DNA from: Corallochytrium limacisporum Hawaii
Lineage: Eukaryota; Protista; Pluriformea
Assembly (NCBI GenBank): GCA_002811645.1
Contig: PDIP01000009.1
Span: forward strand, 1 to 64,000
DNA length: 64,000 nt
Direction of reading: 5' to 3'
The notes beneath the pieces were generated by a model that was not told the origin of the DNA, ran no database searches, and saw only the letters and a program-made list of their open reading frames with translations. Positions 1-64,000 of the stretch are shown here, piece after piece. The position numbers and the translations under genes were made by a program. The stretch's first letter is position 1. Every line of letters begins with the position of its first letter.

Positions 1-28
<28 letters not shown>
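1..28. repeat. (CT)n microsatellite, truncated by the window start
   Basis: 14 perfect CT units read directly. Confidence 0.95.
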
Positions 29-32
<4 letters not shown>

Positions 33-3000
33 CTGCAGGTATAGAGTATACGGGAAGCTTCTTGGTCTGCAATGGTGGCCGACTCTTGCAGAATCACTCG
101 GCACGCTCTGTTGAATTGGTTTGTTTTTGTTGGCGACATGTCGATTGGAAGTGGGGGGAAGCCAAGAGATCAATTGCTGGAAGCCTGCTTGAGTTTTAGG
201 CACCGGTGAAATAAAAGTATTAGCCGGGGCTCGTAATATGGTGTGCAGGAACGAGCCTTACAGGCTTTTGCCGTGTTTGAGTTTTACTTTTACCCACGTC
301 CGAACCCGCCGCACACGCACCACCCCGAATTTGGCATACGAGATCGGAGCGGGTAGTCCGGCCAGCTTACGTCCGGTACTTGCAATTGTGGCTGACCCAA
401 CGGCCGGCAGCCCCCTGGATAAAAGTGAGGCGATTGGTGTGTTGAAGTTGTCCACATGGGGAGGTTGTGTAGTGTGCAGTCACCATGTATCGGAAAGAAG
501 CCTCGCCCTTTCATACACATCAACATGCACACCCTCGAAACTGAACGATGTCCGTACCCTTTCGACCAGAGAAACTTTCGAGCCATGTGGTCCACGGAAT
601 ACTCCAGTTTGTGCCTTCGGCTCTGAAACCATTCCGTGTGCATATGGTCCGCGGACATGTGTTTTTATTCGTAGGCCACTTGGTTAAACAGGGTAAAATA
701 TCACCGCATTCGGTAAATGACACCGCCGCTTCAGAGAGAAATGCCTGTGCAGCTGTTGACCAACACCCCCCCTCCCAAGGGGGGGGGCTACAGTCTTGTC
801 TACACCTCTGGTCTTGTCGAAGGCAGCTGTAGCTCAGCCCTAAAACCAATGGATTAATTGTGTCAGCACATATTCCGGACACCTGTGCTGATACTTAAGC
901 CGTTTTGTGTCCTCGCTCGTCTTGTTTGCCGCAGCTCACCCAAAACATGAATATGAATTGCACTTGTGGGAGGGGCCCCCGGAAGGGCACGGGTGTTCCG
1001 AGAGCACCAAGAGGTAATGTGGCCTTGGGGCACAGTGCCCACATACGACGAAAAACGTTTCTGTGTTGGACAACGGTGCATTTCCGGGATCAGTGCATAT
1101 TCTTGTGAGCAGATCCTGTTGGAAGGAACAGGTGGGTTGACAACTCTATCAAACCTGCACAATAGCGCGAATGTGCAGGAATTAAGGAAGGGAAGCCATG
1201 AAAATGATAGTTGTTTGAGTATACTGCACACGTTGCTATTCCGCACAGTCAACACACAGCCCCCGCCTTGCAAATTTTTTCGACTCCTTCTCCACGAAAC
1301 TTCGACCGGAATCTGTGTGTACTCCATGGGCCCGTTACTGAATTATGTGCCCCCCGGCGTTGTAAGCGGATACCATGGGAAGGAGGAGAAATCAATAGTC
1401 CAATTTTCCTGCGGGGGCTCCCCCTCCATTGCAATGGCTTATTGGTGAGGCCCGGCCAATCATTAGTCGTAACCATTGTGGGCCCGAAAGCCGCCAGTAA
1501 ACTGGTTTGAGCCGTTAAAGCCGACGGTGGTCGCATCAATATACATCTGCCAGCCGTCTGGTTGTCATCGTTCCTCGGTAGTATTACTAGCAACAATAAT
1601 TGGCTTAACCTCCGTTCGTGACGCCGTGACGGCGGCTCATTACTCCCTTGGCATGTAGGGATTGCTTGAGCATGCTGCGTCAGTACGGTCTTGTCACGAT
1701 ACGCTTGCACTGCGGCACGCCAAGCATCGATCGTGCTTGATGCCGGTGATGGATACGTGGATGGCTGTACGGTAGACCATGGCTGGTCTTCAACTACGTG
1801 AATTTTAGGCGCGGTATGCTTACAGTCCACCCAACGGTTTAAGTTTAATAAAGGTCTAGGTTCACGTTCAATCATGGGTAAACGCACGTCTTTCGCCACA
1901 TGAAGAGTAATAGGCATTAGGATTTCATCCATTCCTTCCGTGATCGTGTATGTCCTATTTCGTGCTCATGATGTATACGGATGTGTACACGAAGTGCAGT
2001 ATCTTTTCCGCTCATTCTGCCAAACGTTAGGGTCCAAGGCGAGTACAACGTTCAGACTCCGAGTAAGCTTTAAGCCTAAGCTCACTGGTTGATCATCGCA
2101 AGCAAGGTGTGTTACCAAAGCTAACTGATTAACAAGCAACTCAGCAAGATACGATAGAGAGCTCGATGTGTAGTAAAATTTAACGAATGGACAGGTGCCG
2201 AATGCCGGATCTCTGTTTGCTGCCTGCAAAGAACGGAAGTGTGAATGTGTGATCTTGGATGCGACTTAGAAATATTAGGCGACGTTATACACTCAATGGC
2301 CTTCTCAAGTGCCCTCTCAGGAAAGCAATGTCCCATTCGTCTCTGTCAGCGTGCAGAATTGGGTGCTGATGGATGCCCGTCCTTCTGCCTGCGTTGAAAA
2401 AGTCTTAAGCTTCATAGCTAGTTCATCCTTTATGATTCTACCCAATCCAAGTGTCCAAGTTTAACTTGATAGCAATGAATCAATGCAAATGTCAGCGCGT
2501 GCCATGACAATGATGATAATGACAATTGCTGAACAATCTCGTCTGTCCTCTCGCTATCTCTGCGCCTGTCTCTGTGTGTTTGCGTGCTTTGTGTATGTTA
2601 CCCGGTCTCTGTGTGTACTTATACTGTGAAATGGTTTGCTTGGAGATCCATTCGTCTTGCTCCATACCCAAGGTGTGATGATGCCTGCCGGTTCTCCGTG
2701 TGAGCGGGTGTATGACTTCTAGGATGAGGGACGTGGAGTGACATCCTAGTAACTCGCTATGTACAACAATTTACAGTCTGACCAACTACGCACCCTTTTC
2801 ATTTCGATTGCGGTCTGGGATGGTTCACAAGGTAAGTGTGAAGGGCACCGAGGGACATCAATGGATGCGGTCGCGGATTGGAACGGACCACTCCGTCCCG
2901 GAGGCATAGGTGGTGGTAGTGGCTACGATCTGTTACCGTTTCTATGTGCATATGTGAATATTGCAGTGCTCACGCCAAGTCCATTGTAGGGCATGCCTGC

Positions 3001-4635
3001 AGAAGATGCGATCATGGAAGTGTGAACTGGAGGTCGGAAACGCCGGGACTCTGCATGCAATGTTGTTGTGCCCGTAGCATAGCCTTGCTCAGTTGCCGCT
3101 GTGTTGTGCCATAGTTCGGAGCAACACAACTTCGTGGAGCATAAACAACAATGCGGACTTATCGTCATCGCGTCAAAACTCCCTCCATGGCGGGTCCAGA
3201 AGCAGGACTGACTGCTCGATCTGCTCACTTGGTAAAGAATGCTGAGAGGTGCACTATCAGTCACCGCACTCAAATCGGTATCCAAATACCATAGCATCCA
3301 CAACGCACGGAGGCAGGGTTCAGCGACCAACGCCGCCTCGTTCACTGCCTGAGCGTATCGGCTGGGGATCTAACACCCTTTCTTTATATGGCAGGAAACC
3401 TGTAGGGACTGAAGGCGGAATATTACTCTGACGGGGAAGGCGTGAAGAATGTGTGAAGATTGTCTTCACTCCGTGGGGCAGAATGGAAAGATTTGCCACC
3501 AAATGGAGTAAAACGAAAAATGAAAAGAGGGCGGGAACCTCGGCGAAGTCTGGGATACCGGCATGAGAACAAACATTAGAATGAAGAAGAGGAACCAAGC
3601 CCTTAAGCATCACAAGCAGTCTGGCGGCGGTGGATCGCATTCTCTTGGTGCAAGGCACAAAAAGGACATCTCCGAACTTGGGGACCTATTGTTTTGAAAA
3701 CTTACCGTCCGCAGTAGGCCGAGGACACGACACAAAGCAGGGCTGGTGCTTCACAGTTGCCTCAGTTGTCAGCATCCATGTACGCTTCAAATTGCAAAGG
3801 AGGTCAGCGAATGAAAGCATACGCTGTGGTGAGGCCCCACTGGGTGTCCGAAGAGAGCGGAGCCGGTCATTTTCTGGTTCTAAGAAATCCATCCAGCATC
3901 ATCCTCGTCCTGATGCGATCATCTGCACGTAAAATGACTTGTAAGTTCTTGGGTTCCGTTCGTCGTTGCCGTTCGTCCGGAATGCCGGCTCCTATGTTGT
4001 TATTTCTCTTGTCTTATGTCAAGTCAAATTGTATAAATGAGATGTAGTTTTCGGTGGGCTGTTGATAAAAGATTTAATGATGTGGTGAAACGGACGAACT
4101 CTTTGCAAATAGGGGGGATGTACCTTCGTACCGCCTGGCGCTGCCTCCTTTCCCCCCTCATTCCTCCTTCCCTGCTCTTCGCTGTGTTCCGAATGTTTAG
4201 CCATGTAAGTAAGGCAGCGCGGACCGGTCCGACCCTGAGATCTTCTTGTGTCACTGAACACCTCTCCGTTTGGATATTGAACTAAATTATAAACAGAAAG
4301 ATATCGGATCCTACCCAAACGGCCGCTGAGGCTCATGCCCACGTCCAAGTTGAATATTAGAATTTGTGCAGAGGTGCGGAGTAGGATGCGGCTCTGGGCT
4401 GGTTTCAGTTTCGATTGCAAGCCACTCTGCTTCGCCGAATCATCATACGTGCATCAACGCCAATATCCAGTTTCTATTGTTCGTCCACAGGTACTTAAGT
4501 GGTTTGGTTCCTCGAATCAACTTGGACTCGATCATATGCACATCAAATATCTAAACATAATTTGAGCCCGTGCGCTTTGGTCCAAGGTTCCAGCATATTC
4601 ACTGTTCACCAAAGGTCCCGTAAATAGAAGCAAGT

Positions 4636-6798
4636 ATGGGAAAAAGTGAAGAAGATCAAGTGTCCGAATTCCAGGACACTCCGACTCCCCACGTGACCCA
4701 CGATGACTACCCAGAAATCACCATCCGCGCCATAGTTCTTTCTGCCTTCCTGTCCGTCGTGCTCGGTGCTGCAAATGTCTACCTCGGCTTGCTCGTCGGC
4801 ATGACTGTGTCTGCGTCTATTCCCGCCTCTGTCATCTCGATGGCTTGTCTGCGATTTTTTAAGGACTCTAACATTCTGGAGAACAACATTGTACAGACTG
4901 CCGCATCCGCTGGTGAGGCCATTGCTGCCGGTGTCATTTTCACCTTGCCCGGTCTCGTAATCATGAACAATAAGCGCGATGAAGGCGAGGCAGTGTTCGA
5001 GGGTGTTGAAGGTTGGGACTCCTTCATGGGCTCCAACTACTTTTATACCACCTTCTTGTCCATGTTCGGTGGTCTCCTGGGCATTGCTTGGTCTGTGCCC
5101 CTCCGTCGTGCTCTCATTGTCGACCTCAAGCCTCCGCTGAAGTTCCCTGAGGGGGTCGCAACTGCTCAGGTCCTGAAGTCAGGCGAGGAAGGTGGCGACT
5201 CCGTTAAGGCTGTTGTCGCCGGTGGTGGTATTGGTGCCGGCCTTTCCTTGTTGGAGAGCATGGGCATGTGGAATCCCTCAGTGGACTTTGGCTGGTTCTA
5301 CGAGAACATGCACCCGTCATACTTCTCATTCGAGGTGAAGCCCGCTCTGCTCGGTGTTGGATACATTATCGGTCCCAAGATTGCCTCTGTCCTGTTTCTC
5401 GGTTCAATAGTCAATTTCTGGATCATCATCCCGGTGTCTTCCGCCCTAAATGGACGCTGGAATGAGGATGAATGGGACGTCGACACGATGGGTGAGTTCA
5501 ATGTCGCCAATACTGCCATGACAGAGTTTGGTGACACCAAATACATAGGAGTGGGCATGATGCTTATCGGGGGCGTCTGGTCTCTGATTTCAATTCGTAA
5601 GGCACTGTGGCAGGCAATGACGGCCGGTGTCCAGCAGTTTAAGGCCGCCTTCTCCAAGAAGGGCCGGACTCCCGATTTCACGGACCGAGATGAGTCCATG
5701 CTAGTCGAACGGTACGAGCGCGATCTGCCCTTTACGATTGTGGGGGGCACTATCCTGGCCACCACCGCCATTCTATACGTCATGTTTAGTTTCTTCTCCA
5801 ATGAGTGGGGCTACTGCCTTCCATTGGCCCTGGTGGTTGCTGTCTTGTCCTTCCTGTTCTCTGCAGTGGCCGCTTACATGGCTGGTCTGGTGGGATCGTC
5901 CAACAATCCTGTTTCCGGTGTTGCCATCTGCTCTTCCCTGATTCTATCTGGTCTCATTCTCGCCTTTTTCGGCTCTGACGATCCTCTGGGACCCCCAACA
6001 GCGGTTATGATGTGCAGTGCAGTGGCCTGCGCTTGTGTCATCTCCAGCGATAACATGCAGGATCTGAAGTGCGGTCATCTGCTGGGTGCCACCCCCTGGA
6101 AGCAGGAGATCATCATGGCTGTGGGTGTAATTTCTACCTCCTTCGTAATTGCCCCCATTCTGGAACTGCTAGATCAGGCCTACACCATTGGCGGTCCGGA
6201 CCTGATCGCTCCTCAAGCCACCGTCATTGCTACCATTCCCTCTGGTCTTCTTTCTGGTAGTCTTCAATGGGATTACATTGGCTTCGGCATTGGTCTTGGC
6301 GTTGTGATCATCATGATTGACAAGTTCCTGGAGTACAAGGAATCCTCTTTCCGCCTGCCTGTCCTAGCCTTTGCCATCTCGGCTTACCTACCCATGGGGT
6401 ACCTTTCTCCCATCTTTGTCGGGTCCTTGATCCACTTGTTTGCCCATACTAATCCTGATGATCAGGCGTCTGAGGGTATTCTCTACAGCGCCGGTCTTGT
6501 CGCTGGTGACTCCATCTTCGGGATTCTGCTGGCCGTTCCGGTCATCGTGACTTCCGATGCTGACGTTCTGGAGGTCGTGTCTGATCCCGTGAAGTGGTTC
6601 TGGGTCTTGCCCTTGGCTTTACTCATTGGTACCATGTACCACTTTGCAAAGAACTCACCATTCACTTCACAAAGCCGCGTGGCCTATGAGAGCGAGGTTA
6701 CCCTGATGACGGATGAAACGAAGGCCAAGAGCTTTGATCGGGAGAACAGGGACTCCCTTGACCCCAAGGATAAAGAACTGGGATACTTCCCAAGCTAA
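4636..6798 (+). CDS. OPT/YSL-superfamily oligopeptide or metal-chelate transporter, copy 1 (720 aa)
   Basis: Multi-pass hydrophobic ORF with OPT motifs: ANVYLGL..G.TVSASIPA, NILENNIVQTAASAGE, L.FPEGVATA.VL, GSSNNPVSG, DNMQDLKCGHLLGATPWKQ, APQA. Confidence 0.93.
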   Translation: MGKSEEDQVSEFQDTPTPHVTHDDYPEITIRAIVLSAFLSVVLGAANVYLGLLVGMTVSASIPASVISMACLRFFKDSNILENNIVQTAASAGEAIAAGVIFTLPGLVIMNNKRDEGEAVFEGVEGWDSFMGSNYFYTTFLSMFGGLLGIAWSVPLRRALIVDLKPPLKFPEGVATAQVLKSGEEGGDSVKAVVAGGGIGAGLSLLESMGMWNPSVDFGWFYENMHPSYFSFEVKPALLGVGYIIGPKIASVLFLGSIVNFWIIIPVSSALNGRWNEDEWDVDTMGEFNVANTAMTEFGDTKYIGVGMMLIGGVWSLISIRKALWQAMTAGVQQFKAAFSKKGRTPDFTDRDESMLVERYERDLPFTIVGGTILATTAILYVMFSFFSNEWGYCLPLALVVAVLSFLFSAVAAYMAGLVGSSNNPVSGVAICSSLILSGLILAFFGSDDPLGPPTAVMMCSAVACACVISSDNMQDLKCGHLLGATPWKQEIIMAVGVISTSFVIAPILELLDQAYTIGGPDLIAPQATVIATIPSGLLSGSLQWDYIGFGIGLGVVIIMIDKFLEYKESSFRLPVLAFAISAYLPMGYLSPIFVGSLIHLFAHTNPDDQASEGILYSAGLVAGDSIFGILLAVPVIVTSDADVLEVVSDPVKWFWVLPLALLIGTMYHFAKNSPFTSQSRVAYESEVTLMTDETKAKSFDRENRDSLDPKDKELGYFPS

Positions 6799-8559
6799 AG
6801 CAAGTGCGACTGCTGATGTCCACACCTATAAGAAACAGTGTCCGGACAGGCTTCGGCCCTTCCCCCCCCCCTTATTTTCATGCCGGGTAAACTCCCTGAA
6901 CCCTGAATAAAAACTGTAATCCTAATTAAATTAGAATCATATTGATACCTGACCAGAACACTAGTATTGATCTTTTGGTACAGTTACGTGGACCCCGCGG
7001 GGGGGGGCCAAGGCATGTTGCGTCCGGAAGCCGCGTACGGACGATCGCTGTAGACCTCTTGCTAGACAGCTGTGTAGGGCCATGAACGGCAATCAAATAC
7101 ACTTGAGGACATTCCTTCCTACCACAGTCAGCCGTGTTCAATGATCGTTAACCAGGGTATAGTGCTTCTGCATCCATTCGGAGCAGTGTGGAGCCCGTTT
7201 CAATACTGGGTCGCCAAGGTCATGATCCACTGACCTCGGCAAGCTCGGTACGTACGATACGAATCTGTCGACTGTAAAATACATTTCTGCATGCACTTTC
7301 TTCGCTTCCTGTGTCCCTGTATTTTGTAAGTGCGCTGGACTGTACCTGATCCTGTCGCAAATCCTTAAATGAATCCCCTAAGAGGATCACAGCATTCGAC
7401 CTTACTCTATGGCTTGTTCACCAGGTCCATGTCGGGAAAGACCCACATGTGCAAAGACCGTTTCAACCGCCAAGAACAAGTGTAAACGCCTTCCAATGCC
7501 CAATCGCAGAGACTGTGTTCATCTGGGGACGGCCATCATTCTGATGATACCACAGCGGTACAGTCCTCTGATCCATCCATTGCCCGTGCTTCCCGTCTTC
7601 GTATATCAGGCCTCAACGTCCGGACCACCTCACAGGTCCTCCAACCCGACCGGCCGCCATCAAATCTGCAGATGAAGTGGCGAGTTCACGGGCTTGTTGA
7701 AAGTGTAACCATGCAAGGTGTCCCGATGACCTTTTGAAACAAAACAACAAGCCATTCGACTTAGCGGCCTGGCAGCTTGGGCTCCAAAAGCGAAACGGCT
7801 TAGCCAACACTCGGCCACCACCAGGCGGGTATGGAGGGAGCGAACGAGAAGACAAGTGGGTGGGTGGAAATAAAGAAGGGGAGGGGGCGGAGCGGGACAG
7901 ACAGTGGGTAGTGAGCGAGGAGGGGTGGGGGTGGAGCTCTTTCATGGACACACACACACACGCACCATTGAGCGGGATACTCAGTGACATTTGACAGTCG
8001 AGAGACGAATAACACGACAGGAAAGTGACGGAGAAAAAAAAAGGGCCAAAGGAATCTGACCGGCGGAGAAAAATAACGGAGAGGAAACGCAGTAGACATA
8101 CAATGACTTTTTAGGGGAGGGTAGTTGTGACAGGGAAAGATGGGAGGCGGATGGAAGCACCTTGCAGGGCAGTGAAGAACAGAGGGTCGAGTTTGGGAGG
8201 GACCGTCTCTTCACCGAACAGGACCGGGAATGGGAGAGAGCCGGTGGTGAGGAGGATTCAGCGTGCCCTCACACAACGCTGCGTGCTCAAAAAAGGCAAC
8301 TTGACGTGTCGGCCTCTGAGTATTTTTCACCGCGTTTCCCAGGTTGGTGAAGTCTCCCGGCGCCCATCGCCGCCGCTCTCCAGCTTAGGCTTTTCTTAAA
8401 GCAACTACCATCGGAAGCCGCTCAACGGCGACCCTGGAGTGGACAAATTGGTCCCTGCTTGAAAGGGTCTTCATCTCGCATCTTCATCTCCAATGATTAA
8501 TCATATTTGCACACAGTTGAGAGTACTGGGCACAAGAGTCAGATATTGTGCGGTGATTA

Positions 8560-9270
8560 GGAGGACGACCCAAATCATTGCAAAAGTAGTTTTTCCGCTT
8601 CGTTCGTCGGCTGCTGACTTTCGCCGGCTGTACGACGAGTGCTTGTCGCTGTGAGAATCTACAGTGGGAGAAATTGGCTGAGCGCTAGGCGATGGACGGG
8701 ATACCTACGTGAGTCACAAGATTAATACTTAAGGATTTCCACACAGAGTAAGGCAATGCAGGACATATACTGAGGGTCGGCATAGGCGGCGGTCCCGGGC
8801 TATAGATGATGTTTTTCTTTAGTGTATTGAGTTATGCGGCTGGTACGTTCATGCTACCAATATGTGGTGCATGGGGGTGGGTTCCTTCGTGGCAGGCGGT
8901 CAGAGCACTCTTAGTAATCGCCTCCTTTCAAAAGCTTCCATTGTTTTCATCAGCACTTTTTGGTCAGAGTAGCCAGTGGATTCTGCAGCGCATGTGCACG
9001 GGGGATACAGAAGCACAAACAAAAGCAGTGGGCGTCGTTCATTTGACCCTTTCCAGTTTCGCCGCGGACGAATGAGGATGGTAGTGGCTATCGTCACGTC
9101 GAGAGAAGGTATTGTGTGCTCTCCTGTGTCAACATGGTTGTACACTGGATATGTCCATTGTTGGCCATGTCTCGAATTGGAACTGCGGCCAATTCGTACA
9201 AGATCTCGGGGCTTGGATGTGTGAATTGTGTGGTGAAAATGTACCGGTTCTTTGCGTGGCTGCGCAACCA
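8560..9270 (+). pseudogene. Possible decayed RING-finger peroxin (PEX2-like) relic
   Basis: Fragments in different frames: STVGE (~8658), a hydrophobic segment ending WILQRMCTG, then PVSTWLYTGYVHCWPCLE followed after a frameshift by GAWMCELCGENV. Order and motifs resemble PEX2; boundaries are approximate. Confidence 0.28.
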
Positions 9271-10702
9271 GCAACATGGTGTGCTCAGTCGAGCTCTATA
9301 TTGAGGATATGAGAATATTGGCCAAAACCAACGTGACCAAACCCTTTGCTACCACCCCTGTCCAAAATAGGGAAAAGAAAACATCGTACCCTTGGTTTTG
9401 GCGGTGGTTGTTGTTGTTGTTGTTTTTGTTTCGTGTTGTGATCATTGGGACAAAAAAGACCCAAATACGCCGCCAAATCTTCGACGGAGTGGGGCGAATT
9501 CTGGAGGTTGACTCCTTTGTATCCATCCGACCCTCGGTTTTCAAGTATATAACTTTTTGAATCAATGGTTTCCTAGGTTCCGCTGTATGCTGGTGCTAGT
9601 GCCGCTGCAGGGGTACCGGTTTCCCCCCCCCCTTCTTCCCACTTCCGCTGTCAGTGACGGATGCACAAGTTTGCAACGGTTAAAACTGACAGTAAAGGAA
9701 GGTTCATCCATCATTACCAGCGTCACCATTCATCATCTGTCCCAAACAAGAACATGAATTGAAGGTCATGAGTGCGCCTTGTTACATGTGCCAGGAAAAA
9801 GGGGGCACGCGTCGGTTATGTAGGCTGGAATGGTTGTCAATGCACTTCTGAAACGTCTCCCCCCTCTCTTTTATTTTGCCCCCCTTCCCAAGGTACTTGC
9901 GCTTATCTTCCAAAATGGAACGCGGACTATTTTGTATAAACATGGTTTAGCTGTACATCATCAGAGGAACGACCAGCAAAACCCGCCCACATGACGTCAA
10001 CACTATAGACAGTAGAGCATCATTAATGTAGGGCATTACTATAGGCCTGGACTCGAGCCGTTGAGTGCTCTACGTTCTAATCTTGTCTGACGTTTGCTGG
10101 CACCACAACCTATTGTTCCGTTATCGTCGCGGCGTAATTGCAGTTGGGTGGGTAGGTTGTATTTGGGTGGGTGGGAAAGAACAGAAGCTGGCACCCGCCT
10201 GCTCAATTTTTCCCAGTTGGCCACTCTTTGCGCACATGTTCGTTGAACGAAATACCCGTACGAATGCATTGCGTGCTCAGCGTGTTCGAGAGTTGAATGA
10301 GCTTGGACAATACCCTTTGAAGTTTTTTTTTCCATTTTTTTGGCGTTTCGGGCATCTGTCATAGCCAATTGCTTTGCCTGCTTTGAGTATCGGGACTTGA
10401 GGGGAGTGTGGAGGACATCTCCTCACAAGCCCCACTCACGCCTCACGGAGATACACGTAGGGTAACTGCGTGTACACCACGACATTTTCTGTGTAAGTAG
10501 TGGAAGAATAGCAAAAACTAACAAAATGTGCAGTCCGTTTTCTTTATTTGGCAGGAAACGGAATTCTTCTGACGCACGCCAGTAAGAAAATCAGTTGAAG
10601 AATTTTTGTCTCAGTGAAGCACAAACAGAAGCATCCCTTGTACACACCCGGGAGAAGAGAGAAAGCAAAAAAAAACAACAAAAAGGCAGAAAAAGCAGTG
10701 AC

Positions 10703-11116
10703 CAAAGAAAAAACTCGGGGATTAGAGACGGGCAGTGGGATGCTCGGGAGCCCCCCCCCCCCCCCGCGGGCTCCTCCGGGGGCGCGGGCGTGGCATGGGA
10801 AGGGAGGGTCCCCCAATGCGTTCTTTGACAATTCTATGAAGAAATATACGACGATGNNNNNNNNNNNNNNNNNNNNNNNNNNNNNNNNNNNNNNNNNNNN
10901 NNNNNNNNNNNNNNNNNNNNNNNNNNNNNNNNNNNNNNNNNNNNNNNNNNNNNNNNNNNNNNNCAAAGAAAAAACTCGGGGATTAGAGACGGGCGGTGGG
11001 ATGCCCGGGCGCCCCCCCCCCCCCCGCGGGCTCCTCCGGGGGCGCGGGCGTGGCATGGGAAGGGAGGGTCCCCCAATGCGTGCTTTGACAATTCTATGAA
11101 GAAATATACGACGATG
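10703..11116. repeat. Near-identical ~153-bp direct repeat (10703-10856 and 10964-11116) flanking an N-gap
   Basis: Both copies run caaagaaaaaactcgggg...gaaatatacgacgatg with a few mismatches, on either side of N 10857-10963. Probably unmerged contig overlap. Confidence 0.85.
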
Positions 11117-13064
11117 GAACAAAAACAAGTCCACCCACCATACTCTTAGAATGGGAAGGCTGAGAGGAGTAGGGGAGAGAAATTTCTGACGTCCCCCCCC
11201 CCGGAGTTCCCCGTCTCGTCCTAATTTTTTCTGTTTGCAGCGGAGAGGTGACACTATTTTTATTTTTGGGTTGTTTGCGTATGTGTCATTTTTGTTGGGG
11301 TGGGAAAGTTTATAGTTTTTTAAAAATTCGAAATGGGCTTCGAATACCGCTAGCATGTAGGCAAAAGTCCACATATGGCTTAAAATCCCTACTCCCCTCG
11401 GCTCACTTTCCATTCTGTCGAAAGCCCGGTGGTGTGTGCGGCTGGCTCTCCCTATCTCTCCATTGTGGCCACTGATATACCGCAGAGCGAAGCAATGCAA
11501 AAGATTGAAGACAAGAGAAGGTAGGCGTGGACACACACACACAGAGGACAAGAGAATCCAGCCGCGACGTGGTGGTCCTCAACTACCGGCAAGTCGACAC
11601 TCCGACCTCCGTCTTTACTTGTTTCTCTGGTTTCAGAGTTTTCATCACAGTCACAAGGACCACCGTCGGAGGCATCATCTGACTTAGGGTTGTTGTTCAT
11701 CACGTACTCGAGGTTGGTGTTCTATCCTACTCCGGCTACTGTCATCTTCATTTTGTTAATGTGCTTGCTTCAAAGGCCACGACGGCCAAAGAAAGGACCA
11801 TCCCAACATCCACCTGGATGTCTGAAGAGACCAGGAGCCCGGCCGTTAATCCGGTTTGATGGATCCATCCAGCGTCATACTAGTCCTGATGCGATCATCT
11901 ATGTTTTACTATGCCCTACCAATGTTTGGATTACAATTTTCCTTTCGTTTTTATTTCCTCGTCGTGTTTGCCCTTTCGTCTTCCTATATGAATTTTATAC
12001 ATATGGGGTGGCCACCCAGTGCGTTGTGGTTTGTTTAATGGGTGTAGAAGGTGGGTGGGTGTATTAGTCCCACGTGCCAGAGCATCCGTGTGGAGCTCCA
12101 AGGGGTTTGTCCGCTCTTGATGAGCGCATCGAGAATGCTTAATCCGTCAGCAGCACTCAAACAACTAGTATAGTTCGAGCAGTGTTGAGATTGTTAGAGA
12201 GTCACAGACCATGGCCAGATACCGTGGGTCCGAGTGATTGTACCTGTGTGTCCGGCGCACCCGTGCGTCTGCGTGGAGTGCCCGTGTAAGTTGCGTCTGT
12301 GTTGCGTGTTGTGTGTGACTGTCGGTCTGTGTGGGCGTCTGTCTCTCTATTCTTCGTACTCTGCTTTTCGTCTATGTGGATGCCTGCCAGTAGGGGTGGT
12401 GTCGGGTGTATACGTAAAATGAATGTCTATATGTGATGGTGATGCACCGATAGCTGAATTGGCCGGGGTCGCGCTCCAAACTGTTGAGAGCTTACGAGCT
12501 TCCAGGGACCCTTCCCCCTCCCCCCCCCCTTTGTCCCCTTCCGGTGCCCCTCCCAGACCCTCCCCTGGTGTGTCCACTCAGCCACAAATCTTTAGCCTTT
12601 CCCCCCGCTCACCTTTTCCCCCCGCCCTCTCCTCGGCACAGATCTCCCTCACCGCCTTGTTCTACTTTCGGCCCGTTCGGTACCCAAATGACCTTTGTTC
12701 AACACCTGGAGATCAGCACATTGCGCAAACTATCGCTGAGATTCGGACTTTATGACCAAATTTGAACATTAGATTTGGTAATGGGGTGCATTTTGGGATG
12801 TGACTTTGACTTCCTCTACCAGTTGTTTTGGCAGCAACCCCGCTGTTGCATGATATCCACACGTGTGGAGATGACGATGACCTGTCGCTGATCACCGCCG
12901 GGTATTTAAGTAGATCGGATCCCCCAGGCTTTGCGAGTCAGGTTGAAGCTAATCATTAACCCGCAATTGCAAAACAAGGCGATTATATAAAAAAAAGATT
13001 TGCAACTGGCTTCTGGTCAAAGGTTCTTTCTACTGTTCTTTCAAATCTTTTAAAACAAACAAAT

Positions 13065-15233
13065 ATGGGTCGTCCCGAAGAAAAGGTGGTGACCGAAGTC
13101 GAGGAGACTGAGGTTCCCCACGTCACCCATAATGACTACAAGGAAATCACCCTCCGTGCTATCCTTCTCTCTGCTTTGCTGGCCGTCGTGCTCGGTGCCG
13201 CTAACGTTTACCTCGGTCTGCTCGTCGGTTTGACAGTGTCTGCTTCCATTCCTGCCTCTGTCATTTCCATGGCATGTCTGCGTCTGTTTAAGGACTCTAA
13301 CATCCTGGAGAACAACATTGTACAGACTGCCGCATCCGCTGGTGAGGCTCTCGCCGCTGGTGTTATTTTCACCCTGCCCGGTCTTGTCATCATGAACAAT
13401 GAGCGTGACAATGGCAACCCCGTGTTCGAGGGTGTCGAGGGCTGGGACTCCTTCATGGGCTCCAACTACTTCTACTCCACCTTCCTGGCTATGTTCGGTG
13501 GTCTCCTCGGTATTGCCTGGTCTGTCCCTCTTCGTCGCGCCCTTATCGTTGACCTCAGGCCCCGCCTGAAGTTCCCCGAAGGTGTTGCTACAGCTCAGGT
13601 GCTGAAGTCTGGTGAGCAGGGCGGCAACTCCGTCAAGGCTGTTATCGCTGGTGGCGGTCTGGGTGCTGGTATTTCTCTGCTGGAGAGCATGGGTCTGTGG
13701 TACTCCACTCTTGACTTTGGTTGGTTCTACGAGAACGCTTACCCATCCTACTTCTCCTTCGAGGTCAAGCCTGCTCTGCTCGGTGTTGGTTACATTGTCG
13801 GCCCCAAGATTGCCGGTGTGCTCATGCTCGGTTCCATCATCAACTACTGGGTCATCATTCCTGTCTCTGCTGCCATCAACGGACGCTGGAACGAGGAAGA
13901 CTGGGATGTCGATACCATGGGTGAGTTCAACGTTGCCAACGTGGCTGGTGCCGAGTTTGCCGAGACCCGCTATATTGGTGTGGGTATGATGCTGATCGGT
14001 GGTGTCTGGTCTCTGATTTCCATTCGCAAGGCTCTGGTAACTGGTATCTCTGCCGGTGTCAAGCAGTTCAAGTCCGCCTTCTCCAAGAAGAGCCGCACTC
14101 CTGAGTTCACTGAGCGCGACGAGGACATCCTGGTCCGCCGCTACGAGCGCGACGTGCCCTTCTGGTTGGTCGGTGCTACCATCGTTGCTACTATCATTCC
14201 CCTCTACGTTATGTTCAGTATCTTCTCTGATGAATGGGGCTACTGCATTGTCATGGCCATCTTTGTGGCTGTCGTGTCCTTCCTGTTCTCTGCCGTGGCC
14301 GCTTACATGGCTGGTCTGGTCGGATCTTCCAACAACCCTGTGTCTGGTGTCACCATCTGCTCTTCTCTGATTCTGTCTGGTCTGATCCTCGGTATGTTCG
14401 GCTCTGACAACCCTCTCGGACCCCCCACTGCTGTTATGATGTGCTGCGCTGTTGCTTGCGCCTGCGCCATTTCCGGTGATAACATGCAGGATCTGAAGTG
14501 CGGTCATCTGCTCGGTGCCACCCCCTGGAAGCAGGAGATCATCATGGCTGTCGGTGTCGTTTCCACCTCTTTCGTTATTGCCCCCATTCTGGAACTCCTG
14601 GACGAGGCCTACACTCTTGGTGAGGGTCTGGCTGCTCCCCAGGCTACCGTCATTGCCACCATTCCCTCTGGTATCATTTCCGGCACTCTGCCCTGGACCT
14701 ACATTGGCCTTGGCATTGGTATGGGTGCTCTGATCATCATGCTCGACAAGTACTTGGAGTACAAGCAGGCCTCTTTCCGTCTGCCTGTCCTGGCCTTCGC
14801 CATCTCCACCTACCTGCCCATGGGATACCTTTCTCCCATCTTCCTTGGTTCCTGTGTCCACTACTTGGCTGGCACCGATCCCGAGAACCAGGCCGCTGAG
14901 GGTGTTCTCTACAGCGCCGGTCTTGTCGCAGGCGACTCCATCTTCGGTATTCTGTTGGCCATCCCCGTCATTGTCACTTCCGACGCTGATGTCCTGGAGG
15001 TCGTCTCTGACCCCGTCAACTGGTTCTGGATCCTGCCCCTGGCTGCTCTCATGGGCTCCATGTACCACTTTGCCAAGAATGAGCCGTTCACTTCACAGGA
15101 CCGCCTGAGTACGGCAGAGAGCGAGACTACCCTCATGACCGATGAGAAGAAGGGCCGCAGCTTTGCCCGCGAAGAGATTGAGGGCAGTCTGGTTGACGTT
15201 AAGGATAAGGAACTGGGATACTTCCCCAACTAA
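13065..15233 (+). CDS. OPT/YSL-superfamily transporter, copy 2 (722 aa), tandem paralog of 4636-6798
   Basis: Colinear with copy 1 over its full length, down to the KDKELGYFP C-terminus; same motifs; strong C/T-ending codon bias. Confidence 0.93.
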   Translation: MGRPEEKVVTEVEETEVPHVTHNDYKEITLRAILLSALLAVVLGAANVYLGLLVGLTVSASIPASVISMACLRLFKDSNILENNIVQTAASAGEALAAGVIFTLPGLVIMNNERDNGNPVFEGVEGWDSFMGSNYFYSTFLAMFGGLLGIAWSVPLRRALIVDLRPRLKFPEGVATAQVLKSGEQGGNSVKAVIAGGGLGAGISLLESMGLWYSTLDFGWFYENAYPSYFSFEVKPALLGVGYIVGPKIAGVLMLGSIINYWVIIPVSAAINGRWNEEDWDVDTMGEFNVANVAGAEFAETRYIGVGMMLIGGVWSLISIRKALVTGISAGVKQFKSAFSKKSRTPEFTERDEDILVRRYERDVPFWLVGATIVATIIPLYVMFSIFSDEWGYCIVMAIFVAVVSFLFSAVAAYMAGLVGSSNNPVSGVTICSSLILSGLILGMFGSDNPLGPPTAVMMCCAVACACAISGDNMQDLKCGHLLGATPWKQEIIMAVGVVSTSFVIAPILELLDEAYTLGEGLAAPQATVIATIPSGIISGTLPWTYIGLGIGMGALIIMLDKYLEYKQASFRLPVLAFAISTYLPMGYLSPIFLGSCVHYLAGTDPENQAAEGVLYSAGLVAGDSIFGILLAIPVIVTSDADVLEVVSDPVNWFWILPLAALMGSMYHFAKNEPFTSQDRLSTAESETTLMTDEKKGRSFAREEIEGSLVDVKDKELGYFPN

Positions 15234-17669
15234 ATTGTGCCTTAACGTAAGTATGCAATAACCAACAACAATTTTTCCACATTCACATTTTTCCATCATA
15301 AGCAACCATTGAAAACTTGAATTTAGTACACACTTTTACAACATAGTCAACCCATATACTCACACGTTTACATTTTTTTGAAAGTCGTCGTTTTGTTTTT
15401 TTTTTGCAAAGTCGTAGTTTTGCATCCCGCGGACCGCGTCCCCTTTTTAAGCCACCCTCCCTATCTTTACCACCGGGAGTAATTAAAAAATGGGCTGGGT
15501 GCCCTTGGGTTGAGGTTTTCTAGTGGGGGCTTGTGCAGTTGCCAATTTTCGGCAGGCTCAAGAAGCTCAAAATTTCAGGCAGTTACCTTTTTCGTCCATC
15601 GCGGCGCGTTTCGTTGGTCAATATCTTCACGTTTCTTTCAGAATCATCCCAATTGTCCGCCACCCCACCCACGTACCCTACTCCCTCTCGTCGGTGTCTC
15701 TCCATATTCTCTCCCCCGTGTACCTCCCCGAATGTGCGCGCCTACTCACGCCCCGCTGAAGCTCCGTTCGGCGGGTCAGCTGTTGCAAGGAGGCAGGTAA
15801 AGAAGACCCGCATATAAACTGATACCCTAAATGTCAAGACTAAATCATTAAATGTATTTAACCACCACGCTTACGTGCGTGAAAAAATTCATTGTTAATA
15901 AAACTGCAACCCTAATTTGGGCAGAATGTCATTAGATTTGCAGGTAGAATTATTGGAATGGCGAAAGCTGACGCCTGTCCGAATCGAAAAATGATGTTAC
16001 AATATTAGGTTTTCAGCTATACTAATCACAGGTACCGCCCCTCGCAGAGCTGTGTTCAGCATAATTCTCTGTGCCTGGAATGCGCAAATCTGCGGAACTT
16101 ACGCTACCGTGGCTGAGACATCGTGTTCTTTGCTACTCCTTCATGCAGGCTACAACCACAATAGCCCATATGCCCAACAATTCCAAACGCCCGAGTTTGC
16201 ACTATGCCAACATGTGTTGGCCAACCGACCTGCCAGCCACTGAATCTCAGTTGTCAGCCGCCGTGAAATCGGCGAGGAGTTTTGTGCACAGTGGGTTAAT
16301 GCTAGCAAGGATTTACCCTTCTAAGAGCCCGAGCAGGTGCGCGAGGCAAGGGATGAGGTACACCCACCCAGTCAGTCGCAGTTAACGAGAGCTGGATAGA
16401 AGAGCCGAAAATAGTAACCAGAGCTGTGGAGATGTCGGGCAACTCGAAACATGGCCGTGAGGGTAATGCATCTACAATGACACCATTGCGCATAGGAAAG
16501 CAAATAGATAGAATTCCCCTTTAGATAGTCGAATTTCCAAAGTTAAACGCCCCCAGTAACATTACTCTCTCTCTCATTCGTTTGCCATGCATGTTGGATT
16601 CACTGTGCCCATATGGAACTATTACTTCGACTACTCCAGTGCTGTCGCCTGCACTTTTTCTCGGCAACTTTCCTCGTATTCTCTCTCCTTTGGATACACT
16701 TTGCAAATGGGGCTTCGGTTCCTGTATTTAGCTTAAACCAATGAACGAGCGATCTGTGCCACAGCAGGCAAAGACCGCTATGTGCAATTTCAGAGACACG
16801 CTGAAGGAAGGTCTTCAAATTGGTGGCGCGATTTCCGGAAGAAAATGCCCAGGGTTGAGTATCGGTGCCGTCACACAAACACACACACACAAAAAGAAAG
16901 AGACATTTGTGCAACCTCACATATCCCAGGTTGCCAAGGAGATCCGCCCATGGCCTCCCATACTTTTTATATGGCTAAGAAGAGGGCTAAGAAGAGGGCC
17001 CCTCGCTTCAATGCCCTCCTCCCTCCCTCGCGGCTCTCAACTTTTGCTCCTGGAGACACAGGCCTTCCCCCCCCCCCTCCCTTCCCCTTGGAAAGAGGCG
17101 AAGCATTGGACTGGAGAGGGCACGGGTTCTTTTGGTGGGGGGGTTATTGGGGGAGTGGGTGGGTTCACTGAAAAATCTAGGTCGCGGGCGGCGGGCCACC
17201 ACCATAGACGTTCGTTCGGACACTTACTTTGTTGCGAAAGGTTGGGGAGGTGCCCCCTGAGTGGCCCGTTTTCTTGTTTCGTTTAAGTCACCTTGGCACG
17301 TCCTTGGTTTCACTAACGAGAACTGTTTGAGTCTTCATATTCAAGTGGATGAGGTGTAGAGTGTTGCTTTTTTTGGGGTTTCCTATGCCCAAGATCAATC
17401 TATGTGCTTTCTGCGTTAGTGAGTGAACAGGAGACGTGACGGACATAGTGGTCGTCCGGGCAGGGAATCTTGGAAGAGCAGGTGCTCAAGGAAATGCATA
17501 GATCCACATTGGTTCAAGGTTTTTAATGTTCGAATTTATGCATAAACTTGATGACAGATAGAAATTTTGCAACAGAGTAAAGGGATTCACGGGATGATCT
17601 GTTGATGGCGCATTCTCGTCCTCCACTGAAAGTCTTTCTTGCCGACCGAACAGTAATACCACTTTCACA

Positions 17670-18857
17670 ATGGGCCAAAGCACAACCCCTGAACCGGTAC
17701 CCGTCAAGCCAGCGCAGGCCGCGGTGCGTGGGGACGCTAATTTAACCGTCGTTGACCCGGTTGTAGATAAGGGACGGGAAGACTTCGGTGAGGAGATCAC
17801 CGTGCGCGTCCACTTGCCAGAGAACCGCACCAAACATACTGTCTTCGTATGCCATTGCCGAGAACGAAGCTATGCACAGAATATCTTACTGGCTTGCATG
17901 AGGAAGATGAAGGTAAAGCCGCAGTACATAAATCACTTTGCCATATGGATGGAGAGCAGTGATTTGAGTCTGCAGTTACAGAGCCACCACCGACCGGCGG
18001 AAGTCCGCAAGCAGTGGCCGAAATTGGTGGCCAAGTACCGGGATATAGGTGAAGTTGCCGGGGATGTTGTCCACGTCTACATTAAGCGCAATGCGCAGAT
18101 GTACCCAGGCGATGAGGCGCTGGTGGACGACCCCAAGGCGGTGATGTTGCTCTTCAATGAATTGCTGTACAATGTCATGAACAATAAGATCCCCGTCACC
18201 CATACGGATGCACCTTACCTGGCAGCTCTCTTGCACCAAATGGGCTGCGCTGTGCAGGGTAAGCAGCTGAAGATTACCCCTCAGATCCTGCCCCATGTCT
18301 TGCCACCATCCGTGAGAGACTCTTTGTCTGATAGTGATTGGATCACATTCATAGTTTCGGAGCACAAGCGATTGGCACCGGAAAGCACCGTCGGATTGCA
18401 GAAGAAGTATCTACAGGCTCTTCGTTCCCAGCCTTTTTACGGTGCGACGCGTCACCGAGGGGTTCTCTTGCGCAAGGCTAGCCACGGCGTGGTGGAGAGC
18501 ACAAATGAACTCGCCATCGACATTTGGTTACGCATGGATCGTATGACAATTACAGAGCGCGGTAGCCTCAGTGCTATGCAGCAGTTCACTCCAGAGGAAG
18601 TCTCCTGGGAAGTCTCGGATGATGAAGACATGTTCTTCTTAGAGTGGGGTCCTCAGGATGAACCATATGCATATGAAATAGCCTCAGAGGAAGCCACCCT
18701 CATTGATGGCCGGCTAGTGGACATGCTTGACGTGCTGGACATGCAAGAAGAGGCAGCTGAGGCAGGAGAAGCCTTTGACACCCGTGTATGCATGAACATT
18801 CAGCCCACGGCCACTCTGAATTTGAGCGTGCCAAACCTGGAGGACATCTCCGAATAG
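17670..18857 (+). CDS. FERM-domain protein of the KRIT1/FRMD8 type (395 aa)
   Basis: FAIWMESSDLSLQLQSHHRP..VRKQWPKL, KRNAQM....E..VDDPKAVMLLFNE..YNV and YL..L...PFYG match the KRIT1/FRMD8 FERM signature. No ankyrin repeats seen. Confidence 0.8.
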   Translation: MGQSTTPEPVPVKPAQAAVRGDANLTVVDPVVDKGREDFGEEITVRVHLPENRTKHTVFVCHCRERSYAQNILLACMRKMKVKPQYINHFAIWMESSDLSLQLQSHHRPAEVRKQWPKLVAKYRDIGEVAGDVVHVYIKRNAQMYPGDEALVDDPKAVMLLFNELLYNVMNNKIPVTHTDAPYLAALLHQMGCAVQGKQLKITPQILPHVLPPSVRDSLSDSDWITFIVSEHKRLAPESTVGLQKKYLQALRSQPFYGATRHRGVLLRKASHGVVESTNELAIDIWLRMDRMTITERGSLSAMQQFTPEEVSWEVSDDEDMFFLEWGPQDEPYAYEIASEEATLIDGRLVDMLDVLDMQEEAAEAGEAFDTRVCMNIQPTATLNLSVPNLEDISE

Positions 18858-21549
18858 CCCGTTTCTTGTAGAATACATTCTCAGAGATGTACGTACAAAC
18901 TATGTTGTAAAGATCCTCATGCTTTGTTTTTGACCGCGAAGAGCAAGACTGCCTCTGTCAGATCCGCTTTGCTTGACGTCACGGAGGCACCATGCAAAGA
19001 TTTTAAACCCACGTCGCATACGTTTTGAACAAACGGTCTACATGTACAGTTGTAGCCTTGGGGTGGAAAAGACTCAGAGATCTCGGAGGTTTTCGGGTCA
19101 AGAGGACACCATCTCTTCATGCATCTTGACTGGCAGGAATACAATACAAAACCACAAGCCAAACAGATTCCAAGTATCGACCCTAGCCTTGTAAATGGTT
19201 GTGTAATGTAACTTAGATAGCAAGCTTGGCTATGTGAAGTATTTTGATGGCCAGCATTTCCATCTCGTTGCCATGCATTGAGACAACATAATGTAGAAAA
19301 CAGTTATCGAATTTTCATGTTACTATTTCGCACTTCATATTCTATGGCTTCCATTTGAATTTTGCTAAGTGCAAATTCATGTATCCCAAATGTCTTCAGA
19401 ATGGTACACTATTCTCTTCGAGAGTTGTTGAGCCCATTAACTCTGCCTCTGTTTAAATGTACTGGTGAATTCTTTTTTATTAACTATATTGGAATTCAAT
19501 TCACTTTCCTTGCAAGACGGCAATTGAAATTGGACACAGTCTTATCCTATCCCGCGAACAGCTCCGTGAATCGAATTCTCTTGCCTTCCGAGTACTTAAA
19601 TACATATTAATTACGGTGACAATTTCATTTATTGTCTTCTGTTCTCCCTAGAAGAATTACTTCACAGCGGAATACTATTACACTGATTGCGTTGTGAGAG
19701 CTTCCGACACCGTGCTAGCACCTGCCATGTGTATATCTTTCACGCAAAATCTCATCCTCTATGTGGCTGACAGTATTTTTGGTTTTGGACATTATGAATA
19801 TTGTAGAAGATATGTGTGTACGCGATAGGGGTCATGTATCGATGTAGAAATTGCATTGCTTCAATGGGGGCTTACTGCACTTTCTCTCCTCCGCCCCGTC
19901 CTTGGCATTTGGCGGGGGTACGTTTTCGGTTGGTCTTCGGTAGCAAGGGACAGGTAGCCATGTGCCAGCCCACCCAAAGAAATAGTTCTTGTTAGGCTCA
20001 GTATCACAAGGCATCGCTTGGGAGCACCAGCACTTGCATGAGAACAACCCGTAGCGTACAGCTACTAAACCAAATCGTTTCCCGGAGAACAGTTGATCAC
20101 TATGTACATTTCGACTGTGGGTCTATTACAAAGGGTAGCGTGGTTGGCTAAATCCTTGCAATTGCGCTCGGGACACTGACCCGCAGATTGTGACCTTCGG
20201 GTTTCACGCACTGTTGAGTCGGATCCAGTCTCCTTTTTCAGTAGCTGGAACCTGAATTTATGTGCGCTACATAATTTTTGTCAATATCTCTATCAATCTT
20301 TTGATCTCATTCCTTTATTTCGTGCTGCTTTTTCATATTACTTCTGCTCGTTGCGATGTGCAGGTTGTACATACTCTTACTAGTACCCTGCGGCCACTCT
20401 TTTATTCTCTTTAGGGTCTCCATCTACTCCACATGCGACTTGTGTTTGAGAACGGACGTGAATGGTTGTAATGAATGTTTCAGGTCGGCATAGAAATTGA
20501 ACGTCTCTGGACGATGAAATCTTCTTGTTCGGGTCGGTAGCAGTGGATATGAATGTACGGGGCACGATATGTGGGTGTGTGGCCAATGGCGTCAGCCAGG
20601 GCAAGGAACATGGCATACTGCAGTTCCCACCGCGCAGAATTGTATACTTGGTTCATGAAGAGAGGGTACAATTCGGCCGCAGATTGTAGACGCAAAGCAC
20701 TTAGGGTAAACATCTACAAAACTGTGCGGACGGACAACCAATAGTTCATTTACAGCCACTAGAGGTAGGAGCACCTCAATAATAGCCCGCATTGCTCTTA
20801 ATTCCTTGTCTTTGTCGCCATTGTGTTTGTGATCACATACATTGGGCGCCAGTGGTGGGAATCCGCTGAATCCGTCTCTTGTTGTCTCGTCGTTCATGAC
20901 GGCTTCGCAACTGCTACATTTGGCATCGGAATCTGAGGCGATTGTTCCGCCCCGCTCGTCCTTTACTCCATTCTCCTCCCATTCCCAAACTCTTCGTCCC
21001 TAGGTAATCGTTCTTTCACCGAATTTTTGGCGTTGTTGCCGCGGATGTCGCATCGATCAAGCCAACTTCCACCACTTTGCGAATCTGAGAGTTGAATACT
21101 GGGGGCCGGTATCGCCTAATGGTCTTGAAATACACACTACAAGTAGAGAGGGTAACAAATTTACCCATAGCAATCCTCAACTTTCCCAGCAGATCCCATT
21201 CTTAGACGGTCTTATGTCATTCTCAACAGCCCAGGCCAAAGCCCAAAGCGGCCGTCCCTACGCAGGCAGAAAGACGAAAGGACGAGGGCCGCCTGCTGGC
21301 AGGGAGTCACCGCAAAGTGTAAAATGAAGGGTGGGGGCCCGCTTTTCTATTGGGAAACGGGGATCAGAAGCCCCCATGCAAAGTGTGAGAGTCCCCAGTT
21401 GACCGCCTTGCGAACGCGGGCGGCACTCTTGCGGCGGAATCTAGCGACCGGTAGCTCGTACTTTAAAAGGGCTCCCGCTAAGTTGATCGCTGCTGTCCGT
21501 TCGCTGTCAGTGGAGGCTATAGAGTCGGCGTTTCAAGAAGTACCTTGCA

Positions 21550-22482
21550 ATGGCCCGCAAGCGCTCACGCAAGCGGTCACGCAAGCGGGAGCCATGGTGG
21601 AAGAAGCACAAACGGAAATTGGAGGAACGTGGGCAGAAGCCGCATCCCGGGATTCCGAAGGGTTGGCTACACTATCCGAAGGTTGGGAAACCGATTATCG
21701 TTAAAGCAGCAGCTGTAGATGGAAACGATGTGGTTATCCTACCCTTTAAGACACCACTGCATCCTGCCATGACTGCAGCCCTAGAGAAGGATTTGCGTTG
21801 GACGATTGATGATCTGTTAGCTCACTTCGATCGCGATGATGAATTTCAGCAACAAGAGAAGCAAGTCCTAGCAGGCGCAACTGGTTATCGTCTTGTTCAT
21901 GTTATTGATCTCACAGACACATCAGAGGGACGATATTACAGAGCTGCAGATCTGGAAACACGCGCGGTGAAATACACAAAACTGCGAGTCAGGGGCCAAG
22001 GCGTGCCGACCGAGGAAGAATGTAGTCGGTTTAATGCAATTTTGCGGGAGGCAGGCCTTCGGCAGAAGGATGACGAGGGAAACCAGGAAGGATATCCTGC
22101 AAATATCACCGCTCTCAGAAATTCTAGGAAACCGCCCTGTATTGGCGTTCACTGCACGCATGGCATCAACCGCACAGGTTTCATGGTCTCTCAATTTCTG
22201 TGCGAGACCACCATACAGCGCCAACAGCAGCGACAGAAAGATGATGAGGGACAGACGGAGGGCGAAGCAACAGAACCCAACAGCAAAACACAGTACACAA
22301 CCACGGTAGTGGACTCGGCAGTGGCAACGTTCAAAGAGCACCGGGCGCCTGGGATTGAGAGGCAGCAATATATCAACGCTCTGCACCGGCGATTTGATGG
22401 TACACGTTGCGTAATGCGTCTTCATGCAGATGACAGCACAAGCATTGGAAGCATCACAAATCAGGCAGAGGAAGAGCAGTAG
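21550..22482 (+). CDS. DUSP11: DUSP11/PIR1-like RNA 5'-phosphatase (310 aa)
   Basis: IPKGWLHYPKVG, ILPFKTPL, VIDLTDT..RYY, active site HCTHGINRTG, R.PGIER..Y. There is no guanylyltransferase domain, so this is not the full capping enzyme. Confidence 0.8.
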   Translation: MARKRSRKRSRKREPWWKKHKRKLEERGQKPHPGIPKGWLHYPKVGKPIIVKAAAVDGNDVVILPFKTPLHPAMTAALEKDLRWTIDDLLAHFDRDDEFQQQEKQVLAGATGYRLVHVIDLTDTSEGRYYRAADLETRAVKYTKLRVRGQGVPTEEECSRFNAILREAGLRQKDDEGNQEGYPANITALRNSRKPPCIGVHCTHGINRTGFMVSQFLCETTIQRQQQRQKDDEGQTEGEATEPNSKTQYTTTVVDSAVATFKEHRAPGIERQQYINALHRRFDGTRCVMRLHADDSTSIGSITNQAEEEQ

Positions 22483-22682
22483 TTGCTCACCATATTCCTT
22501 GTTTTGCTACATTAATTCGAATTCATCATCGTCAGTACGTTCATTACATCCGTCTCCTAACCTTTCTCACTCACCAACCACTCGGCTACAGTAAAAATCA
22601 TACACAGATGTATTACGTTACCAACACGTACGTCATTCTTGCAAGCATTTGATCTCTCTTCGGATGGGCCTCGATCTCAGAC

Positions 22683-25600
22683 TCAATTGGTACCGTACGC
22701 CTTACGCGAGGCACGTGAAGATGTCGAGGCCTCCCTTTTCAAGCTCATTGTAGCACTTCCTGCCCCGTTTTGCTCGGTGTCGTTGTCACGCGGACTGTTG
22801 CTGTCGTCCCCATTAATGGACCCTACCGCGTCCCCGTCACAACCGTACGCTACAGCCGTGCCACTACCGCCGCTGTTCATGGTGCGGAGACCTTCCTCCA
22901 CGTCCTCGTCTCCTTCCCCATTTTCCTGTATGTCTGGCGGTGGCCTAACTGGCTCTGTGGGCGGCGTTTCGGTGGGGTCGGCTGTGTTCCGAAGGCTTTG
23001 GGACGAACGGTTGAAAATGCTGCCGAACTTAAGGCCGAGCTTGAAACTCCAGCCCTTCGGTCCCTTGCGCTTTGTAGCTCCGCCCTGGCTCCCACGGCGA
23101 GCCCGGGCCGCTGCCTGGATCTCCGGGTCCATGCGTAGGCGTTCGACTTTGATCAATGGATCCGGGAACATGGAATACGCAATGTCCATGAGTTCTGTAG
23201 GGTCAATGGTGTGCTCTAGGCCTGCCAAAACAATCTTCATTTCCATGTACAGATCAATGAAATTACAGGTAGTCTCGATGTGGCCTCCAATGAGTGCGAA
23301 GATGGCTAATGCAGCCCCAAACATGAGTTCACCCCCGTCCAGGATAATAGCGTCCCACACTCGGAACAGGGCCTCGTCCGGGAGCACATTTGCAAACAGA
23401 CACGGGAACCATTGGCCCGCAAAGATATCCACTGCTAAGGGATCATCGGAGTGGTCGCTATTGGTAGATAGGGCAGCGACGTGCTCGTAGAGAACGGGTA
23501 GGGCCATTTCGAAAAGTCGGTCAAACACCCGCATGTCGACTGCCAGAGCCTCAAGATCTTTGAAAAAGTTCTCTGGCATACGATCTAGAAGGAGTACGAG
23601 GGCAGAGAAGGCAAAGTCAGCATCAAAATCGAACTCAATAAGGAGGCGAGCGGCAATGAAGTTGAAGGACTGACAGTATCCTGTGGACGAGTTGTAGTGA
23701 GCGTAGGCAAAGAGAACCTCAGCAAGAACCTTACGGCCCTTCTCCGTACGGAAGTATTCGTGCGTCGAGGTGCGGTGCAGGTCTTTCTCGATTTGAATGC
23801 GACGGTCGCGATCTGACACTCTGCGGGGGTCATCTTCTGTTTTCATCTTGTCAACCCCATCCTTCTGCGATTGTCCGTGTTCTGCGTCCTCGCCAATCAA
23901 GTTCAGATTATCCTCCGTTGAATTTGCGGGTACCATCAGCTCACCATCTTCAGTGTCCTCTTCCAGTGCACGACCCTTACCTGCAGATATTGTGTCACCA
24001 TTTTCGTGGCCACCGTGACTGTTTCTTTGGCCGTTCATACTACCCACCTCTTCCTCATCAGTGGCAGCGGTATGGCCCGCCTTCTCAACTACCTCCGTGT
24101 CTCCCCCAGGCTTCTCATATTCCTCATCTCCACTTCCGTTCTTTCCCGCAACCTTACCAACGTGGTCCATGGTTTGGTAGTCAGCTGTTTTCATGATGCC
24201 TCCGAATCGATGTTGAATGAGAGTAGTCCAAATCCGTTTACGCCAGCCCCGGGGAATTCCCAATCTCGCAAGTAATCGCACGCTCTCCTCCCACTCATCG
24301 TAGGAGAAGACATGCATAAAGTCACGTTCGTCCTCCTCTTCCTCGCTCTCCTGCTTGGGGATACGCTGGGCCTTGCAGAACATAGGATAGAGCGTTTGAA
24401 GCAGCTGATGGGCGCCATTGATAGATTCAGGGCGCAAAGCATTGCACCATACTCCTTCTTCTGCACACTGCACCTCCTCCTCGAACTCAAAAACGGTGCC
24501 TCCAGCGCCACCGGCCAGGACCTCGGCAAAGCTCTGTCTCAGCACCGATGTACTACCACTAGCCCGTAGACTAGGCTCCAGGTCCAAGGTGCCACCATCG
24601 GATTGCTGCTGCTGCATTGCAGACAAAAATTCCAGTGAATTCGACGGTTTCCGACGGTGGATCTTGCCACTGCCCGAGACAGCCTGGGCACTGTTGACAC
24701 TATGCGTTCGGTGGATGCGCATTTCTTCCGTGGAGTCCCCAGTCTGGCCGTAACCGTCCAAGGAATCCACAGAACGTGACTTGTGAAAAGCCGAGCTTGT
24801 AGCCACTAAATCCGCGTCAGAGCTCCAACGCTCTTCTTTCGAACCATGCCTAAGTGGACTACCAGCCCGTGGTGGTCTGTATGGATCTGATTGGCCTGTT
24901 TGTGAGTTCTTTCCATTGCTCATCATACTTGGAGTGCGACGATGCCGTGACAGATTGCTCATACTCATCAAGATCTTGGTTCTCGTAGTACTGTCATGAG
25001 AGGCCGATGCAGACCGCTTGTGTTGCTTACGATGTGATCCCTTTAGGGGCGCAATGCCGCTCGCCATTTCCGCAATGCGATCCTGTTGACTGTCAGGTGA
25101 CTCACTGAAGCTCAACGGTGAGAACGCCCGCTCCACATCAGAATCACTGAAACGTGTGTTCATGAAGTGAAGGCCATCAACTGCTCGAGGCGGCGGCTGC
25201 TGCTCTGCGTCCACGTGATGATTGTTGCATTTCTTGTCTTCACCGCCTTCTACCTCTTGAATGTCTACGTGTTCTGCTGCCTGTTCGCTACCTTCCTTAT
25301 CTTCCCCCTCCGTTGGAGACTTGAGGACAGAATTAATATCCGACTTTGAACTACCAGACTTAGTAAACAGTCGAGAGATAAAGGACTGGGGCCGCTCAGT
25401 GCCAAGAGCCTTTATGTCTTTCACTCTCTTGTCCTTAGGATCATTTTCGTTTTCAGAATTCTCCATATTATCGTTTTGGTTGGCCTCATTGTTGTCTTTG
25501 TCTACTCCGTGCTCAGCAGCCCGCTGCTGATCCGTGCCTTCTTTTGTCTCTGTTTGTTCCTCAGTATCCGGAATGTCACTGGTGTTGTCACCAACTTCCT

Positions 25601-26000
25601 CCTCAACGTTTTCTGTGATAGGAGTTCGCTGACTATCGTTGTCTCCGTCGCCAGTGTTCTGTCGCCGCCACTTGAGCCAGGACATCCGCCAGCCTGATGA
25701 CCGGCGCTGACCTTCATCCACACTTGGGGTTGCGCTCGCAGTTTCCGAGACATCACCGGCAGACAAGTCTACCTTTTCTACCGTTGAGTCAGCGCGGGCA
25801 TCTTGCTCGCTACTCATGCGCGGGGATTTGCCCTCAACCGGTGAATTGGGCTGCTCTGTTGATGTGGTTGGCTTTGGCTTCACTACAGTGAGCACTGCCT
25901 TAGCAAAAGCCTCTAGCAACTGGTCCCGATCCAGTTCCCCATGCTCACCGGCCTTGTTCCGGAGCCAGACCTCGAGGTCTGCCTGTAGTTCCCGGTCCAT
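22683..26000 (-). CDS. TBC1D30: TBC-domain Rab GAP, TBC1D30-like (1105 aa)
   Basis: GIPRGWRKRIW, QIEKDLHRT (Arg finger), GYCQSFNFIAA (Gln finger), L.AL.VDMRVF, QWFPCLFA, RVWDAI, ELMDIAYSMFP; long low-complexity N-terminus. Confidence 0.82.
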   Translation of the reverse strand: MDRELQADLEVWLRNKAGEHGELDRDQLLEAFAKAVLTVVKPKPTTSTEQPNSPVEGKSPRMSSEQDARADSTVEKVDLSAGDVSETASATPSVDEGQRRSSGWRMSWLKWRRQNTGDGDNDSQRTPITENVEEEVGDNTSDIPDTEEQTETKEGTDQQRAAEHGVDKDNNEANQNDNMENSENENDPKDKRVKDIKALGTERPQSFISRLFTKSGSSKSDINSVLKSPTEGEDKEGSEQAAEHVDIQEVEGGEDKKCNNHHVDAEQQPPPRAVDGLHFMNTRFSDSDVERAFSPLSFSESPDSQQDRIAEMASGIAPLKGSHRKQHKRSASASHDSTTRTKILMSMSNLSRHRRTPSMMSNGKNSQTGQSDPYRPPRAGSPLRHGSKEERWSSDADLVATSSAFHKSRSVDSLDGYGQTGDSTEEMRIHRTHSVNSAQAVSGSGKIHRRKPSNSLEFLSAMQQQQSDGGTLDLEPSLRASGSTSVLRQSFAEVLAGGAGGTVFEFEEEVQCAEEGVWCNALRPESINGAHQLLQTLYPMFCKAQRIPKQESEEEEDERDFMHVFSYDEWEESVRLLARLGIPRGWRKRIWTTLIQHRFGGIMKTADYQTMDHVGKVAGKNGSGDEEYEKPGGDTEVVEKAGHTAATDEEEVGSMNGQRNSHGGHENGDTISAGKGRALEEDTEDGELMVPANSTEDNLNLIGEDAEHGQSQKDGVDKMKTEDDPRRVSDRDRRIQIEKDLHRTSTHEYFRTEKGRKVLAEVLFAYAHYNSSTGYCQSFNFIAARLLIEFDFDADFAFSALVLLLDRMPENFFKDLEALAVDMRVFDRLFEMALPVLYEHVAALSTNSDHSDDPLAVDIFAGQWFPCLFANVLPDEALFRVWDAIILDGGELMFGAALAIFALIGGHIETTCNFIDLYMEMKIVLAGLEHTIDPTELMDIAYSMFPDPLIKVERLRMDPEIQAAARARRGSQGGATKRKGPKGWSFKLGLKFGSIFNRSSQSLRNTADPTETPPTEPVRPPPDIQENGEGDEDVEEGLRTMNSGGSGTAVAYGCDGDAVGSINGDDSNSPRDNDTEQNGAGSATMSLKREASTSSRASRKAYGTN

Positions 26001-26571
26001 TTCTTAAATCTAGATGTGCTGGCTATGAATTTAGGCCCAACAACTGGGCAGAAAATTTGGTCTATAGAGATGTCATTTCTTTACGTTTCCATTCTGGTGT
26101 GTTTTTCTTACGTCTTGGTTGACTGCGCACCTCACTCAAAACCGGTTCGCATTTGGCGCATAATGCATGGAACTCTTGTGAACACTGTCCAATACTTATC
26201 AAAGTACCTGCATGCTCCGGTACCACCATAACGTTTTCATGTTGTTTCGATCTCAACAGTCAATGCCTAGCGTCAACGTCTCTGGGAAAACATGCAATCC
26301 CACTCAAACCCATGCACATAATCCACAAAAACACAGAAACATCCGTGACACAACTGAAGGCTGTCTCGGCCCGAAGCATAATAAAACAACTGGCTCTGTC
26401 CCGGACCGGACCGGGGCTGCGCGCTGAGCGCGAAGATTTATGGACTGTTGCGGAGAACGGGGAGGGGCTACGGCGCCTGCTGCTTGTGCGGTGTGGGCAA
26501 CCCCAAGCCAAAAGCAACTGCCAGTACTCGACGAATTTGGAACCACTTTGTGATAGTCAGTGCCCCCCCCC

Positions 26572-26789
26572 NNNNNNNNNNNNNNNNNNNNNNNNNNNNN
26601 NNNNNNNNNNNNNNNNNNNNNNNNNNNNNNNNNNNNNNNNNNNNNNNNNNNNNNNNNNNNNNNNNNNNNNNNNNNNNNNNNNNNNNNNNNNNNNNNNNNN
26701 NNNNNNNNNNNNNNNNNNNNNNNNNNNNNNNNNNNNNNNNNNNNNNNNNNNNNNNNNNNNNNNNNNNNNNNNNNNNNNNNNNNNNNNNN
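26572..26789. other. Assembly gap (N run)
   Basis: Run of N bases. Confidence 0.99.
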
Positions 26790-26869
26790 ACTAAAGGGCT
26801 CCCCTTCCTCTCCGGACCCACCCCCACCCCCCCCGCGGCCTTGAAGCGGTTGGGAGCCCTTTAGTCTGT

Positions 26870-27062
26870 AACCTTTACCTGTTAGCCTCCCAATTTCCTT
26901 TAATTTTTTTTTCTTCGTATTGGATCTTGGACGCATTTTTTTATTGTCCGCTTGCGTATATATGGTCCACACCAGCCCTGCAACTGCAAAAGCCGCCGCA
27001 ATACCAATCGATGGCAGCAGAGTGAGACCCGTTCGGGCGGGAGGCGGTTCTATAATAAACAA
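26870..27062 (-). CDS. Possible small single-TM protein, PET117-like; sequence looks error-prone
   Basis: SIGIAAAFAVAGLVWTIYTQADNKKMR has a TM helix followed by a Q..D...MR pattern. It sits in a homopolymer-rich tract beside a gap and has no clear ATG. Confidence 0.22.
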
Positions 27063-27825
27063 ATTGATTTTGTGATATACCCCCTGCCCCGGTTCAATTT
27101 TGAAGACCGACTTTGTCAGACAGTCTCTGTCCGGTTTCCCCCTCGTTTACCGCTGTGCGGGTTGCTCGCTGTGGGCCTGAGAAATTTTTTACCCCCCCTC
27201 CCCTCCCCTCCCCACATTGATGCTGCCCTCCTCCTGCACCCCCTCTGTCTCCCCGGGGTGGTTGTTCCACAAAACGCACCACCGTCCAAAACCACCGGGT
27301 TCTACCCCCCCCTCGCACTATCTGCGCTCCCACCCGGGCGGGCCCCTTCCCGGAAAACTGGATCCTCTCCCCAACCCCCCCCCAGCGGCCCAAAGCGTGG
27401 TGTAGAGGGCACGACTGGCTTGCTTTCCCATAAATAGACTCCCGCCCACAGAGGTGGAGCAATTAGGACGAATGAGGAGGGAAACTTCACTGCTCTCAGT
27501 AAGGCGGTGGTAGTGAATGTACCATGAAGTGCGGCTGGATTCCATCCCCACCGTTCGGACGGTGAGGTTGGCAGCAACCGGGCGGTAGGTGCTGCGTAAA
27601 AGGGGACAAAAGGCCACAAAGCATTCCTGTCCGCGCCAACATTGATACCGCGGGTGGGTGCAGTGACCCAAAGTTTGAGGATCGGGGAAGTCAGACAGGG
27701 GTCTAAGACCTAGTATGATGTATTTGTAATTGGTAGTTCAATGAGGCGTCTAGGTTTTGAATAAATTGCTTTTCACAATAGTTCGGAGAGATTGAAGGAA
27801 ATCGAACCAAAACGTGCATACAAGA

Positions 27826-28500
27826 ATGTCTCACGGGCACAGCCATAGCGGAGGCTGCAGCGGCGGAGGCGGTCATGGGCACAGCCACGGTGGTGGTTCG
27901 CATGGTCATTCCCATGACGATCCTGAGCGAGGATTTGCCGTCTTTTTGCGGCAGTACATTGATTTTCCCAAGGTGCGAGCAATGAACGAAGCAGAGGACG
28001 GTTCTGCCAAGACCATATTCCGCCCCTGGGAGGAGCGCATAACTGGTGAGGGGGAGGTGGAGAGCGACGTAGACGAAGAGCTTTTGATCTATGTTCCCTT
28101 CACTGGTGAAGTGACACTAAAATCCATTGCACTGCTGGCAGAGGCAGGAGATAAACATCCTTCAACGATGAAGGTCTTCATTAACCGCGATGACATCGAC
28201 TTTGGAGTAGCGCAAGATCTGCAGCCCTTGCAAAGCTGGGATCTTGTGAACCAGGGTACCGACGTGCTGGAATACGAGACAAGCATTACGAAATTCAAGA
28301 ACGTGCACTCCCTGACTTTCTATTTCCCAGATAACAACGGAGCGGAGACGACGAAACTGCGCTTCATTGGGTTGAAGGGCATCTTCCACAAGGTAACCCG
28401 GGACACGATCATTACTACTGTCTACGAGGCGAGTGCGAATCCAGCAGATCACAAGGCCGAGTCTGACAAGTTAATGGGCGGACCGAACAGCGTATCATAA
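27826..28500 (+). CDS. PITHD1: PITH-domain protein 1 (224 aa from ATG 27826)
   Basis: His/Gly-rich MSHGHSH N-terminus, ESDVDEELLIYVPFTG.V.LKSI, K.FINRDDIDF, YEASANPADHK. Confidence 0.93.
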   Translation: MSHGHSHSGGCSGGGGHGHSHGGGSHGHSHDDPERGFAVFLRQYIDFPKVRAMNEAEDGSAKTIFRPWEERITGEGEVESDVDEELLIYVPFTGEVTLKSIALLAEAGDKHPSTMKVFINRDDIDFGVAQDLQPLQSWDLVNQGTDVLEYETSITKFKNVHSLTFYFPDNNGAETTKLRFIGLKGIFHKVTRDTIITTVYEASANPADHKAESDKLMGGPNSVS

Positions 28501-28739
28501 TACGTTGGTCGTTGGGACTACCACAATCGCACTACGAGTACAGACAGTGTCGGCCTCGTATTAGTCAGTACTTCAAGAACTCCGGGATCAGCATAGTCTC
28601 CGACTGGGTAAGTTCCACAAAGCCTTTCGCAGGTAAATACAGTCCTAGGCCAATGCCATATGTATTGCACAGTGGCCCCATGTAAATCTTGCTCTTTAAT
28701 TTTTAGCTACAGTCGTATTACCGCTCAAAAGTCCGCCGG

Positions 28740-31700
28740 TCAAGGCCACTGCTGGCGCTCAGCCGCCGTCGATGAAGTCTCCTTAGAAGCCCCTTCGCCT
28801 TCGGATTCGGGCATCATCGTCAGTGGCTGTCGCATGGCGGAGGCCTCCGCGTCGTAGGCCCCGCGAAGCTGTGTCTTGCGCATCGCAAGCCAGCGCTGCC
28901 GGAGGCGCTCTCCAGGCGTCAGCGATCGTTGGTCCTCCTGCAGCTGTGCTTGCGGCGCTGATCCCTGCCAAGAGCTTGGATTCAGCACCGCCTCCAAAGT
29001 GTCTCGCGCCTTTGTGTGCAGTGGCAGGTCGCGGATCCACGCATCCCATTCGCGCTCCATCATCGGTGCCAGAGTCTTGAGCGATGATTCAGGTGTATCT
29101 GTCTGCGACGACGCAATAACATTGAGGAAGTCTTCACGAATGCGGACTTGACGCAGATCATCGTCAGTACTCGAAAGGATGTCCACGATGTCCTCGTCAG
29201 TGAGCGGCGCAAACTGGCGCATCCACGCGTCGGAGGAACGCATCACTGTTGCTGCACGAGCGGCGACCAATGATCCACATATGCGGCCGCCGGTGTCGTC
29301 CACAGTTGATGCTGCAGCAACAAATTCTGGTGCGTCGTAGCCCTGGACATTGAATTCACGTGAGGCTCGGAGTCCAGCACCGGTGACCGCCGTATTCTTT
29401 GCGTCAACCATTGGATCCAGCCAATCCATCGGCGCGTGGCCGGCACCAGGCACTAAAGACAGGCCGTCACCAGCATTGTTTACGCGCGGATGGCGATGCA
29501 GGGCAGCTGACATTGTTGGTGTTAGGAGCTCTTGAGGCTCCCTGCGTTCGCGTTTGAGGAAGTAGCCAAGGCGGAACAGCAACAGCTTAAGACGGTCCAA
29601 TTCATCCCGGTTAAAGGGCATCCTGATACCTTTCACTGTCTCCAGATGCTCGAACAAAACGGTACCAAACCGCGACAGACGATCATCCTGCCATGCATCC
29701 CAGAGTGTTTCTTTGATGTCCGCGTCCTCTAGCACCTCACCGAAGCGTTCTGGCTCCCAAGGAAACCGGCCATAGAGCGCGATGGCTTCGCTGTAGACAT
29801 CTCGCACGAGGCGCCTGAACTCGAGCTCGGCATTGGCCTTCCGCAGAATGATCAGTTCGTTGGCATGGGCGTCCGGCCCAGCATCGTCCATGTTGTTGAC
29901 ATGGCCCGGCTTGGAGAGAGTCATCACCCAGTCCAGCGGTGACAGAGTGGCTGCCTGTAGGTGGTCCAGGTCCGGACCACCTCCAGCTTCGGCGTCGGTC
30001 ATATCCGCATGCCACAGTTCATCTGCAATGGACTGTTGGGCATACTGGGCAGCAAGTTTGTCCACAAAGTTCTCCTCCCAGCGAAGATACTGGTCTAGCA
30101 CTTCGTCGTAACGTTGCAGATAAAGGTCAGGTTCCAGTATGGTCTCCCCCGCAGGCATGTCCTTCCAATGGCGTGGCAGCTTGAATGGTGCGCCGGGCAA
30201 TGGCCAGACGTCCGGATCGACGTTTGGCATAAACGGACGAGTATCTTCCGTGGTGTTGAGATAGACATTCTCAAACTGGTGCCACCTATGGGCAACGTTA
30301 AGTTCGTGTCGTCGGCGATCTTCTTTCGATACAAGCGATCCACCAGTCATGGCACAAAGTTCGTGAACGTTTAAACTCACACCATGTGGAACTGGGTACG
30401 GATTGGACGGAGTAAGAGCGTCGTCGTCTGGTTCCTTACGAATGCAATGGTCAATATCTACACCAGAGAAGAAGGCAGCGGCCAGGGGCAGGTCCTGCAT
30501 GCCGAGTTTGAATGCAAACATGGCTCTGACATGCAGATTAGTGGCCTGCATGGCCATAGCACATCGCAAGGAATCCTCTTGATGACACAGAAAGCGCACT
30601 TCGTCGTGGATGGAAATGGCAAAGCGACCCTGAATATCATATTCTTCGAAGAGCCAGCGCATGTTGACCAGCATTAGGTGCAGGTAGTCCACCGCAGACG
30701 ATTGGACTACCCAATTGATACGAGACGTGGAGAACGAGCCCTCCAACACACCCGTCAGCCGCTCTGGTTCCAGAGTGTTGGACACCTTGACATCCAGCAC
30801 AGGGGTCACACCGTGCTCCATGGCAATGTTTTCCAGGGCTGTAAACATTTGAGACTCCGTCCCACCCTCGTATTTCATATCCAAGGGCTCATCCAAGATT
30901 GTCTCGCCCGGGTCCGGAAAGAAGTCCTCATCGATGTACGTTCTGGAAATCCCGTCTAAGAAGTAGCGTGTGCCCTTGGTCTCGCTGTAGAGCTTCTCGG
31001 CTCGGGCCTTGATTTCATCTTTGGATGCGCGTGTGTTGAAACGTCGCAGGAGTTGCACTGCAAAGCTCGGACCCGCACCATAGATACGCGCGTAGTTCAG
31101 AATCTTTGCTTCATCACGCGAGATACCGGCTAGGGCGGCCGTAACCGAGTGCAAGTCGGTCTTGTTGGACTTTTTGCCCTGCAGGGTCATCCATGAGAAG
31201 GGAGTAACGCCCGAGGTACGAGAATCCCAAGAATCGCCGATGATACTGGCAATCCACAGTTCCTGACTGTCCACATCGGCACCCACAAAGTTCCAACCGG
31301 GCGGTGCGATGACCTGGCACTTGAGCTCGCTGCCGATGCGATTGAATTTGGGAGCTGTGGCGGTCATCCAGAGCGGCTCCACCGCACGGCGAGTCACCGT
31401 CCCGTGCGGAATCAGACTGGGCAAGATCGCACCGCTCACTTTGTTGGTGACTGGACTGTCTCGGGGATCGATACCCTCAAAATTATCCCGGTCCATTTTA
31501 AAGCGATTGTCCAAATTCCAGATTACAAATTGATCCTCTAATCGCTCCACAAACTTCTCCCAGAAACTCACCAGGTTGGCAATTTCCACGACACGGATGA
31601 GCGACTCCTGCGCGTTGTCACTAGTGAGATCTCCTTTCTCAATCATGCTCACCACATTGCCACTGAGCGGCTTCGCTACGTTCTTGTTCATGCCTTCTTT

Positions 31701-34700
31701 GTGCGGAAAGCGGAAGGCCATGAGGAGGTCAGTTTCTTTGCTGAGACGCGACACCCAATAAGGATCCTGATGAGTGATCCGTTCATACTCATCTCGATTC
31801 TGGGCCCGTTTCTCCCAGTACCATCCGAACCTCGCGTCGTATTTGAGTGGACTGCCCATGTACCGCAGTTTCATGAGGTACGGTAGGTTGTGGGTCTGCA
31901 GGGTGACCACAGGTCGGTTTAATCCGTCCCGATCAAGAGTACGAAACCACCTTGGAAGCCGGTTCTCCATTGGACTCCGCAACTTTGGTTCTGCCTTGAA
32001 GGTACCATCCAAGTTGAACTTCGCCTGGGTGTAGTGCATGGTGTCCGTATCCCAGTTGAGGTTCTTGAGCCAAGGATCATTTTCAGGCCGATCATGCCAG
32101 TGTTCCCGGACGACCTTGAGGGCCACAGCGCGAAGCAATTCGTCGGATTCGGCCATGAGTGCTTCGTACAAGGAGGAACATCGCATGATATAATCATCCC
32201 AAGCCTCATTGATGGGTAGATATGCACTAGCAAGTTCAGTTAGACCTACGAGGGATACTGGATGGGGACATTTTGTGATCCAGAGGGGCCACATTACCTG
32301 CATAATCTCATGGGTAGCCTTAACATCACTGGCGCAGTATTTCATTGCCTTCTGGAAGTTATCCCACACATCCCAAACGTGACCATCAACAAACAAATCA
32401 CGAGTCTCCTTCTTCAACTGCTCACCACAATACAGTTCATAAATCGCGGCCAAACTGGCACCGGATGATGCATCTGCCCAAGGACCATGATCGTCATTGT
32501 TGGTGTTGGGCTTGATACCCATTTCTCGAACAAGGGCCTCGTCATACAATTCGGGATTGTGTATCTCCCGTTTCTTCTTCTCAAGATCCGGGATTTCACT
32601 GGAGACTTCCTCTATGGCGTCTTCGGTCCGTGACAAGTCCAGTACGTCTTCTGCACTCGATGCAAACTCGTCTGACTCTTCAGCTTCCCCCAAGGAGGTT
32701 CCTCCGCCCAATGCCGGCTCTTGGAATTCGGAAGCGGATTCCGAGCCAGATTCGAGGCCGTGTTCAGCGCTCTTCATCATCATGTCAGCCAATCCCTCTG
32801 CGTCTATGTCCAGTTCAAAGTCGGCACCTCCGAAATGCCCAAACTCTGCCACTGCCGCAGCTTCCATATGGGAGACCGATTTGATGGGCTTTTGTGAACC
32901 TGATCTTTGCTTTAGTGGCCCAATAAAAGGAAATGTTCTCTTCGCGATTTCGGCTTCCTCTTCTGGTTTCATGTACTTCACTGTGTTGTTCATGTGCTTC
33001 GCTTTTAAAGCAATTTGTTGGGTGCTGAGCCCGCCAACACAAAAGTGCATACTGAGGGTGTCTAGGAATCGGTACCGCGACCGGTAGATGTTGTATTCCT
33101 CATGAACGCGGGCCCGATCAAAGGTGACGTTGTGACCAATCACCACACACTCATTTCTGCCATCCTCAGGGTCAAAGTCAGACTGACTACTGTGTTCTCC
33201 CAAGCGAATAAGATCAAATTCACGCCGAAATCGTTGGCCAGCCTCCAATTCGTAAAAGGATTCAACTGTGGGACGTGTCTTCATGGCCAGCTTCTCCGAA
33301 CACCACGAATACCAGTAGTCCTTTGACAGCGCAACCGCCAATGCGGGACCCTGTCCCTCCGCCATCATTACTTCCACATCGAAAATGATCGCTTTTTCTC
33401 GTGGAAGTTCATCGAAGTGGGACCAAGATCCGTCCTTATTGTAGCGGGTCCAGCCCGCTATCTGTGCCCACTTTGTGGGCATCTCAGGTGCGTCATTGCG
33501 AATCAAATCCTCAATGCGCCAGCGCATTGGTTTTGAGTAGCGTTCCCCGATCTGAAAAAAGTGTTCACCAATGTTGTTACCCTCCAATCCCGGCATTTTG
33601 ATGTTTGGGATCTTCATGGGCGGAGGAATGGATTCCGGGAAGTACTTGAAGGTCCTTTCTCGATACTTTCTATGTTTCTCCGGATCATCTTCGCCGTCAA
33701 CCTTGAACTGGTGACCAGGTCCGAAGGCAGCCCGCCGCAGGAAGGTGGGTAACATCTGAATGTGAGTTGGGTTACGACGTGGCTCCTCGTCAAGCTTGGG
33801 CTCTAGTGCCTCCTTAACACACATGTCATATCCTTCCCAGCCCGGTTCGATCCATCGATCTCTCACCGCCTGTGTGGGGTTGCCGGCATAAGGAAACAGG
33901 TCTCCATACACTGAGCCATTGATAATTTGACTGGCATCGCAGCCGTAGATCTCGGGTAGCAGTTCAGGCCGATCATCCTCACAAATGAAGTCAATTGGCA
34001 GCTGATGGAGCTCAGCCAGCTCGGTAGCTCTTCTGAATGACAGTGGCTCTAAAGGTATTTCTTCTAAATTTTTGAACTTCGTGTCATTAGTTGCTGTGAA
34101 CATTAGCAATTCCGTCAGCGATCGAAGCAGGTCTGGTTCTTCCTGCCAAGGCTGATGGATAGGTCGCCTCTGCAATGGATACCATTGGTCCTCTATACGT
34201 TTGATCCTTGGCGGCGCGTAGGGTTTCGGCAAGAACGGATCCCTTCCACCGCTGCGCTTCTCAATATCTTGCAGACCACAACCAGGTACTTCGAAAGCGG
34301 CCGGCTTGTCGCTGTCCTCAAATGTGAGAGCGGGTCCTGAGTTCGGATTCTCCGGGACAATTCGAGGGAGCATTTCCTGATCTGCCAGCATGTTCCCATC
34401 CTTATCCATGATGATTCGCCCATCTCCGTATTCAAAGTACTGGGCGGCACCCTCCACGTTGCTCGTTTTCATGTAGTCATCGATGGCCTCTGACCACTCC
34501 GTGACGAGTGAATCGTAAGGGTATCTCATCTCCAAGCGCGCATAATCCGAAGCATACCACTTGGCTAGTTCATCGTCTCGCATTCTGTACAGCTTTTCTA
34601 ATTCCTTAGAATCAAGGTTGATTACTCGATGCCTCTCTTTCGGCGCAGGGGGGATCTTGTACCGACGTTTTGGTTTCTCACCCTCTCGTGGTTCGGCTAG

Positions 34701-34937
34701 GTCGAGGATCTCCTCCTTTGAGAGACCAAGACTTTGTAAGAATTCGGTGTCAGTTTCATATTCCCAGCTACCCTTTCGTTTCACCCACTGACCGTCTCTC
34801 TTCAGCTTCTTGTCAAGCCTTTCTTCCGGCCATGGATCTGGTTGCTTGCTGGCAAATCGACGTATCGATGCCGCATGAGTCTGGCTCCAGCCCGTCAAGG
34901 GAGCCCGCAGCATCCCTCGGACCCAGGTGCCGATCAT
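28740..34937 (-). CDS. POLG: Mitochondrial DNA polymerase gamma catalytic subunit, unusually long (2065 aa)
   Basis: Presequence-like N-terminus; NPTHIQML; ExoI FDVEV, ExoII GHNVTFDRAR, ExoIII YCASDV; GTVTRRAVE; PolA VGADVDSQELWIA, PolB RDEAKILNYARIYGAG, PolC ISIHDEVR. Confidence 0.96.
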   Translation of the reverse strand: MIGTWVRGMLRAPLTGWSQTHAASIRRFASKQPDPWPEERLDKKLKRDGQWVKRKGSWEYETDTEFLQSLGLSKEEILDLAEPREGEKPKRRYKIPPAPKERHRVINLDSKELEKLYRMRDDELAKWYASDYARLEMRYPYDSLVTEWSEAIDDYMKTSNVEGAAQYFEYGDGRIIMDKDGNMLADQEMLPRIVPENPNSGPALTFEDSDKPAAFEVPGCGLQDIEKRSGGRDPFLPKPYAPPRIKRIEDQWYPLQRRPIHQPWQEEPDLLRSLTELLMFTATNDTKFKNLEEIPLEPLSFRRATELAELHQLPIDFICEDDRPELLPEIYGCDASQIINGSVYGDLFPYAGNPTQAVRDRWIEPGWEGYDMCVKEALEPKLDEEPRRNPTHIQMLPTFLRRAAFGPGHQFKVDGEDDPEKHRKYRERTFKYFPESIPPPMKIPNIKMPGLEGNNIGEHFFQIGERYSKPMRWRIEDLIRNDAPEMPTKWAQIAGWTRYNKDGSWSHFDELPREKAIIFDVEVMMAEGQGPALAVALSKDYWYSWCSEKLAMKTRPTVESFYELEAGQRFRREFDLIRLGEHSSQSDFDPEDGRNECVVIGHNVTFDRARVHEEYNIYRSRYRFLDTLSMHFCVGGLSTQQIALKAKHMNNTVKYMKPEEEAEIAKRTFPFIGPLKQRSGSQKPIKSVSHMEAAAVAEFGHFGGADFELDIDAEGLADMMMKSAEHGLESGSESASEFQEPALGGGTSLGEAEESDEFASSAEDVLDLSRTEDAIEEVSSEIPDLEKKKREIHNPELYDEALVREMGIKPNTNNDDHGPWADASSGASLAAIYELYCGEQLKKETRDLFVDGHVWDVWDNFQKAMKYCASDVKATHEIMQVMWPLWITKCPHPVSLVGLTELASAYLPINEAWDDYIMRCSSLYEALMAESDELLRAVALKVVREHWHDRPENDPWLKNLNWDTDTMHYTQAKFNLDGTFKAEPKLRSPMENRLPRWFRTLDRDGLNRPVVTLQTHNLPYLMKLRYMGSPLKYDARFGWYWEKRAQNRDEYERITHQDPYWVSRLSKETDLLMAFRFPHKEGMNKNVAKPLSGNVVSMIEKGDLTSDNAQESLIRVVEIANLVSFWEKFVERLEDQFVIWNLDNRFKMDRDNFEGIDPRDSPVTNKVSGAILPSLIPHGTVTRRAVEPLWMTATAPKFNRIGSELKCQVIAPPGWNFVGADVDSQELWIASIIGDSWDSRTSGVTPFSWMTLQGKKSNKTDLHSVTAALAGISRDEAKILNYARIYGAGPSFAVQLLRRFNTRASKDEIKARAEKLYSETKGTRYFLDGISRTYIDEDFFPDPGETILDEPLDMKYEGGTESQMFTALENIAMEHGVTPVLDVKVSNTLEPERLTGVLEGSFSTSRINWVVQSSAVDYLHLMLVNMRWLFEEYDIQGRFAISIHDEVRFLCHQEDSLRCAMAMQATNLHVRAMFAFKLGMQDLPLAAAFFSGVDIDHCIRKEPDDDALTPSNPYPVPHGVSLNVHELCAMTGGSLVSKEDRRRHELNVAHRWHQFENVYLNTTEDTRPFMPNVDPDVWPLPGAPFKLPRHWKDMPAGETILEPDLYLQRYDEVLDQYLRWEENFVDKLAAQYAQQSIADELWHADMTDAEAGGGPDLDHLQAATLSPLDWVMTLSKPGHVNNMDDAGPDAHANELIILRKANAELEFRRLVRDVYSEAIALYGRFPWEPERFGEVLEDADIKETLWDAWQDDRLSRFGTVLFEHLETVKGIRMPFNRDELDRLKLLLFRLGYFLKRERREPQELLTPTMSAALHRHPRVNNAGDGLSLVPGAGHAPMDWLDPMVDAKNTAVTGAGLRASREFNVQGYDAPEFVAAASTVDDTGGRICGSLVAARAATVMRSSDAWMRQFAPLTDEDIVDILSSTDDDLRQVRIREDFLNVIASSQTDTPESSLKTLAPMMEREWDAWIRDLPLHTKARDTLEAVLNPSSWQGSAPQAQLQEDQRSLTPGERLRQRWLAMRKTQLRGAYDAEASAMRQPLTMMPESEGEGASKETSSTAAERQQWP

Positions 34938-35634
34938 GTCACTCCAATAATTGACTTAATCATCGCGTATCTATCACAATCGCAGTATTTTCACTCACAA
35001 AATTCTGTTCTCTTTCAAAATTCGAATGGGCTTATGCATGCCCTCAGGGCACGTTGTCAACATGGATGCGTACGGACCCGTGCCGATTCGCACCCCTTGC
35101 CTATCCAATACCAGATCCAATACTAGACTTCGCGTTTCCAGTGTGTAAGTCAACTGTATCTTTTTACCCAAACCGTATAATGATAAATGTAAATATTTCT
35201 CTCCAAAACCGAGAATCTGAGCAACGTGCGCTGGTGGATCGTGCTTGGCGAGTCTACCGGTCGGTATGCGTGCTGTGTGTCTCTTTTGAGACCCTGTCCT
35301 TCTCCAAACCACACTTGCCCTCGGGGCGGTCGTGGCGCGAAAAGCCAAGTGGAGAAAATGTACGGGGGCCTATTTTTATGACCCGTCCGAACTCTGTTTC
35401 CCTCCCTATTATGTCCGTGTCACCTAAGATCTCTCCTGACCGGGTGCCCTGCTATTTTTAGTGGTAGTTGGAAAAGGGTTTTGGCGGATGGCACAGATGA
35501 TCGCAGAATCGGATTGCGTACCGTTTTGTTTACAGACTGATGCCTTCAAATAATTTTTAATGGGCATTTAAAATACCAAGAATTGACAATTACAATGTAA
35601 ATCTGTCGTATGTCAACCTGATCCCACCTAAAGC

Positions 35635-37251
35635 ATGGCGACTGTTTCTGCACATCCTGTACATACCTATGTTGACGAGGAGCTGGAGGTAGTGGTAACC
35701 GGACTGGAACAAGGGTCCACGGTTCTGGTGTCTGTGGAACTCGCAGGGAATAGGCCACGCCAAAGATTCTTCGGCGGTGGGGTGTACAAGGCATCACCGA
35801 ATGGTCAAGTGAGAACTTCAGTCTACGAGTCGGATCAGAGCTATGGAATTCCACCCACTCTACAGACATGTCAGCGGCACCAGGACATTTGGAAGGCAGC
35901 ACATGAACAGAACAAGGATGTTGAACGTGTGCCAGTCATGCCTTGTGACTGCAACGATTACTACCCATTCGAAACGGCCACTTATGGGGGTTCCGAAGCC
36001 ATGGGTTTGTTCTGGAGCATCACGGCCTGCGAGCACGGCGGCCGTTTCTTTAAAGCACGTCCCATGGAACACGATAAACTGTTCATCTACGTCTTTCTTC
36101 TGGATTCACCAACGGTGAATATTACGCAGTACGCACCCATAGCCCACACGGTGGCATACCGGTACTATGTTGCGCCGGGCACCCGGCGAGTCGAAGTTTC
36201 CGACGGCACGCTGCGCGGTTGTCTCTACGTCCCTCCGTGTGCAAAGCCGGCATTGCAGTATGGGGCCCCTTGTGACCTTGGGGAACTGCAGTCGTCCAGA
36301 TCATCTCTCTGCAGCCATGGGCAAAGGTACCCTGCCATGCTGGACATGCAGGGAAGCACAGGCGGCCTCATCGAACACCGTGCTGCCATGCTCAGCCGTT
36401 ACGGCTTCATGGTCTTCGCTTTGGGATATTTTGGCTACAAGGACCGGCCCAAGATCCTCGAAGAAGTGGACACCGTACACTTTGATGAAGCGGTGCGATA
36501 CCTATACAACCATGAACTGACCCTTGATCGCATGGTGGGTATAGTTGGTCTGTCTCGCGGAGCCCAGAACGGCATGCAAGCTACCATCCGCAACCCAGAC
36601 CTAGTCAAAGCCTTTGTGTGCATAAGCGGAACCCACCTGCGGGTCTGTCCTGCGTTCATGACCAATGGTGTGGTGGAACGTTGCGCAGACATCCATTACG
36701 AACTGCTTGATCCAAGCGTCAAGTATTTGTCGACACTTAAGGCGATGAGCCCATTCGTGGACAGGTACCATCCAGACCCCCCATGGCTCACCGAAGTTCA
36801 CTGGCGTGCCGAGACAGCTAAGGCTCACTATCTCTTCATTGCTGGTGGCGACGACCAGCACTGGAACAGCACCCAGATGCATCAAAACGTGGTTGATCGT
36901 CTACAAGAAAACAACTATCCCTACGACTTCCAGTCGGTGTCCTACCCGGGCGCGGGGCATATCATCGATCCGGCTTACTATCCTTCGTGCAGCTGTTCGT
37001 TCAATTTTCACAAGCTCATGCAGTGCTATGGCGTATGGGGTGGTAGTCTGCGGCCGAATGCGCACGCATATGTGCATTCATGGCATCTCATGATCGATTT
37101 TCTCGAGAAGCATCTTAAGGCGCCACGGCATCCAAACCTGGTGGTGCGAAGCATGCGCAGTGCAGTCATCACCACTCCGAAAGATATCCCAACGACTAGA
37201 GTGCTGTCGGGTACGCTGCGGCCGGATTCAAAGCATCATTCCAGAATGTAA
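35635..37251 (+). CDS. Type-I acyl-CoA thioesterase / BAAT-family hydrolase with C-terminal PTS1-like SRM (538 aa)
   Basis: MGLFWS, GGLIEHRAAMLSRYGF..ALGYFGY.D.P, nucleophile GLSRGA, GGDDQHW, YPGAGHII; ends ...HHSRM-stop. Confidence 0.9.
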   Translation: MATVSAHPVHTYVDEELEVVVTGLEQGSTVLVSVELAGNRPRQRFFGGGVYKASPNGQVRTSVYESDQSYGIPPTLQTCQRHQDIWKAAHEQNKDVERVPVMPCDCNDYYPFETATYGGSEAMGLFWSITACEHGGRFFKARPMEHDKLFIYVFLLDSPTVNITQYAPIAHTVAYRYYVAPGTRRVEVSDGTLRGCLYVPPCAKPALQYGAPCDLGELQSSRSSLCSHGQRYPAMLDMQGSTGGLIEHRAAMLSRYGFMVFALGYFGYKDRPKILEEVDTVHFDEAVRYLYNHELTLDRMVGIVGLSRGAQNGMQATIRNPDLVKAFVCISGTHLRVCPAFMTNGVVERCADIHYELLDPSVKYLSTLKAMSPFVDRYHPDPPWLTEVHWRAETAKAHYLFIAGGDDQHWNSTQMHQNVVDRLQENNYPYDFQSVSYPGAGHIIDPAYYPSCSCSFNFHKLMQCYGVWGGSLRPNAHAYVHSWHLMIDFLEKHLKAPRHPNLVVRSMRSAVITTPKDIPTTRVLSGTLRPDSKHHSRM

Positions 37252-37791
37252 GGCAGGGACTGTGATGTTACCTCACTTGTGATTTCATGGTGCCGCCATG
37301 AACTCCGCCGCTGATCGGTCCGCCACCATCAACCACCTGGCTCATATCGCCAGCTGCAACCCCCCCAAATTAAATCGTCTAAAGGGACCAAGGAATATGG
37401 AAAAATAGACCCCCATCAATCTCCTTTAAACCTCATTTCAGAAATTGCTCCCCAGACGAGGCCCACTTCTCGGAAGCGCTCCCCTGGATCAATATTTTTG
37501 AAGGGGTTTTGTTTTTTGGGTGAGTTGTTGGGTGGGTGGGTTGGTTTGAGCTTTTTCTTTTTGTGCCAAAAAGCCCCAGGAAGAAAGCCACCGGGAGCCC
37601 CAGACTACAGAGAAACGGGACCCCGGTCCTGAACCCAAACCCCTCCACGCTCCCCGGCGGGGGGGATGCGGGTTGTGGCTGTATATATTGATGATGGGAG
37701 GTTGGATCTCACTTTGTGTGGCAAGCACCAAGCTGAGAGAGACAGGGGAGTGTAAGAGACCGTAAGGGCGAGGGGCGATGCGAATGACAAC

Positions 37792-37794
<3 letters not shown>

Positions 37795-37830
<36 letters not shown>
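37795..37830. repeat. (AC)18 microsatellite
   Basis: Read directly. Confidence 0.95.
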
Positions 37831-37835
<5 letters not shown>

Positions 37836-38465
37836 AAAAGCCAGTCACTCGGATTTTTGCGGGAGGAATGTCGTAGAGAAGAAGGCGCCTACCTGTTCAG
37901 TACCCACTGCGGTCGGGTTTCGATCCCCCCCTTGGCCACTTTCGAGCTCGGGGGGTGGGTGTTCGTGCATTGCGTGCTTTGAGCGCGGACGAAGGCACGG
38001 GCACACAGAGCGGTTATAGACACAGGCAAGACACAGAGGGAGTTAGGGAGAGAGGGAGCGAGAGCGAGAGGGCGGGGGGGGTGGATGAAAAGAGGCAGTG
38101 AGTAGAATTTTGTCGTCCTCGTTCGATGGGAGACTAGACCATGGCCACTACCATGGGTGCTAACTTTGGTTCCCGCTGTCTGTTTTAATATCATCATTCA
38201 TAATGGTAGTGTGATAAAAAATTGTTGTTGTGTGTGAGCAATGCGCCTCAATTACTGAGTATCTTGCCGACCTCACTGTTTGCCAGCAGACACCGTGTAC
38301 TCACTTATCGGTGGCCGGGTCAATTGAACTGCCTTCCTGATACTCGATACCTGCAGCTGCGGGTATTTACAGAGTCAAGAGACACTATTCAAATGCGCGA
38401 TGCACAGGTATCAATGGTTTCCATTCGGTGGAGATAACCGTATCGCAATTTTATACTAAGTTATC

Positions 38466-38990
38466 ATGTCTTTGTGCCGTCAGAACTTCAGCGAGGAAGC
38501 TGAGCGTGTGCTCAACGAACAGATCAACATGGAGTTGACTGCTTCCTACGTATACCTGAGCATGGCCACCTACTTCGAGCGTGAGGATGTTGCTTTGCCC
38601 GGTCTGCGCAAATTCTTCTACAACAGTTCGGAAGAGGAACGTGAGCACGCCCAGAAGTTCATCAGCTACGTTCTTGCCCGTGGTGGTAAGGTTAACTACC
38701 GCTCCATCAGCGCCCCTGAGAGCGAGTGGAAGAGCGCCACGAACGCCGTGGAAGCTGCCCTGAACCTTGAGAAGAGTGTCAACGAGTCTCTGCTGAAGGT
38801 CCACAAGCTTGCCAGCGACTTCGACGATGCCAACCTGACTGATTTCCTTGAGGGCAACTATCTGCACGAGCAGGTAGAGGCGCAGAAGCAGCTCTCCGAC
38901 TACCTGACGCAGCTGCGCCGCGTCGGCAACGACGGCATGGGTTTGTATCTGTGGGACCGCGATTTGCTGGAACGCCTGGAGGAGGCCTAA
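38466..38990 (+). CDS. Ferritin, cytosolic H-type with ferroxidase residues (174 aa)
   Basis: RQNF, QINMELTASYVYLSMA.YF.R.DVAL.G, EEEREHA, RGG, ALNLEKSVNESLL, DFLE..YL.EQV. Confidence 0.97.
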   Translation: MSLCRQNFSEEAERVLNEQINMELTASYVYLSMATYFEREDVALPGLRKFFYNSSEEEREHAQKFISYVLARGGKVNYRSISAPESEWKSATNAVEAALNLEKSVNESLLKVHKLASDFDDANLTDFLEGNYLHEQVEAQKQLSDYLTQLRRVGNDGMGLYLWDRDLLERLEEA

Positions 38991-39316
38991 GTATTATAGG
39001 GTTCATAACTGGATCTTCACAAGGAAACCTGCTTATCGGTGCACGACACTGTGCGGGCACAGCAACCCGGGCTGCGAACAACAGAACAGTTACTGTACTT
39101 TGTATGGAGTGTGAGGGCGGTACACAAGTTTTGTAAACTTTTTGAACTTCACAAAACAAGACATGTCAAGTCCGCGCACTTCATAAATATCTGAAGTAAA
39201 TTCATGTATCCCATTTCTGGAAATCTCAAGCCACTAAGATACGGGGAAATACAATTCAAAAATGAACACTTTAAATCTATTAGGATTCCTTACGACAAGG
39301 AACAAATCAGACAGAT

Positions 39317-42259
39317 CTACTTGGCAATGGTCATCAGATGACTCTTGGTATTTTCCGCGCATCCACTCACTAATTGATTGAATGCTTCCACGCTGTAAAC
39401 ATGCTGCAATTCCTTGATCTTCTCCCTCACCACCTGCTTCATGCTCAAGCGGAACACTGCATCATTCTTTTGAAGTGACCGCCGCCTCAGGTACTCTGGA
39501 CTGCCTTCCTCGTCCGCTAATTCCTCTTCTGTCATCATCAGCATGTCCTCCACACCGGCCTCGTCAGGTGCCATCTCCAGTGCAATGCCGATCACAAGGT
39601 CGAGGATACGTGGCAAACGACTAGCAATGACATCATCCTTAATTGTCGACACGTTCGCAAGCGCAAGGCCCGAAAGCTTACGACGGTTAATCATGCCAAT
39701 GGTATCGTTCATCTCCATCCATTTATCAAGGAAGGCAAGGAATGGTGATCCCTGCATCATGCCACCCTTGTTGTTGAAGTACATGAGCATGCCATTGAAG
39801 TTGACCACGGTATACCTGTGGAAAATGGACATGTATGAGGGAATGATCGGAGGGTAGTCGGAAGTGGAAGGATCGAGTTCCATGAATCGTGACAGGACAT
39901 GATCTAGAATGGGAGCAAGATATGTAGGGCCTTCTTGCGGGAAGAGCTGCAACACTAAGTCCACAACCTTAAGCACTTCATGAACTCCATCCGCGCGGAG
40001 ATCTCTGAGCAAAGTCTGGAGAAGCTCCAAAAGTGTTTGCGAATAGAGGTGCAAGAAGTGGGTACCACTCAGCATGAGGTATGACTCCAAGATTTTGATA
40101 CAGGTTTTGAGGCCTTCAGATGCCTGTAGCATGTAAGGTGGGAGACGCGGGAACATATTGAGCAAGTCTTCAGTCGGCTCGTCGGTCGTCTTGAGCACAT
40201 CCAACCAAAGCTCGAGGGCATCTTCAGCAAGATAAATGTGTGCCTCCTCGTTGACATCCAGTGCATAGTTGATGATTGGGAGCAGGAACTGATGTAAATG
40301 AACACTCTGCTCGCGTACTGCCCGCACGAGATGACCAAATGTCGACAGGATCGCGGCCTTGAGCATATTGTGGTCCTCATCGATGGCAAGCTGCCAGCAA
40401 CCGGCCATCAGCCGTACGATCGTCTCAGCTGCGCCTCCAATTTGTCTCTCCAATCTCTCAGTAATTGTACCGATGCAAGTTATCAACCTGGTCTTTGTAT
40501 CTGCTTCATCAGCACGCTCAATCATCTTCGCAATTGATGTCAGAATCGATTCAACATGCGGCAAAAAAGCGGCCTTCTCGAAGCCCAGGTCATCAACCAA
40601 CTCTTTCACAGTGAAAGCGGCAGTTAATGCGACAACTTTGTCTTGTTCAACTTCCATGAGGGCTGCAAGAGTACCGTATGCATTCTGTCTGCTCTCCGAA
40701 TTCATCTTTACTCCAACCCAGTAGCCCATCAGCTCACAAACGCGGCGCCTAATGACCGGGTGAGACCCACTCGACGGGTTTAACTCTATCAAAAGCTTCG
40801 ATTGAAGCCAACCGTCGAAGTCCAGTTTTTCATACAAATCATATGAGCCCAGTCCCACTGCATTGTAGATGGCATCCTTCAGAAGGATACTGTTCATATC
40901 CTGGCTGTTAATGGGAATTTCGCTGGCTTGTTGAAGAAGTCCAACCACACACTCACCGGTCGGCTTCTGATGTTCAAAGAGCAACGCGGTATAGAAATTC
41001 TCCGCACATGGACGAAGCAAAAACTTCCAGTTATCGCCACCTTCTTCTTGAATAAAGTCCTCTGGTTCATTTTGCCATTGCTCTAGGTCCTGTGGCTTCA
41101 TGATCACGTACTTGGAGATCAATACCTCGGTGATCTTTTGGATACGATCGCTGGTGAAGAATGAGTCAACTATCTTGAAACCGTCCGTGTCCTTTGCTTT
41201 GTATGAGCTACATTTCAGTACATGCTTCAGGAAAATACAGCTGTGAATGATGACCTTTTCATCAATTTCAATAGCCCCATGACCATAGTGAATGATACAG
41301 TCCCCAAAGCAATCTAGAAAAGCTGGAAGAAGGGGCACAATTGCTGTGTGATGATGATCCTGCACTTGCACAACTAGCTTTGCCATCGATACCATCAATC
41401 GATCACCGACTGCTACGAACGACTCGTACTTCGCGATCAGCTCTTTACGAGTCGCCGGGTTGCCCACCTTCATGATCAGAAGTTTCAAGAGATCTAGAAG
41501 GTATTTCATGAATGTCAGGGTACCATTCTCATATGAAAGGTCCTTAAACCCATGGACCAGGAATACGCGCGTTGTCTTGGCCGCCAAAAGCGCACGATTG
41601 CCAGCCATAACCGCAGCGTGAATCTGTTGATCTGCTACAGGGATGCCATGGGATATAGAGTCCGCAATGCTCACAGCAAGTTGAGAATATGCCTCTCCGT
41701 GCTTCCACATGAACTCTGCCATCGGTCCAACCAATTGACCGGCCATGTCTCGGAACAGTTGACGATCCGGTCCAAGTCGCTTTGCTGCAAGCACCTTAAC
41801 CATCCCCTTCATGAACTGAAGGGATCGTAACTGAACTAGAGAGTCACTGTCCTGCAGTACTCCATTCATCAAGTATGGAACCAGCTCTGGCCACTCCCTA
41901 GGAACATCAAACCGTGAAATCTTGCCAACCACCGCTACTATTTGTACACAGATCTTCTCATTCTCTAAATTGGAAATGTGTGTCATCAAAATTTCACGAA
42001 CAAATTTCTTGTCGCTATCATTAACTACATTTCCCGCCGTTTTGCGCCATTTCTTATCTGCTCCGTTTTTGAGCATCATAGCAGCCAGCAAGCGAACTTC
42101 AACTGCGAGGTTCGCATCGAAGACAAGCTTACAAAGACTGGGGTAGAAGCCAGTCTCATCTGACCACGAGTGCAATTGTGTTTCTGCCTCCTGCAACACC
42201 CGAGGGTCCTGGCTGGTCGCTGCCTGCAGCTTCTCTACTAACATCTGATCCTGCATCAT
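39317..42259 (-). CDS. IPO11: Importin-11 (980 aa)
   Basis: Importin-beta N domain (AETQL..W, LKNG.DKKWRK), KISRFDVPREWPEL, LRPCAE, LLKDAIYNAVGL, YLAEDALELW, RRKLSGLAL. Confidence 0.9.
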   Translation of the reverse strand: MMQDQMLVEKLQAATSQDPRVLQEAETQLHSWSDETGFYPSLCKLVFDANLAVEVRLLAAMMLKNGADKKWRKTAGNVVNDSDKKFVREILMTHISNLENEKICVQIVAVVGKISRFDVPREWPELVPYLMNGVLQDSDSLVQLRSLQFMKGMVKVLAAKRLGPDRQLFRDMAGQLVGPMAEFMWKHGEAYSQLAVSIADSISHGIPVADQQIHAAVMAGNRALLAAKTTRVFLVHGFKDLSYENGTLTFMKYLLDLLKLLIMKVGNPATRKELIAKYESFVAVGDRLMVSMAKLVVQVQDHHHTAIVPLLPAFLDCFGDCIIHYGHGAIEIDEKVIIHSCIFLKHVLKCSSYKAKDTDGFKIVDSFFTSDRIQKITEVLISKYVIMKPQDLEQWQNEPEDFIQEEGGDNWKFLLRPCAENFYTALLFEHQKPTGECVVGLLQQASEIPINSQDMNSILLKDAIYNAVGLGSYDLYEKLDFDGWLQSKLLIELNPSSGSHPVIRRRVCELMGYWVGVKMNSESRQNAYGTLAALMEVEQDKVVALTAAFTVKELVDDLGFEKAAFLPHVESILTSIAKMIERADEADTKTRLITCIGTITERLERQIGGAAETIVRLMAGCWQLAIDEDHNMLKAAILSTFGHLVRAVREQSVHLHQFLLPIINYALDVNEEAHIYLAEDALELWLDVLKTTDEPTEDLLNMFPRLPPYMLQASEGLKTCIKILESYLMLSGTHFLHLYSQTLLELLQTLLRDLRADGVHEVLKVVDLVLQLFPQEGPTYLAPILDHVLSRFMELDPSTSDYPPIIPSYMSIFHRYTVVNFNGMLMYFNNKGGMMQGSPFLAFLDKWMEMNDTIGMINRRKLSGLALANVSTIKDDVIASRLPRILDLVIGIALEMAPDEAGVEDMLMMTEEELADEEGSPEYLRRRSLQKNDAVFRLSMKQVVREKIKELQHVYSVEAFNQLVSGCAENTKSHLMTIAK

Positions 42260-42545
42260 GTGTCTATTCTACAGTCCCTGGATCATCTATCCGGGGAGTC
42301 TATCGTCACCTGTGTCACCCAATCATGTTCTACTCGTCATTCCATGCCGAGTATTCATCACGTCAATTGCACAAATTGCAAATAAGAACTATGTTCCCTC
42401 ATGAGTCACAATTACCTTTCATCAAAGGCACAATGACCTAACCCCACCGTTCCCAGGACTAGACTATGTCGAGCACTTTGGACAAACCCCCAATCCCAGG
42501 GCTCGACGGGGGCGGGGCACTGCGCTTCGCCTGCCTCTCCCTCCC

Positions 42546-42688
42546 NNNNNNNNNNNNNNNNNNNNNNNNNNNNNNNNNNNNNNNNNNNNNNNNNNNNNNN
42601 NNNNNNNNNNNNNNNNNNNNNNNNNNNNNNNNNNNNNNNNNNNNNNNNNNNNNNNNNNNNNNNNNNNNNNNNNNNNNNNNNNNNNNNN
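42546..42688. other. Assembly gap (N run)
   Basis: Run of N bases. Confidence 0.99.
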
Positions 42689-42959
42689 CCCCCCCTCGCG
42701 GGTCACTGCGCACTCGCGTGGCCGACTTCCCCAGCCATTGCCACTCTGACGAGTTGTCCCGGGAAGCTTACCACGCTATGTACTGGGCTTCTGATTCAGT
42801 CCAAAGCTCTCCACAGGATGCCATCGACGTATTTAGGAGTCCTATGGGGCACCAGTACTTCGGCGAAACAATCCGAACCGAAGCCCTTGCGAAAAGTGAC
42901 CGAACACGCCAAACATTCGAAATGAGTCCCTGACTTGCTCTCGTAGCAATTGTTGATTT

Positions 42960-44090
42960 ATGCAGACACAGAACATGGGATCAGACAAGGTGGCCCGCAA
43001 GGATTGGGCCAAGGGACGATTGAAAGACAGGAAAGAGAAGAAATCCAAGAAGGACCGGAAGGAGAAGAAGTCTAAGAAGTCAAAGAAGGATAAGCAGATG
43101 GACAAAATAAAGAGCAACAGAAAGGACAGGAAGGCCAAGAAATCCGAAAAGGACAAGAAGGATAAGAAAGAAAAGAAGTCTTCCAAAAGGAACCAGATAA
43201 AAAATGAGCCCAAGATGGAAGTCGACAGCGGCTCAAACAGATCTTCGAAGCGAAAGATCCCGATCGAACAGGGCTCCTTTGCATACAAATACATGCAGAA
43301 CCTAGGATGGTCGGAAGGTAAAGGACTCGGACGGGAGAAGCAAGGCAATGACCGTGCTGTCAGAGCAGAAATTAAGCGAGATGTGGGTGGCATTGGCTTT
43401 AAGCGCGGACCAGGAGGTGACGAGGGCTTCCATTGGTGGGACCATGTCTTCCGGCAGGCTGCTGGTGGAGTGAACGTGGGCGACGTGGGCGAAGAATCGT
43501 CTCGTGCTGATATCAACTTCACCACTAAGCGCCCGGAGACTCTTGAAAAGATTGAAACGGCGCGCAAAGACAACGGCGGCTTCGTGTTTGGTCGCTTTGT
43601 AAAGTCAAAGAACGAGTATACGGCCACCAAGGATACCAAGAGAGAAGCACCAAAACCGGAGGTCTCAGATGATTCCAGCGATAGCGATCGGGAGGATGAC
43701 AGTGACGACAACATGCGAACCGCACCTAGCTCATCATCACCCATTAAGGCGACATCTCTCTTTGGTCTGACCGATGAAGAACTGCTGCGTCTCTGTGGTG
43801 GTCGGACGGCTCACAAAGCAGCACGACACGGGTTGAAATTGTCCGCGAAACTCGAGCGAGTAGCACGCATGGACGCCGAAGTCAAGTCCTTCGATCACGC
43901 GCGGGACCGTGTGATGAAGAGCTCCAGTAAGTCTCTGAAAGTCGACCATGACCACAAGAAATCAAGGCACGAAGAATCCAACGATGGCATCTCAAGCGAT
44001 GACGAGGACCAGAAGGTACGTGGACCGAGGCGCAAGTTCAACAGCAGCAAGCCCAAGTTCACAGCAATCCGCCCTGTATATCACGATTAA
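42960..44090 (+). CDS. GPATCH4: G-patch domain protein, GPATCH4/Tma23-like (376 aa; start may be ATG 42975)
   Basis: G-patch FAYKYMQNLGWSEGKGLGR..QG, WWDHVF, LTDEELLRLCGGRTAHKAARHG; Lys-rich N-terminus. Confidence 0.88.
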   Translation: MQTQNMGSDKVARKDWAKGRLKDRKEKKSKKDRKEKKSKKSKKDKQMDKIKSNRKDRKAKKSEKDKKDKKEKKSSKRNQIKNEPKMEVDSGSNRSSKRKIPIEQGSFAYKYMQNLGWSEGKGLGREKQGNDRAVRAEIKRDVGGIGFKRGPGGDEGFHWWDHVFRQAAGGVNVGDVGEESSRADINFTTKRPETLEKIETARKDNGGFVFGRFVKSKNEYTATKDTKREAPKPEVSDDSSDSDREDDSDDNMRTAPSSSSPIKATSLFGLTDEELLRLCGGRTAHKAARHGLKLSAKLERVARMDAEVKSFDHARDRVMKSSSKSLKVDHDHKKSRHEESNDGISSDDEDQKVRGPRRKFNSSKPKFTAIRPVYHD

Positions 44091-44294
44091 GATACAACTA
44101 TAGTCGAAAACTAGCACACATGTATACACAGTATCTTTCACGAGTGCAAGAGACTTCTGCTCTAACATTTCAACATTCTTTGACAATAGTGGAAATAAAA
44201 ATGATGCTATTTGGAAACTTTTCTACGGATAGTACATGGATGGATGCAGGGTCGAATACAGACACGACCACAATGTTGATGAAGTGATGCATTT

Positions 44295-46112
44295 TCAATC
44301 AGTGGCATCGAGGAAGAAGTAGTTACCGGTAGACTTCTGCTCCCTGTCCTTGACGGACTCGAACTTATTGATGCGAGGACGGTGATTCGTAGGATCACGA
44401 CGGAAAGTAATATCCAAGGACTGCAAAAACTTATTCATACCAGTCAGCAGAGTCTGAGGCTCCCGGGCGCATGCATCCACACCGGGCTCACCGTCAAAGA
44501 CAATCACCTTGTCGGCGAGATAGGTGGCCATAATGAAATCGTGCTCGACAATGAATCCAGTCTTCTTTGAGTGGAGAATGAATCGCTTGATAACCTTCGC
44601 TGCGGTGATACGCTGCTCAGAATCTAGGTAGGCACTGGGCTCATCAATCAGGTAGATATCAGCGGGCTGTCCCAAAGCAAGGGTCAGTGCAACACGTTGC
44701 AATTCACCACCTGACAAATGCGCCACATCCTGATCGAAAAGCGCAGCCACATTCATGGGCTTCACGACATCTGTCACGAACTGAGGATGCACGTAGGCAT
44801 CGCGAATCTTCTTGTGCAGCAAAGCGCGCACACTACCCGGGAACTTGGGAGAAATCTTCTGTGGTTTGTAGCTAACGTTCAGGGAAGGAATCTCAGCCTT
44901 TTCGTCATCGGGTTTAAGCAGACCGGCCATCATACGGATGAACGTAGTCTTACCGGTACCGTTTTCGCCCAACATTACAATAATCTCAGAGTCCGAGAAG
45001 GAGCCACCTTCAATGGTTAGCTTGAAGCTACCCAAAGTCTTGGTCATCGCGGGCCATTCATACATGGCATTCTTCTTTAGCTCACCAAACTCGTCAGCGC
45101 TTTCGGCAACCTTGAAGGTCAGAGAAGCCTCACGGAACCGAAGGTTCTCCGTAGGAATGAAACCGTCAAGGAAGACGTTGATGCCCTCGCGAACACTGAA
45201 GGGAAGAGTCACTACACCGTACGCACCGGGCATACCGTACAAACAGCAGACAAAGTCGCTGAGATAGTCCAACACAGACAGATCGTGCTCGACGACAATA
45301 ACGAAGTCATCATTACGCAGCAAGCTGCGGATGGTACGGGCAGCCTTGAGGCGCTGCTTGACATCGAGATAAGAGGATGGTTCATCGAACATATAGACAT
45401 CAGCAACCTGAACACACACGACAGCAATAGCGAAACGTTGCAGTTCGCCACCAGACAGCTGCGTAACGTCACGCTCCATGACGTGCTTCAGATCAAGAAT
45501 GTCCAGGTACTCATCATACTCCTTTTCATCAATCTCACACTTTTTGGACAGAATATCTGTCACTGTTCCCTTAACGGCACGAGGAATGTGGTCGACGTAC
45601 TGAGGCTTGATGATAGCCTTCAAGTCATCCTCAAGGACCTTAGTGAAGTAGTTCTGCAACTCGCTACCTCGGAAGTACGTCAGAATTTCTTCCCAGTCTG
45701 GAGGATCATCAAACCGACCCAAATTCGGTTTCTGCTTGCCGGCGAGAATCTTCAGAGCAGTAGATTTACCAATACCGTTGGTACCAACCAAACCCAGAAC
45801 CTGACCCGGACGAGGCACCGGCAAACGATGCAGCTTAAAACTGTTGGCACTATAGCGATGCGTCGTAGAAGACTCCAAGTTACTAGGCAGATTGATAATG
45901 TTGATGGCCTCGAATGGGCATTTCTTTACGCAAATACCGCAACCAATGCAGAGCTCTTCAGAAATGAAGGCAATCTTGCTAGCGGGCGTGACCTCAATAC
46001 ACAGCTTTCCCTGACGGTTGACGGGGCAGCTCCGCTTGCATTCCTGCCGACATTTCTTCGGCTTGCACTTGTCACCATTGACAATGGCAATACGCGTCAA
46101 CTTGTCAGACAT
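44295..46112 (-). CDS. ABCE1: ABCE1/RLI1 ribosome recycling factor (605 aa from [11 protein letters not shown])
   Basis: Fe-S motifs [15 protein letters not shown] and [12 protein letters not shown]; two ABC domains ([26 protein letters not shown] twice). Confidence 0.98.
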
Positions 46113-47567
46113 AATGACAGTCGAGCTGTGAGTCCCGAATAGACAACTTTCACACTGGGAAAGGCTGTAGGATTTGATTCCCTTGGGACGCAAATAATCT
46201 CTAGTGTTCTTTGCTTCGCAACAGAGACCCATCTTTAAGGACCAGAATGTTTGTATTCACCAACTTTCTTTATGCACCAGTGTGTTCAATTTGGTTAGGG
46301 TCCTCCAACTTTTCCATGCTCCAACAAATCATTTCTTCAGTGTAACCAAAATCGGGATAAAGCCCTTTTCGCCGCGGATTAGCGCGTATTCACACAAGCG
46401 CGACCATCGTCGCTTTTGCCCACCACTACATCTTTCAGGATTATCGCCGTGGCCTTTGTTGTAAGCCTCCCCCATGTGGGAACCCTGCTGCTCTCCTTCC
46501 AGCGTACACCCAATGGCCCGGTCCACCAGACTCGAGCCAGATTTGTATTGCATAGTGAAAGTACCACAGCCTAAGGCCAAGACCACAATCTATACCGAAT
46601 GTACCGAGTGGCTGTCGCCCCATCTTCAGTACCAGAGACTTTGGATACAGAAAACTGTACTTTCACTATGGGAGCCCAAACCCAGGCGCTTCTGGACGCA
46701 GACGCAAAAGATCTCTCCCCCCCCCCTTCGCTCTTAGCAAAGCTTCCCGCGGTCGTGATTCGTTGCAATCGGGTTGCAACGGGGCGCTGTGCATTTGTGA
46801 CCGGCCCCCTCCCCGTGCGGGACGGAAGGCGTTTATGAAACATCCCAGCCGTCTTCTGAGCCCGCCCTGCCCTGATTCCGTCAATGGGATTGCACCCTAT
46901 GGATATTTTTTTTTCGAGTTTCTCAACCGCCCTCCCTCAACCGAAATCCCAGTCATTTTTTTTCCAAGCAACACCCCAACAAGCAAAAACATAAACTGCG
47001 GCCCAAACAGCTAATTTTTTTTTTCCAATAGCCACAGCTGGAGTTGTGAGCTAGAGCAAGGACGTTGTGTCGAGGGTTCCGAAGGAACGAAATGCCGGGC
47101 CAGCAGGAAGACGAGAGGCAGTTTTTTTCTTTTGGCTGGGTATTGCGACAGAGTACAGAGTAGGGACCGTGGGTTGGAAGTGTGCGCTGGGGGAGGGGGG
47201 TGCCGTTAAGGAGAGCCGTTCTTGTGGGCTGCCAAAAGTTCCCATAGGAGAGCCATTTCCCTATGGTGCTGGTCGACCACACTGTCCTGTTTTTGTGCAG
47301 TGGCATATCAGGGCCGCTGCAATGGGTGCCTGCTGTCAGAAAGGCTCAGTGACGCGTTCAGAAGTAGTGATCAGAATTAAAGAGAACCGGGAGTGCACAG
47401 CCTGGATAGGTTTATCAGGTGCAATGAAAGGCGTATGCGAACAGGTTCGGTTTGTTTCATACACGTCCCGCGAACCACAATTTGTCGGATATCGCACAAT
47501 CAACAGCCGTTCTCAGGCCAAAAAGTAGTAAAAACATGTCTCACATACCGTAGCCAGAAATTGCAAA

Positions 47568-50216
47568 ATGGGTCCAAATCGAAAGGACGTGGTCCAACAG
47601 ATTGTGGACATCTGTTCACCGGAGGACCCGGAAACAGCATTCACACAGCTCTCTGAGATCGGACGAGGTAGTTTCGGAAATGTTTATCGGGCGCTAACTA
47701 CTGCCAAAAGACCAGTGGCCATTAAGCAGATTTCTTTGCAGAATGCACAGAGCACAGAAGAGGTTCAGGAAATTTTGAAGGAACTACAGTTTGTCAGCGA
47801 ACATCGACATAGACATGTTGTGCATTTTGAGGGGGCATACTTCAAGCTGAACTGCTTGTGGCTGGTCCTGGAATTCTGTGCTGGAAGTGTCCAGGACATT
47901 TTAGAAGTAATGAAGGCTCCCTTGAAGGAGTGGGAAATTGCGACGATTACTGCAGCCACTCTGGATGCCCTTGCATTCTTGCATGAGAAGAAGGTGATTC
48001 ATCGGGATATTAAGGCGGGGAACATTCTCTTAAGCCAGGATGGAGGCGTACGATTAGCAGACTTTGGATCTGCCTCTCTAAACGCTACAGCAAACACTTT
48101 TATCGGGAGTCCTTACTGGATGGCACCCGAAGTTATCCTGGCCATGGAGGCAGGAACTTATAAGGATACGGTAGATATTTGGTCAATGGGAATCACATGC
48201 ATTGAGATGGCAGAGAAGAAGCCGCCGCTGTTTGAAATGCATGCAATGAGTGCGCTGTATCATATCCCTCAGAACGATCCACCTACTCTTAGGGATGCGA
48301 GTGCTTGGTCTCCATCATTCACTGACTTCCTTGGGCGCTGCCTGCAGAAGGAACCAGGCTCCCGCAGGCCGGCTGCAGAATTGCTGAACCACCAGTTTCT
48401 GGGACAAACCCGCGGAGAAGGAAGTTTGGTCGAGCTGATCCATGCTTCTCAACAGAAAGCTAGAGAAATCGATCTGGAAGAATTCAAAGAATGGAAGGCA
48501 GCACACGAGGATGGAGATACCATTAGCAATATCTCTGCTACCTCCACAGAGGATGATTTATCTTTGAGCGTGGGGTCGCTTAATATCAAGAACTCGCTGG
48601 ACGAGCTCGGAACCCCGAATGCGGGTTCTCAGGCATCTCTAGGCATAGACACAGTGGAACCGCATCTCTTATCAGTGAACGGCTCAACCAACGGTGTCGA
48701 AAAGGTCGGTCCTAATGGTGCACCTCCGCCTCTGCCGCCTCGTCGGCCGCACAGGAGGACAAAGAGTAATCTGTCGGGATTCTCCAGTCTGTCTATGCAC
48801 TCGAGTCCAGACACACCTTCGTCACCTGCGCCTAGCATTCCTCGGGCTCCGGAGCCAGGCATGGGCACTGTGCGGCCACAGAGAGCTATTCAACAGACAC
48901 AGGCCATGGATCACCTCAATGCATTCATGAAGATGCAACTCAAGGCCCTCACGCGGCTGCAAAAGCAGCAGCAGACTGCAATGTCAGGTCTGGAACGTAA
49001 GCATCAAAGTGCCCTACAGGAGGGACAGACCAAGCAAGATAAGGAGCTTGCGGAGCTGAAACGGACCACTCAGAATGAAGTGAACAAGTTGACGAACAAG
49101 CAAACAACGGAGGTTGACAAAACAAAGCGTGCGGAGCAAGATGCTCTCGAAAGTGCCGTGCGGAGGTTGAAAAGGCAACAGAAAGACACAAACAAGGAAT
49201 ATGATCTCCAGCTCAATCAATGGTACAAGCTGGAGAAGGAGCGCCGATATGTCTCTCTCACTCCAGCAGAGTTGCGAAAGAAGGCGTCTAAGCAACAAAT
49301 CAAAGACCAAATCAAATTGGACATGGAGGAGAAGAAGGTCAATCATCAGCAGCGGCAGCAGGACTTCATTGAAAAGGAGGTGCGAAGTATCGCGATTTCT
49401 AATGTTCAAAAGCGCCATAGCATGGAACTGACCCATCTAGACTCCACGAAAGATCTGCGGAAAGGGCTTCACAACCAACTAGTCCAGGTTCAGACCAAGC
49501 ATGTCAACACCGAGAAGTCGCTGGCGACTACTCACCTCCTTGAGCGGCATGATCTGCAAATGAAGCAGCATCAAGAGCGTGCAGCATTGGAGAGGCGACA
49601 CCTGCAAGACAACCAAGAACGGGAAAAGCGTGAGATGGCCAAGAAACACGCTACTGAAAAGAAGCTCCGGCCAAAGCGTAACAAGCGCTTGAAAGAGCAG
49701 CTGAAGAAGCAGGCTCAAGAAGCACTGCGAATTCAAGCGAAGCAGTACAAGGCTCTGCAAAAGCAGCAACTGGAGACTGCTCCGAAAGGCAGTGAAGGTG
49801 ACCTGGTCTCCAGCTTGCAGACTGACCAAAATAAGAAGGCACTGAAGACGATGGCACAGTACAAGGCTCAGATTAAGCAAACCATTGCCGCTCAAGATGC
49901 TGCAAAGGACAAGCAGATGGAAGACGAATTGCACGATATGCAAGTACGCCACGTCCAAGAGGAGTCCGAACTGGAACGCCTGCAAGCTGGTAGGATCAAG
50001 ACTTTGATGACCAATCAAGATAACCAGAAGACTTTTACCAGGAACTACTACGAGGAGAAGTTGGGCGAAGTGAACGCCAAGGCCGCCGTGGAAGACTCAG
50101 AACTTGAGGAAGAGTTCCAACGAAAACGCCTGCAAATCCAAGAGCGCAGTCGCTTGGAGGTCATCGACCTTGAGCGCAATCAGGATGCTCTGGCCCTCTA
50201 CCACTCCATTAAGTAA
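47568..50216 (+). CDS. TAOK: TAO-family STE20 kinase with coiled-coil C-terminus (882 aa)
   Basis: EDPE..F..L.EIGRGSFG.VY, HRDIKAGNILL, LADFGSAS, ANTFIGSPYWMAPEVILAM, AEKKPPLF.M.AMSALYHIPQNDPPTL. Confidence 0.93.
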   Translation: MGPNRKDVVQQIVDICSPEDPETAFTQLSEIGRGSFGNVYRALTTAKRPVAIKQISLQNAQSTEEVQEILKELQFVSEHRHRHVVHFEGAYFKLNCLWLVLEFCAGSVQDILEVMKAPLKEWEIATITAATLDALAFLHEKKVIHRDIKAGNILLSQDGGVRLADFGSASLNATANTFIGSPYWMAPEVILAMEAGTYKDTVDIWSMGITCIEMAEKKPPLFEMHAMSALYHIPQNDPPTLRDASAWSPSFTDFLGRCLQKEPGSRRPAAELLNHQFLGQTRGEGSLVELIHASQQKAREIDLEEFKEWKAAHEDGDTISNISATSTEDDLSLSVGSLNIKNSLDELGTPNAGSQASLGIDTVEPHLLSVNGSTNGVEKVGPNGAPPPLPPRRPHRRTKSNLSGFSSLSMHSSPDTPSSPAPSIPRAPEPGMGTVRPQRAIQQTQAMDHLNAFMKMQLKALTRLQKQQQTAMSGLERKHQSALQEGQTKQDKELAELKRTTQNEVNKLTNKQTTEVDKTKRAEQDALESAVRRLKRQQKDTNKEYDLQLNQWYKLEKERRYVSLTPAELRKKASKQQIKDQIKLDMEEKKVNHQQRQQDFIEKEVRSIAISNVQKRHSMELTHLDSTKDLRKGLHNQLVQVQTKHVNTEKSLATTHLLERHDLQMKQHQERAALERRHLQDNQEREKREMAKKHATEKKLRPKRNKRLKEQLKKQAQEALRIQAKQYKALQKQQLETAPKGSEGDLVSSLQTDQNKKALKTMAQYKAQIKQTIAAQDAAKDKQMEDELHDMQVRHVQEESELERLQAGRIKTLMTNQDNQKTFTRNYYEEKLGEVNAKAAVEDSELEEEFQRKRLQIQERSRLEVIDLERNQDALALYHSIK

Positions 50217-50334
50217 GATTACATGCGTCTACGCCCACGTTGTGATCCATTTATGTTACGTTAAAAGAAAGAGTTTCCAATAATCCTTTCACCAATGCAC
50301 TCCAGTTCCGCCTCCCCTGTCTCGGATTTGGCGG

Positions 50335-50670
50335 ATGGCCATTCTTTGTACCTCCCCCTTCCGGAAATGGTTTTGTTTTTGCTTCCGGGTCCTTCCCACC
50401 ACCGTTCCTGGTGAAGGAGAGGGCCCTCTCACCGGCCAAGAGTACACCAAAGCCAAGAAACGGGGCGTTGCGAGGGCATCACAAGGTGTTGTATTGATAC
50501 GACATGAGTTTGACAGGGCTTCTGAATGTTGCATAACGAAATGTGGTAACGTCATGAATGCAACCAATGCATGTTCAGGCCTGAACGTATTTGAAGTCCT
50601 AGATCCGTCGGGACAAGCAACTATCTCACGTGAACAGTATCTAAAGAACTGTTTATTCTAGGATATTTGA
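50335..50670 (+). pseudogene. EF-hand relic resembling EFCAB10
   Basis: NVFEVLDPSGQATISREQYLK followed, after a frameshift, by ELFILG. The upstream part is degenerate or low quality. Confidence 0.33.
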
Positions 50671-50673
50671 AAT

Positions 50674-50952
50674 ATGGCAGGAAAAGGAGCGCGTCTTAGG
50701 GCTGTGAAGCAGGGTAACCGCGCCAAAGCCGGTGGCTCTGGTGCCCAGGTTGGCTTCCGTGATGACAGCTTGGGTCTGGTCGTGTAAGTATTCTTTTGGA
50801 GTCGAGGGACTGACAGGAACCGTTGCTAACTATTGCTAATTGATAATCACTTTCTTCTCATGTACAGTGGACCTCAGGTGGTTCTAATGGGCAGCCTCAT
50901 CTTCATTGGCTCGGTCTTCATGCTGCACATTTGGGGTAAGCTGATCGGATAG
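50674..50952 (+). CDS. SEC61B: Sec61 beta subunit, 2 exons (50674-50783, 50868-50952), 64 aa; absent from the ORF track
   Basis: Spliced product MAGKGARLRAVKQ...[37 protein letters not shown]. The 84-nt intron has GTAAGT, GCTAAC/GCTAAT branch-like sites, a pyrimidine tract and CAG, and contains an in-frame stop. Confidence 0.95.
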
Positions 50953-51719
50953 ATACATCATTATCTTGGGTATGATTCAGTCGTGATAATCTACGAGGGA
51001 AATGCCCAAACAATTGGCATATTTGTGCCCTCTTAGCCATTTCCTCCACACGAGAAAACAAATCGATTAGAAATATATTCAAAAGACGTAAGTATCAAGC
51101 ATACTGGATTTTCTATCCCCCTCACCCCTTCCTTTCATTCTGAGTTGTTTGTATTGATTCGACATTATAATCGTAACGCAGTGATTTGTCCCAGGCCTCA
51201 GAAACTCCGGAGCATCTCAAGGTGCCCGAAGAGGGGAGGAGGGGGCGGGGGCGGCGAGAGTGTTACGTCTGGCGGGCAATCAGCGTAATGCCTAAGAGTC
51301 GAAAGAAGGCCCACAGTGCTTGGGGACCTTCACCGTACACTCACTATGCACGCTATGTCCAACTCTATAGGTAGCCATCCTTATGTGCGCGCAGTGGAGC
51401 AAGAAACTGGGAGGCGTCATTGTACGGAGGCATTTGCATTTCGGTGTGCACGCTGTTGTGCGTGTTCGCTTGCTGGCTGCTTGTGCAGGTCCACAGGTTT
51501 CTGCATGCTTCAGCTAAGCCGTACTATCTTTCACTCTGGTTTTGCTTGCGTAGCGCTTTCGAAGAAACCTCCTGACGACTGTTGTAGTTGAACGCACCAT
51601 CGAATCTACATGTTCATTTCCCCCCGTTCCGGTTGCTCCGTTGCCGTTCGTTACCCCTTACGAATTGAATTTTTTGACCATTTCACCGTCAATGTATTGG
51701 GTATGCGGCGCCGGATCCA

Positions 51720-52747
51720 AGAGTACCCGTCCCCAGCCTTTCCCCGAGAAGAAAATGGCTTCGATGGAGTGTTGGAGAAGGTGCAACATTTGCGTGGGCT
51801 ACTGCAAGAGACATCGTCTTCTCTCAGCAAGCAGGTAGACCTTGGGCTCATTCGCCTTGACTGTGACCCCCTTAACAAGGCAATGGCAGATCAAGTTGCT
51901 GTTTTGTTCAATGAGGCCGTCGAAACTTTAGGAACTCTACTGCACAAGGAAGTTGCGCATCAGTGAAAAGAATATGGCATTCAATGGCGTTCTGATAATG
52001 TGGCCTAGCAGACTTGTGGGCATCATCCACAAGTGTCACGGTATGATGGAGGAAGCTAGGGTTGATGGAGAAGAGTCCTTGCGCACTCGTCGTAAAACAT
52101 TCGGTTCGCTTCAACCGCCTGCATGACTGTATTCATTGACATTCGCAAGGCCACGCAAGGTGTACTCGTCATGAGTGCTTCTCTGGAAGACGTTGCTAAT
52201 AGCATACTCATCGGCAAGGTGCCGAGTTTAATGGATGCGCAAGTCTTTCCCATCTCTGAAACCACTTGGATCCTACGTGTCAGACTTTCAAACCCATCTC
52301 CAGTTCCTTCAGAAGTGCAAGTCTTCTTTATACAGGTTTCTTCTTCACGCAATCATTTCTCACTGGTGTTCTTCAGAATTTCGCACGTAAACAGAAGTCG
52401 CCCAATGAAAAGCCCACTGAAGAACCCGAAGACAGCGCCTACTGCTACGGTTTGTTTTTGGACGGTGCCGGTTGGGATCGCACTAAGAAACCCTCTGTGT
52501 GAGTCGAAACCGAAGATTCTGTTTGACAAGATGCCCATCATTTGGTTCCGTCCAATTCATCAAGTCAAGAATTCGACCGAGGGCAAGCATGAATGCCCTG
52601 TGTACAAGACCTCAGCCCGTCGTGGTGTGTTGAGCACCATCGGTCACTACAAATTTTGTGCTATACATATGGTTGGACTGTGGGAATGCAACAGCTGGAC
52701 ACTGGAGCAAACGAGGCACTGACCTGCTATGCCAGCTTGGTGACTGA
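51720..52747 (+). pseudogene. Axonemal inner-arm dynein heavy chain (DNAH3/7/12 class) pseudogene: tail fragment plus frameshifted C-terminus
   Basis: Across frames: VDLGLIRLDCDPLNKAM; EEARVDG|EESLRT; VRFNRL; DIRKATQGVLVMSASLEDVANSI; [19 protein letters not shown]; [19 protein letters not shown]; YGLFLDGAGWD; ESKPKILFDKMPIIWFRP; CPVYKTSARRGVLSTIGH; TNFV; HWSKRGTDLLCQLGD-stop. It may begin further upstream (~51350). Confidence 0.9.
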
Positions 52748-53139
52748 TGGAGAGACTCCACAGAACGACATACATCACAGTCTTGACCATGAGACAGACG
52801 TGAGGAAATGATAGACAGATGTCATATGATGGCCATGATAAGGTCCATGCTGAATGCGATGTATTCTGTTGTTCTACGTGTGCAAAAGGGATTATGATAC
52901 AAAACTTCCCTTGGACTAGTGTAGTGCTTGATTGGAATGTGAATGGTGTGCTCATAATTCGAAACAGTGCAATGGTGCAGAGTTCGTTGTGTGAAAATTT
53001 CTTGATTGTCATGCAGAGCGTAATAAATGCCCCCATGTGCCCTTGAAAGTGATACTTATGTCATAGTCAGTGTGATATCTCTCGCCCTGAGAGTACTGCA
53101 TGGCACTTTGCCTTTTCTTTACCCAGTTCCGGAGCTCCT

Positions 53140-53970
53140 TTACTTGTCGATGCCCATGTTGAGGAGCATACCTCCGTTGCTGTTACCAGGCAGGTAAGTG
53201 ATGTTGCGGCTCCGCGATAGAACAGCCGCAATGTCCTTAGCGGCATCAATCTTACGCAGCTCAATCAGACCATCACCGCTCTCGACCAGAGCTTTGGAAA
53301 TCATCTCAGCGGCCTGAGAGTCACCCTCTGCGCGAATGATGCTAGCAAGCTTCTCCTGTTCGGCCTTCTCGACAAGGAAGCGCGCACGTTCAGCATCCTG
53401 CTGTGCTACCTGCTTCTGTTCGACGGCAGCAGTGAATTCCCGGCCGAAAGTCAAATGAGTAACCGAAATGTCATCCAGAATAATGTTGAAGGTCTTGGCA
53501 CGGGCGATCAGGGCTTCACGACACTTGCGGGACACCAGCTCACGCTGCGTAATCAGTTCAGCGGCATCAAATTGGGCAACAACTGCTTTCAACACTTCGT
53601 TACCAATGGAGGGCAGGACACGCTCATCGTAGTCAATTCCGAGCGTTTGGTAGATCGTGGGCAAAGCAGTGAGGTAAGGACGGTATAGGATACGTAGAGT
53701 AATCGAAACGTTCTGCAAATCCTTAGAACCAGTGACCGTGTTGATATTGCGCGGGCGGGTCCGGCAGTCGAAAATGATAGGGCGCTGGACACCGGGAATT
53801 AGAAAATGTGTTCCCTCACCGATAACATCGGGGCGGACACCGCGGAAGCGGTCAAAAATGACGGCACGGTGACCACCCTCAACATTGAACAGAGCAGTCT
53901 GCACGACACCACCGACTACGGCCAAGCTTACACCAAGCTTGCCGAGGCTTTCCAGAACTCGAGCAGCCAT
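53140..53970 (-). CDS. PHB1: Prohibitin-1 (276 aa)
   Basis: [72 protein letters not shown]. Confidence 0.98.
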
Positions 53971-55445
53971 TTTGTTTATATTTTGTTAACCGAGATTCAC
54001 GCTATTCGTATCTATCCCAGACAATTTTGTGAGCACATACAGGAAATATCAATCCACAGATGTTTAGTGTCATAAGTACCAGAGAATTATGAAAGGCCAG
54101 GTATTGGGGAACTGAGACAATCAAACTGCCACGGGACAATTGCGGACACCTGGTGCAGAATCACCGGTGAAGACTGGAGCCAAGACATATCGCCCGAAGA
54201 AACTACACAACAAAAGCTGGCACTTTGGCCAGTGAACCACACGCACCCTCTCCACTACAGTCGTGTTACTTTCGGAACCCGGAAGGACATAATCAGCCAA
54301 GCGTATGCCACCGACCCAACTGCTGGCCATGTGGAGGAGGCCTGGAGGTTCTGGGGGCCCCTCGCTGCCCTCGCCTAAATCTTTTACCCTTCGCCTTCGC
54401 CTTCCCCCCTACCCCTCCTTTTTTTTTTCGTCCCCGTGCCTTCGTTTGCCCTATCCACGAAGTTTATGGTGCCGAAGGGGGCAGTGTGGCTTTTTTGTAT
54501 CAAGCACACTGTCTCCCGCAGTCTCCCCTTGTTGAACCCAGGACAAACACCACGCCGGTGGGCCTCTCAGTCCCAGGTCCGATCCCTCATGCCCACATGC
54601 CCACATCCTCTTACGCACACAGCGTACCGCACGCAGTACAAGAAGGGAAACTGAGTGACATACCAGGGTGCAAAACACAATTCACTTTGATTGCTGTTTT
54701 TTTCATTGTTCTCGATCGTTGGGAATGGAAACAAAATTTCTTGGTGTTTTGGGTGTCACAAGGTGGGCTGAGTTTTAATATACGGATTCTATTATTATTG
54801 ACTGAAACATACACATCTCTCTATTCTAAATTGGTACGTGTTGAAATTCTAGATACTGACATTTGTAAAATTAGCCAAGAAGTGGAATCTCCTGACTGCG
54901 GTTGGCCTATTATATATACTAACACTTCTATTTTGCGGCTCAACTTTTGGCATAAAAGGCTCGGAACAGTGGATAAGTCGGAAGTTCTATGTACGGAATA
55001 GTATGGAATTTTGTGAAGGAAATTAGTCATTGATACAGGTCGAAATTGCGGTCACCCGGCGAGATGCGGGGATATGCTATGGATGACGCAACAAAAGTAG
55101 GCCTCGACATCGGCAGTTGCGCGAATTATAGAGGTATTCAAGACCTTTCATGACCAGAGTAGCACTAGAATAGTAGGTACATGAACTTTGGCTCTCACAA
55201 GAGCCGAAGGTGACTTTGTTTTTGATGGTAAGTACGCATACGCAAATCAGACCAGGCGTCAGCTTTGCTCCCTTGCCTGCGCACACCGTTGAGCTTGCGC
55301 AGTTACGAGTGATGTGCACATAGTGGCATGAGGAGACATTCAGGGCGCCGAGATATCCTGTTCTAACTTCTTAAATTGAGAGACAGCCTCACTAACATTC
55401 TATATACCACTTCATCACCGTCCTAGACCCGGAACAGTTTGCTCT

Positions 55446-56333
55446 ATGGGGTTCAAAATTTCCCAAATCTCATGCCTTCATGTAAGGCACAAGAAGTCTA
55501 AAAGGACACTGCACCCTAGCAATGACGGGAATGTAAGACCATTTGAGGCTGAACGGGAGGAGGCTGAGACCAATGCGGCCACTCCGAAGCCAGAAATCAA
55601 GGACCCTGGATTTGCGACGGAGGGCACACCTACTTTAGGAGAACAGAAGAAGACTGGCCAGGACAGTAAGACAGATGGAAAAGTTCCGACTAGACCAGCA
55701 CGAAAGACTCGTGGCGTGATTGACGGGATGGACCCGTCGCTTATGGAGCCGGCAGGCGCAAACCCCAACGTAATTTACAATGTGCCTGAGAACGCACCAC
55801 GTTTACGCAAGCCAGGCAGCATCAATGGCCAAAATGTTGCTATTATGAACTTACCCAAAGGGTCAAGTGCATGCGTTGTAGATTACATTGACTCTGCGTC
55901 CGTCGACGATTGCGTTGATGCCTTTGTGCTCATTGGGCCTACGCGTGGTTCAGTATTTATTCGGGACTGCACTGGGTGCACAGTCATTGCAGTATGTGGG
56001 CAAATGCGCCTGCGAGACTGCAAGAACATGACAGTCTACTTGCATTGCAAGACAGCTCCTGTGGTAGAATCTTCTACCGACATTACTCTCTGTCCAGTCA
56101 AACTCTCCTATGACAAGCTTGATACACAGATGCAATCTGCCGAGCTTGATCGTAGCGAAGACCAGAGCCATGCCGTCTACGACTTCACCCCGCCAGCTGA
56201 TGGAGAGCCAGCCAACTTCGTTTGGAAAGACGAGTTGCCATCCCCAGAGCTGCCTGCTAAGCTTACGGTGCTGCTGAAGCACTATCAATTGAATGTGAAG
56301 CTGGATCGCCTTGTCCGTCACAAGTGGCAGTGA
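55446..56333 (+). CDS. RP2: RP2/XRP2-like TBCC-domain protein, putative ARL3 GAP (295 aa)
   Basis: PGSINGQ, VDDC....LIGPTRGSVFIRDC, CGQMRLRDC (catalytic Arg kept), P.VESS, VYDFTP; N-terminal Gly2 and Cys10. Confidence 0.8.
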   Translation: MGFKISQISCLHVRHKKSKRTLHPSNDGNVRPFEAEREEAETNAATPKPEIKDPGFATEGTPTLGEQKKTGQDSKTDGKVPTRPARKTRGVIDGMDPSLMEPAGANPNVIYNVPENAPRLRKPGSINGQNVAIMNLPKGSSACVVDYIDSASVDDCVDAFVLIGPTRGSVFIRDCTGCTVIAVCGQMRLRDCKNMTVYLHCKTAPVVESSTDITLCPVKLSYDKLDTQMQSAELDRSEDQSHAVYDFTPPADGEPANFVWKDELPSPELPAKLTVLLKHYQLNVKLDRLVRHKWQ

Positions 56334-57083
56334 ATATGTTTGCAAAGAGTAAAGAATACTCATGTGTATCAGTAAAGAAATAACAATTGTCTAGTATCGC
56401 CAACATTTCCACGCAATCTGGATGACTTTCTAAGCGTTTGAATGCTCCATGGTATCCACATTCCCACATCCTGCGGCTTGACCATGGCACTGAGAGAGCC
56501 CGTTCTCACCCACCACAGTCAATTGCAGCTCTCATTGTTAAGGCGGGAAAATACGCAACTATAGTTGACCTATAGCCAGGCGACGGGGTCGTGCACTAAC
56601 AAGAAAGTAGGGGCACGGAAGGTTACCTCGCCAAATATTTCTCGTACTAGCACCGGGGCGGCCAAGAAAATTGGAGGCAATTCTGAAAAGTAGAAACGGG
56701 CGTATGTGGGCAGATGTTGAGCACCTGTTTGGATGAAAATTTTCTCCCAAGTAGGGAGGCACAGGAGCCGCCAAAAGTATTATGGACAATCGGGAAGAAG
56801 GCACGCTACGAATCCCTGTCGGGGCACGGGGGAGTCGGGTGGGCTTCGCCAGAGGTCGGGTCCTCATGCAAGTTCACGGATTAAGGAGCGGTCTCCGGTG
56901 CTTCTTCAGCCGCAGATTTAGCCCAAAGGCGGTTGCACGAAGCGATACGCGTAAGGTATTCATTGGATCAGAGCACGCCTCAAATAACCAGGGAGTACAC
57001 GGATCAGGAACATGGCCCCCGGACGAGGCACTAACCACTCGGGTTCGACGTGAGTTCGAGGCCAATAGACAGGATCTAAGGAC

Positions 57084-58715
57084 ATGCCTAGAACACCATT
57101 TCTAGGCCCTGCATTCCTGAAGGGTGTACGTCGTAACTACATGCGAAACTTGGTACTCAAAACCAGGCGAATGGCGACGAATGGGCAAGACGGAGGCGAC
57201 AATGGGTCGTCTAAAACTTCCCAAGAGGCACAGGAGAAGAATACGCGGGCCAGAGAGTTTATGATCACTCGCCTGCGTAACAACGGAGCGATTTACACGG
57301 ATCCATCTCTAAAGACTCGGATTCATACCTGTACACACCAAGCTAACATTATGATGGAAGACCGACATTGTCTTGCGCGGTATAGTGTGGTCGACAAGCA
57401 AGTAAATTCAAATGATGCCGTGGTAGCAGCAATTTTGGATGGGCATGCTGGTCATGGGTGTTCCGATTGGTCTAGTCACTACATGATACCTTTGTTGGCT
57501 AGACGTTTACGCATGCTGGACGATCTTAAAGTTGGCAAAGAGAATGATAGCGACTTCGGGCTCGGTCTCTTGCGAAGGCTAGCTCTTGCACATGCACTTC
57601 ATGACACAGACCAAGAGTTCTTTTGCAATGCGGAAATGGACTTTCGAGAGTCAATTAAGTCGTCAAGTGGAGAGACTCGCATCCCACAGCAACACCCTGG
57701 CTTTGCTGGTGCGTGCACGTTAATGGTTCATGTGACTGTCGATGCAATCACTGTGGCAAATACGGGAGACTGCAGAGCCATCATCGCAGAGGCCAACTCC
57801 ACTTCCGAATCGGGGTATGTCGCTAAACAGTTGACACTCGATCACACTGGTAGCGAACCATCGGAGATTGCGAGACTCCGAGCGCTCAAACCACAAGAGC
57901 AAGACGTCGTCAGCGAGGCACGGGTGAAGGGAGTCCTCCAACCTACACGCAGCTTGGGTGATGGACAGTTCAAGACAAAAGCTCTTCCTCTGCCTGGCTT
58001 GCCGATGAACCAAATTCTCCGTCAGGATGCTCTGTCTGGACGTGTATCCACAGGATTTGTTTGGGACCCTCCGTACGTGTCGTGCCAACCTGATACAACC
58101 ACCTTTGCGCGAACTCCGGAGCAACGCTTCTTGGTGCTGGCCACCGACGGTGTATGGGATAACTTAAGCAACCAAGAGGTTGCTGACATTGTAGGCGCTC
58201 ATTTGGGAAAGGAAACTGAAAATGACATTGCCGCATCTGTTGTCTACGAAAGCCTGCAAAAGGCTGCAAAGCGGCTAAAAGCAAGCAAGGAAGGGGGTTT
58301 CCACATGGCAGGAGATGCGGAGCTTACCTTCCTGTTGATGGACATGCCGCCAGGTCAAAGACGATATATTTATGACGACATCACAGTCATGGTGATTGAT
58401 TTGCACGGCAGGCCTCAGACGGGAGATAGATCGCTTGTGGTAGAGACTGGAGAGGTAGAACCCAAACCAACCATTGCACGCCGCGAGTACTTCCCCAACG
58501 GAGCGCCAGGGAAACGAAAGGACGAGGTACCCCAGACATTGCTACAGCAGTTGAAGGTGCGCGGTGATCAACTCGTCCGAGAGTTTTGGCCTAACCTAAG
58601 TTCATGGACGACGAACCGGCTTAGTATCCACGGCGCAGTTGAAATACCGGAGGTTGATGGTTCCTGTACTGATGTCGTAAACGCCGTCCGCGGTGCCTCA
58701 AAGTCGAAACTTTGA
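57084..58715 (+). CDS. PP2C phosphatase, PDP/Ptc5-like, ending in SKL (543 aa)
   Basis: MEDR, ILDGHAG, VANTGDCRA, RVKGVLQPTRSLGD, PPYV, FLVLATDGVWD, DDITVMVI; ends ...ASKSKL-stop. Confidence 0.93.
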   Translation: MPRTPFLGPAFLKGVRRNYMRNLVLKTRRMATNGQDGGDNGSSKTSQEAQEKNTRAREFMITRLRNNGAIYTDPSLKTRIHTCTHQANIMMEDRHCLARYSVVDKQVNSNDAVVAAILDGHAGHGCSDWSSHYMIPLLARRLRMLDDLKVGKENDSDFGLGLLRRLALAHALHDTDQEFFCNAEMDFRESIKSSSGETRIPQQHPGFAGACTLMVHVTVDAITVANTGDCRAIIAEANSTSESGYVAKQLTLDHTGSEPSEIARLRALKPQEQDVVSEARVKGVLQPTRSLGDGQFKTKALPLPGLPMNQILRQDALSGRVSTGFVWDPPYVSCQPDTTTFARTPEQRFLVLATDGVWDNLSNQEVADIVGAHLGKETENDIAASVVYESLQKAAKRLKASKEGGFHMAGDAELTFLLMDMPPGQRRYIYDDITVMVIDLHGRPQTGDRSLVVETGEVEPKPTIARREYFPNGAPGKRKDEVPQTLLQQLKVRGDQLVREFWPNLSSWTTNRLSIHGAVEIPEVDGSCTDVVNAVRGASKSKL

Positions 58716-58776
58716 ACACAAACAATAGGATTAAAACTTTCGATGGCGTATGTAGTTTATGGAGCAACGATGCATT

Positions 58777-61700
58777 TTACCTGACGGAATGCGATCGATT
58801 AAACTTAATTCGGGACCGCGGGCTTACTCCTCCGTCCTCATCATCACTATGAACTTCGGTTCGTACTGCAGATGGGGCGTCATCTGTAGCAGATGCCGGT
58901 TGGCTGCTTGGCTTCAGAGGCGACAAACCAGTACCCGCTATCGAACTGTCCAATTCTGTGGTCTTCCGGCATATGATGGCTTGTTTGTTGATGTTCGCGG
59001 AAAGATGCTCAATAAAATCTGGTTGGTTAGCCTCTGCATACATGAAACTGCGACCGAGGCCGAAGTTGATCGACGGGCTCCGCCCACGAGCAAGCAAATC
59101 CACTACCAATGATTCGCTGCTGTCGCTCAGATCCGACTTGACTACTGTGTCACCGTCTAGAGTGAACACAACCTGTGCAACCCCTGTGGCGACGTTACAC
59201 CCAACTCCAATGCACGATATGTCCTCCTCACCACCTGATGCCAGGGGCGAGAATGGCTCAGCGTACAGTTCTTCAGTGTCCGACACGCCATAGCGACAAA
59301 TCCGTAGGAGAAAGTCCCGGGTGCCTGGGACGATGCTAGCTATGAACAGGTCACCTCGGTTCACACAGATTCCCAGCATCTGCAGTGAAGGGGATGCCAG
59401 GACCTCGATGTATGCTTGTGGTACAGCCTTGCTGATGGAATAACGAAGGCTTGGGGAATTCACCATGTCCTGCACATTGTCATTATCAGGTAAGTCATCC
59501 CGCTCCCGTTCCTCCCCCTCTTCCAGAGCTGGACTAGACGATGGCGAAATTCCCATAGCCTCAGGCAATGGGGACGATACTTCAGTTTCGCGAACGGGCC
59601 AAACACTACTCATACGATTGAGTCTTGGCATCAAAAGTACATTGGTATCGTCCATTTTCGTCATCTCTTTTTCTGTTCCGTCAGCACTCTCGCGGTCTGG
59701 CTGTACGGGTGCCTTGTCCTTCGCTTTGCCATATAGCCAAGTCAAAGCTTTGGCATCCGCCGGAAGCTTGTAGCGAAGATCATGTTCTGAAAAAGACACC
59801 TCGCAATGCTGATCGCTGCTCAAGGAGAAAGCAGGGAACCAGTCTTTGGACATATTGATGTCGGTGAAGGCATAGCCAAGCCAACGTCCATTCTGGAAGA
59901 AACCCAAGGTTCCCGTTTTTGTGTTCAAAAGACAACCAATCACATCGTCAGCAAGCCATGGTGTTCCGTACCCCTCCTTCCAGGCCGCATTGTTTGTCCC
60001 ATGCCAAATGCTGCATCTGCTACCATCAAAACTATAGGAATGATCATCGTCTCCAACTCCAATACCTCTTTCTGGTTTAAAAAGACACTCATCAGTACAG
60101 ATGCCAATTTGCATGATTCCCCGGGTTCGGACCTGAACCTCAAAGTACCACTGTCCAGGATTAGCGCTGCTTACGCCCACATTAGTGCGACAGCTCTCGA
60201 ATGTCCAAGAATCATTCCGCAGTTCTCTGAAATCGTAGCTGCATTGCAAGTCGGCTGTCTTCGTGGAGTCAACCAAAGGAAAGTTTGGGGGCCCAAGGCC
60301 TCCCATGTGTCCGCTCGATAGAGTATCATGTCTGGGATGTTCGGCATTCATGATTTCAATCAAGTCCTGTGGAAGATTCTGCTGTGCGTCGGATCCTGCG
60401 AAGTCTTGACGAACCAAGGATACAGTCAGAGCAAGATTCACGTAGAATGAGATACACACAGTAGTCTGTCGCAGGGCCAAGTGCCATACTTTTTGCAAGA
60501 TAAACTTACCTCGTGGACTGTTTCTTTCTTCCGCGGGCCATCCGTGAATACAGCACAGGGCTAGCGTAATACAGATGCCCTCTGACATGCTCACCAAGTC
60601 ACGAATAACTCCTTCAATCTTCTCGGCATCTCCCATTTCGTCTCCTGTTGGAGTGGGTCGCAGATCCTCCGTACCCACAGAAGTATCTCTGTTCAAAAGT
60701 GGACTTGGAAGATCGCCTAGAGGACTTCCTTCACCGATCTCTGACCTATCGAAAAGTCTGCCGTCGTCGGGACTTTGGCGTAAACGTGCCCGCCTACTTA
60801 CAAACTGTAACTCTCCGGGCACATTGCTTGGAATACCCATGCTGTTCTCGGACTCAAATGGGCTGAAGTCTACATAGTCGCTCACCCGTTCGCGTCCAAA
60901 CGCATTCGATGGTCTTTCCATGCTTCCATACATCCGTACCTGTTCTTGATCAACGCCAGGCTCAGGAAAGGGTGGCTCCCCATCATCCATTTCGTCTTCG
61001 CTCTCTTCATCTAAGCACTCCCGTTGATCCAAGGCGTCCAAGACTCTCTCCCAGACCTCACAGAGGTGGTACTGGAGGGAGAAGTCGCGCGCAACATAGA
61101 CACAGCTTTGTTCATGCGCACACAGTGCACTGAGGAGTTGTACAGCAGCCACGCCCCTTTGCAAGTCAGCAAGGTGACCCTCCCCGATATCCCTGTGAAT
61201 TCCCTTCCGCAGCCAATGCAGCTCTGTTGCGCCACGTAGTGCAACATAGAGCATCATGGATTGAGCAAGGTACTCCTTATGTCCATTGCTGCGCGCACAA
61301 ATACCCAGCAACTGCATCTCCTCAACGCGACGAGAAGATTCCGGGCTGGACTGCATGTACACACGGTCAATCAAAGGGTCAATGATTTGCTTTTGCACTC
61401 GATGCTCCCAGCTGCTGCAAACAAGACCAAGAATGACCATAGTCTTGGCTGCCATTTGTGGCACCTGTTTACCAACTCGTTGCAGAACAACTTGCAGAAG
61501 AAGATCTCCCGTTGCGTCCTCTATGATCCGTTGCTTCAAATCATCGGATGTCATACTTAGGTTCAGAAGGAGGGCCACTGCCCAGAACTTCAATTCCTCA
61601 TCAGATGATCTAGCGAAATACGCAATTGTAGTGAGGCCTCCGTTGTCAACGACCAATTGATGGTATTTCTCACAGGCGCATATGAATCCCATAGTCTCAG

Positions 61701-63276
61701 CGACAAAGCGCGCCGGAAGAGCCTCAGTATTGGCGCCTACAGTAATCAAGGCCTCGATCAGACCTTCGACTTCTACCAGCGCAGTTACCGCTCTTTGGCC
61801 ATACATTGCGAGATCATGCGCAAGAACAATTGCCCAGTGGCTCACATCAGAGTCCTGTGAGAGCAGGCACGGAGTTAGCGCCCGAAGCAACCGCGATTCA
61901 ATGACTTGCAATTTGAAATCGTTGCAATTGATGGCAAGAATACCTATTGTTCGCAAAATAACTTTCTGGCTATTGGCTTCCCCTACTGCCAATAGACTCG
62001 CTAGTATTTTGACAATAAAGGGCTGTTTCCGCATTTCATCGTTTCCAACATCTTTTAAACTCATATCGTGAAGAATGAGCAATGACAAATATTGGAGCTC
62101 AGCGTCATCATATCTTAGACACCGAACAGCTCTCGATACAAGCCCAGCACGGACACAGTCACGTAGGCTGTCGACGTCATTGTCCCCATTGGTCAGTAGC
62201 CAGATGATGTGCATACTAAATCGGTTGATTTCACCTTCACTATGCCCAAGATGCAACGCCCTAATGACGCCACGTAGACAGCCACTCCGTACCACTGACG
62301 ATTTCAGCCCCTCTCTAAAGCTTTGTTGAAATGAGCCGTCCAGCAACAAACAGATTTCATGCAGGACGCGTATTGTATAGAGCAGCAGATTTCGACTCGT
62401 AGAAGTGTTCAGTATGCTGTTCAAATGGGCTAGGATGCCTTTGCGAACCAGTCGCTTTTTCCGTTCGTCATGGCGGCGACAAATGTCATAGATTGCCTGC
62501 AACGCTTTGACCTGGATCTTCCTGTCGTTTCCTGGGCGCGTGCACTCTAAAAACGCTGTCAACGCGCCACTCTTGCTCAGACGATGCGCAAACTCCCGAT
62601 TTTGTGCAATAGTTGCCAGAGTTGTAACTGCTCGCAGTCGCTCCGCTTCGATCTCACTTTCTGTTGCTTCTTCGTTAAGGACGGTAGTTGGGTTCTTGAC
62701 TATTGCAATGATATGAGCAAGTTCTTCTGGTTCTGCTGCGCGGTCAATGAGCATGCGGAGAGCACCACGTCGCAGGGCAACGTTGGGACTTGTAGTCAGA
62801 GCCGCAAGAGCATCCATTGACACTGCAGCTTCCAATGCCTTAATATCTAAGGCACGCTCACGACTGACGGTATGCATGCCACCGTTTCTCTGTCTACCAG
62901 GTATTGCAACCTGTGATCGCAGTCCCATTTGCGTCTCCGGTTCACGATCTGATTCATTAATCATTTGTAAGCTCGCAGACGTGTGGTCGAAAACCAAACT
63001 ATTTCTCAGCGAGTTTCCACTTTCTCCAATGCGAGCATTTTCTGTTGAATCATGAACAATGTTTCCTGACGGTTGAGGTCCACGATGGCTATCCCTTACT
63101 ATGTCCACAAAGCTATAGAGGCCACTCCTCATCTTTTCGCTTAATTCGTTTGGTGATAACCATGTCGAAAAGGCGTCGGACGTTACAAGATAAGTCCCAA
63201 CTCCTGTAACAACTGCTGCAGCCAGTACTAATCCAAAAGATTCTGCCGTAGTCACCGCGCTAGTTTTTGCAGACAT
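58777..63276 (-). CDS. Armadillo-repeat plus SPRY (RSPRY1-type) protein with N-terminal TM segment (1499 aa)
   Basis: N-terminal FGLVLAAAVVTGVGTYLV; many ARM-like helical repeats; SPRY ELRNDSWTFESCR, WYFEV...GIMQIG, GIGVGDDDHSYSFDG, DVIGCLLN, FPAFSL. Confidence 0.85.
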   Translation of the reverse strand: MSAKTSAVTTAESFGLVLAAAVVTGVGTYLVTSDAFSTWLSPNELSEKMRSGLYSFVDIVRDSHRGPQPSGNIVHDSTENARIGESGNSLRNSLVFDHTSASLQMINESDREPETQMGLRSQVAIPGRQRNGGMHTVSRERALDIKALEAAVSMDALAALTTSPNVALRRGALRMLIDRAAEPEELAHIIAIVKNPTTVLNEEATESEIEAERLRAVTTLATIAQNREFAHRLSKSGALTAFLECTRPGNDRKIQVKALQAIYDICRRHDERKKRLVRKGILAHLNSILNTSTSRNLLLYTIRVLHEICLLLDGSFQQSFREGLKSSVVRSGCLRGVIRALHLGHSEGEINRFSMHIIWLLTNGDNDVDSLRDCVRAGLVSRAVRCLRYDDAELQYLSLLILHDMSLKDVGNDEMRKQPFIVKILASLLAVGEANSQKVILRTIGILAINCNDFKLQVIESRLLRALTPCLLSQDSDVSHWAIVLAHDLAMYGQRAVTALVEVEGLIEALITVGANTEALPARFVAETMGFICACEKYHQLVVDNGGLTTIAYFARSSDEELKFWAVALLLNLSMTSDDLKQRIIEDATGDLLLQVVLQRVGKQVPQMAAKTMVILGLVCSSWEHRVQKQIIDPLIDRVYMQSSPESSRRVEEMQLLGICARSNGHKEYLAQSMMLYVALRGATELHWLRKGIHRDIGEGHLADLQRGVAAVQLLSALCAHEQSCVYVARDFSLQYHLCEVWERVLDALDQRECLDEESEDEMDDGEPPFPEPGVDQEQVRMYGSMERPSNAFGRERVSDYVDFSPFESENSMGIPSNVPGELQFVSRRARLRQSPDDGRLFDRSEIGEGSPLGDLPSPLLNRDTSVGTEDLRPTPTGDEMGDAEKIEGVIRDLVSMSEGICITLALCCIHGWPAEERNSPRGKFILQKVWHLALRQTTVCISFYVNLALTVSLVRQDFAGSDAQQNLPQDLIEIMNAEHPRHDTLSSGHMGGLGPPNFPLVDSTKTADLQCSYDFRELRNDSWTFESCRTNVGVSSANPGQWYFEVQVRTRGIMQIGICTDECLFKPERGIGVGDDDHSYSFDGSRCSIWHGTNNAAWKEGYGTPWLADDVIGCLLNTKTGTLGFFQNGRWLGYAFTDINMSKDWFPAFSLSSDQHCEVSFSEHDLRYKLPADAKALTWLYGKAKDKAPVQPDRESADGTEKEMTKMDDTNVLLMPRLNRMSSVWPVRETEVSSPLPEAMGISPSSSPALEEGEERERDDLPDNDNVQDMVNSPSLRYSISKAVPQAYIEVLASPSLQMLGICVNRGDLFIASIVPGTRDFLLRICRYGVSDTEELYAEPFSPLASGGEEDISCIGVGCNVATGVAQVVFTLDGDTVVKSDLSDSSESLVVDLLARGRSPSINFGLGRSFMYAEANQPDFIEHLSANINKQAIICRKTTELDSSIAGTGLSPLKPSSQPASATDDAPSAVRTEVHSDDEDGGVSPRSRIKFNRSHSVR

Positions 63277-64000
63277 GGTGCTTAGAATCTACTGTTCATT
63301 CATTTCTCGCACATGATCAGCATTAAACCCCACCCCGAGGCTTATTTACAAATACCGATGACATGATTGGGGGAACACTACGACTCGTTTTCGAATGCTT
63401 TACTTTCCTCCTGAGTAGATATTCTGCCACGTTGTCGCCAAAATTCGGACTCTATGGTCAAAAATCTTTTGTAGCACCAATCACAAGCCGAGCATCTGAA
63501 GCAACCCCCTAAGATATTGCATAAAGGCCAGCCAGCCTTTTCAGGTCTATCCCTGGACGTTGCCTTGCGTCCGAATCTCTTTCTCGCGCGCCCCCTGCAA
63601 GCACCCATCACTTCGAGTCCGCAACCACCGCGAAATGGAACCCCCTCCGCTTCTTCCTTTTTCCCGAGGGTGTTATCCTCTGGACCTTTTGCTTCCACCT
63701 TCTCGGGCCCCAATTCGCCCATTGTGCGGCTATTACGCCGCGATGTCTTTGACTGGGTCCCTCGGTGGCCTCCTGTGTTTCACTGGGAGAAAGCGGGAGA
63801 AATTGTCATTCCACTCTGGCAGTGCAGGCTTTGGCTGGGCCGTACCCGTCTAACTTCCACGCCTCCCCCCCCCCCCTTGCCTCCACCTCGGGGCGGAACG
63901 GTGGAGCCCTCCCGTGCTCGGCCCCTGCGTGCTGCGTGGTGGCAATTTTGTATGCACAGGCATACCGCAGGGGCAAGGGGGCAAGACTATGGCCTGGGAG

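Follow-up and report, generated by a model that had tools for sequence, protein, structure and literature searches.

What lies between the genes for Sec61beta and prohibitin PHB1 in Corallochytrium limacisporum? In the 64,000-nucleotide stretch of DNA analysed here (positions 1 to 64,000 of contig PDIP01000009.1; hereafter the window), a preliminary description had read about 1 kb between these genes as the last ~230 residues of a DNAH3/7/12-class dynein heavy chain in shifting frames, with at least five frame changes plus small deletions up to the TGA ending at 52747, and had called both neighbours intact. All of this was borne out. As listed in the table, both neighbours are intact, Sec61beta with a spliced intron and PHB1 with its Band_7 domain, and positions 51736-52747 are a dead single-headed inner-arm dynein heavy chain of the DNAH3/7/12 group. 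The Pfam family Dynein_C matched 52129-52650 in four pieces and three frames (E 2.5e-13, 6.2e-12, 4.7e-4 and 7e-4), and the closest solved structures to the C-terminal part in the PDB were DNAH3, DNAH12 and DNAH7 (E about 5e-11 to 8e-10). A frameshift-aware alignment of this part to a DNAH3/7/12 profile gave 118 identities in 224 matched codons; it spanned residues 3748-3994 of a full-length 3994-aa DNAH7-like chytrid protein, which served as the ruler for residue positions, and ended at TGA 52745-52747. Five frameshifts were located 3′ of the join with the tail (near 52134, 52234, 52334, 52491 and 52648), four of them with the same net sign, together with several small deletions, and no in-frame stop was found inside the C-terminal remnant in this alignment. 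BLAST found the C-terminal domain to be ~50% identical to DNAH3 sequences, and the tree placed it in a mainly opisthokont DNAH3/7/12 group with modest support (80/77); PDB ranking, BLAST and tree thus all put this domain close to DNAH3/7/12. The tree does not separate DNAH3, DNAH7 and DNAH12, and DNAH3 gave the top score for the C-terminal part, chytrid DNAH7-like proteins for the tail. Of ~4000 codons, about 315 are left in eight pieces, or about 8% of the gene, and no single open frame of ~4000 codons is present.

Table. Features of the dynein remnant and its neighbours in the window (positions without a prefix), and of ciliary or dynein-like loci elsewhere in the assembly
Feature	Location	Strand	Remarks
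Sec61beta, intact left neighbour	50674..50952	+	intron 50784-50867 (84 bp) spliced GT..AG in both RNA runs
Tail piece A	51736..51912	+	about residues 500-560 of the 3994-aa reference; frame ends at TGA 51964-51966; tail profile E 4.3e-5
First internal deletion site, with frame change	51913..51961	+	about 60-75 tail codons gone; profile positions jump from 269 to 346
Tail piece B	51962..52102	+	about residues 631-678, ending just before the expected linker (DHC_N2) start; tail profile E 1.3e-5
Main deletion junction zone	52070..52104	+	about 3,080 codons (9.2 kb: linker, AAA1-6, stalk, lid) gone; out of frame
C-terminal domain remnant	52104..52747	+	about residues 3760-3994 (~235); five frameshifts; original stop TGA 52745-52747; Pfam Dynein_C, PDB, alignment, tree
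ATGA direct repeat; reference without 35 bp kept by the second strain	52405..52408	+	dynein-like residues between two ATGA copies; reference keeps one copy
2-bp deletion private to the reference strain	52645..52648	+	second strain reads the conserved GHSTNF in frame
Prohibitin PHB1, intact right neighbour, 276 aa	53140..53970	-	Band_7 E 5.5e-30
DNAH5/8-like outer-arm chain, ~200 C-terminal codons, one frameshift	C180:104874-105483	-	
DNAH2-like (inner arm I1) linker scrap, ~115 codons	C261:50910-51308	-	flanked by a RAD51/DMC1-like gene and by a convergent neighbour
DYNC2H1-like C-terminal piece, open 256-aa frame, strongly diverged	C228:5192-5959	-	annotated Clim_evm3s196
IFT57 split by a frameshift	C143:188816-189830	-	first half annotated Clim_evm58s134
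IFT46 fragment	C88:255259-255492	+	matches the last 78 profile positions only
GAS8/DRC4, complete 488-aa gene	C233 (L033:811-2274)	+	E 3e-165 to human DRC4; EukProt Clim_evm17s201
IFT140-like open frame, 1240 codons	C25		diverged
IFT144/WDR19-like open frame, 1858 codons	C177		diverged

The tail was recovered with a profile built from DNAH3/7/12 tails and searched against the 2307 stop-free segments of the window. Two segments scored, tail pieces A and B, and the next best reached E 8. The two pieces are collinear, on the same strand and directly upstream of the C-terminal remnant. Significance was reached only with this purpose-built profile: the tail pieces alone gave nothing significant in the PDB (best dynein match E 1.2) and no dynein family in Pfam, and tblastn with the single 3994-aa reference gave E 0.003 for piece B. 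A short tail of the single-headed type upstream of the linker is thus represented by two collinear pieces, with ~105 of 740 tail codons left (DHC_N2 begins at residue 742 of the reference); about 490 N-terminal codons were not detectable at the locus either. Like the DNAH3/7/12 dyneins (the chytrid "DNAH7" and the single-headed inner arms of Chlamydomonas), the remnant has a matching C-terminal domain and tail, but unlike them it has no linker, AAA ring or stalk. For this gene, the linker, the six AAA modules and the microtubule-binding stalk were absent at the locus, and none was found elsewhere in the assembly.

The preliminary description had let a tail fragment adjoin the C-terminus directly at ~52069. 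The tail itself stands, as the profile confirmed, but it consists of two pieces in different frames with a second deletion and TGA 51964 between them, and the join is a zone rather than a sharp point. The tail register reaches about 52096-52102 (EESLRTRRK versus a consensus like EELKTRRE), the C-terminal register is unambiguous from 52104 (VRFNRL), and the letters that begin at 52070, when shifted by 2 bases, agree with the C-terminal motif EESMNT as well. Because these letters are readable in both registers, the join was placed in the 34-bp zone 52070-52104, and the overlap suggests a deletion that may have been guided by homology. Its size, about 3,080 codons when measured on the domain positions of the reference, agrees with the roughly 3000 codons (linker, AAA ring and stalk) first estimated. 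The order of tail, C-terminus and native stop at the locus is consistent with decay in place. With neither linker, AAA ring nor stalk, nor an open frame, the remnant makes no motor that could work.

Two DNA runs were assembled separately, and each held the whole 3-kb stretch in one contig (14 kb and 16 kb) identical to the window; both runs come from the assembled source sample, and only the second strain is fully independent. Two further runs from 2015 were taken to be RNA-derived because the Sec61beta intron is spliced in them. One of them was identical to the reference and covered 51631-51947 and 52085-52807 without gaps, with a hole at 51948-52084. The other represents a second strain with 19 SNPs, and one contig of it runs unbroken across the join and carries the frameshifts that it shares with the reference. 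We infer that the two sampled strains are the known strains India and Hawaii. In both strains, RNA-derived contigs thus cover most of the remnant, although contigs give neither level nor strand, and this cover may stem from transcription running on from the neighbours or from carried-over DNA.

Comparison of the two strains indicated that the gene died before they split and that each strain is still breaking it, because the collapse is shared whereas other lesions are private to each. The loss at the ATGA at 52405 appears, from its flanking repeat, to be a microhomology-type deletion private to the reference strain, which also carries a private 2-bp deletion (see the table); the second strain has changed G to D and T to I at conserved positions. 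In the remnant, 14 of 81 near-invariant residues were changed; 20 live orthologues had 0-6 changes each at about 102 such positions (Fisher p 2e-8). Relaxed selection was therefore evident from the changes of near-invariant residues, the strain-private indels and the changes at conserved residues. In simulation, the excess changes corresponded to ~0.06-0.08 neutral substitutions per site, and 1.3-1.7 stops were expected, so that finding none is unremarkable. With a divergence between the strains of about 0.7-1.5%, the loss would perhaps be roughly 10-20 times older than the strain split, a rough figure that rests on 14 changes and 19 SNPs. No strain differences were found in PHB1 at 53140-53600. 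Just downstream of the dynein stop, a 17-bp deletion private to the second strain was observed at 52784-52800.

The searched assembly comprises 24.11 Mb in 286 contigs and holds 83.4% of BUSCO genes, and the genome search scores only the best candidates. Among the scored candidates of the AAA_6, DHC_N1 and DHC_N2 family searches, the sole complete dynein heavy chain was a cytoplasmic dynein-1 of 4905 aa on C184, and AAA_6 and DHC_N1 each had one real match, both in this protein. No axonemal motor domain was found in the assembly; the whole motor region of a DNAH7-like protein, used as query, found only the dynein-1 locus. These family and motor-region queries therefore returned no intact DNAH orthologue of the same subfamily elsewhere, which would have reduced the remnant to a dead duplicate. 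Homology and disabling lesions are both present, as is expected of a unitary pseudogene, and no intact copy was found within the bounds of assembly completeness and candidate scoring. Three further dynein heavy chains are represented by pieces at their own loci (see the table). The DNAH5/8-like piece is much less eroded than the remnant in the window, which hints at a staggered loss, and the DYNC2H1-like piece with its open 256-aa frame may be a small protein that has been retained, not mere debris. The possibility that the DNAH2-like linker scrap is a displaced part of the gene in the window was rejected, since it matched DNAH2 with E 2e-16 versus 6e-5 for DNAH12.

Dynein motors of both the outer and the inner arms are required for a motile axoneme, and IFT-B and dynein-2 are generally required to assemble a cilium. 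Two IFT-B genes, IFT57 and IFT46, were found broken. An intron at the IFT57 break was ruled out, because the only GT..AG noted there spans 13 bases. The radial-spoke-head family gave no match in the genome search, which was run without a positive control. GAS8/DRC4, by comparison, is intact, and either has not yet been hit or is kept for another role. Diverged open frames like IFT140 and IFT144/WDR19 were also present, and no frame of IFT172 length was found in the shared TPR search; IFT-A may thus outlast IFT-B. The SAS-6 frame is open, in line with the centrioles seen in Corallochytrium by electron microscopy (PMC11153136).

Taken together, we consider it highly probable that the remnant is a unitary pseudogene of the only detectable DNAH3/7/12-type gene, freed from selection as the lineage stopped building a motile flagellum. 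In the course of events that we propose, a few large deletions would first have reduced a 12-kb gene between two essential genes to 1 kb; small ones, partly guided by microhomology, would have followed, and one of these (at ATGA 52405) is directly visible between the strains. The loss would be recent enough to be read yet older than the strain split, and the whole flagellum would have been lost while the centrioles were kept. The preliminary description had proposed a recent loss or reduction of flagellar motility from this locus; the other broken dynein genes and the broken IFT-B genes support and strengthen that proposal. The intact GAS8/DRC4 and the open, diverged IFT140- and IFT144-like frames are counter-evidence to the loss of the whole flagellum and have to be kept in mind as a caveat.

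Could the locus nevertheless encode something that works? It is highly improbable that an intact 12-kb gene is concealed by a collapsed assembly or by sequencing error: although the assembly is short-read and incomplete and the hole in the same-strain RNA lies over part of the join, there is no misassembly at the join, because two DNA runs and the RNA contig of the second strain span it. The contigs are continuous across 52000-52150, without a collapsed ~9-10 kb that would hold an intact frame, and sequencing error, which had been judged unlikely from the letters, is indeed so in view of the identical DNA contigs. Repair at the RNA level by editing, splicing or trans-splicing, or at a rare life stage, could draw on the RNA cover in both strains and on the shared net sign of most frameshifts, but we regard it as barely conceivable. 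No letter differs between the same-strain RNA contigs and the DNA, the Sec61beta intron is the sole gap or joint within these contigs (contigs drop rare variants), and they restore the frame nowhere over 51631-51947 and 52085-52807; moreover, the missing 9 kb was not found elsewhere in the genome, and the lesions differ between the strains. Reuse of the remnant as a small new protein or a non-coding RNA is very unlikely as well, even though a 199-aa frame (52123-52722) and a 118-aa frame (51610-51966) are open in the reference and covered by RNA contigs, the latter frame is also open in the second strain, and SNP density is lower in the remnant (0.69%) than in the upstream spacer (1.55%). The 199-aa frame combines different frames and shrinks to 106 aa in the second strain; the 118-aa frame differs between the strains by four amino-acid changes and one silent change; neither exact sequence occurred in the protein collection, and the RNA cover has the other possible sources named above.

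It would be a different matter if the remnant were a dead duplicate or one lost paralogue, while a cryptic motile flagellum persisted and its working dyneins were missing from the assembly. Such a cryptic flagellate stage of Corallochytrium is predicted in the literature from toolkit genes (PMC7147346; PMC12731214), and the intact GAS8, the open IFT-A frames and the presence of centrioles would suit it. We hold it to be unlikely, since no axonemal motor domain was found anywhere in the assembly and each of the outer-arm, I1 and IFT dyneins survives as a broken scrap at a locus of its own, so that several 13-kb genes would all have to be unassembled while their fossils were kept; the broken IFT57 and IFT46 speak against it too. 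Furthermore, the public proteome includes protein entries for the dynein-2 scrap and for the first half of the frameshifted IFT57, and a presence/absence screen could therefore count a decaying toolkit as present. We thus keep to the reading of the remnant as a unitary pseudogene left by flagellum loss. Within it, a stepwise loss is possible, in which selection maintains GAS8/DRC4, the diverged IFT-A frames and the 256-aa dynein-2 piece for a task other than the flagellum, at the centriole or close to it; we offer this suggestion only tentatively.

The source cited for the cryptic flagellated stage of C. limacisporum is reportedly Torruella et al. 2015. That published view and ours concern the same organism and the same gene set, with toolkit sequences that are detectable and RNA contigs that lie over the remnant. 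The reading at the nucleotide level differs, in that every ciliary dynein heavy chain that was found is a scrap without a motor, and two genes of IFT-B are broken. The dynein and IFT findings thus argue against the published cryptic flagellate stage. Our literature search found no report of flagellar pseudogenes in Corallochytrium. The kind of case is already known from Emiliania huxleyi, in whose strains CCMP1516 and EH2 dynein heavy-chain pseudogene "fossils" have been described and were taken by the authors to mean that the flagellated stage was lost recently (von Dassow et al., ISME J 2015, PMC4438323); new here are the organism and what follows for the claim of a cryptic stage. As in Corallochytrium, the axonemal and IFT dynein loci of E. 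huxleyi are pseudogenes with large internal deletions, and there is no complete copy (PMC4438323). In E. huxleyi, however, loss varies by strain and other strains keep the genes and the flagella, whereas both sampled strains of Corallochytrium share the collapse. Unlike E. huxleyi, Corallochytrium is a holozoan with centrioles that is still cited for a cryptic flagellum, and its remnant has many frameshifts.

Flagellum loss is usually visible only as clean gene absence. Here the intermediate state can be read: kilobase deletions have collapsed the heavy chains, strain-private lesions are still accruing, and part of the axonemal genes have so far been spared. This state points to a loss of the flagellum that was recent and independent, in a lineage whose sister, Syssomonas, is a flagellate. 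Two questions are thereby opened to test: in what sequence the modules of the cilium decay, and which of the "ciliary" proteins are required by a centriole that carries no cilium. Corallochytrium is stably transfectable, and if the kept genes do have a centriolar role, nature would have separated centriolar from ciliary functions in an animal relative that can be transfected.

Some further observations were made in the window. Just upstream of Sec61beta, 50500-50661 (+) matched the C-terminal EF-hand of EFCAB10 weakly (E 0.0016 over 18 residues, below the Pfam cut-off, and with no PDB match), and this stretch could possibly be a second ciliary relic. Two long, similar open frames with near-identical N-termini, both transporter-like, lie at 4624-6795 and 12960-15230 (+); to judge from their likeness, they apparently arose by local duplication. 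Finally, an open 295-aa frame at 55446-56333 (+) carries an RP2/TBCC-like TBCC domain (E 9e-32).
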